Position numbers and translations under genes: made by a program. Positions 1 to 64,000 of a stretch of 64,000 bases of DNA are shown piece after piece (the stretch's first letter is position 1; every line of letters starts with the position of its first letter). This DNA comes from the human T2T-CHM13v2.0 reference genome, Homo sapiens, in the NCBI RefSeq assembly GCF_009914755.1, contig NC_060939.1, one strand, 5' to 3'. The notes under the pieces were generated by a model. It saw nothing but the letters and a program-made list of their open reading frames with translations, did no database searches and was not told where the DNA came from.

Positions 1-8
1 CTGGTTGA

Positions 9-350
<342 letters not shown>

Positions 351-1072
351 AACTTCTGCTAGTCTTTTTGCAGTTTGCCTGCTATTTAGTTATCTATGAT
401 CTCCTCTACTTGCATAACTTACCATGAACTAACTTAAGAGCATTCTATGTCAACTAACCTTAGTAACTTTCCCTTGTCTGATGCGTTAAATTTCCTTTCC
501 AATCAATGTGATTGACTCAACATCACACGGTTCAGCAGTTACTAAAATGCACCAAAGAGTTACTACAAGACTGTAATTTAAACCCAGGCAGGCAATTTCA
601 AAAAGCTGTACCTGGTAGCTTTTCTGCAAAGTGGTTGTAACCCAGATGTTCTATCTATGTGAAGGCAGCTCAACAATATTTCTATGAAAAAGGCATTAGC
701 GAACAACCTGACACGTTATCTCAAGAGATACACTATCATTCTACTGCTATACTGGGTACACTTTTGCATTGTCAATAGCTCCCATGATTAAAAGAATTAA
801 TGACAGACATCTTGATTCATACTTTATTTCAATCATCTCACTTGATCCTTCAAACCCTATGGTATTATGTATTTTTTCATTGTAGAAATTAATGCTCAGA
901 AATAAATAGCGCACTACAAAATGCCATAATTGAAACCCAAGCTTGCCAGCGTCTAAAGCCCATTCTTCTACCATGATACCATGGTGCTTTTTTCAAGTGA
1001 TATGGCTTTTCCCTCTCCTCTAATGACTTTTTCATTCACCTCTCCACCTTGGCTTTATGGCGTGCGCGCACT

Positions 1073-1074
1073 CA

Positions 1075-1108
<34 letters not shown>
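1073..1108. repeat. (CA)n microsatellite
   Basis: direct CACACA run. Confidence 0.9.
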
Positions 1109-3569
1109 GAGCTTAGGTTAGCTCATCATTATTTCTTTAGTACCTGTTATTTGATTTTTTGCCAACCAGGCACCAGACTTAATTTTTTATATTGCATATA
1201 GTTTGCTAAATAAGGGACATGTAGTAATAAAATAATATCCCAGAGGACATTTTCACATTTTACTTGCTGTTTCTCTTTCAAAATTTCCAACGTTAAAAGA
1301 GGCAAACAGCCATAGGCTCTGGATATAATAGCTTCAGCTGCAAATAAAAAAATTGTCTTTCTGGATGGAAGGTGTGAAAAGGACTATTATTGCATCAGTC
1401 TCTCAGCTACTCTCCCACAGAACATTGCGGTCTGTTCAAACGAATGAGGACAGTAGTGAATAAACCAGTCTTTTAAACTTGTGTAAGATTTTCCATACCT
1501 GGGTTTCAGATCATTTTAGAGGCAAGTATTAATTTATTCTTTTTTCTCCTAATTTTTCATATGGACAAATTTAGGCACAGAGGAGATAATGAACTTGGCA
1601 GAGAATCAGGAGCAAAACACTGATGGAAAATGATGCTGATTTAAATGTTTCCTGCTTGCATTTCTCATAATGAAAGCACAGCCATATTGTGACACTTGTT
1701 ATTTTATGGTTCACTGAAGAGCCGCAATAACAAATTTTAAATACCTATCAAATGTCATAAAATGTCATTTAATATTGTTCTTCGTTTGTTAAAGGGAAAA
1801 TGAAAACTGATAAAGTTCATGTATATTTTGTGCTAGTTCAATAAACTAAATACCATACTATAAGACTTTCAGCAAACATACAGTCAATTGTAATATGGTA
1901 ATATTAAATAAGAGGGTACTACACTTTTTCAAGAGAAAGTGGTCTTATTAAAAAGGTTATTTTAATGATGCTCTAAACAATTTCTTTGGCTGCATCACAG
2001 CATAGGTTCAGTTCATAATAAAAGTTGCCTTTGAACGAAGTATTCTAAATTTTTACAAGACTCCAATTCTCCTGTGCAATTACGGAATTTGAAATGTAAT
2101 TCTCCTGGAACCATAAAAGAATTAAGACCAGAGAACTGCTGTTAAGAATAAAGCAAGATAAAAAGGAATTGCTTCAAAGACCCTTTTTATTCTTCTATTT
2201 TTTAGTGCCACGTTATATTCCAAGTCACTATGTTGTTATGGAAAAGGACAATGAGAAAATCCACTCTAGACAATTGAACATTTCTAGAATGTTGACTCAG
2301 GGCTATTTTTCTCTTGATAATTATGTATTAATTCAATATGGACATCTGTATGTGAAATCCTCAAAGAATTTCCAGAAGAATGGATGATATATCAATGCAC
2401 AACTGTTTGGCATTGGTTTATTGTGGACTCAGCACTGTGTTAGGCACAATGGCTCAGGCAAATTGTTTGGGAACATGGCCCCTGCTCTAGATCTGCATGG
2501 CATTTGTTTATCATTTGAACTGAGATGTGGTTATTACAACTTAACTTCTATCTCTATTTCACATTCCATTAATCATCAAGTACTATAGATTCTATCACCT
2601 TCATAATCTTTCAAATCTGCCCATTTTACTACATGTGCAATACCACTGTTAATGATGATCACAATAAGCTCCTAACCATCCTCTTTGTCTTCAATCCTAT
2701 CCACTTTAATTCATTCTGAACAACAGTTTGGAAATAAAATTGTGAGTGTATCACCCCTCCATTTTAAACTGTTCCAGAGTATTTTCATTTAACTCCTGCC
2801 ACAGTTTAAGCCCATCAGCATAACCAGGCAAGGTCCTCCGTAAGCTGACCCTTCTTAAACTTCTAGCTTAGAATTTTTACTCCTTCTGCAAATATTTCAT
2901 CCAAATTAAATATCATGTAGTTTCCTAAGAGAGATTCTTCTCTCTTCTTCTCCCAAGTCCTTTTTTATTTCCTCCTTTTAAAGCGTACTTCCTCTCACCT
3001 TTCACCTGACTCATGTTACCAGTCTGTTGAGACTTAGTTCAGAAATCACATCTTTCATTTTGTCTTTCCCTACCCTCTCCTCTCCTATGAATTAAGTCTT
3101 GCTTCTATGTAAACAATTAGCTTAGATATTTATAACTGATGCTGTACTTATATGGTTCTGTTGTCTTCCATGAACATGTGTTAGATCTTTGAAGACAAAT
3201 ATATGTTATTCATCTTATGAAATTTGTCCTACACAGAATTTGGCACATGGTTATCCATTCAAATGTTTGTGGAATAAATATGAATAAACTCAAAATAAAG
3301 AGAACATATATTAATTTTGTCCTAATTTGCAAAATTCTCCATTTTATTTCCCTCACTGCAAACTATCCCCACTGACAGAATTGGTATCTGATTTCATAGT
3401 GTTGATTTCTAACATTTTTAAACAAAAAACTATGTTTCAATTATAAATCATGTATTTAGGTAAGAATCCTTGCTTCATCAACTATAAGAACATAAATTCT
3501 AAGACATTTTCTCTACTGAGATGTTAAAATGTAGGGAGAAATGTGTGTTTTATAATTAACGAAATAAAA

Positions 3570-3770
3570 TTCCTTAAGGTCTTACCATATGCTTGGCCCC
3601 ATGCTGTGTTTTATATTAATTAGTTCTCTTAATCTTCACCACAGTCCTATGAGGAGGGTATTTTTATTATTCTCATTCTAAAAGTTAATAAAATAAGTTC
3701 AAAAGAAAGGTAATTTTCCCAAAGTTACCCAGATTATAAGTGGCAATTGTAGGATTTATCTCTATCTTAC
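3570..3770 (-). mobile_element. MIR fragment
   Basis: degenerate MIR core (aatcttcaccacagtcctatgagg...ttattattctcatt...cccaaagttaccca). Confidence 0.55.
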
Positions 3771-3994
3771 TCTACTGTCTGAAACATTCTCGATATTCCT
3801 TTTTTGGGTTCAGTACTAAGAAAAAACTATAGAAAATAACATTACTGGTCCTCATTTTAGAATATTCTTTCCTTGGGTTCATCATACACACACGTGCACA
3901 CATAAACACAAACATACACAGTAATTGTAAACGGTGTGGTAATTTCTTTAAATTTTGTTAAAATACCTCCCGAGAAAAATGGAGACAAGTAGGG

Positions 3995-6335
3995 GAGAGA
4001 ATCTCAGAGCTTGAAGACTATCTTTCTGAAATAAAACAGGCAGGAAACAATAGAGATAAAAGAATAAAAAAGACTAAACAAAATCTCCAAGAAATATGGG
4101 ATTATGTAAAGAGACAGAACCTACGACTGATTGGGGTACCTCAAAGAGATGGGGAGAATGGAATCGAGTTGGAAAACATACTTTAGGATATCATCCAGGA
4201 GAACTTCCCCAACCTAGCAAGACAGGCCAACATTTAAATTCAAGAAATTCAGAGAACTCCAGTAGGACACTCCATGAGAAGATCAATCCCAGGACACATA
4301 ATGATCAGATTCTCCAAGGTTGAAATGAAAGAAAGAATGTTAAGGGCAGCCAGAGAGAAAGTCCAGGTCACCTACAAAGGGAAAGCCATAAGAGTAACAG
4401 TGGACCTCTCAGTGGAAACCCTCCAAGCCAGAAGAGATTGGGGGCCAATATTCAACATTCTTGAAGAAAATAATTTCCAGCCTAGAGCTTCATATCTGGT
4501 CAAACTAAGCTTCCTAAGCTAAAGAGAAATAAGATCCTTTACAAACAAGCAAATCCTGAGGGAATTTGTCACCCTCAGGCCTGCCTTGTAAGAGCTCCTG
4601 AAAGAAGCACTGAAAATTGAAAGAAAAAATTGTTACCAGCCACTACAAAAACACACTGAAATACACAGACCAGGGACACTATGAAGCAACCACATGCACA
4701 ATTCTGCAAAATGACCAGCTAGCATCATGATGACAGGATCAAATTCACACATAACAATACTAACTTTAAATGTAAATGGGCTTAATGCCTCAATTAAAAG
4801 ACACAGAAAGGCAAGCTGGATAAAAGGCCAAGACCCATCACTATGCTGTCTTGAAAAGAGCCATCTGACGTGCAAATACACACATAGGCTCAAAATAAAG
4901 GGAAGGAGGAAAATTTACCAAGCAAATAGAAATCAAAGAAGGGGTTGCAATCCTAGTTTCTGACAAAACAGACTTTAAACCAAAAAGATCAGAAAAGACA
5001 AGGGCATTACATAATGGTGAAGGGTTCAATTAAGCAAAAAGAGCTAACTCTATTAATCTACATATGCACCCAACATAGGAGCACCCAGATTCATAAAGCA
5101 AAGAGTCACAAAGAGACTTAGACTCCCACACAATAATAGTGGAAGACTTTAATACCTCACTGACAATATTAGACAGATCATTGAGACAGAATACTAACAA
5201 AGATATTCAGGACCTGAACTCAGCTCTGGATCAAGCAGACCTGATAGATACCTACAGAGCTCTCCAGCTCAAAACAACAGAGTATACATTCTTTTCATCA
5301 CCACGTGGCACCTTAAAATTGATCATGTAATCAGAAGTAAAACACTCCTCAGCAAATGCAAAAGAATTAAAATCATAACAAACAGTCTCTTAGACGGCAG
5401 CACAACCAAATTAGAACTCAAGATTGAGAAATTCACTCAAAGCCACACCATCAAATGGAAATTGAACAACCTGCTCCTGAATGACTCCTAGAAAAATAAC
5501 GAAATTAAGGCAGAAGTCAAGAAATTCTTTGAAACCAATGAGAACAAAGAGACAATGTACCAGAATCTCTGGGACACAACTACAGCAGTGTTAAGAGCGA
5601 AATTTATAGCACTAAATGCCCACATCAGAAAGTGGGAAAGATCTAAAATTGACATTCTAACATCACAATTAAAAGAGCTGGAAAGGCAAGAACAAACAAA
5701 TTCAAAAGCTAACAGAAAAAAAGAACTAAGATCAGAGCAGAACTGAAGGAGATGCAGAAATAAAAACTCTCCAAAAAATCAATGAATCCAGGAGCTCGTG
5801 TTTTGAAAAAAATACACAATCAATAGACCACTAGCTAGACTAATAAAGAAGAAATGAGGGAAGAATCAAATAGACACACAAAAAAATGATTAACTCCACC
5901 GAAATACAAACTACCATCAGAGAATACTATAAACACCTCTATGCACATAAACTAGAAAATCTAGAAGAAATGAACAAATTCCTGGACACACACACCTTCC
6001 CAAGACTAATTCAAGAAGAAGTTGAATTCCAGAATCGACCAATAACAAGTTCTGAAATTGAGGCAGTAATTAATAGCCTACTGATCAAAAAAAGCCCAAG
6101 ACCAGGTGGATTCTAGGACGCAAGGCTGGTTCAACATTTGCAAATCAATAAACACAATACATCACATAACCAAAACCAAAGACAAAAACCACATGATTAT
6201 CTCAATAGATGCAGAAAAGGCCTTTGATAAAATTCAACATCCCTTTATGTTAAAAACTCTCAAACTAGGTATTGGTGAAACACCGCAAAATAATAAGAGC
6301 TATTTATGACAAACCCATAGCCAATATATTGAATA
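3995..6335 (+). mobile_element. L1 (older L1PA/L1PB) fragment: ORF1 3' half plus ORF2 endonuclease region, internally deleted near 6116
   Basis: ORF peptides IMIRFSKVEMKERMLRAAREK (ORF1), MTGSNSHITILTLNVNGLN (ORF2 start 4727), [19 protein letters not shown] (RT); many stops and frameshifts. Confidence 0.92.
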
Positions 6336-6356
6336 GACAGAAATGGTACGATGGAC

Positions 6357-6493
6357 ATAATACTATTGCACCCCTACTAGACTACAGTGTAGTATAAACA
6401 TAAACTTTAGATGCACTGGGAAACCAAACACTTCCGTCTGACTTGCTTTATTGCAGTGGCCTGGAACTGAATCCACGATATCTGAGGTATACC
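6357..6493 (+). mobile_element. Tigger1 3' end fragment (DNA transposon)
   Basis: atgcactgggaaaccaaa...ttgctttattgcagtgg...ctggaactgaa...tatctgaggtat resembles the Tigger1 terminus. Confidence 0.65.
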
Positions 6494-6914
6494 ACTATTT
6501 GAACTGAATAAAACTGGTAGCTTTCACTTTGTTTTTACTTCTTCAGCAATCATAACAAATTTTGGTGTATTTAAAGTACAGCAAGGTAATTATTATCTTC
6601 AAAGAGCCCCTAAATTAGTAGAGAAGAGAATACCTATAAAAATGTAAAAACAATGCTGGTAAATAATGACAAATGGCATAATAAGGGAATAGATCCAATG
6701 GTTAAGAATTGCACAAAAATAAAAATCACTCTATTTAGAATTGGAAAAAGCACCAGGAATGGTATCTTATTTTAACAAAATTTGTAAAACTCAAAAGGCT
6801 GACATAAGTGATGGGCTCTGGGTATATGAACAGGCTGAGCAAGAGTGGAGTGTAGAAATTTCCCAGAGAATTGAGAAATACTTTTATGACTTGTATGTCA
6901 GAGAGTACACAGCA

Positions 6915-7085
6915 AACATAGCGCAATGTTAAGACTATAGATCTGGAGTGGTTTCTAGCCTCCACTCCTGGTTATTTCCTACTGATTAGCTGTGGGGCAT
7001 TAATGAAGTCACTTAACATCCCTGAACTGGAGTTTTCTCATAGATGGAATGGGACTAGTGATACAACTGATTTACAACTATTGAG
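6915..7085 (+). mobile_element. MIR fragment
   Basis: tagctgtggg...aagtcacttaac...ttttctcat...aatgggactagtgata MIR core. Confidence 0.55.
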
Positions 7086-8199
7086 ATAGAATTTTTTGTT
7101 AGTGGAAGAAAGAGATGGATAGATAAAAAGATGAGATAAGTCTGGGGAAAGAAATCAGGTCTTTTAGAGATGTACATTAGGGATTTAGAACTTCTTGCCA
7201 TAGGGCATGTAAAATTTAACTTGGATTACATGAACTGGTTAATGCACATGATACAATTATTTAAATTAATTAAATTCAGAAAAATTATTAACTTTTGCTT
7301 ACTAGATTACCTATGACAATGAACTTTCTGACATTGAAAACGCAAAGATAAGTAATAGCTACAATGTATTTTCAGGTCCCTATATAGTTGATATTTTATT
7401 AGATTCTACATGCTACTAGAACATTCAAATAGATACAGTTAAGATAGAGCAATGAGAATAAAACATTTCAAAATCTAATTTCCCTTAACATATTAATTTA
7501 ACGTGATGTTAAAATATTTTATATAATCAATATCATATAACAAATTTTATAATAAAATATTCTTCGTTATGACAAAACTATTTTTCCTTGACTGGATTTA
7601 CAAATGGTTGAGAGCAGTTATTTGCCTTTGACTCTTGTGGAGACCACAATCTGCTGGTTTACATTATTTATTTGTTTAGAGACTCATTTCCCTAATTAAC
7701 TGAACAGAGGCAAACTTCACAGGTTCCAGAAATTAATGATATTTTATTGGCCTAGTAGTCCAGATAAAAAGGGAATTTCTGACAGGATGATTTAGATAAT
7801 TGTCTCAATTTGCTTCATAGCTTTCTACTTATTGATACATCATTAGAGTTTACCTCGTGTATTCTCACAGGCACAGGTAATCAGTTGAATATATCTATAG
7901 GTGATTCAGCCTGTGTTAAGTGCCTCCTCAGTAAAGTATGTGCACATGATTGCATTGTTGAAGGTACATTACCAATAAAGATACCATGAAATTGCAAATC
8001 AATTCATAGATTTGTTAAAAACACTCAAACTTTTTCTTAAGAAAAATAGCTTTTTCTGTGTTTTAATTTTTTTCTCAATGATAATGTCAGCGTTAAAAAG
8101 ATACACTCAGGTGCCTCGATGCTTCCTCTCTGTAAGTTGTATCTTGGTAAGTATTCAGAACAAAAAATAAGCATACAGATTTCTTAAACTTCGTTTTGG

Positions 8200-9044
<845 letters not shown>

Positions 9045-10149
9045 TATTATATTGGAAGAAAGAGTGAGATAATATGCTGACACTCACACCGGGCTCATGC
9101 GCCAGTAGGAGGAGGTCGCCCTCCAGAGACTGCAGGAGAAGGGGGAGAACTCCTCCTTGCCCTGGCTGTTCCTCCACCACTTCCACCGAGCCTGTGGTAC
9201 AGCACCCGAAGCTTCCTACCCACCCTAGGCCTGGCCGGGCAGGCCCCGCAGCGCTCCTACTCCCTCTTCCCGGCCCCTGGACTTGCGGCTGCTGCCACAA
9301 CTAGCGCAGATGTCACTATAACCATCGCTGCTGTTGCCCTCAATGCACTGGCCCACCCTACAAAGCTCCTACTACCTGGCCACCGCCGCAGCCCTGCCCC
9401 TGCCATGGCCACAGCTGGCCGTCCTCCTACCGCTCTGGTGCGAGGTAGTCTCGGTAGCTGCCACCAACCGCAGCAAGGCGAGCAGCAGCCCAAGGCTATC
9501 TGCAAGCTTCCAGCATGTAACTCCTCCTCCTCCTGGCATGGAACAGCTGGACACACACAGCCAAAAAAGCCTAGAGGAGAATGCAAAGACTGATAGCGTT
9601 AGAGCCTCACCTTGTCATCCTGGCCACTGGGTGGCAGGGGCCAGTCTCAGTGAAGGCACTCATATCCACCCTCCAAAGTCCAGCCTCTCCTTTTGGCCCA
9701 AGCGGGCCAGGAACTGGGACCTGGAGTGGTGACTGGTAACATCACACTGCCTGGCTCCAATCCACAGGAACCGCTGGGCCCACCAGGACTGCGCTCCTTG
9801 GGGAACAAAATCAGCAGGAACTCAGACACAGCCAGCCCTCCCACCCAAATGCCGGTTCCCCATCCCAATGCCTCCACCCACAGAGCCCTGTCTCCCCGTG
9901 GTGTCCCCGCCACTCCGTGTCCAGCGTGCCTAGGGGTGCCAGGTGGTCTCCGCAACACAGAGCGAAAAGGGCATGGCCCCGGGAACCCCGGCGGGTAAGG
10001 GGTCCTTGCCGTGCTCAGGATTACTGCGGAAACGCCGTGCGCTCGCTGCGCTCTAGCAGGAGCAGGAGGAGATCGCCTTTTAGAGTCTGAAATCCAGAAA
10101 GAGGAAGAAGGCTCCTTCCTTGGAGACCCTGTTGCTGCAAGCTCTGCCG

Positions 10150-11397
10150 CCACCAGCAAGGCAGCCCCTGATGGCGCCCCTAATCCGCTGCCTGATGTTG
10201 GCTCTGGGATAGCGCCCCCAACACCGCCCCTCGCCACTGCAATGTAAAACCCAATAGCGCCCCCAACCCATCCCTGCCTCGGACGTCGCAGCACCAGATA
10301 ACTCCCCCATCCTACCGTCTGCCGTCGGCCATGCAGCCACGGATAGGACCTCCAACTAACCCCCGGCTGCGGGCAGTGATGCCCCGGAGAGCACGGCCAC
10401 CTGCTCCATGCCGTCAATAGTGCAGCCATGGATCCTTAAGGTCCCCAACCCCCTCCCCACGACGAGCAGTGCAGCCCTACATAGCAGATAGCACCCCCAA
10501 CTGTCCCCCACCCAGGGGGAATGATGCCCTGGATAGTGCACCCCACCCGCACCCCGCCATGGGCAGTGCAGCCTCCGACAGCACCCCTAACCTGTATACC
10601 GCTGCCAAAAATATGGTCCCCGATAGCACACCAAACCCAGCCCCCACCACAAACAGTGCAGCAGCTGATAGAGCACCTAACTCGCCCCACCGCCACTGAC
10701 CACAGTGCAGCCCCCGAACGGTGCCCACAACCCACCCCACCACCCCGCCTGCCACCGGCCGGGTATCACCCCCAAACCGCCCCTTGCTGTGAGGAGTGTA
10801 TCCCCTAGTAGCGCACCCAAACCTGCCCTCTATCATGGGCAGTCTGGCCCGATAGACCCCGAAACCGCACCCTCCAAGCACCTACCCGCACCCACCGCTG
10901 CCCCGCCCCACCACCAGCAGTGTAGCACCTGATACTGCCTCTAACCTCTCCCCTGCCATGGACATTGCAACCCCACATAGCGCCCCCAACAAGCCCCCAC
11001 CATGGGCAGTGCAGCCCCAGATAGCATCCCCACCCCGCTGTCGGCAATGAAGCCCGACCAGTAAGCACCCCCACCAGTCCGCACCCTAACCAGCCCTCCC
11101 ACCACCATGCCGCCGGCAGTGCAACCACAATAGCAGCCCCAACCCGGCCCCTGTCGCGGGCAGTGCAGCACCCAATAGCACCCCCAACCAGCCCTACTGC
11201 TGCCATCAATACAGCCCAAGATAGTGACCCCAACCCGCCCCCCACCAACCCCCCCCCCCACCCGCTGCTGAGGGCAGTGCAGCCCCGGATAGCACACCTA
11301 AAAGCAGTGACGCCCAAAATAACACTCTAGTACACCCAAAGTAGTGACACCTGGAATAATACCCCAACCAGCCCCCGCCGCGGGCAGCCCTGGATAG
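10150..11397. repeat. Degenerate GC-rich tandem repeat (~40-50 bp unit, approx. CAGTGCAGCCCCGGATAGCACCCCCAACCCGCCCC), C-rich on +
   Basis: recurrent cagtgcagcc / gatagc(a/g)cccc / aacc motifs, e.g. at 10467, 10564, 10654, 10702, 11007, 11161, 11275. Confidence 0.85.
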
Positions 11398-11402
11398 CTT
11401 AC

Positions 11403-11750
11403 CTACCCCATTGCCTTTCTACACTCTGGCCAGCTGCAGTATCTGTCGCTGCCACCAACCACAGCGAGGCCAGCCAGGGAGGCGAGCCAGGGAGGCGAGC
11501 CAGCGAGGCCAGCCGCAGTCCTGCAGGCTCTAGCCTCCAGCCTATGGTAGGTGCTTTCTCCTTCTTTCCTTCCTGTAGCCAAGCACGGAGCAGCTGTCAC
11601 TGCCAGCTGCCTCTCTCCATTGCCACCACACACCATTCAAGGCTCCAGGGCTCCAGGTTCCAGGCTCCAGCCTGCGGCAGCACAATCTGCTGCCGCTTTC
11701 TCCAAACTCTGCGGCAGAAGTACAGGTTAACACACGATAGCCTGCAACAG
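11403..11750 (-). ncRNA. LINC01193: Predicted first exon of a LINC01193/CT60-type cancer-testis lncRNA (or paralogous copy)
   Basis: reverse TATA at 11773-11780; strong donor AG|GTAAGC at 11402; lies ~100 bp downstream of MIR5701 on the same strand and opposite the NF1 pseudogene, matching the recalled 15q11.2 arrangement. TSS is inferred. Confidence 0.55.
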
Positions 11751-11770
11751 CGCGACGCCCCCTTAGCATA

Positions 11771-12000
11771 CCTTATATACTGGGGGGTTGTGCAGGCCTG
11801 GTTCTCGGACTTCACGTTCTGATTGGATGAGAGAAACATCTACGCCTACTCTGATTGGACGTTATTTTCATGTTCTGATTGGATCAGAACAAGTCTTAGG
11901 CTAACCAATCAGAACGTGACAATAAAGTCCAATCAGAGTAGGCCTAGTGTTTTCCTCTCATCCAATCAGAACATGTAGTTTATAATCTCGGTATATAAAG
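11771..12000. promoter_or_regulatory. Palindromic bidirectional promoter: 3 reverse plus 3 forward CCAATCAG (NF-Y) boxes flanked by two outward TATA boxes
   Basis: ATTGG at 11822, 11854, 11878; CCAAT at 11905, 11929, 11962; TTATATAC 11773-11780 and GTATATAA 11991-11998. Confidence 0.75.
11853..11934 (-). ncRNA. MIR5701: MIR5701-type precursor hairpin (mature UUAUUGUCACGUUCUGAUU = 11907-11925)
   Basis: reverse complement GATTGGACTTTATTGTCACGTTCTGATTGG...AATAACGTCCAATC (82 nt) matches the recalled miR-5701 hairpin; inverted repeat is visible directly. Confidence 0.8.
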
Positions 12001-12019
12001 CATGTTAAGAGATAGAGTT

Positions 12020-12261
12020 GCACTAGTCCAGCCTCGTCGGCATCTGACTTCATAGCTGCTCCATTGCCAGCTTGGAGTAGGAGGTGCCAGCCACTGCATG
12101 CTGGAGGCTGCAGCCTACCGGGCTGTGGCTGGCCTCCCTGGCTCACCACCTCGCCGGCTTGCCTCGCCTTGCCTCGCCTTGCCTCGCTGGCTTGCCTTGC
12201 CCGCTGCGGTTGGTGGCAGCGATGGACACTGTAACCGGCCAGAGTGTAGAAAAGCGTCGGG
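12020..12261 (+). other. Predicted mirror-image first exon on + ending in donor GG|GTAAGT (12262)
   Basis: TATA 11991-11998; diverged inverted copy of 11403-11600 (GGTTGGTGGCAGCGA...GGCCAGAGTGTAGAAA...GGG|GTAAG). Confidence 0.5.
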
Positions 12262-12267
12262 GTAAGT

Positions 12268-12692
12268 GCGCTATCCAGGGCTGCACTGCCCTTGGCCTGG
12301 GACGGGTTGGGGGCCCTATCTCAGGCGTCACTGCCCACCTTGGGTGGCTGGTTAGGTGTGCTATCTGGGGCTGTGCTGCCTGCACCCGGGGGTGGTTTGG
12401 GGGCCCTAACCGGGGCTGCACTGCCCTCGGCGGGGAGCCTGTTGGGGAAACTATCCCAGACTGTATTGCTGGCAACAGTGAGGTGGGCTAAGTGTCCTAT
12501 CCAGGGCTGCACTGCACGGCTGTTGCGGGGGGGTGGTGGTTTCAGGTTGAGGGTGCTATGGGGTGCTGCAATGCCCGTGGTTCGGGGAGGCGGGGCGGTT
12601 TGGGTGTGTTGGGTGTGCTATTGCGGGGGGGCTACACTGCTGGTGGCAGGGGGCAGGGTGGGTTGGGGGCCATATCAGGGGCTGCACTGATT
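12268..12692. repeat. Inverted copy of the GC-rich tandem repeat (G-rich on +)
   Basis: gggctgcactg / gctatc / gggttggggg motifs at ~12279, 12414, 12505, 12680 are the reverse complement of the 10150-11397 unit. Confidence 0.8.
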
Positions 12693-12885
12693 GCTTTAGC
12701 TAGGGTTTCCAGTACTATGTTAAATAACAGTGGTGACAGTGGGCATCCTTATCATGTTCCAGATCTTAGAGGAAAAGCTTTCCATTTTTCCCCATTCCAT
12801 ATGATTCTAGCTGTGGGGGTCTCTCATGTGGTTTTTATTGTGTTGCAGTATGTTTCTTCTGTACCCGTTTTTTGAGGATTTGTAG
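12693..12885 (-). mobile_element. L1 ORF2 fragment
   Basis: ttccagtactatgttaaataacagtggtgacagtgggcatcctt...cttagaggaaaagctttc. Confidence 0.8.
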
Positions 12886-12909
12886 CATGTTCCCCAAATT
12901 GAATATACC

Positions 12910-13043
12910 ATTTTTTAAAAAGAGACTGAGTCTTGCTGTTATGTTGCCCAGGCTGGTCTCAAACTTCTGGACTTACGCGATCCTCTTCTGCCTCAGCCTT
13001 CAGATAGCTGCAGCTATAAGCATGCACCACCGCACCCAGCTTG
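12910..13043 (-). mobile_element. Alu monomer (FLAM-like)
   Basis: gtcttgctgttatgttgcccaggctggtctcaaac...ccaccgcacccagc. Confidence 0.7.
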
Positions 13044-13119
13044 AAGATACTGTATTTTTAATTCCATATTGTCAAGCATTTAAGTTACTTTTCTTTAAAA
13101 AATTAATATTAATTCAAAG

Positions 13120-14235
13120 GAAGAAATTAGCAGAGTGAAAAGACAACCTACAGAATGAGAGAAAATATTTGCAAAGTATGTATCCAGCAGAGGATTAATA
13201 TCCAGAATATACAAGGAACTCTTGACATCTCAATAGCAAAAAAAAAAAAAAAAAGAATCCAACTGAAAAATGGGCAAATGACCTGAATAGATATTTCTTA
13301 AAAGATGACAGACACATGACCAACAAATATGTTTTCCTAAAAAGCTCAACATCACTAGTCATCAGGGAAATGCAAATCAAAACCACAATGAGGTGTCATC
13401 TCACCCCACTTAGAATGGCTACTATCAAAAAGACAAAAAATAGCAAATGCTGGCAAAGATGTGGAGAAAAGTGAACACTTAAATGGGGCTAGTGGAAATG
13501 TAAACTAGTACAGCCACCATGGAGAACAGTGTGGAGGTTCCTCAAAAAACTGCAAATAGAACTATTATATGGTCCAACAATATATTATTGGACATTTATC
13601 CAAAGAAAAGGAAATCAGTATATTGACGAGACATCGGCACCCCCGTGTTTATTGCAGCACTATTCACAATAGCCAAGATATGGAATCATCCTAAGTATCT
13701 AACAACAGATGAATGCATAAAGAAAATATGGTATACATACACAATGGAATACTATTTAGCCATAAGCAAGAATGAAATCCTGTAGTTTGAGGCACATGGA
13801 TTGAACTGGAGGACATCATATTAAGTGAAGTAAGCCAGGGACAGAACATTAAGTACTGTGTGTTCTCATTCATTTGTGGAAGCTAAAAAAACGTTGATCT
13901 CATAGAGGTAAAAAGTAGAACAGAATACTACAGGCTGGGAAGCATAGGGTGCAGGGATGGTAGAAAGCAATTTGTTAAAGGTTTCAAAATTACAGCTAGA
14001 TAGGAAGAGCAAGTTCTAGTGTTGTATAGCACTGTAAGATGACTGTAATTAACAACAATATGTTACACAGTTTCAAAGAGTTAGGAGGAGGATGTTGAAT
14101 GTTCCCAGCACAAAGAAATGATAAATGAGATTATGGATATGCTAATTACCTCGATTTGATCTCTGCAAATCTATGGGAATGTTACTATGTTATTCATAAA
14201 TACTAATAAATACATCAAAAATTTTAAAATTAATA
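13120..14235 (+). mobile_element. Old L1 3' end (L1MA/L1PB-like)
   Basis: agacaacctacagaatgagagaaaatatttgc...gcagcactattcacaatagccaagatatggaatc...3'UTR. Confidence 0.85.
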
Positions 14236-14944
14236 ATGAACAAAAGATAAGGGGCCCTGAACTCTAGCTTTAGGGCTGAATTGTATCCAGTCAGATGGTT
14301 TATATGTTATTTAAACTTTCACTTTAAATTTGGAGTGGAAATATGTTTGGAAATCCTTACTTTTAGTATGTTGATTTGTGTGTGTGCGTGAGGTAAATTT
14401 GGTTGGCTATTGGCAAATGTACTGGGTAGCTACTTAATGAAACATTTCCTTCCAGTGTTTCAGCTTTCTGATTCTTAGAACATGTGTATATTTAACATAA
14501 TATGCATTATCACTTTTGAAAGTAGTTATTCTAACACTTATTTGTGCTAAATTAGAATATGAATTTGGGAACTATTACTCTTTTCTATGGTCTGGAATAA
14601 TTTAAGTAATAGAAATTATCTGATTAGATAGAAATTCATTGTAAAATCATCAAGTTTAGAAGCTCTTAAGATTTCCTTTGACTTTTGCTTATTAGTTTTA
14701 AAGAAAAAAATAAATTGACATAATGGAAATTTTCACTATACATCAGGAAGGGAATTCAGTGGAAAAGTAAGCTTCCTACTCCCTCTTGACCTTCAGTTTA
14801 TACTTTTCTTCCTAAGTCAAGTACTGCTACTGGTTTCTTATGCTGTTTCTAGAACTAGCTTATCTATTGTCTACTTAAAATAACTCTTTAATCCTTTTAT
14901 TTGAGCTGCCTTATGGATCTATGTAGTTTTTCTGTCTTTAAAAT

Positions 14945-15560
14945 TTTTTATGCGGTAGAATACACATAACATAAAATTTACCATCTTAGCCATTTTTAAG
15001 TACACAGTTTAGTAGCACTATCTTTCACATTGTTGTGCAACCAATCTCCAAAACCTTTTCATCGTGCAAAACAAATTCTGTGTCTATTCAACTGCTCTCC
15101 ATTCTTTCCTACCTGCAACTCCTGCAACCATCCTTCTACTTTCTGTCTCTCTGAATTTCACTATGTCACATAAGTGGAATCATACAGTATTTGTCTTTTT
15201 GACATGGGCTTATTTTACTTAGCATAATGTCCTCCAGTTCCATTCATGTTGCCTTGAAAGGCAGGATTTCATTCTTTATGGCTGAAATAGTGTTCATCTT
15301 GTTGTAGCATGTCAGGATTTCCTTCCTCTTGAAAGCTGAATGATATCGTATGTATATACCAACATTTTGTTGATCTAAATGTATCTGCCAATGGATTTTT
15401 CGGTTGTTTCCACCTTTTGACTATTATAAATAATGCTACTATGAACATGGGTGTGCCAGTAACTTCAAGGCCCTGCTTTCATTCTTCCGAATATACATCC
15501 AGAAGCGGAATTGCTGGATCATATGGTTATTCTATTTTTAATTTTTTGAAGAATTTCTAT
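14945..15560 (-). mobile_element. Old L1M 3' end fragment
   Basis: aacataaaatttaccatctt...agtggaatcatacagtatttgtc...gaattgctggatcatatgg. Confidence 0.7.
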
Positions 15561-15782
15561 TATTTTTAAAGTCACTTTTCATGGTTTGTTCTTTCCTACA
15601 AAACATGTTTTTCAATTTTATCAGTGCAGAGTTGTATATAATATTTATATATTTTACTTGTACAATTAAAGGCTGTATTTTATTTCTATATTATCATATA
15701 ATTACCTTCAGTATCTATGTTTGTAACTGTTTCCTCATTTCTTTTTTTCCTCGTTCATGTTTACTATTTTATTGGTCTTTAA

Positions 15783-16107
<325 letters not shown>

Positions 16108-16383
16108 TTACTTCTTTTTTTGTCATTTCTAATTGACTGGTAAGTACATTATATCATTACTGCAGCAGATTTATGTTACAGTGTTTTACCTGTTTATGTT
16201 AGAATCAGTTTATGTTTCTGGAATCTGGAATAGGATAATACCTATTTGATTTGAAATTGGACAGAGAGTAGCTTTATGTTGGTCCAGATAATCTCATTTC
16301 TCATTTGGACAAGATATTTGAGGGTTTGAAAAATTCCTGTGATGATTAAAGGAGAAAACTCTTGTGAGTTATTGTATGCTGAG

Positions 16384-16412
<29 letters not shown>
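16384..16412. repeat. (CA)n microsatellite in NF1-derived intron
   Basis: direct CA run. Confidence 0.9.
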
Positions 16413-16414
<2 letters not shown>

Positions 16415-16489
16415 GTTTATTGCATTGTTGGGTTTTATACATAAAATTACCCAAGTTGCAAATATATGTCTTACAACTTTGACTCTCAG

Positions 16490-16756
16490 GATAGTGCAGC
16501 AGGATGAAGCGCAACCGCCCCCGCCCCCCCTTCCCCGATTTGCCAACAAGGGCAGACCAAACTAGAAGTGTGGCGCTGTACATGTTTCTGTGGAACCCTG
16601 ACAGTGAAGCTGTTCTGGTTGCCATGTCCTGTTTCCGCCACCTCTGTGAGGAAGCAGATACCTGGTGTGGGGTGGATGAAGTGTCAGTGCATCACCTCTT
16701 GCCCAACTGTAGCACATTCATGGAGTTTGCCTCTGTCAGCAATGTGATGTCAACAG
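16490..16756 (+). pseudogene. NF1 exon 18 (legacy 13) copy, 267 bp with expanded C-rich tract
   Basis: cag|GATAGTGCAGCAGGATG...GTCAACAG|gtaaat. Confidence 0.9.
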
Positions 16757-17291
16757 GTAAATGTGAATAGTGGTTTTTTTACTCAACCTGCCTGAAGCAC
16801 GTGGCATCTAATTGTGAGAATGTATTTAAGGTTACTACTTTGTAAGTTTACAGGGGAGATTCAAGTAGCTTACTTGAAATCCTTTTCTGAACAAAGAAAT
16901 GAAACAAAGATGAAAAGAAAAAGCATTTGAAATAGTCTCCCAGTGAGTTTTTAATATGCTATATGTTTTAAAAATAACTGGCAGTATATGTTACTATCAG
17001 TTGTGATCATATAATTTACCCCACCTAAGTTGTAGATAGTGAAGTTTTACGCACATTGGCATATGTTTTGAGTAAATTATAGGTGGGAATAGCTATTTTG
17101 TGCTGTGGACATTGTAGAGTTTAAGATAAGTACCTTTCCTGTGAGGTTAGTGAAAGGAAGTTTTTGGCTTTATCATTTGAGGCATTTGCTCTGCTCCTCC
17201 TACTCTGCCTTTTGGGTAGGGCTTATGAGGTTCTCCATGGGCAGGCAGGGCTCTAAGTGCAGTGACTTGATTGGCTGTTGTATTTGCTTAG

Positions 17292-17364
17292 GAACAGCAG
17301 CACTTCAGAAAGAGTGATGGCACTGCGGAGGCGCACTTAGCATCCCACTGCAGGAAACACTGAG
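17292..17364 (+). pseudogene. NF1 exon 19 (14) copy, 1-bp deletion
   Basis: tag|GAACAGCAGCACTTCAG...AACACTGAG|gtgtgc. Confidence 0.9.
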
Positions 17365-17598
17365 GTGTGCTCTTAGCAAGAGAAACACCCCTCCTAGGCG
17401 CCCACCCTCAATTTTGGAAACCTATTGTTACATATGTGTAATCAGGAATAGCTTTTGAAGTAAATCCAAGATATGTGCGTGTTAGAAGTGTAATATCTGA
17501 GTACTTATTATACATCAAGTTTGAAACTTGGCCATTGCTGATTGACGTTTAGCTCTAGACTTAAAGTTGCTTTCAAGTGATAATTGCCTTCATTTTAG

Positions 17599-17682
17599 GC
17601 TTGGGAAGATACACATGCAAAATGGGAACAAGCAACAAAACTAATCTTTAACTATCCAAAAGCCAAAATGGATGACAGCCAG
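17599..17682 (+). pseudogene. NF1 exon 20 (15) copy
   Basis: tag|GCTTGGGAAGATACACATGC...CCAG|gtaagt; AWEDTHAKWEQATKLI. Confidence 0.9.
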
Positions 17683-17819
17683 GTAAGTCTGTAAAGTTGA
17701 CTTTTGTCTATTAACTGATCTGCTAAATATATGTCCTTCTCTTTGGTAATCTCTCACGAGTCACTCAGTAAAGTAAGCATATAGTTGTCTGAAGACTGAT
17801 ATTTAGTTGTGGTTTATCT

Positions 17820-18018
17820 AGACCTGTACTTCGTAATATGGTAGCCACTAGCTACGTGTGACTATTTAAATTTTAACATAATGAAAATTAAATACAATTT
17901 AGTTCCTCAATCATATAGTAGCCACATTGCAAGTACCCAGTAGCCACATATGACAGTCTGGACAGCAGAGAGAGAAAATGTTTCCATCATCACAGAAATA
18001 CTGGGCAGCACTGCTAGA
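17820..18018. mobile_element. MER3-like hAT MITE
   Basis: aatatggtagccactagc...tagccacatt...ggacagc...tttccatcatcacagaaa. Confidence 0.55.
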
Positions 18019-19077
18019 GACTGTTGCAGAGACCATTTATCTTTTCTTGCTCTTTATCCCTTCATCAGGGTGTTTCACAGAATTTTCAGAAAAGGAGCAA
18101 CAGAGGTAGAGAAAAAAAACATGGAAACAATTCATTTTGCTATTTTGTTAAGTATTCTAATTAAGGAATGTCTTGGGCAAAAGATTGAACCCATAGATTA
18201 AATGAGATTTTAAAATGTGGACAGTTCATTCAACTATTACTATTGACTATATTATCTGTTACTCTGGAAATTGATGAGTTGGTGTTTGTGTGTAATTGAT
18301 TTGTAATGTTCATATTCCTCCCATTATTAGGCAATTTATATAAACTGGTTATTCCCCCATGTTTTTTTCTGTCATACTTAATTACAATAAGAAAAATGTT
18401 ATGTTTTTATGAAGCAAAATTGTGTACCTAATAGCTTTATTTGGAGGGGACATGTAGCTTTAGAATGAAAGCTTTTGGGGGGATAACAGTTTAATATACC
18501 ATACAATTCACCCATTTAAAGTGTCCAATTCAGTGGCTGTTTTTAGTATATTCCCAGAGTTGTGCAACCATTACCACAGTCCGTTTTAGAACAATTTCAT
18601 CAATTGAGGAAAAAAACCCCTGTATCCTTTAGCTATTTCTGCCTCTAACACCCTACCCCACCTCCCCGCCACTTTCTTGTCTCTCTTCCCCCGGCTTCTC
18701 CAGCCCTAGGCAACCTTGAATCTACTTTCTGTCTCTGCAGATTTGTCTCTGCTGGATCTTTTCTGTAAATGGAATTTTAGAATATGTGGGCTTTTGTGAT
18801 TAGCTTCTTTCACTTAGCATAACGTTTCCAAGGTTCATCCATGTGAAATCAAAGCTTTTTAAAAGAAATTTGATACTTGGGCGATTATATTAGTGTATGA
18901 CAAAAATAAATCAGTGGCTCTTTAAAAATGTATATGGTAATTTTTGGGGTTGATTTTAATGTGTTTTTTACATTTTTTGTACTTTTGTCATGGAAGAAAT
19001 GTTGGATAAAGAGTAATTTGTCAAGTCTCAACTAATTTAGGTTTAATTCATGCTTTGCCCAAAAATTTTGTGTTTAG

Positions 19078-19517
19078 GCTGCTGAAAGTTTCACATGACC
19101 ATTGTTAGGAGTCGAATGTCCCATCTGAGTGGAGGAGGATGCGCAGATTTGTCTGACACAGACTCCCTACAGGAATGGATCAACATGACTGGCTTCCTTT
19201 GTGCCCTTGGGGGAGTGTGCCTCCAGCAGAGAAGTAATTCTGGCCTGGCAACCTATAGCCCACCCATGGGTCCAGTCAGTGAATGTCAGGGTTCCATGAT
19301 TTCAGTGATGTCCTCAGAGGGAAACGCAGGTACACCTGTCAGCAAATGTATGGATCAGCTGTTGTCCTTAATGGTGTGTAACCATGAGAAAGTGGGACTT
19401 CAAATACGGGCCAATGTTAAGGAACTGGTGGGTCTAGAATTGAGTCCTGCTCTTTATCTGATGCTATTTAACAAACTGAAGAATGCCATCAGCAAGTTTT
19501 TTGACTCCCAAGGACAG
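19078..19517 (+). pseudogene. NF1 exon 21 (16) copy
   Basis: tag|GCTGCTGAAAG...CAAGGACAG|gtaaag; ORF 19095-19559. Confidence 0.92.
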
Positions 19518-19875
19518 GTAAAGTGTGCTCTTTTTTATTTTTCACCTTGTTTGAAATAAGGAAGGCTTTTTCTTTCCAATTATTTAAATTAGGTGCTCAC
19601 AGTTTTTAAAAATTGCCAAAAAATTGCAGAAAGAAGAGTCATCTCAATGTAGGGGTCAGCTTGCTTCTTAGGAACTCTGGTGTGTATGTGTGCCTGAGGG
19701 TATACCTGCCTTGTGTATGGGTATGAGTGTCTGCATGTATCTGTATGCTTGTTTGGCTGTGTGCCTGTGGGTGCACTTCTGTGTTTGTGTGTTTAGATCA
19801 GTCGGTTGCATCTCTCTAGAGGTCTGTCTTCTGGGCATTGATGGCAAATGATTAATATATTTGTTCTTTCTATAG

Positions 19876-20015
19876 GTTTTATTGACGGATACCAACACTC
19901 AATTTGTAGAGCAAACCATAGCTATAATGAAGAACTTGCTAGATAATCATACTGAAGGCAGCTCTGAACATCTAGGGCAAGCTAGCATTGAACCAATGAT
20001 GTTATATCTGGTCAG
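19876..20015 (+). pseudogene. NF1 exon 22 (17) copy
   Basis: tag|GTTTTATTGAC...CTGGTCAG|gtaagc, 140 bp. Confidence 0.9.
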
Positions 20016-20297
20016 GTAAGCGTTCTACTGAAATGTAGCAGAAACATACTTTAAGAGATCAGAAAAACCTCTTACACATTGATATTGGTAGTAATTGATA
20101 AAATAATTTGCCATTCTTTACTGCACACAAACTAGGGTGTGACAGTCAGGTAACCAGAAGGTGTGTATGTTCTCATAAAAATAAATATTGTTTTCAGACT
20201 TACATGTAGTTCATTTTATTTGATGACTAAAGTACTTTGAATGCTTTCTCTTTTGTCTATATCTGATAATTTTTTTATCGTCTCTGTGTCTGTATAG

Positions 20298-20420
20298 GTA
20301 TGTTCGTGTGCTTGGGAATATGGTCCATGCAATTCAAATAAAAACGAAACTGTGTCAGTTGGTTGAAGTAACGATGGCAAGGAGAGATGACCTCTTATTT
20401 TGCCAAGAGATGAAATTTAG
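20298..20420 (+). pseudogene. NF1 exon 23 (18) copy
   Basis: tag|GTATGTTCGTGTG...AAATTTAG|gtgagt, 123 bp. Confidence 0.9.
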
Positions 20421-20883
20421 GTGAGTTCTCAAAAGAGCAATGTAGGGTCTTGTAAATCTTAATTTGTTGAATGAAGTACAGAAATAGAGTAGATATCTGG
20501 TTATTGGTAGGAAGGAAGACATAAAAAGAGAGCAATTTACACGTTTGTGTTTCTCTACGTCTCTCCTCAAATTTCCGTAAGCTTTGTGCCTGTGGCAAGC
20601 CTCCCTTTTTCTAAAACTGTGCTGTACTTGAGCTAAGAATTTGATTCTGTTTCCAATTTGATACCATAAATAAGGGCCATGTTGGAGGTTAAATATCCAC
20701 GTTGCTTGTTCCCTTCTGGCTTTTACGTCTGTGACATCAGTATCTCTTTTATAAAGTCGTCATGTCACCTGGGTTATCTGCCAAATTATTTGCACTGTAA
20801 GAAATCTTACACAATTAAAGGTGTGTGTGTGTGTGGCTTCAAAAAAATTGTTGGCTGTTTCTCTTTTCTCCGCCATTCTTTAG

Positions 20884-20967
20884 GAATAAGATTGTAGAAT
20901 ACCTGACAGTCTGGGTTATGGGAACATCAAACCAAGCAGCAGATGATGATGTAAAATGTATTACAAG
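20884..20967 (+). pseudogene. NF1 exon 24 (19a) copy
   Basis: tag|GAATAAGA...TTACAAG|gtaaaa, 84 bp. Confidence 0.9.
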
Positions 20968-21499
20968 GTAAAAAAGAGAATGACCTTCAAGTATTAGTGG
21001 GTTTTCCTGTAAGAATTATAATTACTTCATTACAGCTTTATACTTGTATTTTATGTGTATTTAAATTTTTTAGATGTCAAACTTTTGTGGTTGAAATATG
21101 TAAAGATACTAATCTTTATTACTACTTTTTTTTGACTGATAGACTTTCTGTAAAAATAAATGTGCGAGAGCGGTATGTTTGGGAAGTTAGTGTTGTCAGT
21201 TTATGAAGAATAGTCTACCGTTATTGGGAAATAAGGTACATAAAGCCTCAGATTGCATTTATGTTATGATTAGATAGAAAAAGGTATTATTTGAGGAACT
21301 CATTGTGTTGGTCTTTCTAAAAAATAATTGATTTCCTGATTCAGGCACCAGAGACAGAAAAAAAAGGAAGTAATTAAGTGTAATTAAGTCTGCTTTAATG
21401 ATAAATGCTTATTGACACATATCAGAAAGTGATTAAACACTATGGACTGTATAATAAGCCTTTACATATGTTTCTTTGACCAAGCCTAGCTTTATAATA

Positions 21500-21874
21500 T
21501 GGTCGTCTCTCAGTATCTGTCAGGAATTGGTTCCAGGAACCACCCCCCAAACTCCTGCCCACATCTCACTTCCATGAACACTAAAATCCACAGACTGAAG
21601 TCCCTGATACAAAATGTCATAGTATTTGCATATAAACTATGCACATCCTCCCATATATTTTAAATTATCATTAGATTACTTATAATATCTAATAAATATA
21701 AATCTTATATAAACACAAGTTGTTATACCATATTGTTTAGGGAATAACAACAAAGAAAAATCTTTACATGTTGAGTACAGATGAAACCCTACTTTTTTTT
21801 CCCCCAAATAGTTTCAATCCATGGTTGGTTGAATCCGTGGATACAGAACTCGCTGAGACAGAGGGCCAATTGTA
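21500..21874. mobile_element. MER2 (Tigger-family MITE)
   Basis: cagtatctg...attggttccagga...ggttggttgaatccgtggatacagaac...gagggcc. Confidence 0.7.
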
Positions 21875-22120
21875 CATGCTTCTGATTGAAGATAGTCATT
21901 TTGCCAAGATTACTTTGTAGAAAGTTACTATTGTCTTCTCCTCATTTGAGATGATTTTGTATTCTAGGATCTGCATATTAATTCAAATTATTTGGGTTGT
22001 GCTAATAATTTGTTTAATGAAACAGGTAGTTCCTAAAGTTTATATCTGTTAATAAGAGGTTTATTTGAGAGGAAGTGAAATAACCTGAAAGATTTATGGT
22101 CTCTAATTTTTTTTTTTCAG

Positions 22121-22241
22121 AGATTTGGACCAGGCAAGCATGGAAGCAGTAGTTTCACTTCTAGCTGGTCTCCCTGTGCAGCCTGAGGAAGGAGATGGTG
22201 TGGAATTGATGGAAGCCAAAGGGGACACAGTTATTTCTTAA
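22121..22241 (+). pseudogene. NF1 exon 25 (19b) copy, small insertion
   Basis: cag|AGATTTGGACCAGGCAAGC...TTTCTTAA|gtaaat. Confidence 0.9.
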
Positions 22242-22295
22242 GTAAATTTCAGTCACCAAAAAACACAAAGCAAAAGCAAATAAAGCCCCCCGCCG

Positions 22296-22296
<1 letters not shown>

Positions 22297-22329
<33 letters not shown>
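22297..22329. repeat. (CA)n microsatellite
   Basis: direct CA run followed by A-rich tract. Confidence 0.9.
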
Positions 22330-22331
<2 letters not shown>

Positions 22332-22815
22332 AAAGACAAAACAAAACAAAAACAAAAAAACAAAAAAGAAAACAAAGAAATGTTCCCCATGCAGGACTAG
22401 GATTAGGAAAATAACTGTGTTTTATGATTTTTAAAGAAAATAATATGATCCCTGAAATTTTGCTTATAATAAAACCCAGATTGCTTCACTAAGTCATTTA
22501 CAAAAGTGACATTGTGTAAGCTGTTTGGACCACTAATTTTATATACTAAACATTAAAAATGACACATTTACCAGGAAACATTGCATCTATTTGATGCTTA
22601 TGTTATGAAAGGTATGCTAGGCTATATCAGGTATAATCATGCCCAACACAGCATGCTTCATAATGAGTCACCCTGGCTGATTATCCTGAGAGAGGAGAGA
22701 AGCAGTTAATCCAGGGCCAGTCACACCGTGCACATGTGATAGTTTTGGAATGTCTGGTTAGCTTTCTAGTTGATACGGCCTTTGCTATGTAAAGGTCAGT
22801 CTTTTTATTTCTCAG

Positions 22816-22997
22816 ATACTTCACACTATTTATGAACCTTTTGAGTGACTGCAGTGAAGCTGAAGATGAAAGTGCACAAACAGGTGGCAGGAAACGTGGC
22901 ATGTCTCGGAGGTTGGCATCACGGAGGCACTGTGCAGTCCTTGCAATGTCAAACTTACTCAGTGCCAGCATAGACGGTGGTCTCATGCACTCCATAG
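22816..22997 (+). pseudogene. NF1 exon 26 (20) copy
   Basis: cag|ATACTTCACA...CTCCATAG|gtgaga, 182 bp. Confidence 0.9.
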
Positions 22998-23117
22998 GTG
23001 AGATCAAATGAAAGTTTCATATAGAAATACACAGCCTAGAGAACTGGCTTGTAAGATAAGCAAAAATTACTTCAGTAAGGCCATGTTAGTAAATTTGCAT
23101 CCATTTGTCCACATCAG

Positions 23118-23325
23118 GTTTAGGGTACTACAAGGATCTCCAGACAGCTACATTTATGGAAGTTCTGATGAAAATCCCTCAACAAGGCACAGAATTTGAC
23201 ACACTTCAGAAACGGTATTGGCTGATGGGTTTGAGCAATTGGTGGAACTGGTCACAGTGATGGGTGATCAAGGAGAGCTCCCTATAGCGATGGCTCTGGC
23301 CAGTGTGGTTCCTTGTTCTCAGTGG
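23118..23325 (+). pseudogene. NF1 exon 27 (21) copy, small deletions
   Basis: cag|GTTTAGG...TCTCAGTGG|gtaagt. Confidence 0.9.
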
Positions 23326-25421
23326 GTAAGTGCATAGAGTAAGTGGGGAAGAAAAGTGCCTGGCACATAGCAAATCCTTCAGAACATATTTGTTCAATAA
23401 ATGTTTGTTGAATGAATTGATAAAATTTTAGAGCCAGAAGAAATCTTAGATGTTTAGTTAGGTGACTTTTCAGCTGTAGGGAAGTGGTTGGCACTGCTAG
23501 ACCTGAATAGTGTCCTATATCATTTCATCCCACTGAAAAATTCCATTTAAACACTGATTAAAAATCACTGATCTACTCCGCTGTCTTCATATATTTGAGA
23601 AGGTAATTAAGTTAAACCTAATTTCAGTCAGTTGTTGCAACGCTGGAATTGGAATCCACGATTTGTGCCTGTTTACTACCTCCAGTTTGCTGTTCTTTTC
23701 CCCATAATATCTTACACAATTTTTAAAAATGTAAGCACTGTATTTGCATTTGATATTATGATATTGTTTGTTTTAAACACTGAAAACATCATATGGCTAT
23801 TAGGTCTCTCTCTTAATTTAATGAAAAATTTTCCTCAAATCACATCATTCCTAATACATGTGAAAACGTTGAGAAGGGTGGTGGTTCCTTTCCAGTGTTA
23901 AAAGGCTATTTCCTTTTTAGTGTACCAAAAATGGTTTCACTTATAGTAAAGTATAACTAATAAGGTAATCTGTCATTGTAGATTTGTTTCTGCTTAAAGC
24001 TGTAGGATATTTGTTACACCTGTACTTAAAGTAAAATTCAAACTCCTTATCCTGTCCTACAAGGCTCCACCTGATTTGGGCCCTGCCTCATCTCTAACAT
24101 CATCTTATGCCATTTTCCTTCTTGTTCACCAAAGCCACACCAGCTACCTTTCTGTCCCTCCTTGTTAGACTTGTTTCTGCCTTAAGCACCCTTGCTGCTG
24201 CTACCACCTGAAATGCTTCTCCTCTGGTATTTTATTTTGGTGAGAACGCCTAGCATGAGATCTACCCTCTAACATATTTTTAAGTGTAGAATACAGTATT
24301 GCTATCTGTAGGCAGAATGCTGCACCACAGATCTCTAGAACTTACCTTGTATAACTGAAATTTTATACTGATTGATTAGCAACAGCCCCAAATCATTGAA
24401 ATCTTCCTAAAGCCTAAAATTACTTCACAAACGTTCAAATGTTTTGAAAATGACTATTGTGAATTATCTTATTAGGATCTACCTATGATTAGCACTGAAA
24501 ATACTCAGTAATTTTTTAAATAAAGAATCAGTTAAATTCAAGTAGCTTTAATTTGTTGTTGAGTTTTATATTAAATGACTTTGAGAAGGAATTTTCTATT
24601 AGGCCAGATCTCACCTATCACATTATTGTAATCCTGGGACCAGGCAAGAATTAGAGAGCTATGGGCCATGATCCTGGCCATTGTTGTTACTGCTTGAGGA
24701 TTGAGGCATCTTTTTATGGCTACCCCTATTCTCTATAAATTTCTTCTTGTGATTAAACAGTGATTTACCAGTAGATCATTTTTCTTGAGTGTACCCCAAA
24801 CTGCTTTACTACAGGGAGTTACAAGGATGTCATTTAGGTAATTGGAATTTCAGCCCTCATCCCTGTCCCCCTTGCTTTGTATGTAAATCTGGCTGATCTC
24901 TGGGTTCTGAACGCCCAGTTCCTTTTCTTCCTGATTTCTCAAAAATCCTATAGTCTTTCTGTTTTTGTCATGTCTCTACCTAGTCTATGTTCAGCATTCA
25001 CTGAGTTCCCCTGACTGTATGAGAAGAGAGTAGAACTCTTCTGATCATCAGTCTTATTTCTGCTCTGTGCAAATGCTTGTACAAATCAAACTAAAGTATT
25101 TGCTGTCATCTTCTGTTTCTGTTCTCTTTCATTTTGTGATGTAATTTGAACTGAATCTTGGAGATTTTGTCTCCTGGTAAAGCCTAGGCCTCTCTTAATA
25201 GCTTTCACCGGTTAATCCTTGGAATTAACAGCTATCGTAGACATCGTATATAGTCATCTATCATAAACAATATACGCAGATAAATCTCAGGAGAAATATT
25301 AATCAGTCACCTTTGCCTTAATTTAGCAAGTAGTTGTCAACTTTGGGTTTATGTTTTTGCCACTCTTCAGCTATCTACCTGAGAACAAAAATGCACTAAC
25401 CTGATTTTGTTTTGTTCTCAG

Positions 25422-25587
25422 GATGAACTGGCTTGAGTTCTGGTTACTCTATTTGGTTCTTGGCATTTACTCTACCAACTGCTCTGGAACATGTTTTGTA
25501 AAGAAGTAGAATTGGCAGACTGACTCCATTCAGACTCTCCTCTGAGGCAACAGTTTGGCCAGTAAAATAATGACACTCTGTTTCAAG
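25422..25587 (+). pseudogene. NF1 exon 28 (22) copy, TGA stops and 4-bp insertion
   Basis: cag|GATGAACTGGCTTGA...TGTTTCAAG|gtttgt. Confidence 0.9.
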
Positions 25588-25730
25588 GTTTGTATCATTC
25601 ATTTTGTGTGTGTGTGTGCTGAGGTATGTCAAGTAATGATTATGTACAGAATGTGCAGAGCTGATTGTCTTCTTTTAAGGTAAAATGTATGGAGCAGGCA
25701 TAATGAAGTCCTACTCATGCATTTCTATAG

Positions 25731-25834
25731 GTATATGGTGCTACCTATCTATAAAAACTCCTGGATGCTTTATTACAAATTGAGATCACATCCTCTGATG
25801 GGCAACATGTTAGCTTTGAAGTGGATCCTACCAG
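25731..25834 (+). pseudogene. NF1 exon 29 (23.1) copy, donor destroyed (TT)
   Basis: tag|GTATATGGTGCTACC...CCTACCAG|ttttat, 104 bp. Confidence 0.88.
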
Positions 25835-26139
25835 TTTTATCATCTTTTCACATAAAAGTGCTCTTTTTTTTTTTTTGCTAACACTGCATGAAGCAAGGCC
25901 CTCATAACTTCTCCTCTTGATCATTAAAATTTGTTTTTAATTATAAAAGTTATATACAAATATGCTTTTCTTTAATGATATCTGTAATTTTTTTTAAGTT
26001 ATCCTTCTTTTTATCTGCCTTAGATCCGGGGACAGACAGGAGAAGGATGTCTTTGACTTCTACCTCCACAGACCGTTACTAGTTAAGGCTCTTTCCTTTT
26101 TCCATGACTTTACATATCACTTTACACAGTCACTTGCAT

Positions 26140-26404
26140 GCTCTGTCACCCAGACTGGAGTGCAGTGGCACGATGGCTCACCGCAACCTCCACCTCCTGG
26201 GTTCAAGCGATTCTCGTGCCTCAGCCTCCCAAGTAGCTGAGATTACAGGCGTGCACCACCACGTCCAGCTAATTTTTCTATTTTTAGTAGAGATGGAGTT
26301 TCACCATGTTTGCCAGGCTGGTCTGGAACTCCTAACCTCAATTGATCCACCAGCCTCAGTCTCCCAGAATGCTGGGATTACAGGCGTGAGCCACCATGCC
26401 CAAC
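26140..26404 (-). mobile_element. AluS lacking poly-A end
   Basis: gctctgtcacccagactggagtgcagtgg...gtgagccaccatgccc. Confidence 0.88.
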
Positions 26405-28262
26405 CAGAGAATTGTCTGTTTTGAGATTAAAATTTGGGAGTTTTAAGAGAACCACTCAGTAGCAGTGATGGTCTATGAATATTCTAAAATTATGTGAAGA
26501 AATTTGTGTGAAAGCATACATCCATTTTTCTAACCTTTATCAGATTTCAAAGAGGTTCCTCATCCCCAGAAGGTTGAACACTATACTGGAATAGTCAAAG
26601 CACTCAAATTTTTTCTTAATTCTTTATCTTTTTATAGTTTTAGCTAAAACTTCTATATCTAATTCTAAATTTATATATTTCAGCTAAAAATAAATGGTAT
26701 TTAGGTTTTAAAGCCATTCTAATAAAGCAGCTATATTTAGCCACCTTCACCAGTTTCCCCTTATTGAAGGGTTAAGGTTGTTCTTCATGCAATAAACACT
26801 GTAACATAAAGAAAGCTTCCTGAACTGTGTGTAGTGTAACTGAAGGTGGGACTATATTGTTACACCTCACCGCTTACAAATACTTTATTCTCTAAAATCT
26901 AATTTTTACTAACTTCCTATTAGAGATTACAGAAAGCTATTTTGAGATTATAAGCAGTGATAAGAATGCATTTAAAATGTGGACTTCATGAAGCACTGCG
27001 TTGAACAGGATGAAGTGAAATAATCCCGATTCCAGAGTTAATCTGGAGTCAGCCATGTGAATTTAGGACAGGAAATATTAATTTATTGAGGCATTGTGCA
27101 AAAAATAGTTAAGTGATATTCTGCATGTAAATCTGGGTCCCCCACACCAATATCCTTTGAAAGGAAGGTTTATCCTCGGAATCACAAAACATTGAGTGGA
27201 ATGCTACAGTTTTGTAATCACTGCTACTTTAAACAGCAGTTAGCCACACTAAGCAAGAATAGCTGTAGAGATTAAAATGTTACATTAAGTGTTCTTTAAA
27301 AATGAATATATATGGTATATATAAAAATGTAAATTCCAAAATAATATAATTTTCATCTATAACATGATTTAAAGCAGGGGACACTGGGAAGGGATGGGGG
27401 CTGAACCCATTTTATGGCACTCTTCCCAGTCTAAGGTACCTTTTACTTTATCTTAATGTAGAATGTTTTATAAAGAGAAAATCAATCCACTTTAAATATT
27501 GGGTTCACATTACTTTTCAGGCTGGACAACCATTTCTTGAATTCTTAAATTATTTTTATTTGACAGAATTATACATTGAGGTAGACATAGGGGTTCGCTG
27601 TTCTGCTGAGATCCTTTTTTCTTTTAGGTGCCCAAGAATTCCCATCCCTCCATGGTTCAAATAATAGGTAGGTTGTTATAAAGGAAGCTGGCAACAGGCA
27701 ATAACATTACTTGTAAGTAAGTTTTTTTTCCTCAATAGGAATCTAAGATTTTGTTTTTTTATAGCAAGCATTTTTTTCTTCAATTCAGTTGTAACTGGTA
27801 CACAACAAAACATAAATATGTACTATCAGGTATAGGATGTTTTGGGGGTGTGTTGTTGAAAATTTAGTTTCACCTTATAATGTTGACCACACTTTCATGT
27901 CTGTTAATCTTAAAAAATTATGATCATCTTTGTGTGAAAATTTGGTCTGTTTTCATGACTCCTCAAACTTGCAGTATAGGTGATGATACAGTGAAGATCT
28001 GTTTTCAGGTTTCTTCTACCCATCTCATCCATGAGGTTTTTCTTTCCTCTGAGATACCTAAATTGTACTTTAATATGATACAAGACTAGAATTGAGAGGA
28101 AACTTTATTTTCTCATGTTTTGGGAGAAGAAAAAATAGAAATGTGTCATTCATGAGGACTGATTGACTCAGAGTTGTTGTGCAAATTTTGACCTTTGAAC
28201 TCTTTGTTCCCATGCCCCTATTTTAATTCAAACCTTATACTCAAGTCTCAACTTGTTTTTAG

Positions 28263-28421
28263 GGGGTTAGCCAACGTTTCCCTCAGAACAGTATCAGTGC
28301 AGCAGGAAGTGCCATGTTCCTCAGATTTATGAATCCTGACATTGTCTCACTGTATGAAGCAGGGATTTTAGATAAAAAGCCACCACCTAGAATCGGAAGG
28401 GGCTTGAAGTTAATGTCAAAG
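28263..28421 (+). pseudogene. NF1 exon 32 (24) copy containing the RasGAP FLR motif
   Basis: tag|GGGGTTAGCCAACG...ATGTTCCTCAGATTT...GTCAAAG|gtgaat, 159 bp. Confidence 0.9.
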
Positions 28422-28932
28422 GTGAATTATTTTGATAATCTAGCTATCTTAAATTCCCCTTTCAACTAAATTTTCAGCTTTTCTTACAGTACTTCCTCTT
28501 ACATTTATATTGGAAATACCCTACGGTTTTCAGTTATGTGTTTTTATTTTGTTTATATTACAAAGGAATTCATTAGTTAGGTACCTGATGGACCTTATTT
28601 TCATGAGAATACGTTTTATTATAGCAGATGTCTTGTGTCATGAGGATCATTTTTTGCGTAATCATTCTAGACATTCTGAAACAGACTACGGTGAAGGCTG
28701 TAGGATTTTTTATTTTAAGACATTAAACATTTTTAATATGTATTTGTACATGTAAATATAATTATAATTAGGAAGAATAGAAACACTACCTAAAATATAG
28801 AATGAGAAATGATTGATTTTAACTACTAGCAGAAATTATATCAAGAAAATTCATATTTTTAAAGAATATATTAATGTATAAACTTCATACAATAAATAAT
28901 CTGATTATTTATAACCCTGTTTTATTGTGTAA

Positions 28933-29030
28933 ATACTTCAGAGTATTGCCAATCATGTTCTCTTCACAAAAGAAGAGCATATGCGGCCTTTCAATGATTT
29001 TGTGAAAAGCAGCTTTGATGCAGCTTGAAG
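28933..29030 (+). pseudogene. NF1 exon 33 (25) copy, acceptor destroyed (AA)
   Basis: taa|ATACTTCAGAGTATTGCC...|gtaagc, 98 bp. Confidence 0.88.
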
Positions 29031-30266
29031 GTAAGCTACTTGCCACTTATTCACTTGCTCTGTTTGAATCAAATATTTTCAGTTTCACATAAATCCATGT
29101 ACCTGTTTTACATGAAGTTCCGTGTAGGTTTTTTTCTCTTCCTGCTCTAGGTCAAGACATAGCTTGCCTTATTTTATTTTACTATAAAAGACAGTCTTGA
29201 AATAAATTAATATTTTTTATAATTTGGTAGTGATTTTCATATTTGAAAACCAAGAGGCATTTTGGACATGTCTAGTTAAATAAAGGATTTGAGGATGGTA
29301 CAATATGGGGATAAGGAAGAAATAGGATTCCTTTTATTTAAAACTAAAACCAAATTGGTATTGATAATGCATAAGAATGTTTAATAAGGTTTTTATTAGT
29401 ATCAGAATATTTGTGATACTTAAATTTGGAAGTGTATCTAAACTAAAATGTTATTCTTTAAACCAAGTAATGCAAACACGTAAGATTTTGTTCATGAGTA
29501 ACTGAACTTTATGATTTTAGAAAACTTTTCTGCTGGATTTCCATAACCAGTTATTTCACTTTATTTCTCTGAGTTATTGGTTTATCTGTAAAGTGGGGAT
29601 AAACTCTTTGCCTGAGTTGTTTTTAGAGAGAAAAAATGAGATAATTCATAAGAAAGTGCTTTGTAAATTTATGTCTGGAATTCTGCTTTTCATGCAGTGT
29701 GAATCTAATTGATCCTTATCATCTAAGCTAGCCTTGTACAACTCTCTCTTCCAGTTTATCATCATTGTAATTGTTACTGACTTTTATTCTTTTAGGAAAA
29801 TTGGAGTTTAAAAGGTATATTGCTGAATGACAAGCCATGTTGGAAAGAGAGTGAATGTCAGCACAGGATTCATATTCTGGCAGACTGAGGGCCCAAAGAA
29901 AGTTAAAAGGAACAAAGTTTTAATACTGGCTTTGACCTAACAGGCTATATATCTTTGGGGAGGTCTTTTGTCTGGACCTTCATTTCCTTATCTGTAAAAT
30001 ACCAGCCTCTTTCCAAAGTTTCATCCATCTCAATTTTGCTGTTCTTTAACTACAGAAGCTGAAGCCAGGTATCAGAAATGGAAAGCCAACTTTCTCCTTG
30101 TCCTTTTTACTTTGTCTAATGACAAATCACGTTGTGGGAACAAGCCCTCCATATTTGTAATTGTCATCTCAGTTGCTTCACAAAGTTACTTCGTATAAAT
30201 TTAATTCAAACATAAGTATGGTGTGTCTCTGGTGTTGAAAATTCTAGTGACTTTGCATTTTCTAAT

Positions 30267-30413
30267 GTTTTTTCTTGATATGGCATCTGATTGTCCTACA
30301 AGTGATGCAGTAAATCATAGCCTTTCCTTCAGCAGTGACGGCAATGTGCTCGCTTTACATCATCTACTCCGGAACAATCAGGAGAAAATTGGCCAGTGTC
30401 TTTCTAGCAACAG
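30267..30413 (+). pseudogene. NF1 exon 34 (26) copy, acceptor destroyed (AT)
   Basis: FFLDMASDCPTSDAVNHSLSF...NNQEKIGQ; CAACAG|gtaaga, 147 bp. Confidence 0.88.
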
Positions 30414-30879
30414 GTAAGATTTCCCAGTCATGAGGATAGTGAACATTCTCCATTTTAATTTAGATCAATAAAATTATTGGTCATGAATAGTGCTTTTTAA
30501 AAACTTTGCATCTTCTTGGACTAAGAATTATGGTTTAGAAAGAGAAAGTCTTTTTTTTTTTTTTTTTTTTTTTTTTTCAAAAAAATACAAACAAAAGGTT
30601 AAGTCATGTTAAATAATCAACAAACCTATGTAGGTTCCAGTGGTGGTTATTATTATTATTTTCTCAAGTTAAGAAATCACAGATTAGCTCTTTGGGTTTG
30701 TATGGCTTGCAAACTGTCATAGACCCAAAGAAGTTCAAATTAGTGTTGGCATTTGAATCTGAAGAACAGCTAATTCATAGGAATTCAGTAATTAAAATAT
30801 TGTCAGTGTTTCAATTCTATGATAAACTCATTTGTGATACTCTAAGTATATGCAAATAAAGCTTTATATAGAAAATACT

Positions 30880-31189
<310 letters not shown>

Positions 31190-31643
31190 ACTTAAAAATT
31201 GAAATTATTAATTTGGGCATTGTTTCATTAGCTCTTATTAGTCTCTTGTGTTAACATAAATTACTTGCTGTCCCATCTAGTTATATAAACTTGTAAAGGG
31301 ACAAAATTCCTAAGTATGAGGAGTTCCTTACAAAGGAAAAATGAGTCCAAATTATTTTTAAATGCCAATAAAAGTGGTTAGCACATTCACAGGAAAAGTA
31401 GTGGACTATGAAGCTAAGGGTAAGCAATTGGGAGATGGGAGTTTAAACCACAGAGCATTTTAATCTTTTATGCATTATTAATGGATTGAAGTAGACATGG
31501 GCCTGAGGTCTTTTGGGTGCTGTTTACAAATCAACAGGGACCACCAGCTGACAGTTAAAGGAAAAGCAACAGTTACAAGTTAAAGAAATGTGTACTGCTA
31601 AATGTGAACTGCTACTTTTTTCTAAGTAGTTTGCTATATCTAG

Positions 31644-31789
31644 GGATCATAAAGCTGTTGGAAGATGACCTTTTGATAAATGGCAACACTTCTTGTATAC
31701 CTCGGTCCTCCAGAGCACAAACCTGTGGCAGATACATACCGGTCCAGCCTTAACCTTACCAGTTAAAAGTTTGAGGAATTTATGATGAG
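31644..31789 (+). pseudogene. NF1 exon 35 (27a) copy with stop and frameshift
   Basis: tag|GGATCATAAAGCTGTTGGAAGATGA...|gtaaag. Confidence 0.9.
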
Positions 31790-31949
31790 GTAAAGTACAA
31801 CCTTGAAATGTAGATTGCTTTCTTTTTGGTTGAGAAGCAGAGTTTACCACTAGGCCACTTGTTAGATATGATAGAAGACTATGAGGAAAGATGCATCTAA
31901 TAATCACATTGCCATGTTTGGGGACCCAACTTTTCTCCTATTCTATATA

Positions 31950-31983
<34 letters not shown>

Positions 31984-32819
31984 TATGTTTTATATGTTGA
32001 TTGCCATAATAGTAGTAACAAATCATATTTTATCATCTCGCTTTCATAAGTTTTCACATTTAATACCTACCAGGGAATGAAGAAAACATTATTTTCAGAT
32101 GATAGTTAAGGAAAATGCAACTCAGTGTGAATAACTGGCTTGTGTGAGATCCCACACCTGATTCATAGGTCTTTTTGTTTTAAGTGCAGAACTTTTCTAC
32201 TACACTATAACACTTTTCAGAACCCTCATAAAGATGAATGGTTTTAACTTCTTTTAGATTAAGGCTCAGAAAATATAGTCTACTTCAGTATTGCTATAAA
32301 ATTTCTGTGGACATTTGTTTTGAATCCCATTTCATGGCATTTAGCTTGTGAACAAAAAGATCTTCATGGTTAGACACTGACTCTATGATGATATAGTGAG
32401 AGTAGTTTGCTGAATCTTTTAAAGTACATTTCACAGTACCTTATGCTTAGTAAGGTCTCCATAGTGTCTGTGAGTTGAATGTTGTGTTCACAGTATCTGC
32501 CAAAACAGAAAGAAAAAAACAAAATCTGATGATGAGAAGTTAAAGCTTTGTATATCATATGCCTTGAATTGTAAGTGCCTGTTGTTAGTTGTATTACATA
32601 TAGGTCATGGTTTTGTACACATAACTCCAAACCATTGATACTGTTAAAAGAATATATGAATATATGAAAGAATGTATAAACATAAGAATGTATGGGTATA
32701 TAATGTACTTTCCAAATTAATTTTTATTTTTAGCTTTGTTAGATTTTTCTTAGTGTAGCAAACGTTTATTCCTATGTAATTAAGGGCATATTTTCTGTAC
32801 AGAATATTCATATTACCTA

Positions 32820-33275
<456 letters not shown>

Positions 33276-33607
33276 AAAATATAAATTAAAAGAAGTAAAA
33301 AAATAAGTAAATAGAAATACATATAAAGATGAGTACATCAAAACAAACAATTTTTAAATTTAACATCACTGAGGGCATCCTGGCCATTTTTCTATTTTTC
33401 TAGGAAAATGTTTTTATTACTCCTTTTTTTCTAAGATCCTACCTTTCCTTACAAAGCAGTCTTTTGTGCTTTTGAAGATTATGTAATCTAATATATATAG
33501 TATACTTAGGACAGTATCTGGTACTTGTAAAGTGTTTAATAAATGTTAGATCTTATTTTTGTTCTAAATTCCCACTGATGCTTTTGGAGACCCATTTTCT
33601 GTTTTAA

Positions 33608-34013
<406 letters not shown>

Positions 34014-34267
34014 TAAAAATTGTTTATCCTCCTGCTCAGAAATAATTCAGTTAACGTATGGTGTATAGTCTCCCAGTCATTTATCTATGCACATGTATAT
34101 GTTTTTCTCCTATCAAATGATATCTAGGTTGTTTCCATTAATATTTTTAAAATGCTGACCTGGTACCAGCAGCATGATGGGCTGAGTTAATACAGTCTCC
34201 TTCCCAAATCACAATACTCATAGATACACTAAGTGTAAAAGAAAACATGTATACTTAAAAAAAATTA

Positions 34268-34562
<295 letters not shown>

Positions 34563-35293
34563 TTAATTAATTAATTAAGTTTATAGCTGAAGGTAGTTTC
34601 TAAGCAAATTACCTAGCATACAGTCATTACAGACAAAGAAATGGAAAATATGAAAGAGATTAAGAGATGCAGAAGATAGAATGAGAAGTTCCAAAATATG
34701 TCTAGTAGGTGTTCCCTAGAAATTGAGCTCAGTGAGAATGGGAAGAAGTAATATTTGAAAGGGTAAAGGATGAATGTTTTCTAGAGTTGATGAATGACAT
34801 TAATCTTGAAGTTAAAGAAGCACACTGAGTCTTGAGCAGACTATATATAAAGTAAACCAGGCTTTAATACATATGGGAACATAATATATGATAAAAGTGG
34901 TATTTGAAATCAAGATTAGGATGGACTTTCAATAAATGGTGTTGATAAAACTGAGTAATGATCTGAAAAAATATTTTCATACCATTTATGAGGATAGACT
35001 CCCATAAATCAGAAAGAAAAAAAAAACATGAGCAAAGCAAGGCCTTTTTCATCCATTCAAAATCCATAAACTAGAAAGGAAAAGATTAATAAAATGAATT
35101 CGTTAAAAAATCATAAACTTCTGTCTGACACAAAGAAGTCATGAGTAAAAACAATCCTATGGTTAATATCCTCATCCAGTAGTTCTCTTAGAATAGTCCT
35201 AAAAGTGCTTTTGTGGTTCAAAGAGTAATATCTTGAGATTTTTTGTGCATGTTGTCAAATTACCCTTTAGAATGCCTGTTGCTTTTAAAATAA

Positions 35294-35530
<237 letters not shown>

Positions 35531-35879
35531 TAACAGAATTTTTTAAATGATAGTAAATATAGAGAGATGGCAAGTTTGGTTTTTCCCGTTTGACTTAACA
35601 GGAATTGAAGACAAGTTTACCTGGGAGCATATAGTGGGGTAAATAGCCTGCCTTTCCTAAAATGATGGTCAATATCTAATAACTGCTTTTCAGACTACCC
35701 ATTTCATATTGGTTTCCCTGTCCTACATCATTTTTTTAAGACTGCCTAAAATGGATTAATTACCAAGAGTTAAAAAACCACAAAGAATCTTTTGTTTTCA
35801 AGTATATTCTGATTAAGTAGTACTCAACAACATGATAACCGGGAACTTTTTTCAATTTTATTTTATTTTATGATTTTAT

Positions 35880-36480
<601 letters not shown>

Positions 36481-37716
36481 GTTCACTGGCCTGCTGCCTT
36501 AGACATTAAATCAGGTGCTACTGCGGTATTCCGAGTTGTAATTAGTTTTTTATTTTGACATCTATAAATCTTCAGGCAGCCAGACAGCTTGATAAAGTTA
36601 AGCCAAATACAGTTTTTCTAGGAGTGGTGAATTAATGGGAGAAGTGGCCAGATCATCCTTGTGTGTAGGTGTGAGCATGTCTGAGTGTGGCGAGGGAAGG
36701 TGGTTGGGTAGAGAGTGCTGTGAGGGAGTGAGGTGGGAATCCCCCTAGCTAGGATTGAGTCATTTTTTTCTTCTTCCATGCAAAATGCATATTCCCCATT
36801 GTGGATTTCTGAGTGTGTGAGTGATGAAGAAATAGGGCATGTGCCTTGACCCAGTTGCAGCTATTGCCTCCATGTGCCTGAGGTGCCTTCCTCATACTCT
36901 AGCATGTTACTGGGCAGACAGTCAGTATTAGCACATGCTGCTGGTCCTTGTGAGCACAGCACGAAGACGAGAAATGGCTGGCAGAATTTTGGCTTGAGGG
37001 CCAATAGATGTAATAAATGTAATACAGTTAGTTTTAGAACATAATTCCATAATTTGATTCGGGTCAAATAAATCATTTTAACCAAAATTTCTATTGTGGA
37101 AGAAAATCTTTCAAGAATTATGAAATTTGTGTCTCAGAATTGGCTCATTTAAGAAAAATAATACTGTTCAAATGTGCGAAGGCTGTCAAAGGGTTTGTTG
37201 TATAGCTTTGCATTGGCTGAGTTTTCAATGTTTAGACATTTGAGTATAAGAAAACTGCTACACTAAAAGTAATAGACATAAAAATAAAAAATAAACAGCT
37301 GTGTAATGTTATCAGGCTAGCTAGATGTTATGCATCTGTGATTCTGAGGCTTCTTTGCAGCATTTGGTTCATGGAGGTTCTGGTAAGACCAGCTTGTGAG
37401 CGTTGATGTTTCAGAGCAGGTTATTTTCTATGGTGTGAAAGATGCAGTCATTGCCAAGAGTCACAAAAAGTGAGGCTGGGAAGAGGATACACTGAATAAA
37501 GTTTTAAGGAAGTTTAAGAAAGCACACACCACATTGCCATTTGCTTTCTTAAAGTTTCAAGGAAAATTTCTAAAAAATACGTTCGTATGGTTTGTAAGGT
37601 TCACATGAGATAAGGAAGTAAATAGAGCACTTAGCATAGGAATTGGAAAAAAAATACTTATACTTTCAGACATAGAAGACATACAGTTAACAGATTTCAG
37701 AGTCAAGCACTGGTTA

Positions 37717-38084
<368 letters not shown>

Positions 38085-38945
38085 TTAGATTATAAGAATA
38101 CAATTTTGATCATAATCATTTACTGTTCTTTGTCACGAAGAACTACTGATCTGTCTTTGTAAACCTGCAAACCTGATCATTGAGAAGTCTGCATCACTAT
38201 TGATGACAACTTATGGTTCTTCATTAAGTGACCCAGTTCATTTGCTGGAAGATTGGCTGCCTGTTAGCCCAGAAAAAGATCCTTTTTCTAGTGAATATCA
38301 TTGCAAAGTGAAACAGGAAGAGTGGAAAGGTACAGTCTGTAGGCTAGCATGCGATGCACCATGAAACTCATCATGAAAAAGACATGTGTGTCATTAATCA
38401 TGGCCACATTGATCACGGCCCCACTCTCTAGGGAAGAAGCCAGTTTTTTCCCTTCCCTGAGAGATACCATAACTGAGCCGCCATCAGTATCTTCAGCCTT
38501 CCCTTGGAGGAGGATGAACTCGACCTCGATGGTAAGTGATTGATGGTTGACTTAAGAGAATTTGGCTGGCCAGGAATTTGGCTGGCCAGAGAGATGTCCT
38601 TCCTCCCTCACTGCTTCCTCATGGAAATGTTAATGAAGATTAAACAAATTAATATATGAAAGTAATACCTGGAACTTAGTAAATCTCAGTGAATTTTAGT
38701 CACTATTACTGCTCCTGTGGACCTCAAGTATCAAGCAATGTGACTACGATCAGTAGTGAACTAGCCTTTCTGTAGGCATATTCCTTTGTTTCTCTTGGGT
38801 AAATACCTGGTAGTAGAATGCCTAGTGCATATGGTAAGTGCATGCTCAACTTTTTAATACACTGCCAAGTTGTTTCCCAAAGCAGTTGAACCATTTTCCA
38901 TTTTCAGCAGTAGTGTATGAGAGTTTCAGTGGCTCTATATCTTGA

Positions 38946-39390
<445 letters not shown>

Positions 39391-39798
39391 TAGGGTGATT
39401 TATTGTCTTACTATTGAACAGTAAGAGCTCTTGTATATTTTGGTTACAGATCTTTTGTTGGATGTATGTTTTGCAAGTGTTTTCTTCCAGGTGAGCACTG
39501 CCACTTCATTTCATTAACAATGATGTTGAAATAGGAAAATGTGTATTTTGGGGGAGTCAACTACTCTTCTCAAATCTGCCTGAATAGATTTATCCTTTAG
39601 GCCTCTTTTGTGGCAAGACAAATTCATAGCTGAGAAATTTATATGGGAGGAACAAAAAAGTAACTGTACCACTATCTAATATTGAGTACCAGTATTAGTG
39701 CAATTATTTAATAATGTAACTTCTTGTTAGTATAACATTAGTGAAAAATAATTATGAAATCTTTAGTATGTTTATCTTCTTCCATAAAATAAATTCAT

Positions 39799-40092
<294 letters not shown>

Positions 40093-40280
40093 TTAATTTA
40101 AAAAATAAATTCATCAAATAACGACAATCACGAGAGTGACTACAAAAGATGGGCGTGTCCTCAGAGTCTGGCCTCAGTGAGTTTGGAGTGGTGCATACCA
40201 GGAGCAGCAGAGGTTCCAGGGAAAATTGTAGACAGAGGAAACAAACCACCATGAAGGAGAGTCAGTGGCAATAATCATTA

Positions 40281-40658
<378 letters not shown>

Positions 40659-41159
40659 TTAAGACTTAAGAGCATTTAAGACCAACAAAGTTTCAATAAA
40701 GAAATGTTAATAGAGAAGGTTAGCAGGAAAGGAAAAGATTAAGGAGTGCAGTTATGAATAGTTAGAATCTAGTAGCTAGTAAGCAGATGACACATCTGAA
40801 ACTCTAATCACGTATTTGCAACAATAAGAAAGCTGTATGTAAAACAACTTCTGTTTGTGGTTGGTGGAATTAAAGGAAACAAGACAGAATAAGCGAACAA
40901 CTGAAAATAAATACAAAAATGAGGTGATCAGAGTGAAGGCATTCTACAGTGTTTGCATTATTTTGTGGAGGGAGTTAAAATTAGCTTAATTTTAGCCTTT
41001 GTTAAATTGTAATGCAAAATGCAGTGTAAAATTTCAAGGAAAACAACTAAAAGAATAGTAAAGATTCCAAACCAATAGAGGTTTAATTTCCAAACCAATC
41101 AAAGGAAAAAAGATGGAATTGGTGGGTGAGGGTAGAAGGATTTAAATTATTCAAAAGAG

Positions 41160-41464
41160 ACTGGAGAGAGTGGTTCACACCTGTATTCCCAGCAATTTGG
41201 GAGGCCAAGGCAGGTGGATCACCTGGGGTCAGGAGTTCAAGACCAGCCTGGCCAACATGGTGAAACTCCTTCTATTCTAAAAATACAAAGAAAAAAATTA
41301 GCTGGGCGTGGTGGCTTACACCTGTTGTCCCAGCTACTCAGGAGGCAGAGGCACGAGAATCACTTGAATCCGGGAGGCAGAGGTTGCAGTAAGCCGAAAT
41401 CATGCCGCTGCACTCCAGCCTGGGGAACAGAGTGAGACTCAGTCTCAATAAATAAATAAATAAA
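41160..41464 (+). mobile_element. AluS with (TAAA)n tail
   Basis: Alu consensus match. Confidence 0.88.
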
Positions 41465-42158
41465 TTCAAAAGAAAAGCAGGAAGAGAGAGGGAAAAAAAC
41501 TAGATAAAATGGACAAGTAGAACACATAAAATAAAGTGAAAGGATAAGGATATAGAAGATTCGAATAGATTATTTCCCACTTTGATTTTAATGGACATAT
41601 ATCGTGATTAGAGAATATTATGCAGCCATTTAAATTGCATATGTAATAGTTACCACTTTACTTGGCATAAAGCCAGTTTTAATAAATTTCAAAGAATTAG
41701 TAACAAAAATAATTGAGAAAAACTTCCAGAAACTGGAAAAGGATAATGTGCTTTTGTTATAAAAGTTCATGTTATGTTGAAATGGATAAATGGAAAACAA
41801 CAAAAACAAAAAGCATACCCAGAAACATGAAGGTCACATTTTATATCACCAGAATGATATAAACTGATTTGCTTCAAAGGAATGAGAGAGACTTTGATTT
41901 GATCAGGGTGGTGACATCAGAAGCAAAAAGAAGTGCAGAAATCAATAGTGAGTTCTCACAGAAAAGAACATTGGAAATAGAAATTTACAGTCAGCCAAAC
42001 TATCACTGAAACCAACCTAAGACAGAATTTATTCAGAAGTATATACTACTGACTACCTGTAAACTCTGTGAGGGGAAAAAAAACCAAAAAAACAAAACTG
42101 GAGGATGCACTCCATAAAGAAGAGAAAATGAATTCAAAGAAATGCATTAAAAATACTA

Positions 42159-42460
<302 letters not shown>

Positions 42461-42819
42461 ATCAATAGTCGGCAAAAACAAAGAAGTAAAAATAATAGTA
42501 AAATTTGATTAAATCTGAATTGGTGCAAATATTTAAATAAATCAGCTACATGAGACATCTCAAATGTTATCAACATAGGGAGTAATATAGGATGGAGCAG
42601 GTGAAGTTTGCTATTGTATTTTATTTTCTAAGTATGGATAGAATTTAGGAATATTAATAGTGTTTTGTACAGTTAAGCTAACAGCTAGTCAGTTACATTT
42701 GGATTTTCTACCTACACAGTCACCTCTTATGGAGGTAATGACAGTTGCTTTTTTGTTTTCATTGAATTATTTTGCTTTTATTCATTTTTAAATTTTCTCC
42801 TGTGTACTGATAGGACTTG

Positions 42820-42938
42820 CAGTGAGCAGAGGGATGACTGAATAGAATGAGAAGCAGATTTGCCCTAAGCAGTTCCCAACTTGACTTTTCCCTTTAGCTT
42901 AGTGATTTTGGGGTCCAAAGATTTGTTTTCCTTTCACA
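42820..42938 (-). mobile_element. Truncated ERV1 LTR 5' end (MER4A-like)
   Basis: reverse complement TGTGAAAGGAAAACAAATCTTTGGACCCCAAAATCACTAAGCTAAAGGGAAAAGTCAAG...CCTCTGCTCACTG. Confidence 0.6.
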
Positions 42939-43800
42939 CAGCATTGTTTACATTAGCCAAGATTTAGAAGCAACATGTCAACAGATGAATGGATAAAGCA
43001 AATGTACATACACACCCCCAGGAGTACTTTTCACTTATAAAGAATAAGATCCTGTTATTTGCAACAACATGGATGGAACTGGAGATCATATGGTAAGACA
43101 AATAAGCCAGGCACATAAAGGCAAAATTTTTTCTTACAAGAACTTTGGCTATTCTGAGTCTTTCGTGGTTCTGTCTGCATTATAGGATTGTTTTTCCTGT
43201 TTCTGTGAAGAGTATCGATGTTTTGATAGGGTTGCATTAAGTCTGTAGATTGCATTGGTTAATATAGACACTAAAAATACTGATTCTTATTCATGAACAT
43301 AAAATACATATTTTTGTCTTTTTAAATTTCTTGCATCAATGTTTTATAGTATTCATTGTAGAGATCTTTAACGTCTTTGGTTAATTCCTAGGTATTTAAT
43401 TTTAATTTGAGGCTATCGTAAATGGGACCACTCTCTTGATTTCTTTTTCACATTGTTCACTGTTGGCATATAAAAATGCTGCTAACTTTTTAATCCTATA
43501 TCTTGACTAAAATTGTGAGTTCTAATAGTGTTTTAGTGAATTAGGATTTTCCAAATATAAGACCACATCATCTGCAAACAAACATAATTTGACTTCTTCC
43601 TTTCCAATTTGCTTGCCCTTTATTTTTTCTCTTGCTAATTGCTCTAGCTGCCATGTGTTGAATAACAGTAGTGAAAGTGTGCATCTCTGTCATGTTGTCA
43701 ATCTTAGAGGAAAAGCTTTTCATTTTTCCCCATTTAGTATCATACTATATGTGATATCTATATATCTATATATAACTTTTATATGCTGAGGTATGTTTCT

Positions 43801-44583
43801 TTTTTTATTATACTTTAAGTTTTAGGGTACATGTGCACAATGTGCAGGTTAGTTACATATGTATACATGTGGTATGCTGGTGTGCTGCACCCATTAACTC
43901 GTCATTTAGCATTAGGTATATCTCCTAAAGCTATCCCTCCCCCCTCCCCCCACCCCACAACAGTCCCCAGAGTGTGATGTTCCCCTTCCTGGGTCCATGT
44001 GTTCTCATTGTTCAACTCCCACCTATGAGTGAGAATATGTGGTGTTTGGTTTTTTGTTCTTGCGATAGTTTACTGAGAATGATGATTTCCAATTTCATCC
44101 ATGTCCCTACAAAGGACATGAACTCATCATTTTTTATGGCTGCATAGTATTCCGTGGTGTATATGTGCCACATTTTCTTAATCCAGTCTATCATTGTTGG
44201 ACATTTGGGTTGGTTCCAAGTCTTTGCTATTGTGAATAGTGCTGCAATAAACATACATGTGCATGTGTCTTTATAGCAGCATGATTTATAGTCCTTTGGG
44301 TATATACCCAGTAATGGGATGGCTGGGTCAAATGGTATTTCTAGTTCTAGATCCCTGAGGAATCGCCACACTGACTTCCACAAAGGTTGAACTAGTTTAC
44401 AGTCCCACCAACAGTATAAAAGTGTTCCTATTTCTCCACATCCTCTCCAGCACCTGTTGTTTCCTGACTTTTTAATGATTGCCATTCTAACTGGTGTGAG
44501 ATGGTATCTCATTGTGGTTTTGATTTGCATTTCTCTGATGGCCAGTGATGGTGAGCATTTTTTCATGTGTTTTTTGGCTGCAT
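43801..44583 (-). mobile_element. Young 5'-truncated L1PA (L1PA2/3-like) 3' end
   Basis: near-intact ORF2 C-terminus (44012-44566), L1PA 3'UTR, TSD GTATGTTTCTT at 43791 and 44584. Confidence 0.92.
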
Positions 44584-45299
44584 GTATGTTTCTTCTATAG
44601 TTTTGAGGGTTTCTTTCATGAGGAGATATTAAATTTTGTCAAATGATTTTCAGGATCAATTAAAATGATCATGTGGTTTTTGTTCTTTCTTTTGTTGATA
44701 TGGTATATTACATTAATTGATTTGCATATGTTGAAGTATCTTTGCATCCATGAGATAAATCCTACTTGATGATGAGGAATAATAAACTTTTAATCTGTTG
44801 CTGAATTTTACTTGCCAGTATTTTTATGAGAAATTTTGCATCTATTGCTGATATTGGCCTATAGATTTTTTTGATATGCATTTGTCTGATTTTAGTATGA
44901 GAGTAATGCTTGCCTTACAGAACGAGGTTGAAAGTATTTCCTCCTCCTCTGTTTTGAAATAGTTTAAGTGGGATTGCTATTAGTTTTATACATGTTTTGT
45001 CAAATTCAGTGAAACCATCAGATTTCAGGCTTTTCTTTGATGGGAGGCTTTGTATTATGGATCTCATCACGTCTTGTTTGTGTATTCAGGTTGTGGATTT
45101 CTTAATAATTCAATCTTCTTAGGTTCTATGTGTCTAGAAATTTATCCATTTGTTCTAGATTTTCCAATTTATGGCATCTATCTGCTCATAGTACTCACTA
45201 ATGATCTTTTGAATTCCTGCAGTATAAGTTGTAGAGTTGAAATGTCTCCTTTTTCATCTTTGATATTATTTGAGTCTTTTCCTTTTATTCTTTTATTTA

Positions 45300-45596
45300 T
45301 TTTTTTATTTTTGAGATGGAGACTTGCTCTGTTGCCCAGGCTGGAGTGCAGTGGCTCGATCTCAGCTTACTGCAACCTCCGCCTCCCGAGTTCAAGCAAT
45401 TCTACCTGCCTCAGCCTCCTGAGTAGGTGAGATTACAGGCGCCCACCACCACGCCTGGCTAATTTTTGTGTTTTTTAATAGAGACGGGGTTTTGCCATGT
45501 TGGCCAGGCTGATCTTGAACTCCTGACCTCAGGTGATCCAGCCGCCCGCCTCAGCCTCCTAAAGTCCTGGGATTACAGGCATGAGCCACTGCCTGC
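45300..45596 (-). mobile_element. AluS
   Basis: gagatggagacttgctc...atgagccact. Confidence 0.9.
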
Positions 45597-48039
45597 TGAG
45601 TTTTTTTTTTTTTTTTTCTTAGTCTGAGTAAAGGTCTGTCAGGTTTCTTTTTTTTTTTTTCCAGAAAACAACTTTGCATTTTATTGACCTTTTGTATTTT
45701 ATTTCAAATTCATTTATTTCTGCTTTGATCTTTATTATTTCTTTTCTTCTAATTTTGGTTTGGTTTGCTCTTGTTTTTCTAGCTCTCTAAGATACGTCAT
45801 TAGGTTTTTTTTTTTTAAAGTGTCAATTGTTTTGGAAATACAGGTGGTTTTTCATGACATGGATAAGTTCTTTAGTGTGTTTTCTGAGATTTCAGTGCAC
45901 TTGTCACCTGAGCAGTGCACACTGCACTTAATATGTAGTTTTTTATCCCTCACCCGCCTCCCAGCCTTCCCCCTCGAGTCCCCAAAGTCTTTTACATTAT
46001 TCTTATGCCTTTGCATCCTCATAGATTAGCTCCCACTTATATGTAAGAACATACGATATCTAGTTTTCCATTTCTGAGTTATTTCACTTAGAATAATGAC
46101 CTTCGGCTCCATCCAAGTTGCTGCAAATGACATTATTTTGTTAAGTGTTCCCATTTCACCACATCCAATGCCAACATCTGTTGTTTTCTTGACTTTTTTT
46201 GGCCTACAAAAAATGGCCATTTTTGTAGGAGTTATTTGATATCTAACTGTGGTTTTCATTTGTATTTCCTTGATTATTGATGTTGAGCATTTTTAGGTTG
46301 TTATTAGCTGTTTGTATATCTTCTTTTGAAAAAATATATATTCATTTTCTTTGCCTACTTTTTGATGGAATTATTATTTTGCTAATTTCTTTGAGTTCCT
46401 TATAGATTCTGGATACTAGCTTTTTGTCAGATGTGTAGTTTGCAAATATATTCTGCTACTCTGTGGGTTGTCTGTGTACTCTGCTGCTTATTTCCTTTGC
46501 AGTGCAGAAGCTTTTTAGTTAAATTAGGTCCCATTTATTTATGTTTGTTTTTGTTGCATTTGCTTTTGGGGTCTTAATCATGAATTCTTTGCCTAAATCA
46601 ATGTCGAGAAGAGTTTTTTTTCTTATGTTATCATTTAGAATTCGTATGCTTTCAGGCCTTAGATTGAAATATTTGATCCATCTTGAATTGATTTTTGTAT
46701 AAGGTCAGAGATGGGGATCCAGTTTTATTCCTCTGCGTGTGGCTTGCCAGTATTTCCTAGCACCATTTATTGAATAGGGTGTTCTTTCCCCAATTTGTGT
46801 CTTTATATGCCTTGTTGATGATTAGTTTAGTTGCCTGTGTTTGGCTTAATTTCTGGATTCTGTATTTTGCTTCATTGGTCTGTGTGTAAATTTTAATACC
46901 AATACCATGTTGTTTTGATAACTATAGCCTTGTAGTATAATTTGAAGTAGGGTAATGTGATGACCCCATATTTTTTATTTATTTGTTTGGTTAGTATTAC
47001 TTTGGCTATGTAGGCACTTTTTTGATCCATATTAATTTTAGGGGTTTTTTTCTAGTTCTGTGAAGAATACTGGTGGTATTTTCATGGAAATTGCATTAAA
47101 TCTGTCATGAAGTTGTTCATTTGAATTTTTTTATGTAGACACTTTTAGTTATAAACTTTTAGTACTGCTTTTACTGTAAATCCTAAGTATTTCCATTGTG
47201 ACATATTACAGAAATATTTCAATTTATTTATTAATATCCCCATTGACCCACTGGCCTTTCAGGAGCATATTGTTTAAATTCTATGTGTTTGTATAGTTTC
47301 AAAAATTTGTCTTGTTATTGATTTCTAGGTTTTTTTATTGTAGTCACAAAAGATGCTTGATATTATTTTAATTTTTAAAATGTGTTAAGACTTGTTTTGT
47401 GACCTAACATATGGTCTATCCATGAGAATGATTCATGCACTGCAGAGCAAAATGTGTATTCTGAAGCCATTGGATAAAATGTTCTGTAAATATCCATTGT
47501 GTCCATTTGGTTTATAGTGCAGATTAGGCCTGAGATTTCTTTGTTGGTTTTCTGTCTGGAAGATTTATCCAATGCTGAAAGTGTGATGTTGCATTCTCCA
47601 GGTATTATTATATTGGAGCCTGTCTCTCTCTTTAGCTCTAATAATACTGGCTTAATATATCTGAGTACTTCAGTGTTGGATGCATATGTATGTAACATTC
47701 TTACATCCTCATGCTGAATTAAACTCATTATTATTATAGAGTGACCATCTTTGTGTCTTCTTATAGTTTTGTCTTGAAATCTATTTTGTCTGACATAAGT
47801 GTAGCAACTACTGCTATTTTTGTTTGTTTTCTTTGACATGGAATTTTTTTAAATCTTTTTAATCTATGTGTTTATAGGTGAAGTGTGTTTCTTGTAGGCA
47901 ACAAATCGCTGGGTCTTAATTTTTGTATCCATTTAGCCATCTGTGTCTTTTGATTGGAGAATTTAGTCCATTTACATTCAGTGTTGTTATTGATTATATA
48001 AAGACTTACTCTTGCCATTTTGTTCTTTGTTTTCTGGTC

Positions 48040-48372
48040 TTGCTATCAGCAGCAAGAGGGAACCTGAAAGTAGGTAGCCATCTGTGAGGCTGAATCTGGG
48101 ATTTTTATGGGTTTAAAACAGGAGAATGCATGCTGATTGGTTCATGGGTGGGCTTGGAAAAGACACCATTCAATTGGTTAAAAGGCATCATTCTCAAAGA
48201 ACCAATAGAGAGCAGGTTAGACAGGGATGGAAGTTCTCACTCTAGTCCATGAATTCTTTCTGGAACTGGTAGCTCAGTTTTCAGGCTTTTTAGACTGTTG
48301 TTTCCTTGAAGGTCGAGTTTCACCAGTGCACCCATCCCTGTCTGCCTAGGAGTTTGTCTTCTGTTGCTATCA
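48040..48372 (-). mobile_element. ERV1 LTR fragment (MER52/LTR27-like)
   Basis: ttttatggg...tgctgattggttcatgggtgggcttggaaaag...gaaggtcgagtttcacc...gctatca. Confidence 0.45.
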
Positions 48373-50121
48373 GTAGGACTGCAGTGGGTCAGACCTGAAA
48401 CCAGCACAGCACTTGATCACACCCATGGTGAGCTGTAACCCTACCTGGTACCACCAGTAATTGCTCAAGGTCTTGGGGCTTTATAATCTGTAGGTGGTAA
48501 GCCAGCCAGGTTTGTATCCTTTCCTTCAGAGTAGTGAGTTCCCTCAGGTTCTGGGCAAGCCCAGTGGTGCCATCCAGGAGCCAGGGGCTGGAGTCAATAA
48601 CCTTAGGAGTCTACTTTGTGTTCTATTGTACTGTGGTAGAGCTAGCAATTAAACCATGAAATTCGGTTCTTCCCATTTTTCCCTCCTTACTCAACAGGCA
48701 GAGGGGCCTCATCCTATTGCTGCCATCACCACAGGCCCATCGGGAATACTGCCAGGCTTCCACCAATGTTCTCTTAAGGTTCAAGGCTCTTTAGTTCACT
48801 TATAGTGAATGATGCTTGGCCTGCTACTCATCCTTTTGGTCAGTGGTGTCCCTTCTGTCCCAGTACAGGTCCAGAAGTGCCATCCAAGTGCCAAGACCTG
48901 GAATAAGGGACCCCAAGAGCCCACTGGTGCTCTTCCTCTCTTTGGCCATGCTGGGACCTAAGTTGCAAGATGAAGTTCTCTAGTTTTTCCTCTACCTTTT
49001 TCAGTGTCTCCCTGTAGCCACCACAGTTGTGAATGTGCCGAGTCTCACCTGATTCTAGCAAGCCTCAGAGTCTCAATGAAAGCTCACAGCAAACTACCTG
49101 GTTATCACTGCAGGTTATTCCAGGCCAAGGGCCCTTTACTTAGCAGTTGATGGGTCTTGTTAGTACCGGATTTCTTCATTCAAGGCAGCAGATTTCCTTA
49201 TAGTCCAGTATGTACCTAGAAATTTTAATTAGGAGCTAGTGGCTGAGAAGGGTGTTTTATAACTCTGACTGGTGGCCTTGCTGATATCCAAAATACAAGA
49301 CAAAGTCCTGTTTACTCTTTCTGTCTTCTTAAGTAGATGGAAGTGGTCTCTTGAATCTGTGAGCTGTGCAGCCTCAGTTTGGAGGAGGGGTGGTATAAGA
49401 ACTCTCTTAGCTGCCCCAGCTTGTATCTTAGTAGGTAATGTGGCCCCCAAGTCCACTGGCTCTAAGCCCAGTTCAGCATGACACCTGGGAGTTGCTGTCC
49501 TTGTGACCTAGACTGTTTTAAGTTTCTTTAGGGCCCCAGAGCATTTTAGACTATGGTGGTGAAGCTTGCCAGAACTCAAGTTCCAATCACTGGGAGGGTG
49601 ATTCCCCTCTGTCCAGGGCCAGTTGAAACGCACCCTCTGTGGGCAGGCATCAGCTGAGTTCATTCCAGTTTTGCTTTCTGCTATGATAGGGCAGCACTGA
49701 GTTCAATGCTCACAATCCCAGTGCTCTCCCTCTCCCAAGTGTACAGATTCTGTCTACATAGCATGTGACTACTGCCAGGGCATGAGTGAGGAGTGGCATT
49801 AGTGATTCAAGACTGTCTTTCCTACCCTGTTTTAGTGCCTCTTTGTGTACTGCAGGGTTAAAACCAGGTAGTGTGAGTGCTCGCCTTTATTCTTATGAAG
49901 GTTTTTGTTTGTTTTTTAATAGATAGTTGTTATATTGGTGTCCTTCCAGGGGAAATGATCACTGGAGCCTTCTATCTAGCCATCTTGCTCTGTCCTCTGT
50001 TGGTTTTCTACTATGGCATTGTGCTCATGTTCTCAGCTTGGTAAAATTTCATATTAGATTTGTAAAGTATATTCAGCTAAATTCAGTATGTAGAATAATT
50101 AGTTATTTTTACTACTTTGAG

Positions 50122-51590
<1,469 letters not shown>

Positions 51591-51697
51591 ATCTTTTATA
51601 CAATAAATTACGGTTAACTATAGTTGTCCTATTGTGTTACGAAACACTAGATCTTATTTCTTCTATTTTTCTTAATGTTTAATTAAAATATTATTTC

Positions 51698-52150
51698 AGG
51701 CTGGACATGGTGGCTGATGCCTGTAATCCCAGCACTTTGGGTCAGTGAGGGAGGATCACTTGAGCTCAGTACATTGAGGCTGCCTTCAGCTATGATTACG
51801 CCACAGCACTTGAGCTGAGGACAGAATGAGACCCTGTCTTTAGAAAAAAATAGGCTGGGTGTGGTGGCTCACACCTGTAATCCCAGCCCTTTGGGAGGCC
51901 TAGGCAGGAGAATCTCATGAGCGCAGGAGTTTGAGACAAGCCCATGCAACATAATGAGACCCCATCTATACACAAAATTTAAAAATTAGTTGGGCATGGT
52001 GGTGTGCAGCTGTGGTCCCAGATACTTGGTAGCCTGAGGTGGGAAGACTACTTGAGCCTAGGAGGTAGAATCTGCAGTAAGCCATGATCATGTTACTTCA
52101 CTCCAGCCATGGTGATAGAATAAGATCTGTCTCAAAGAAACCAAAAAAAA
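51698..52150 (+). mobile_element. Alu fragment plus AluJ
   Basis: two Alu starts at ~51698 and ~51853. Confidence 0.8.
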
Positions 52151-52397
52151 TAAAATATTTGCTTATTTTTTGAAAAAAATGCACAACATTGAGAAATATG
52201 GAAGTTATTTTAAAAGTTTTTTATTCTCTTCTAAATGCATTTTCTAAAATATACAAAAAATTAGTAAAAAAAAAAATGACATAACTGACCTCACATGCAT
52301 TAAGTGAAATAAACCAGACACAAAACATAATACAGTGTATCATTCCATTTATACAAAATAGTAATCATACCACAATAATAAAGAGGTAATAAAAATG

Positions 52398-52700
52398 GAC
52401 CAGGCATGGTGGCTCACACGTTTAATTCTAGCACTTTGGGAGGCTGAGGCAGGTGGATTGCCTGAGGTTAGGAGTTCGAGAGCAGCCTGGCCAACATGGT
52501 GAAACCATGTCTCTACTAAAAACAAAATTAGCCAGGTGCAGTGGTGGGCGCCTGTAATCCCAGGTACTCAGGAAGCTGAGTCAGGAGAATCTATTGAACC
52601 CGCGAGGCAGGCAGAGGTTGCAGTGAGCTGAGATCGCACCACTGCACTCAAGCCTGCATGACAGAGACTCCATCTCAAAAACGAAACCAAACCAAACAAT
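52398..52700 (+). mobile_element. AluS
   Basis: Alu consensus match. Confidence 0.88.
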
Positions 52701-52949
52701 AAAGGTGATAAAATGGAATGTCCATAAAAGGGAAATCAGTAATGATTGTCTAGTCCTGATAGTGGAAATATTTTAAAGTTATACCATGGCTATAGTTGCA
52801 TAATTATAAATATACCAGAAACTTTGTATTGAGTATGATGTTATGCATATTTCATCATAACTTTTTTTAAAAAAATAAGCATGCCATAAAATAGCAAGGT
52901 GGTTAAATTGCTTGCTTGAAAACAATCTGAAAATGCAATCAATTTTTGC

Positions 52950-55000
52950 TCATTTCAAGGTTTTTGATTAGGTGTTTCTGAATTTGTCCGTTAGGTCTAG
53001 TTGGTATATTAAAGTCAGCAGTTCACATTGAGAATTTTCTACTTCTACCATTCTGCCATTTGTGCTTCATATATTGGGGTCTTTGTTAGGTACATGCATA
53101 TTTAAAACTATTTTATCTTCTTGATAGATTTATAATTTTTTAACATAAAATTTCCTGTGTCAATTAATTATAGCAATGTTGTCTTAATGCCTATCTTGTC
53201 TAAGGGTAACCACCCCAGCTTATTTTGCTTACTATTTGTGTGGAATCTTTTTACCCATCCTTTCACTTTCAACCTATTTGTGAGCTTAGGACTAAAGAGA
53301 TTCTCCTGTAGATAACATAAAGTTAGTTCATGTTTTTGTTTATTTTTAAACCATCTGCCAATCTTTGCATTGTAATTGTAGATGTTAATTTCTATTTAAA
53401 CTATTTATAAGGAAGGGCACACTTCTGCCATTTTTCTAGTTGTTTTCTAAAGTCTTGTATATTTTTGTTAATTAACTCTTATATTACTGACATCTTTAAT
53501 GTTCTAGTATTTTTCCAAAACAGTTTTGATTCTCTTCTCATTTCCTCTTTCACTTCTTTCTTTAGTTGTATTTTTAGTGGCTACCTTAAGGATGACAATT
53601 AATCTCATCACTGTGTAACTGTACTTTAAATTAATACCGCTCGTAATTCAGTTTTATTTTAAAAGCTGTTTCAATAGAGATCTGCTCCTCCAATGTTATG
53701 TTGTTTTGTCACATATTACATCTTTATGCATTGTATGACATTAACAAAAATTTATAATTATTTTATGCATTAGTATTTTAAATTACATGTAAAAAAGAAC
53801 AATAGATAAAAGTTACAAAATATTCTTTAATAGTGGCATTTATATTTTGCCATGTACTCATTTTTACTGGCATTCTTTATTTTTTCATATGGCCTTGCAT
53901 TATTACCTAGTTTGTCATTTCATTTCAACCCAAAAGATAACCTTTGTCATTTAATGCATACCAGGTCTACTAGTGACAAGCTGTTAAATTTGTTTTAATC
54001 TATATAGCTCTTAGTGTCTTCAAAGGTCTTCAAGGATGTCCTTCATCTTTGAAGAGCAGTTTTGCTGAAAATAGAGTTCTTTGTTGGCTTTTTTTTTTCT
54101 TTCTACACTTTAAATATATTGTCCTATCATATTCTGGACTCCGTAGTTTTTAGTGAGAAATTATATTCTGGACTCTAGTTTTTAGTGAGTTGTTAATGTC
54201 AGTGTAGATGCATTGCAAATAGTAGTCTTTTCTCCATAACTTTCTTCAAAGTTGTCTCTTTAGCTTTTGAAAGTTTTATTGTAATTTGTCTTGGTGTAGA
54301 GTTCTTTGAGTTTATACTATGAATTCAATGAGATTTTGGAATGTGTAGATTCACGTATTTCATCATGCTTGGGAACTTTTTAGCCATTATTTCTTCAGAT
54401 GTTCTTTCTGCCCCATTTTATCTTTCTCCCTTCTTTCGGGAGTTTTCATAATGCTTGTAATGGCACATTTTATAGTATCCCATTGTTATCTTAGGCTCTG
54501 TTCATCTTTATTCATTATTTTTTATTTCTGCTAGTTGGGATAATACGAATTGAAGTGACCTCAAGCTTGCTGGTTGTGTCTTTCGTCTACTTAAATCTTT
54601 TGTTGAACCTTTGTGGTGAATTTTTTATTTTAGTTATCTTAATTTTCAACTTTAGAGTTTGGCTTCAGTTTATAATCTCTATCTCTATTAATATTTTCTA
54701 TTTGATGAGACAATATTCTTCTGAAATGTTTTTCCTTTTGATGTTATTTATCTTTGCAGCACATTTAAGACAGGTAATTTAAAGACTTTTTCTAGATTTT
54801 TCAATGCCTACGATTCCTCTAGGACTGTTTCTGTTAATATCTGTTATCTTATTAGTGGGCCATTATTTTTTCATTAATTTATTTGCACGCTTTGTATTTC
54901 ATTGCTGTTGCTGAAAACTAGACTTTTTCTATTACAACAACCCTGAAATAATATTCTCTCTCATCCCGTTGGGTTTTTTTGTTGCTTATTGTAAATTTTA
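52950..55000 (-). mobile_element. Very old L1M fragment
   Basis: T-rich L1 antisense motifs (ttacccatcctttcactttcaacctat; ttttagccattatttcttcaga). Confidence 0.55.
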
Positions 55001-55584
55001 CTTGTTTGTTTGGTGAGTTTTCAAAATTATTTTTAAAATATCATCCTTTTGTCGTGTTTAGCAATAAAAATCTCTGCTTTATTAGCTTCATGTGAGCTAG
55101 CTATTTGACAGAGATTTTCTCAAATGCCTGCTCACATCAAATATAAATCTACTAGTTCTTGCAGTTGGGTTTACTTAGCCAGAAAGATTACAACTTTGCT
55201 GTTTTCTTTTCTTCCTGCTTGTGCAGTGCTTGGAGGTAAAGCAGACATGAGAGATAACAGCTTCGTAGGTCTTTGTGAGCATTTGCCTGTCCCTTGATTG
55301 ACCCTGAACATGCTTATGGGCTTCTGGATTCTCAGGAATATGTGGATAATTTTCAAAGCCCGAATCCCCCAGGCACCTCACTCCTCAGTTTTTTCTCTTA
55401 GATATTCTACATGACTTTTGCTTGCCGCACTGATATTCTTTCTCCAAGGTGTGATGAGTAGTTAATTAGCCCTTAACTATTTTTGCCAAACATTAGGTTA
55501 TTAATTTAGAATTGTTTATTTTTAATGTAGGTGTTTACTGCTGTGAATTTCTCTCAGTAGTTTGCTGCATCTCATGTTTTGATG

Positions 55585-55872
55585 TTTTTTTGAGACAAGT
55601 TCACACTCTGACACCCAGGAATGAGTGCAGTGGTTTGATCAGGGGTCTCAGAAGCCTTGACCGTGTAGGCTCAAGTGAACTTGCTGCCTCAGCCTCACAA
55701 GTAGCCAGAGCTACAGGCAGGTGGTACAATGCCTGGCTAATTTTTGAAATTTTTTTGTGAAGATGGGTTCTCATTATGTTGCCCAGGCAGGTCTCAAACT
55801 CTTGGGCTCAGTCCTCCCACTGCTGCCTCCTAAAATGCTTAAATTACAGGCATAAGTCACAGCACTCAGCCT
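55585..55872 (-). mobile_element. AluJ (degenerate)
   Basis: ttgagac...gagtgcagtgg...tatgttgcccaggc. Confidence 0.75.
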
Positions 55873-56879
55873 TTATAAAACCTTTGATATTTTTTCTTTT
55901 ATTCTGTTTTCCCATGTTTGTAACATGTTGTCCCAAATTATACAATAGTTCTATGGTAGTTGTGGCACATTTGTGACATAAAATAGAGAAAACATAAGTT
56001 ACATTTAAATTTGGGGTAAACAACAAATAACTTTTTAGTATAGCTATGCAATGTTTTTATATCTGTGTATAATATGTGTAAGCAATTACTGGAGTATATA
56101 CAAATAACAATTCATCATTTACCTGAAATTCAAATATAACCAAGTGTGTTACATTTGTCAACCCTTGTTCATGGGAGCCACTGTTCTTTTCTCCAGACTC
56201 AGCATTAATGACCTGAAAACCTTCATTAGAGAAAAATAAAGTTTGATAATTAGCAGATACATTCTTTTGCGGTATGTAGTAGTCATTAGAGAGGGTGTGG
56301 CCTGAATTAAAGTGTGTGATCTGGATACCTTATGGGGAGAAAAAAATAGAATTCTTACGTATGTTGTTTTATCTAATTGTATTACCTCTTTCTGTGATAT
56401 AACTTTTAATACACACAGTATATTTAGTAAAAGTGATTTCTACATAAGTAGTAAGTAGTTATTTGTATATTAATTGTCCATGTTTATTTTCTGGAACTAG
56501 ACTGCAGTATTTAATATATGGAGATTATTATGGCTTTAATCTGATACTATCCTGGAGCTTCTTTTAGGTTTAACATGACAAAAGAACCATATCATGTTGA
56601 TGGCATCAGTATATTTTGGTGGCAACTATCCATTGTTTGGTTCTGGACATTGAGATAAATGTGTACTTATACTAGATTATGTGTTAGGAGAAAAAAATAA
56701 AAACTGATATATAAACTATGCAATTTCCTTTTTGTAAACTCATCCATATCAGGTGGTTTAAAATTGGTTAGCAGTTTTCTAACTCAGATGTTAATTTCTG
56801 AGTATGAGGTAAAAAATACTGTCAAATCATCTTCATTGCCTTGCACATTTATATTTGTGGTTTGTGCATTAGTACCATC

Positions 56880-57110
56880 ACAACTCACTGGCTCACTATA
56901 GCCTCAAGATCCTATGCTCAAGTGATCCTTCCATGTCAGCTTCCCATGTAACTGGGACCACAGGTACGTGCCACCATGCCTAGCTAATTTCTTTATTTTT
57001 GATAGACACAGGGTGTCACTGTGTTGCTCAAGCTAATTTCAAACTGTTTATCTGAAGCAATGTCCCTGCCTCAGCCTCTCAAAGCGGTGGAATTATAGGC
57101 ATGAGCCAGA
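56880..57110 (-). mobile_element. AluJ fragment
   Basis: ggctcactatagcctc...gtgccaccatgcctagctaattt. Confidence 0.7.
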
Positions 57111-57543
57111 GCTCTATTATTCTAAGCTGCGGGCTGAATTAGTTGGATACAATAGTGATGACTGTATTCAGGGCAAAGAAGAAAGTAATTGCAGAATTAT
57201 TCAATAAAATTTTATGAAGGGTTCTCATACAGAGATATCATGATTAAGAGATGGAGAATTATCTTTACTATTAGTGACCTTGGTGTTTTTCCAAGGCTTG
57301 GAAAGGCATCTTTCCATGGAAGGGTATCTCTGTATAAAGTGAAGCATCAAGAAAATTATCACTTAATGCAAATTCATGGATCCCATAAAGTAGAAAAAGG
57401 TAGTCCATGTACTTGTAGCATTGAAAACTGGATTTTAGCAATTTCCTCCTGAGATGAAATAAAGCTTTCATGAGATTTCTCTGGGATAAAAACAAAACTT
57501 GAACAGAGCCAGAATTATTTTAAGGGATTCGTTTAATAGGACT

Positions 57544-57780
57544 TGTGGTAAGTGGAATAATGCCATGCAAAGGTCCCCATGTCTAACCACCAGGTTCTAG
57601 GCATGTATTATGGTATATGAGAAATGGGAATTCAGGCTGCAGATGAAATCAAGGTTGATAACCAGCTGACTCTAAAACAAAAACATTAACTTGAATTACA
57701 GATTTGGGCCTAATGTAATTATAAGCATTCTTAAAAGTGAAAGAAATAATAAGAGAAACTGAGTGCTGTGATGTGAGTCA
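57544..57780 (+). mobile_element. MLT1-like MaLR LTR fragment
   Basis: tgtggtaag...aataatg...tgcagatgaaatcaagg...gggcctaatgtaat. Confidence 0.4.
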
Positions 57781-58174
57781 GTTAAACTTTTTTTTCAACT
57801 TTTTCTTTAGGTGATTATTTTCCCTTAACATAAAATTTACTTTAGCTCAACTATACAAACATGTGAGTTATTGTTATGTAACCATCACTCTTCATTAAGA
57901 AATGCTTTGTAAAAAGTGAGCCAGTTTTTCATATACATTCTTCAAAATACATTCTCAACATTATACATCAAATTATATATACATACATGCACACATACAC
58001 TATATATATCAAGGATTTATATGATAGGATTAATTAAGAAAAAAATTAGTGGAATACAAATAATGTTTATGATAATTTTGGCCATAGAATATATAATACA
58101 GATGATGTGAAGTACAAAATGTTTTTTATACTTCATATTTTGATGTACAAAGTATGTTTGTCTTTGTAATTCAG

Positions 58175-59055
58175 ATGATTACTTTGCACTTGTGTTCCCA
58201 TGAAAAATGCCTTTCATTTCTAAGCTGGTATTGGCATCTCAGCCAACACTTTTCTCCTTCTTTTCTGCATCTTCTCCTTTTCTGCTTTTTCTGGATCTCA
58301 GGCCAGAGCGCACTTACCTACCAGTCTGTCATGTGGCCCTCATCCACATGGTGGTCCTTCTCACCATGGTGTTCTTGTCTCCACAGCTCTTTGAATCACT
58401 GAATTTTCAGAATGACTTCAAATATGAGGCATCTTTCTACCTGAGGAGGGTGATCAGGGTCCTCTCCATTTGTACCACCTGCCTCCTGGGCATGCTGCAG
58501 GTCGTCAACATCAGCCCCAGCATTTCCTGGTTGGTGAGGTTTAAATGGAAATCCACAATTTTTACCTTCCATTTGTTCTCATGGTCTCTCAGTTTTCCTG
58601 TTAGTAGTAGCCTGATCTTTTACACTGTGGCTTCTTCCAATGTGACCCAGATCAATTTGCATGTCAGTAAATACTGTTCACTTTTCCCAATAAACTCCAT
58701 AATCAGAGGACTGTTTTTCACTCTGTCATTATTCAGAGATGTTTTTCTTAAACAAATAATGCTGTTCTCAAGTGTCTACATGATGACTCTCATTCAGGAA
58801 CTACAGGAGATCCTGGTACCTTCACAGCCCCAGCCTCTACCTAAGGATCTTTGCAGAGGCAAGAGCCATCAGCACATCCTGCTGCCGGTGAGTTTCTCGG
58901 TGGGCATGTACAAGATGGACTTCATCATCTCAACCTCCTCAACGTTGCCATGGGCATATGACCGTGGTGTCTAGAGGCTAGTGGGCAGTGTCTATACCAT
59001 TGTCAGGTTTTTGGTGCTACTGAGATCTGATAAAAGGGTAATCAATGTGATGTAA
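58175..59055 (+). pseudogene. Vomeronasal type-1 receptor (V1R/VN1R family) pseudogene, single exon
   Basis: V1R motifs GIGISANTFLL (TM1, after TAA 58221), VCHVALIH, LSICTTCLLGMLQ, ISPS, SKYCSLFP, LSLFRDVF, SDKRVI; frameshifts and premature TAG at 58972. Confidence 0.9.
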
Positions 59056-62039
59056 ACTATAAGACAAATGTTTAAAAGGTTAATTGTATGAATCCTGTCA
59101 TGAGTTAAATTATTCAGAGTGTTCATTATAGAGAATAATCCAAAGTTAAAATAATTGGATAATTTATTTGTATGTAGGATAAAAGTAGTAGGAGATTGCT
59201 TCTTGAAGATTTAAAATTATATTGAGTGTAATTATTTGCATTAAAATAATTTTAAATGTTTTGAATAGCAAGTATTGATATAATTAAACTTTCGAATAAC
59301 TTAGTGCTTTGCCTTTATTCCTAATGTTTATATGGAAGCATGTGGTCAATGTTTGATGCATTACAGCTCTGAGCGGTCCTTCTGTATTAGGTGGTCATCA
59401 TTTATATACTTCTCCATAAAAGATTAAGGACCTGGAAATGTAAGATACATGAAGAAAATCTAAGTGGAGAGGCTGTTTGTGGTTAAGTGATAACAGTGTT
59501 GTAAGCGATGCATGAGGTAGGTGTTCAGTGCATATCCTCTGCATTTTATTAATAAACACTGTAAAATTTAGAAGAAAATTGTTTCACCAAATGCACATAA
59601 AACTAATAAAATAGAGTGGATTTTGATATGTCTCAGATTATTTGTAAACTTTATTTGTTTTAACAAATAAAAAATATTTTTAATATGTTAAGGGTCTTGT
59701 GCATTGATTGAAGTGTCATCCTGCTGTCAACATTAACTTATTCTACCTTACTCAGGCTTGTAGGTAAAACATGGTAAGACTATACCATTAAGTAATATGG
59801 TGGAATAACATCTGTAGTGATTCTTTTTCCCAGTGGCCTTATACTTCAAATAATTTAGAGAATATTGTTCCCACGTATTACATTTTTATTTATTTTGTAA
59901 CTGTGAAGTTATTGTGATGGTTATACTGAAGATTATATAGGAGTATAATCAAAAGCCCTACATTTCTGAATTCTGAATAACTATTTAGAAAATTCAGCCT
60001 ACATTTTTTTGAACATGTTATCTCTGGTTCTACAAACACAAAATTTTAGTTTTAATTTACATGGTGTAAAATTTCTAAATATATTACTCTAAAGATAAAC
60101 TTTAGATATAAAAGAATTGGAGAAGTAATTGTTTTTATGTGAGTGTGGACCTATTCTGAGTAGGAAAATATATCAGAACAAAGCAGATGATTTCATGAGT
60201 GTTTATGATATACTAGCAAACTAAAACCTCACAGATTCTGAAAGCAAATTTATTTCCTCTGCTTTCCATTCATCTCTAAAATCTTGTGGTTCAGAATCTC
60301 CCCATCCAAACCCTTTGTTCTAGCTTGCCTTCTATTCATGCTAGACCTAATATACAATTTTCTTCTTTCAAAGTTCATGAAGTATTCTTTACGTGACCTG
60401 CCTAATGATTATAGCTCTTTCGGTAAAATGTAATGGTGCTAACTAAATAATTTGAAGATCTGAGTAATTTTGCAGTGAGTATATTATTAAATTTTATTAT
60501 TTAATTAGTATATTTAATCTTTTCAATTAGACAATTCTATTTAAGCAAAATGTTTTTATTACTGTTTCTTTCATGTTTTATAGTAGACATATTTGATATA
60601 ATTATTGAATTTATTGAGCCATGCTTTTAAGGTAAAAACTCGGGAGGCTTCATAAGCCATGGGATTTTCTTGCCATTTGTATGAAGTAAACAAACACAAG
60701 ACGGTGCTAGGTGTGTAACAAATGCTTTACAATTATCAGGAAATATTTCTGCTCGAGTGAGTTTGTATCTTCATATAAGAGATTAAAAACACCCAGAGTG
60801 AAGAAGTGGCATTGGTTTTGCATGGTGAGAGAGGAAATCTGTAGTCAGGCTGCACAACTAACTCTAAATTTAGACAGATAAATTCTGCTTCTTTTATTTT
60901 CTAATTATCTTCAGTTTTTCTTTCACTGTCTTTTTATCTTCACCCCCAAATACATGTGCATTACAGCCCTTCTCTTTCTTTGCCTGTCTTATGGCAACAG
61001 CTTGCTCACTGTTCTCCCCACCCCATGTTATTTCACACAGTACTCTGCAGGTTCTGAGGACAAGTTAGAATTATTTTTAATGTGCCTAAAAATTCTTTGT
61101 AGCTGGAGAATTTGAGGTCATTTATAGATTACAAATGCAACATTCTTGTCACTTAATTTAGATAAGATAACGCAGTATCCATGGATTAGATCATTGGACA
61201 GATAGCATTGTTAAACATTATTATAACACAAAGAATGGTAAATATCAAATTAGACTAAGTGAAGTATTAATACCAGTGGGCCATGTATTATTAGTGCTAC
61301 ATAAGAAAACAAATCAAAATTTGGATATCTCATTAGAGACATGTCTTAGAAATAAAATTGTATTAAGGAGAGTTAGTGGTAAGTAAAATATTTTAAATTC
61401 AAATTTCTATGAAATATTTATCCCACCGCTTATGTTTCCATGCAGAATCTTCTGTTGTTGAGTGGGTATAATAAGTTTTGGACAAAAATAAAATAACCTT
61501 TGTGGGTTTAAAATTTGGAATAATCATTTTTGTGGATTCGTATTGCCATCTTGGGAAATTTCTCACTCATATTATTATAACTTCTTTTATTTGAATGGGC
61601 ACAGTTACAGTCCACAGTTTTTATTCTCAGACACCTAATTACAGCCAAATTCTAGGTCATTCTCTTTAGAGAAATCTCAAAGACAATGGCAGGCTTTTGG
61701 ATTAAAACATTTTCTCAGTGATTTTGGATGCAAACTTGTTTTCAGTGTTTACAGAAGGGCCAGAGGTGAAACCATTAGCAGCACCTGCCTTTTTAGTGTC
61801 TTCTATACCAGGAATTCCAGGTACCTGGAGCTCAAAGTAAAAGCTCTAAAGTACATAGGATTCTCCCAGGCACTGTGCTGGTTCTTGCACATGCTGGTAA
61901 ATATCTGAGTTTCTATGCTTATGACTGACAAATGAAATGACAAAAACATCACAAAAACTATATATTTTGATACTACTCTGCTAAGCTTATGAATAAGACA
62001 CAGACTGATTATTTGAAACACTACCTTTTCATGTTTCTA

Positions 62040-64000
62040 AATTTTTTAAATTGACAGATAAAATTATATGTATTGTCATGTAAAATGTGGTTTAAAGCAT
62101 GCATACATTGTGTAATATTAAATTCTGGCTAATTAACAAGTGCTTTACCTCATATAGTTATCATTTTTGTGATGGAGAACACTTAACATTGACTATATCA
62201 GTATTTTTAAAACATAACAGTATGTCATCATTAACTATAGTCACCAGGCTTTACAACAGATTTTTTAAATATATTCCTAACTATATATTCTTTGAAAGAC
62301 ATCTACCCAATCCCCTTCCAAAATATCTTAGCCTCTCGCTCCACTATTTTAGTCTCTACTTCAATGCGATCAATTTTTTAAAATTCCACATATGAGCAAA
62401 ATCATGAGGTATTTGTCTTTCTGTGTCTGGATTATTTCAATTAACATAATCTCCTTCATGTTCATCCATGTAATTGAAAATGACAGTATTTTCTATTTTA
62501 AGGCTGAATAATAATCCATTCGTACAGAATGGATGTATGCCACATGTTCTTTATCATTTTATTTGATAATAAACCCTGAGTTTGATTTTATATCTTGGCT
62601 ATTGTGAATAGTGCTGCAATAAACATAACAGCACAGATGTCTCTTTCACATACTTGATTTTTTTGATATGTGCCCAATAATGATATTGCTGTATCATATG
62701 ATAGTTCAGCTTTTAACGTTTGAGAAATCTCCATACTGTTTTGTATAATGGCTACGCTGATTTACATTCAGTGCGCAAGCATTCCCTTTGCTCCACATCT
62801 TTGCCAATAATTATTTTTTTGGCTTTTTATTAATAGTCATTCTAACAGTAGTGAGTTGTTATCTAATAGAGGTTTAGATTAGTCCTAACCTTAGATTAGC
62901 CTTAACCTTAGATTAGCCTTATGATAATTTACCTCGCATTTTTTTCATATATTTTTTACCATTTGTATGTCTTCCTTTAAGAAATGTTTATTTACATCTT
63001 TCACCCATTTTAATAGTTACTTGTTTATTGTTCTATAGTTGTTTGAGTTTCCTGTCTATTTTGGATAGTAACCCTTTGTCAGATATATAACTCATAAATA
63101 TTTTCTCTTATTTATACGTTATTTTTCTTCTGTTGGTTGTACCTAGTGCTGTGTAGAAGCTTTTCAGTTTTCAAGTAATCTCATTTGTCTACTTCCACTT
63201 TTGTTTGCTGGGATTTTGAGGTGAAATAAATAAGAAAAAATTATTGTCCCCACCAATGTCATGGAGCTTTCACTCTGTTTTTTGTAGCAGTTCCAGAGTT
63301 TTGAGTCTTTGATTTATGTTGGTGGAGGGTCTCATTTCATTGTTCTGCCTGGAGATACTCAGTTTTCATAACACCACTTTTGAAGTAACTGTCCTTTCCC
63401 CACTGTGTGTTCTTGTCACCTTTGTGTAAGATCCTGAAATTTTATGAATTTGTTTCTGGGCTCTGCATTCTGCTTTATTCACCTATGTTTCTCTTTTTAA
63501 ACCAGTTATCATACTGTATCAATTCCTAAAGCTTTGTAGTGTATTTCAAAGGTAGTGTAATGCTTCCAGCTGTATTATTTGTGCTTAATTTCTGTTGCTG
63601 TTTAGTGTTTTTGTGATGCCATATGAACTTTAGAATTTTTGAAATATTCTAAATAATTTCATTTGTATACAGATAAGAGACTGCTTTGAATCTGTAGATT
63701 GTTTTGCTCAGTGTAGACATTTTAACAGTATTAATTCTGCCAATCAATGAACCAGAAATATCTTTCCATTTATTTGTGATTTAGAAAGTTTTTCTACTCA
63801 GTGTTTTTTAATTTTAATATAGAAATCTTTCACCATTTTGGTTACATTTATGAGTAAACTTTTTGTAGTTATTATAAATAAAATTGTTTACTTGACTTTT
63901 TCAGGTAGTTTATAGTTAATGTATAGAAATTCTGGCATTTTGAATTGGTTTAAATTTTTTATTTTTGTGGGTACTTAGTTGGAGATATATTGATGTGATA
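62040..64000 (-). mobile_element. Old L1 3' end (L1MA/MB-like), runs off window
   Basis: aaattgacagataaaatt...tatcttggctattgtgaatagtgctgcaataaacat...gctttgaatctgtagattg. Confidence 0.8.

What the first reader, a model, noticed from the sequence alone, without database searches (positions are those of the whole stretch)
11403..12267. Mirror-symmetric bidirectional promoter and exon-1 cassette: head-to-head inverted duplication of a whole transcription-start unit
Seen: around an axis at ~11893, each arm carries, outward in order, three CCAATCAG boxes, a TATA box in near-identical context (GTATATAAGGTATGCTAAG on - versus GTATATAAAGCATGTTAAG on +), a homologous ~240-350 nt exon, a consensus donor (AG|GTAAGC at 11402; GG|GTAAGT at 12262) preceded by the same GGCCAGAGTGTAGAAA, and then the same tandem repeat. 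Typical bidirectional promoters are TATA-less and asymmetric; this one is a palindrome whose regulatory motifs stay intact while the arms have otherwise diverged. Established: CCAATCAG is the NF-Y consensus, and tandem CCAAT plus TATA is the architecture of testis-active, demethylation-inducible LTR12 promoters. Inference: a portable two-way gene-birth cassette at a duplication junction.
Basis: partly seen in the sequence, partly recalled or inferred. Interest (0 to 1): 0.85.

Follow-up and report, generated by a model that had tools for sequence, protein, structure and literature searches.

The report
REP522 repeat: palindromic two-way promoter
The mirror-image stretch is real, but it is one copy of a known human repeat family (REP522), not a detectable retrovirus remnant, and its CCAAT/TATA core coincides with the annotated starts of many genes and non-coding RNAs in duplicated chromosome regions.

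Summary
Around an axis at 11893/11894, each arm carries three outward CCAATCAG boxes, a TATATAA, an exon-like stretch, the same 16-mer, a GT donor and a 45-nt-period array.

It is not unique. At least 54 loci of T2T-CHM13 carry the element, and 41 of the 51 with a centre are palindromic. Print ties MIR5701, the hairpin at the axis, to the Rep522 repeat.

It is not LTR12. It shows no homology to three print-named LTR12C copies (28.3 bits, within shuffles), no outward poly(A) signal, no Pfam family and no provirus-like spacing.

The REP-type block 9059-12699 and a 188-nt repeat piece (12700-12887) lie between a chr3-derived and an NF1-derived duplicon.

An outward RefSeq gene start lies within 400 nt of the centre at 28 of 51 copies, against 0-2 of 51 at shifted controls. 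These include BAGE5, POTEE and POTEF. LINC01193 starts 31 nt after the minus-arm TATA.

The palindrome predates the family's spread. The flanking duplications date to very roughly 25-45 Myr, and the chr15 paralogue pair to about 4 Myr.

Plus-arm transcription and NF-Y binding at this locus are not shown.

The parts
9059..12699 (.). REP522-type block: distal block, 45-nt array, exon arm, palindromic core, exon arm, truncated 45-nt array
   Evidence: The chr3-derived homology ends at 9058 and the NF1-derived homology starts at 12888. In many family copies the distal block starts at the equivalent of 9059-9074. Family homology is mapped.
11749..12022 (.). Near-palindromic core between the annotated minus TSS and the predicted plus TSS (43% G+C, CpG o/e 0.71)
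   Evidence: (I7). The core hits on both strands at 41 of 51 copies.
11819..11882 (-). Three CCAATCAG boxes of the minus arm (11819-26, 11851-58, 11875-82)
   Evidence: Across 54 arms, the CCAAT columns have a 0.977 share of the commonest base.
11905..11969 (+). Three CCAATCAG boxes of the plus arm (11905-12, 11929-36, 11962-69)
   Evidence: Each box is identical in 33, 41 and 37 of 54 arms respectively.
11773..11779 (-). TATATAA of the minus arm, 31 nt upstream of the LINC01193 start
11992..11998 (+). TATATAA of the plus arm; a start about 31 nt downstream (~12023) is predicted but not annotated
   Evidence: Family gene starts cluster 130-152 nt from the centre.
11407..11748 (-). LINC01193 exon 1 (RefSeq NR_040094.1); donor G|GTAGGT with GT at 11406-11405
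   Evidence: The homologous donor is used by LOC124907500 at another chr15 copy.
12023..12261 (+). Plus-arm exon-like stretch ending at GGG|GTAAGT (GT at 12262-12263); homologous to exon 1 of the minus arm; no transcript annotated
10129..11402 (-). Degenerate 45-nt-period G+C-rich array (intron 1 of LINC01193)
   Evidence: D1-D5; lag-45 autocorrelation.
12262..12699 (+). The same 45-nt-period array on the plus arm, cut short at about 12700
   Evidence: D6, D7; I2, I5-I25.
9059..10128 (-). Distal family block holding LINC01193 exon 2 (9611-9796)
   Evidence: The block is present on one side of the core at 39 of 51 copies.
11853..11934 (-). MIR5701-1 hairpin, which is the centre of the palindrome (mature 11907-11925)
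   Evidence: Fold -35.4 kcal/mol, z -8.4. Print: hsa-miR-5701 overlaps the Rep522 repeat.
12700..12887 (.). Piece of a high-copy interspersed repeat between the array and the NF1-derived DNA (a neighbour, not part of the element)
   Evidence: 4194 first-look candidates, with matches at 82-94% on many chromosomes.

Best explanation
Window 9059-12699 is one copy of REP522, a low-copy interspersed repeat that the papers read here class as a satellite. It lies in pericentromeric, acrocentric and other duplicated regions. With a 188-nt piece of another repeat (12700-12887), it fills the seam between a chr3p12-derived duplicon and the NF1-derived duplicon of NF1P1.

The family's ancestral core is a near-palindrome of roughly 270 nt. 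Each arm has three outward-facing CCAAT boxes of the NF-Y type, usually followed by a TATA box. I infer that this core works as a divergent RNA polymerase II promoter. On the minus arm it fires LINC01193 from 11748, and the repeat also supplies that RNA's first exon, splice donor, first intron (the 45-nt array) and second exon. At other copies either arm starts other genes.

The MIR5701-1 hairpin is simply the axis of the palindrome read as RNA. The element shows no sign of retroviral descent, and its likeness to LTR12 is functional analogy.

Shown: the anatomy, the family census, the junction, the annotated gene starts, and the lack of LTR12 homology.
Inferred: NF-Y binding, promoter activity of the plus arm at this locus, and testis- or hypomethylation-linked activity.
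For: Family and name:
- 40 loci came from a DNA search and 14 more from motif patterns.
- 41 of the 51 copies with a centre match the core on both strands.
- Read as passages: hsa-miR-5701 overlaps the 'Rep522 repeat' (10.1101/2021.12.09.471935), and the BAGE locus holds a large REP522 region (PMC3560060). BAGE5 starts 144 nt from a copy's centre.

The palindrome is ancestral:
- Within-copy arm identity (median 0.827) equals the between-copy identity of opposite arms (0.826).
- Both are below the same-arm identity between copies (0.858). This was measured on 29 non-redundant copies.

Promoter role:
- 28 of 51 copies have at least one outward RefSeq gene start within 400 nt of the centre (33 starts, median offset 133). 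Five copies have divergent pairs. Eight shifted controls gave 0-2 of 51.
- The LINC01193 TSS lies 31 nt from the TATA, and 11 of the 33 starts have a TATA-like motif 20-40 nt upstream.
- 72 of 102 arms keep three CCAAT boxes. CCAATCAG columns score 0.954 against 0.847 for spacers (p = 1e-4).
- REP522 is enriched in lncRNA exons (10.1101/189753, passage) and is up-regulated at the 8-cell stage (PMC6545021, passages).

Junction.

Not LTR12.
Against: - No Dfam or RepeatMasker run was available. The REP522 name therefore rests on two printed links and the family's distribution, not on a model match.
- No transcript is annotated from the plus arm here, nor from either arm of the 99% paralogue at chr15:18.86 Mb.
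- Many of the 33 gene starts belong to predicted LOC models. These may lean on multi-mapping reads and on paralogy, so they are not independent.
- Only 11 of the 33 starts have a strict TATA-like motif upstream. TATA columns are less conserved than spacers (0.788 against 0.847).
- 23 of 51 copies have no annotated start.
- One paper calls REP522 'found mostly in telomeric regions', whereas my census is mostly pericentromeric or acrocentric.
- NF-Y occupancy, methylation and tissue pattern at this locus were not testable here.
Confidence: 0.8

Rival explanations
1. The locus is a head-to-head pair of ERV-9 (LTR12) solo LTRs, or one rearranged LTR12. On this reading the finding is a retrovirus remnant of that family.
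For: LTR12 also carries repeated CCAAT boxes bound by NF-Y and tandem repeats of about 41 nt (review PMC11853044, passages). A loose CCAAT pattern also picks up other CCAAT-rich repeats in the genome.
Against: - Window 9000-12800 was compared with three print-named LTR12C copies taken from the reference (beta-globin upstream, PGPEP1L promoter, LINC01419 promoter). These are 74-85% alike among themselves. The best window hit was 28.3 bits (E 0.049), inside the 22.9-35.6 range of 20 shuffles.
- Only 1 of 54 family loci has an LTR12C piece, and it lies more than 1.1 kb from the core.
- Here the CCAAT boxes lie in a unique core and the 45-nt arrays lie downstream of the start. In LTR12 the repeats are upstream, in U3.
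- This element has a strong TATATAA and no AATAAAA.
- There is no AATAAA/ATTAAA on the outward strand in 2,690 and 865 nt of the two arms.
- The family has dozens of loci on 13 chromosomes, not the 4,000-6,000 dispersed copies of LTR12.
Confidence: 0.02
2. REP522 as a family descends from some other very old LTR or retroelement promoter that sequence comparison can no longer recognise.
For: The order CCAAT boxes, TATA, a transcribed stretch of 240-340 nt, then a strong splice donor resembles an LTR plus leader (inference). The origin of REP522 is not stated in any paper I could read.
Against: - There is no poly(A) signal after the start.
- The ten longest ORFs of 9000-12700 match no Pfam family.
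- No two family centres on one chromosome lie closer than about 75 kb, so nothing is spaced like a provirus (centres).
- Copies sit in duplicated blocks rather than being dispersed.
- The core is a palindrome, which LTRs are not.
- Primer-binding-site and target-site-duplication tests were not run, because the ends are degenerate arrays.
Confidence: 0.07
3. The mirror is a local inverted duplication made at this chr15 junction, and not an inherited family feature.
For: The extended mirror is a minority state. The exon/donor block lies on both sides at 8 of 51 copies, on one side at 30 and on neither at 13. Arrays lie on both sides at 6 of 51. A secondary inverted duplication of the long arm in this sub-lineage is therefore possible.
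Against: - The core palindrome is present at 41 of 51 copies.
- Arms within a copy are no closer to each other than arms of different copies.
- The chr18 copy L003 shares the extended mirror at K2P about 0.20, so the mirror predates this locus.
- The outer arms here are only 73-76% alike.
Confidence: 0.1
4. The element is inert satellite-like DNA. On this reading the gene starts at its copies are annotation artefacts from multi-mapped reads, and the MIR5701 hairpin is its only product.
For: Many of the starts belong to predicted LOC models. The copies are paralogous, so one transcript could seed several models. A preprint lists hsa-miR-5701 among putative miRNAs that merely overlap known repeats. 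In human liver the BAGE REP522 region carries H3K9me3 and no Pol II.
Against: - Some of the starts belong to named genes: LINC01193 (NR_040094.1), BAGE5, POTEE and POTEF.
- Starts fall at a consistent 130-152 nt from the centre and, where a TATA is present, 26-36 nt from it.
- CCAAT columns are the most conserved.
- The same BAGE region becomes transcribed in a heterologous setting.
- REP522 RNA rises at the 8-cell stage.
- No Rfam family reached its gathering score; the best was 40.5 against 74.
Confidence: 0.1

Closest known systems
REP522 (a repeat family called a satellite in the papers read here; the 'Satellite/telo' class label and the older name HSREP522 are recalled, not from a call)
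   Same: MIR5701, the axis of this palindrome, is stated in print to overlap Rep522. The BAGE locus is stated to hold a large REP522 region, and BAGE5 starts at a copy. REP522 is enriched in lncRNA exons, matching exons 1 and 2 of LINC01193 lying inside the block.
   Different: I found nothing contradictory. In the papers I could search, none describes the family's palindromic CCAAT/TATA core or its use as a gene start. One paper places REP522 mostly at telomeric regions, whereas my census is mostly pericentromeric, acrocentric and interstitial duplications.
LTR12 / ERV-9 long terminal repeat
   Same: It has multiple CCAAT boxes of the NF-Y type and nearby short tandem repeats, and it acts as a promoter for host genes that are silenced epigenetically.
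   Different: There is no sequence homology. The repeats are upstream of the start in LTR12 but downstream here. LTR12 has a weak or absent TATA; this element has TATATAA. This element has no R/U5-type poly(A) signal, is palindromic, and has dozens rather than thousands of copies.
Divergent (bidirectional) CCAAT-box promoters of host genes
   Same: There are two outward starts less than 300 nt apart with CCAAT boxes between them. Five family copies carry annotated divergent gene pairs.
   Different: As general knowledge (recalled), typical bidirectional promoters are CpG-island, TATA-less and unique. This one is 43% G+C in its core, often has a TATA on each arm, is a near-palindrome and is repeated at 54 or more loci.
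Pericentromeric interspersed repeats at the boundaries of duplicated blocks (recalled from work on pericentromeric duplications; no paper could be retrieved here)
   Same: The REP-type block, with an adjoining repeat piece, lies between a chr3-derived and an NF1-derived duplicon. Six of 9 NF1P pseudogenes lie 4-17 kb from a family copy.
   Different: Junction status was checked at this one locus only.

Membership tests
REP522 | Match to the family's curated model (Dfam/RepeatMasker) | not testable with these tools
   No Dfam library or RepeatMasker is on hand. The reference's own masking lists no repeat between 8836 and 13082.
REP522 | Printed assignment of a landmark inside the element to REP522 | tested here: met
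   hsa-miR-5701 is given as overlapping the 'Rep522 repeat' (passage). MIR5701-1 is 11853-11934, the axis of the palindrome.
REP522 | Homologous copies at loci that print assigns to REP522 (BAGE) | tested here: met
   The BAGE locus holds a large REP522 region (passage). BAGE5 starts 144 nt from the centre of copy L037.
LTR12 (ERV-9 LTR) | Sequence homology to LTR12 copies | tested here: not met
   Best hit 28.3 bits (E 0.049) against three print-named LTR12C copies; 20 shuffles gave 22.9-35.6 bits.
LTR12 (ERV-9 LTR) | U3 with 5-17 repeats of about 41 nt carrying CCAAT, GATA and GTGGGGA, upstream of the start | tested here: not met
   The six CCAAT boxes lie in a non-tandem core. The 45-nt arrays begin after the splice donors, downstream of the start.
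LTR12 (ERV-9 LTR) | TATA-less or an AATAAAA-type box, then R/U5 | tested here: not met
   There is a TATATAA on each arm, no AATAAAA in 10100-12700, and no outward AATAAA/ATTAAA in either arm.
LTR12 (ERV-9 LTR) | 4,000-6,000 dispersed copies | tested here: not met
   54 loci were found on 13 chromosomes, in duplicated regions. The census is a lower bound.
Any LTR or provirus | Retroviral core gene beside or inside the element | tested here: not met
   The ten longest ORFs of 9000-12700 match no Pfam family at E <= 0.01. The flanks are chr3-derived and NF1-intron-derived host DNA. ORFs outside 9000-12700 were not scanned.
Any LTR or provirus | Two copies in direct orientation 5-10 kb apart; TG..CA ends; target-site duplication; primer-binding site | tested here: inconclusive
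   The nearest same-chromosome centres are about 75 kb apart, so no provirus-like pair exists. End motifs, target-site duplication and primer-binding site were not tested, because the element ends in degenerate arrays.
Bidirectional Pol II promoter | Two divergent transcription starts less than 1 kb apart | tested here: inconclusive
   At this locus only the minus start is annotated. In the family, 5 of 51 copies have divergent annotated pairs, and starts occur on either arm. This rests on annotation only, not on 5'-end data.
NF-Y-dependent promoter | NF-Y occupancy of the CCAAT boxes | not testable with these tools
   Sequence only: six CCAATCAG boxes. That this octamer fits the NF-Y consensus is recalled. 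The figure and supplement of PMC3730095 that list NF-Y-enriched Repbase entries could not be seen.
microRNA gene (MIR5701) | Stable hairpin plus membership of a curated miRNA family | tested here: inconclusive
   The hairpin folds at -35.4 kcal/mol, z -8.4, but that follows from the palindrome. No Rfam family reached its gathering score (best 40.5 against 74, for an unrelated family). A preprint lists it among repeat-overlapping putative miRNAs.

The most novel reading that the evidence does not exclude
The palindromic CCAAT/TATA core of REP522 is a non-viral promoter cassette carried passively by segmental duplication. Where it comes to lie at seams between duplicons, it supplies a start site in both directions, and on its long arm a ready first exon with a splice donor, to whatever DNA lands beside it. 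On this reading it has repeatedly founded lncRNAs and upstream exons of cancer/testis genes: LINC01193, BAGE5, POTEE/F, CCDC144NL-AS1, MED15P9, AP1B1P1 and UBBP4. That would give one shared sequence explanation for the germline- and hypomethylation-restricted transcription of pericentromeric duplicated genes.
Probability: 0.45. Interest if true: 0.6.

Novelty: already known. Interest (0 to 1): 0.4.

Why it matters
The locus itself is ordinary: a catalogued repeat, an annotated lncRNA start and a doubtful miRNA. What may be worth a specialist's hour is the family-level picture.

One roughly 270-nt palindrome recurs at 54 or more duplicated loci. It coincides with an annotated gene start at 28 of the 51 copies that keep a centre, in either direction. 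Those genes include BAGE5, POTEE and POTEF, whose families are known to be silenced by methylation and active in testis and tumours.

If 5'-end and NF-Y data confirm this, the shared, odd expression pattern of pericentromeric duplicated genes would trace to a single portable promoter. It would also be a second, non-retroviral example of the job usually credited to LTR12.

The work also corrects the label. By every test available here, the finding is not a retrovirus remnant.

Tried and rejected
- Tandem Repeats Finder did not call the 45-nt arrays; it found only short 13-, 10- and 15-nt runs. The arrays were shown by the repeat finder and by autocorrelation.
- The promoter/terminator scan is for bacterial signals. 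It gave nothing and bears on nothing.
- Rfam gave only sub-threshold hits of the palindrome to unrelated hairpin families, on both strands.
- The loose pattern (128 matches per strand) mostly hit unrelated CCAAT-rich sequence. I took only three further family loci from it. The listing was cut (156 matches not shown), so the census is a lower bound.
- The tighter pattern gave 43 matches, of which 6 were unrelated sequence.
- The DHRS2 region (L062), fetched as a possible LTR12D, showed no homology to the three LTR12C copies beyond an Alu-sized piece. I dropped it.
- In one search, two copies (L053, L055) gave spurious arm identities of 1.0 from short overlaps. I left them out of the 54-arm alignment.
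- Positions printed are 1 too low; this was corrected.
- Four loci (L018, L021, L023, L029) duplicated others and were dropped. Three (L004-L006) are half copies without a centre and were left out of all per-centre counts.
- Literature: searches for REP522 (14 papers), HSREP522 (0), BAGE/juxtacentromeric/promoter, POTE/promoter/CCAAT, pericentromeric/segmental duplication/bidirectional promoter/cancer-testis, and LINC01193 turned up no description of a REP522 promoter or palindrome.
- One search was wasted because 'pote' matched 'potential'.
- PMC8524813 held no REP522 passage in its main text. PMC12065363 held none of my terms.
- Supplements are closed, and figures are not held. The list of NF-Y-enriched Repbase entries in PMC3730095 and the repeat tables of the REP522 expression papers could bear on the NF-Y and expression claims, and I did not see them.
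- I did not scan ORFs of the wider flanks, test primer-binding sites, or test junction status at other copies.
- Dates use an assumed 1.0e-9 substitutions per site per year, derived from a recalled human-chimpanzee divergence of about 1.2% and the 6-Myr split used in PMC7073761. They are rough. The REP part diverges about twice as fast as adjoining DNA of the same duplicon.
Full report
**1. What is there**

The sequence around 11893/11894 is a near-palindrome. CCAATCAG occurs eight times in the 64-kb window, against a shuffle mean of 2.67. Six of the eight lie in 11819-11969. Three are on the minus strand and three on the plus strand, all point outward, and they sit about 11, 35 and 68 nt from the axis on each side.

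Each arm then has a TATATAA, at 11773-11779 on the minus strand and 11992-11998 on the plus strand. Next comes a G+C-rich stretch ending in the same 16-mer (11416-11431 minus, 12237-12252 plus; none in 100 shuffles). A GT donor follows, and then a degenerate array with a 45-nt period (families D1-D7; lag-45/90 autocorrelation in both arms and none in a control).

The arm-to-arm alignment has 466 identical columns. The minus arm carries an extra stretch of about 124 nt. Within the core, 31 of 31 motif columns are identical between the two arms, against 46 of 74 spacer columns (Fisher p = 1.5e-5).

One correction: RefSeq's LINC01193 exon 1 is 11407-11748. It is the homologue of the plus-arm GGG|GTAAGT at 12262.

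**2. It is a repeat family, and the palindrome is the family's**

A genome search with 11403-12267 found 40 loci in T2T-CHM13. Most matched the core on both strands. Two motif patterns added 14 more. After dropping four duplicate fetches I held 54 distinct loci on chromosomes 2, 5, 7, 9, 10, 13, 14, 15, 17, 18, 20, 21 and 22.

Three of these are half copies without a centre. Of the other 51, 41 match the core across the centre on both strands and 10 on one strand only. The census is a lower bound, because listings were cut and further distal-block-only copies exist.

In 29 non-redundant copies, the two arms of one copy are no more alike (median 0.827) than opposite arms of different copies (0.826). 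Same-type arms of different copies are closer (0.858). The core palindrome therefore predates the spread of the family and was not made at this locus.

Beyond the core the usual unit is one-sided. An exon/donor block lies about 350-480 nt out, then the 45-nt array, then a distal block about 1.2-1.3 kb out that contains the homologue of LINC01193 exon 2. The donor block is on one side at 30 copies, on both sides at 8 and on neither at 13 of 51. This window's copy belongs to the two-armed minority, together with its chr15 paralogue and a chr18 copy.

**3. Name**

A preprint states that hsa-miR-5701 overlaps the 'Rep522 repeat' (10.1101/2021.12.09.471935, passage). MIR5701-1 is 11853-11934, the axis itself.

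A second paper states that the BAGE locus contains a large REP522 satellite region (PMC3560060, passage). BAGE5 starts 144 nt from the centre of one of my copies.

Other passages call REP522 a satellite-class repeat that is enriched in lncRNA exons (10.1101/189753) and up-regulated at the 8-cell stage (PMC6545021). I could not run Dfam or RepeatMasker, so the name rests on these links.

**4. Is it a virus remnant?**

I found no evidence that it is. A review (PMC11853044, passages) defines LTR12 as follows:
- U3 has 5-17 repeats of about 41 nt carrying CCAAT, GATA and GTGGGGA.
- The TATA is weak or absent, or replaced by AATAAAA.
- R is short and U5 has 72-nt repeats.
- There are 4,000-6,000 copies, and the family entered the genome about 30 Myr ago.

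Using the review's list and the gene table, I took three LTR12C copies from the reference: upstream of the beta-globin control region, the PGPEP1L promoter and the LINC01419 promoter. They are 74-85% alike over 0.8-1.35 kb.

Window 9000-12800 has no hit to them above noise. The best was 28.3 bits, E 0.049, while 20 shuffles gave 22.9-35.6 bits. One of the 54 family loci has an LTR12C piece, more than 1.1 kb from its core; it is a neighbour.

The architecture also differs:
- The CCAAT boxes are in a unique core, and the arrays lie downstream of the start.
- There is a strong TATA and no AATAAAA.
- There is no AATAAA/ATTAAA on the outward strand in 2,690 and 865 nt of the two arms.
- The ten longest ORFs of 9000-12700 match no Pfam family.
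- The nearest same-chromosome centres are about 75 kb apart.

A much older, unrecognisable retroelement origin of REP522 cannot be excluded, but nothing points to it.

**5. Setting**

The left flank, up to 9058, is a copy of chr3:78.05 Mb at 86-90% identity. The right flank, from 12888, is a copy of an NF1 intron on chr17 at 90% identity, belonging to NF1P1. The parental loci carry no REP sequence at those points.

In many family copies the distal block begins at the equivalent of 9059-9074. The REP unit therefore ends where the chr3-derived DNA ends. The stretch 12700-12887 is a piece of a high-copy interspersed repeat. The REP-type block and this piece together fill the seam between two unrelated duplicons. 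Six of 9 NF1P pseudogenes lie 4-17 kb from a family copy.

**6. What it does**

RefSeq places an outward-pointing gene start within 400 nt of the centre at 28 of 51 copies. That is 33 starts with a median offset of 133 nt. Five copies have divergent pairs. The same count at eight shifted positions gave 0-2 of 51.

The genes include LINC01193, BAGE5, POTEE, POTEF, SLC5A4, CCDC144NL-AS1, MED15P9, AP1B1P1, UBBP4, LINC01189, LINC01518 and LINC00408. Only 2 of 15 POTE-named genes and 1 of 3 BAGE genes start at a copy.

Starts occur on either arm. Eleven are on the donor-block side, 9 on the opposite side, 5 in two-sided copies and 8 in copies with no block in the fetched stretch.

LINC01193 starts 31 nt after the first T of the minus-arm TATA. 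Eleven of the 33 starts have a TATA-like motif 20-40 nt upstream. At another chr15 copy, LOC124907500 uses the homologous donor.

Across 54 arms the conservation values (share of the commonest base per column) are as follows:

| Columns | Share |
|---|---|
| CCAAT | 0.977 |
| CCAATCAG | 0.954 |
| Spacers | 0.847 |
| TATATAA | 0.788 |
| First 30 nt after the TATA | 0.367 |

Of 102 arms, 72 keep three CCAAT boxes and 58 keep a TATA-like motif.

Print describes BAGE and POTE genes as restricted to testis and tumours, methylated in normal tissue and, for POTE, switched on in hypomethylated ICF cells (PMC3757347 and PMC3084872, passages).

I therefore read the core as a divergent, CCAAT-driven, often TATA-directed Pol II promoter carried by the repeat. 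Several things count against this or remain unshown:
- No transcript is annotated from the plus arm here, nor from either arm of the 99% paralogue.
- 23 of 51 copies have no annotated start.
- Many of the gene models are predictions and are not independent.
- The TATA is less conserved than the spacers.
- NF-Y binding, methylation and tissue pattern could not be examined.

**7. The miRNA**

The MIR5701-1 hairpin folds at -35.4 kcal/mol (z -8.4). This is what the axis of the palindrome gives when read as RNA. No Rfam family reached its threshold. The preprint lists it among putative miRNAs that merely overlap repeats.

**8. Age**

| Comparison | K2P | K2P without CpG sites |
|---|---|---|
| REP block vs chr15:18.86 Mb paralogue | 0.009 | 0.004 |
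| Flanks vs their chr3 and chr17 parents | 0.087-0.088 | 0.076-0.078 |
| REP part vs chr21 and chr18 copies | 0.194 and 0.198 | 0.151 and 0.158 |
| Adjoining 12441-12889, same chr21 duplicon | 0.106 | 0.081 |

I assume 1.0e-9 substitutions per site per year, from a recalled human-chimpanzee divergence of about 1.2% and the 6-Myr split used in PMC7073761. On that rate the chr15 pair is about 4 Myr old. The two flanking duplications date to roughly 25-45 Myr, allowing for faster rates earlier in the lineage.

The family and its palindrome are older than its dispersal, so tens of Myr. The arms are about 17% apart. The clock is unreliable because REP sequence changes about twice as fast as its neighbours. 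Other primate genomes were not available, so this could not be checked by presence or absence.

**9. Verdict**

The anatomy is real and well read. However, the object is a catalogued repeat (REP522) with an annotated lncRNA start, not a new invention of this locus. It is not LTR12 and not a detectable virus remnant.

In the library I could search, the family-wide use of the core as a gene start was not described. It deserves a check with 5'-end and NF-Y data.

Noticed in passing
window 12700-12887: This is a 188-nt piece of a high-copy interspersed repeat (4194 first-look candidates). Its best matches (90-94%) are at pericentromeric sites on chr1, 2, 9, 14, 16, 18, 21, 22 and Y, as if it travelled in another widely spread duplicon. 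By eye it looks L1-like (recalled, not tested).
   Followed up: partly
L004, L005 (chr21:12.33 and 12.41 Mb), L006 (chr18:14.34 Mb): These are half copies. Homology to the window runs 9975-11850 and resumes at 12441-12889, so the axis, the plus-arm boxes, the TATA and the exon-like stretch are missing.
   Followed up: partly
window 9975-11850 versus 12441-12889, compared with L004: Within one duplicon the REP-type part has diverged about twice as much (K2P 0.194) as the adjoining DNA (0.106), and still more with CpG sites removed (0.151 against 0.081). The cause could be faster change, array misalignment or exchange with other copies.
   Followed up: no
window 11462-11514 and 12158-12187: Short tandem runs sit at homologous places in the two exon arms but with different units: 13 nt x 4.1 on the minus arm and 10 nt x 3 on the plus arm.
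   Followed up: no
L011 and L024 (chr22:32.82 and 32.67 Mb): The RFPL3 and RFPL2 gene starts lie on the far side of the centre and read through the palindrome (offsets -322 and +182). SLC5A4 and SLC5A4-AS1 start outward from the same copies.
   Followed up: no
L019 positions 1-435 (chr13:23.16 Mb): An LTR12C fragment lies more than 1.1 kb from this copy's core. It is the only LTR12C homology in the 54 family loci.
   Followed up: yes
chr18:12.21 and 11.70 Mb, chr2:110.13 Mb, chr5:181.84 Mb, chr17:23.26 Mb, chr22:11.10 Mb and others: Further copies of the distal block (equivalent to window 9059-9620) lie at places not in my census of cores, so the family has more, partial, members.
   Followed up: no
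window 8836-13082: The reference's own masked-repeat table lists nothing of 100 bases or more across the whole REP-type block, although it is a catalogued repeat.
   Followed up: no
NF1P1, NF1P6, NF1P7, NF1P8, NF1P9, NF1P10: Six of 9 NF1 pseudogenes lie 4-17 kb from a family copy, on chr2, 14, 15 and 22. This suggests the repeat and the NF1 duplicon spread together.
   Followed up: partly
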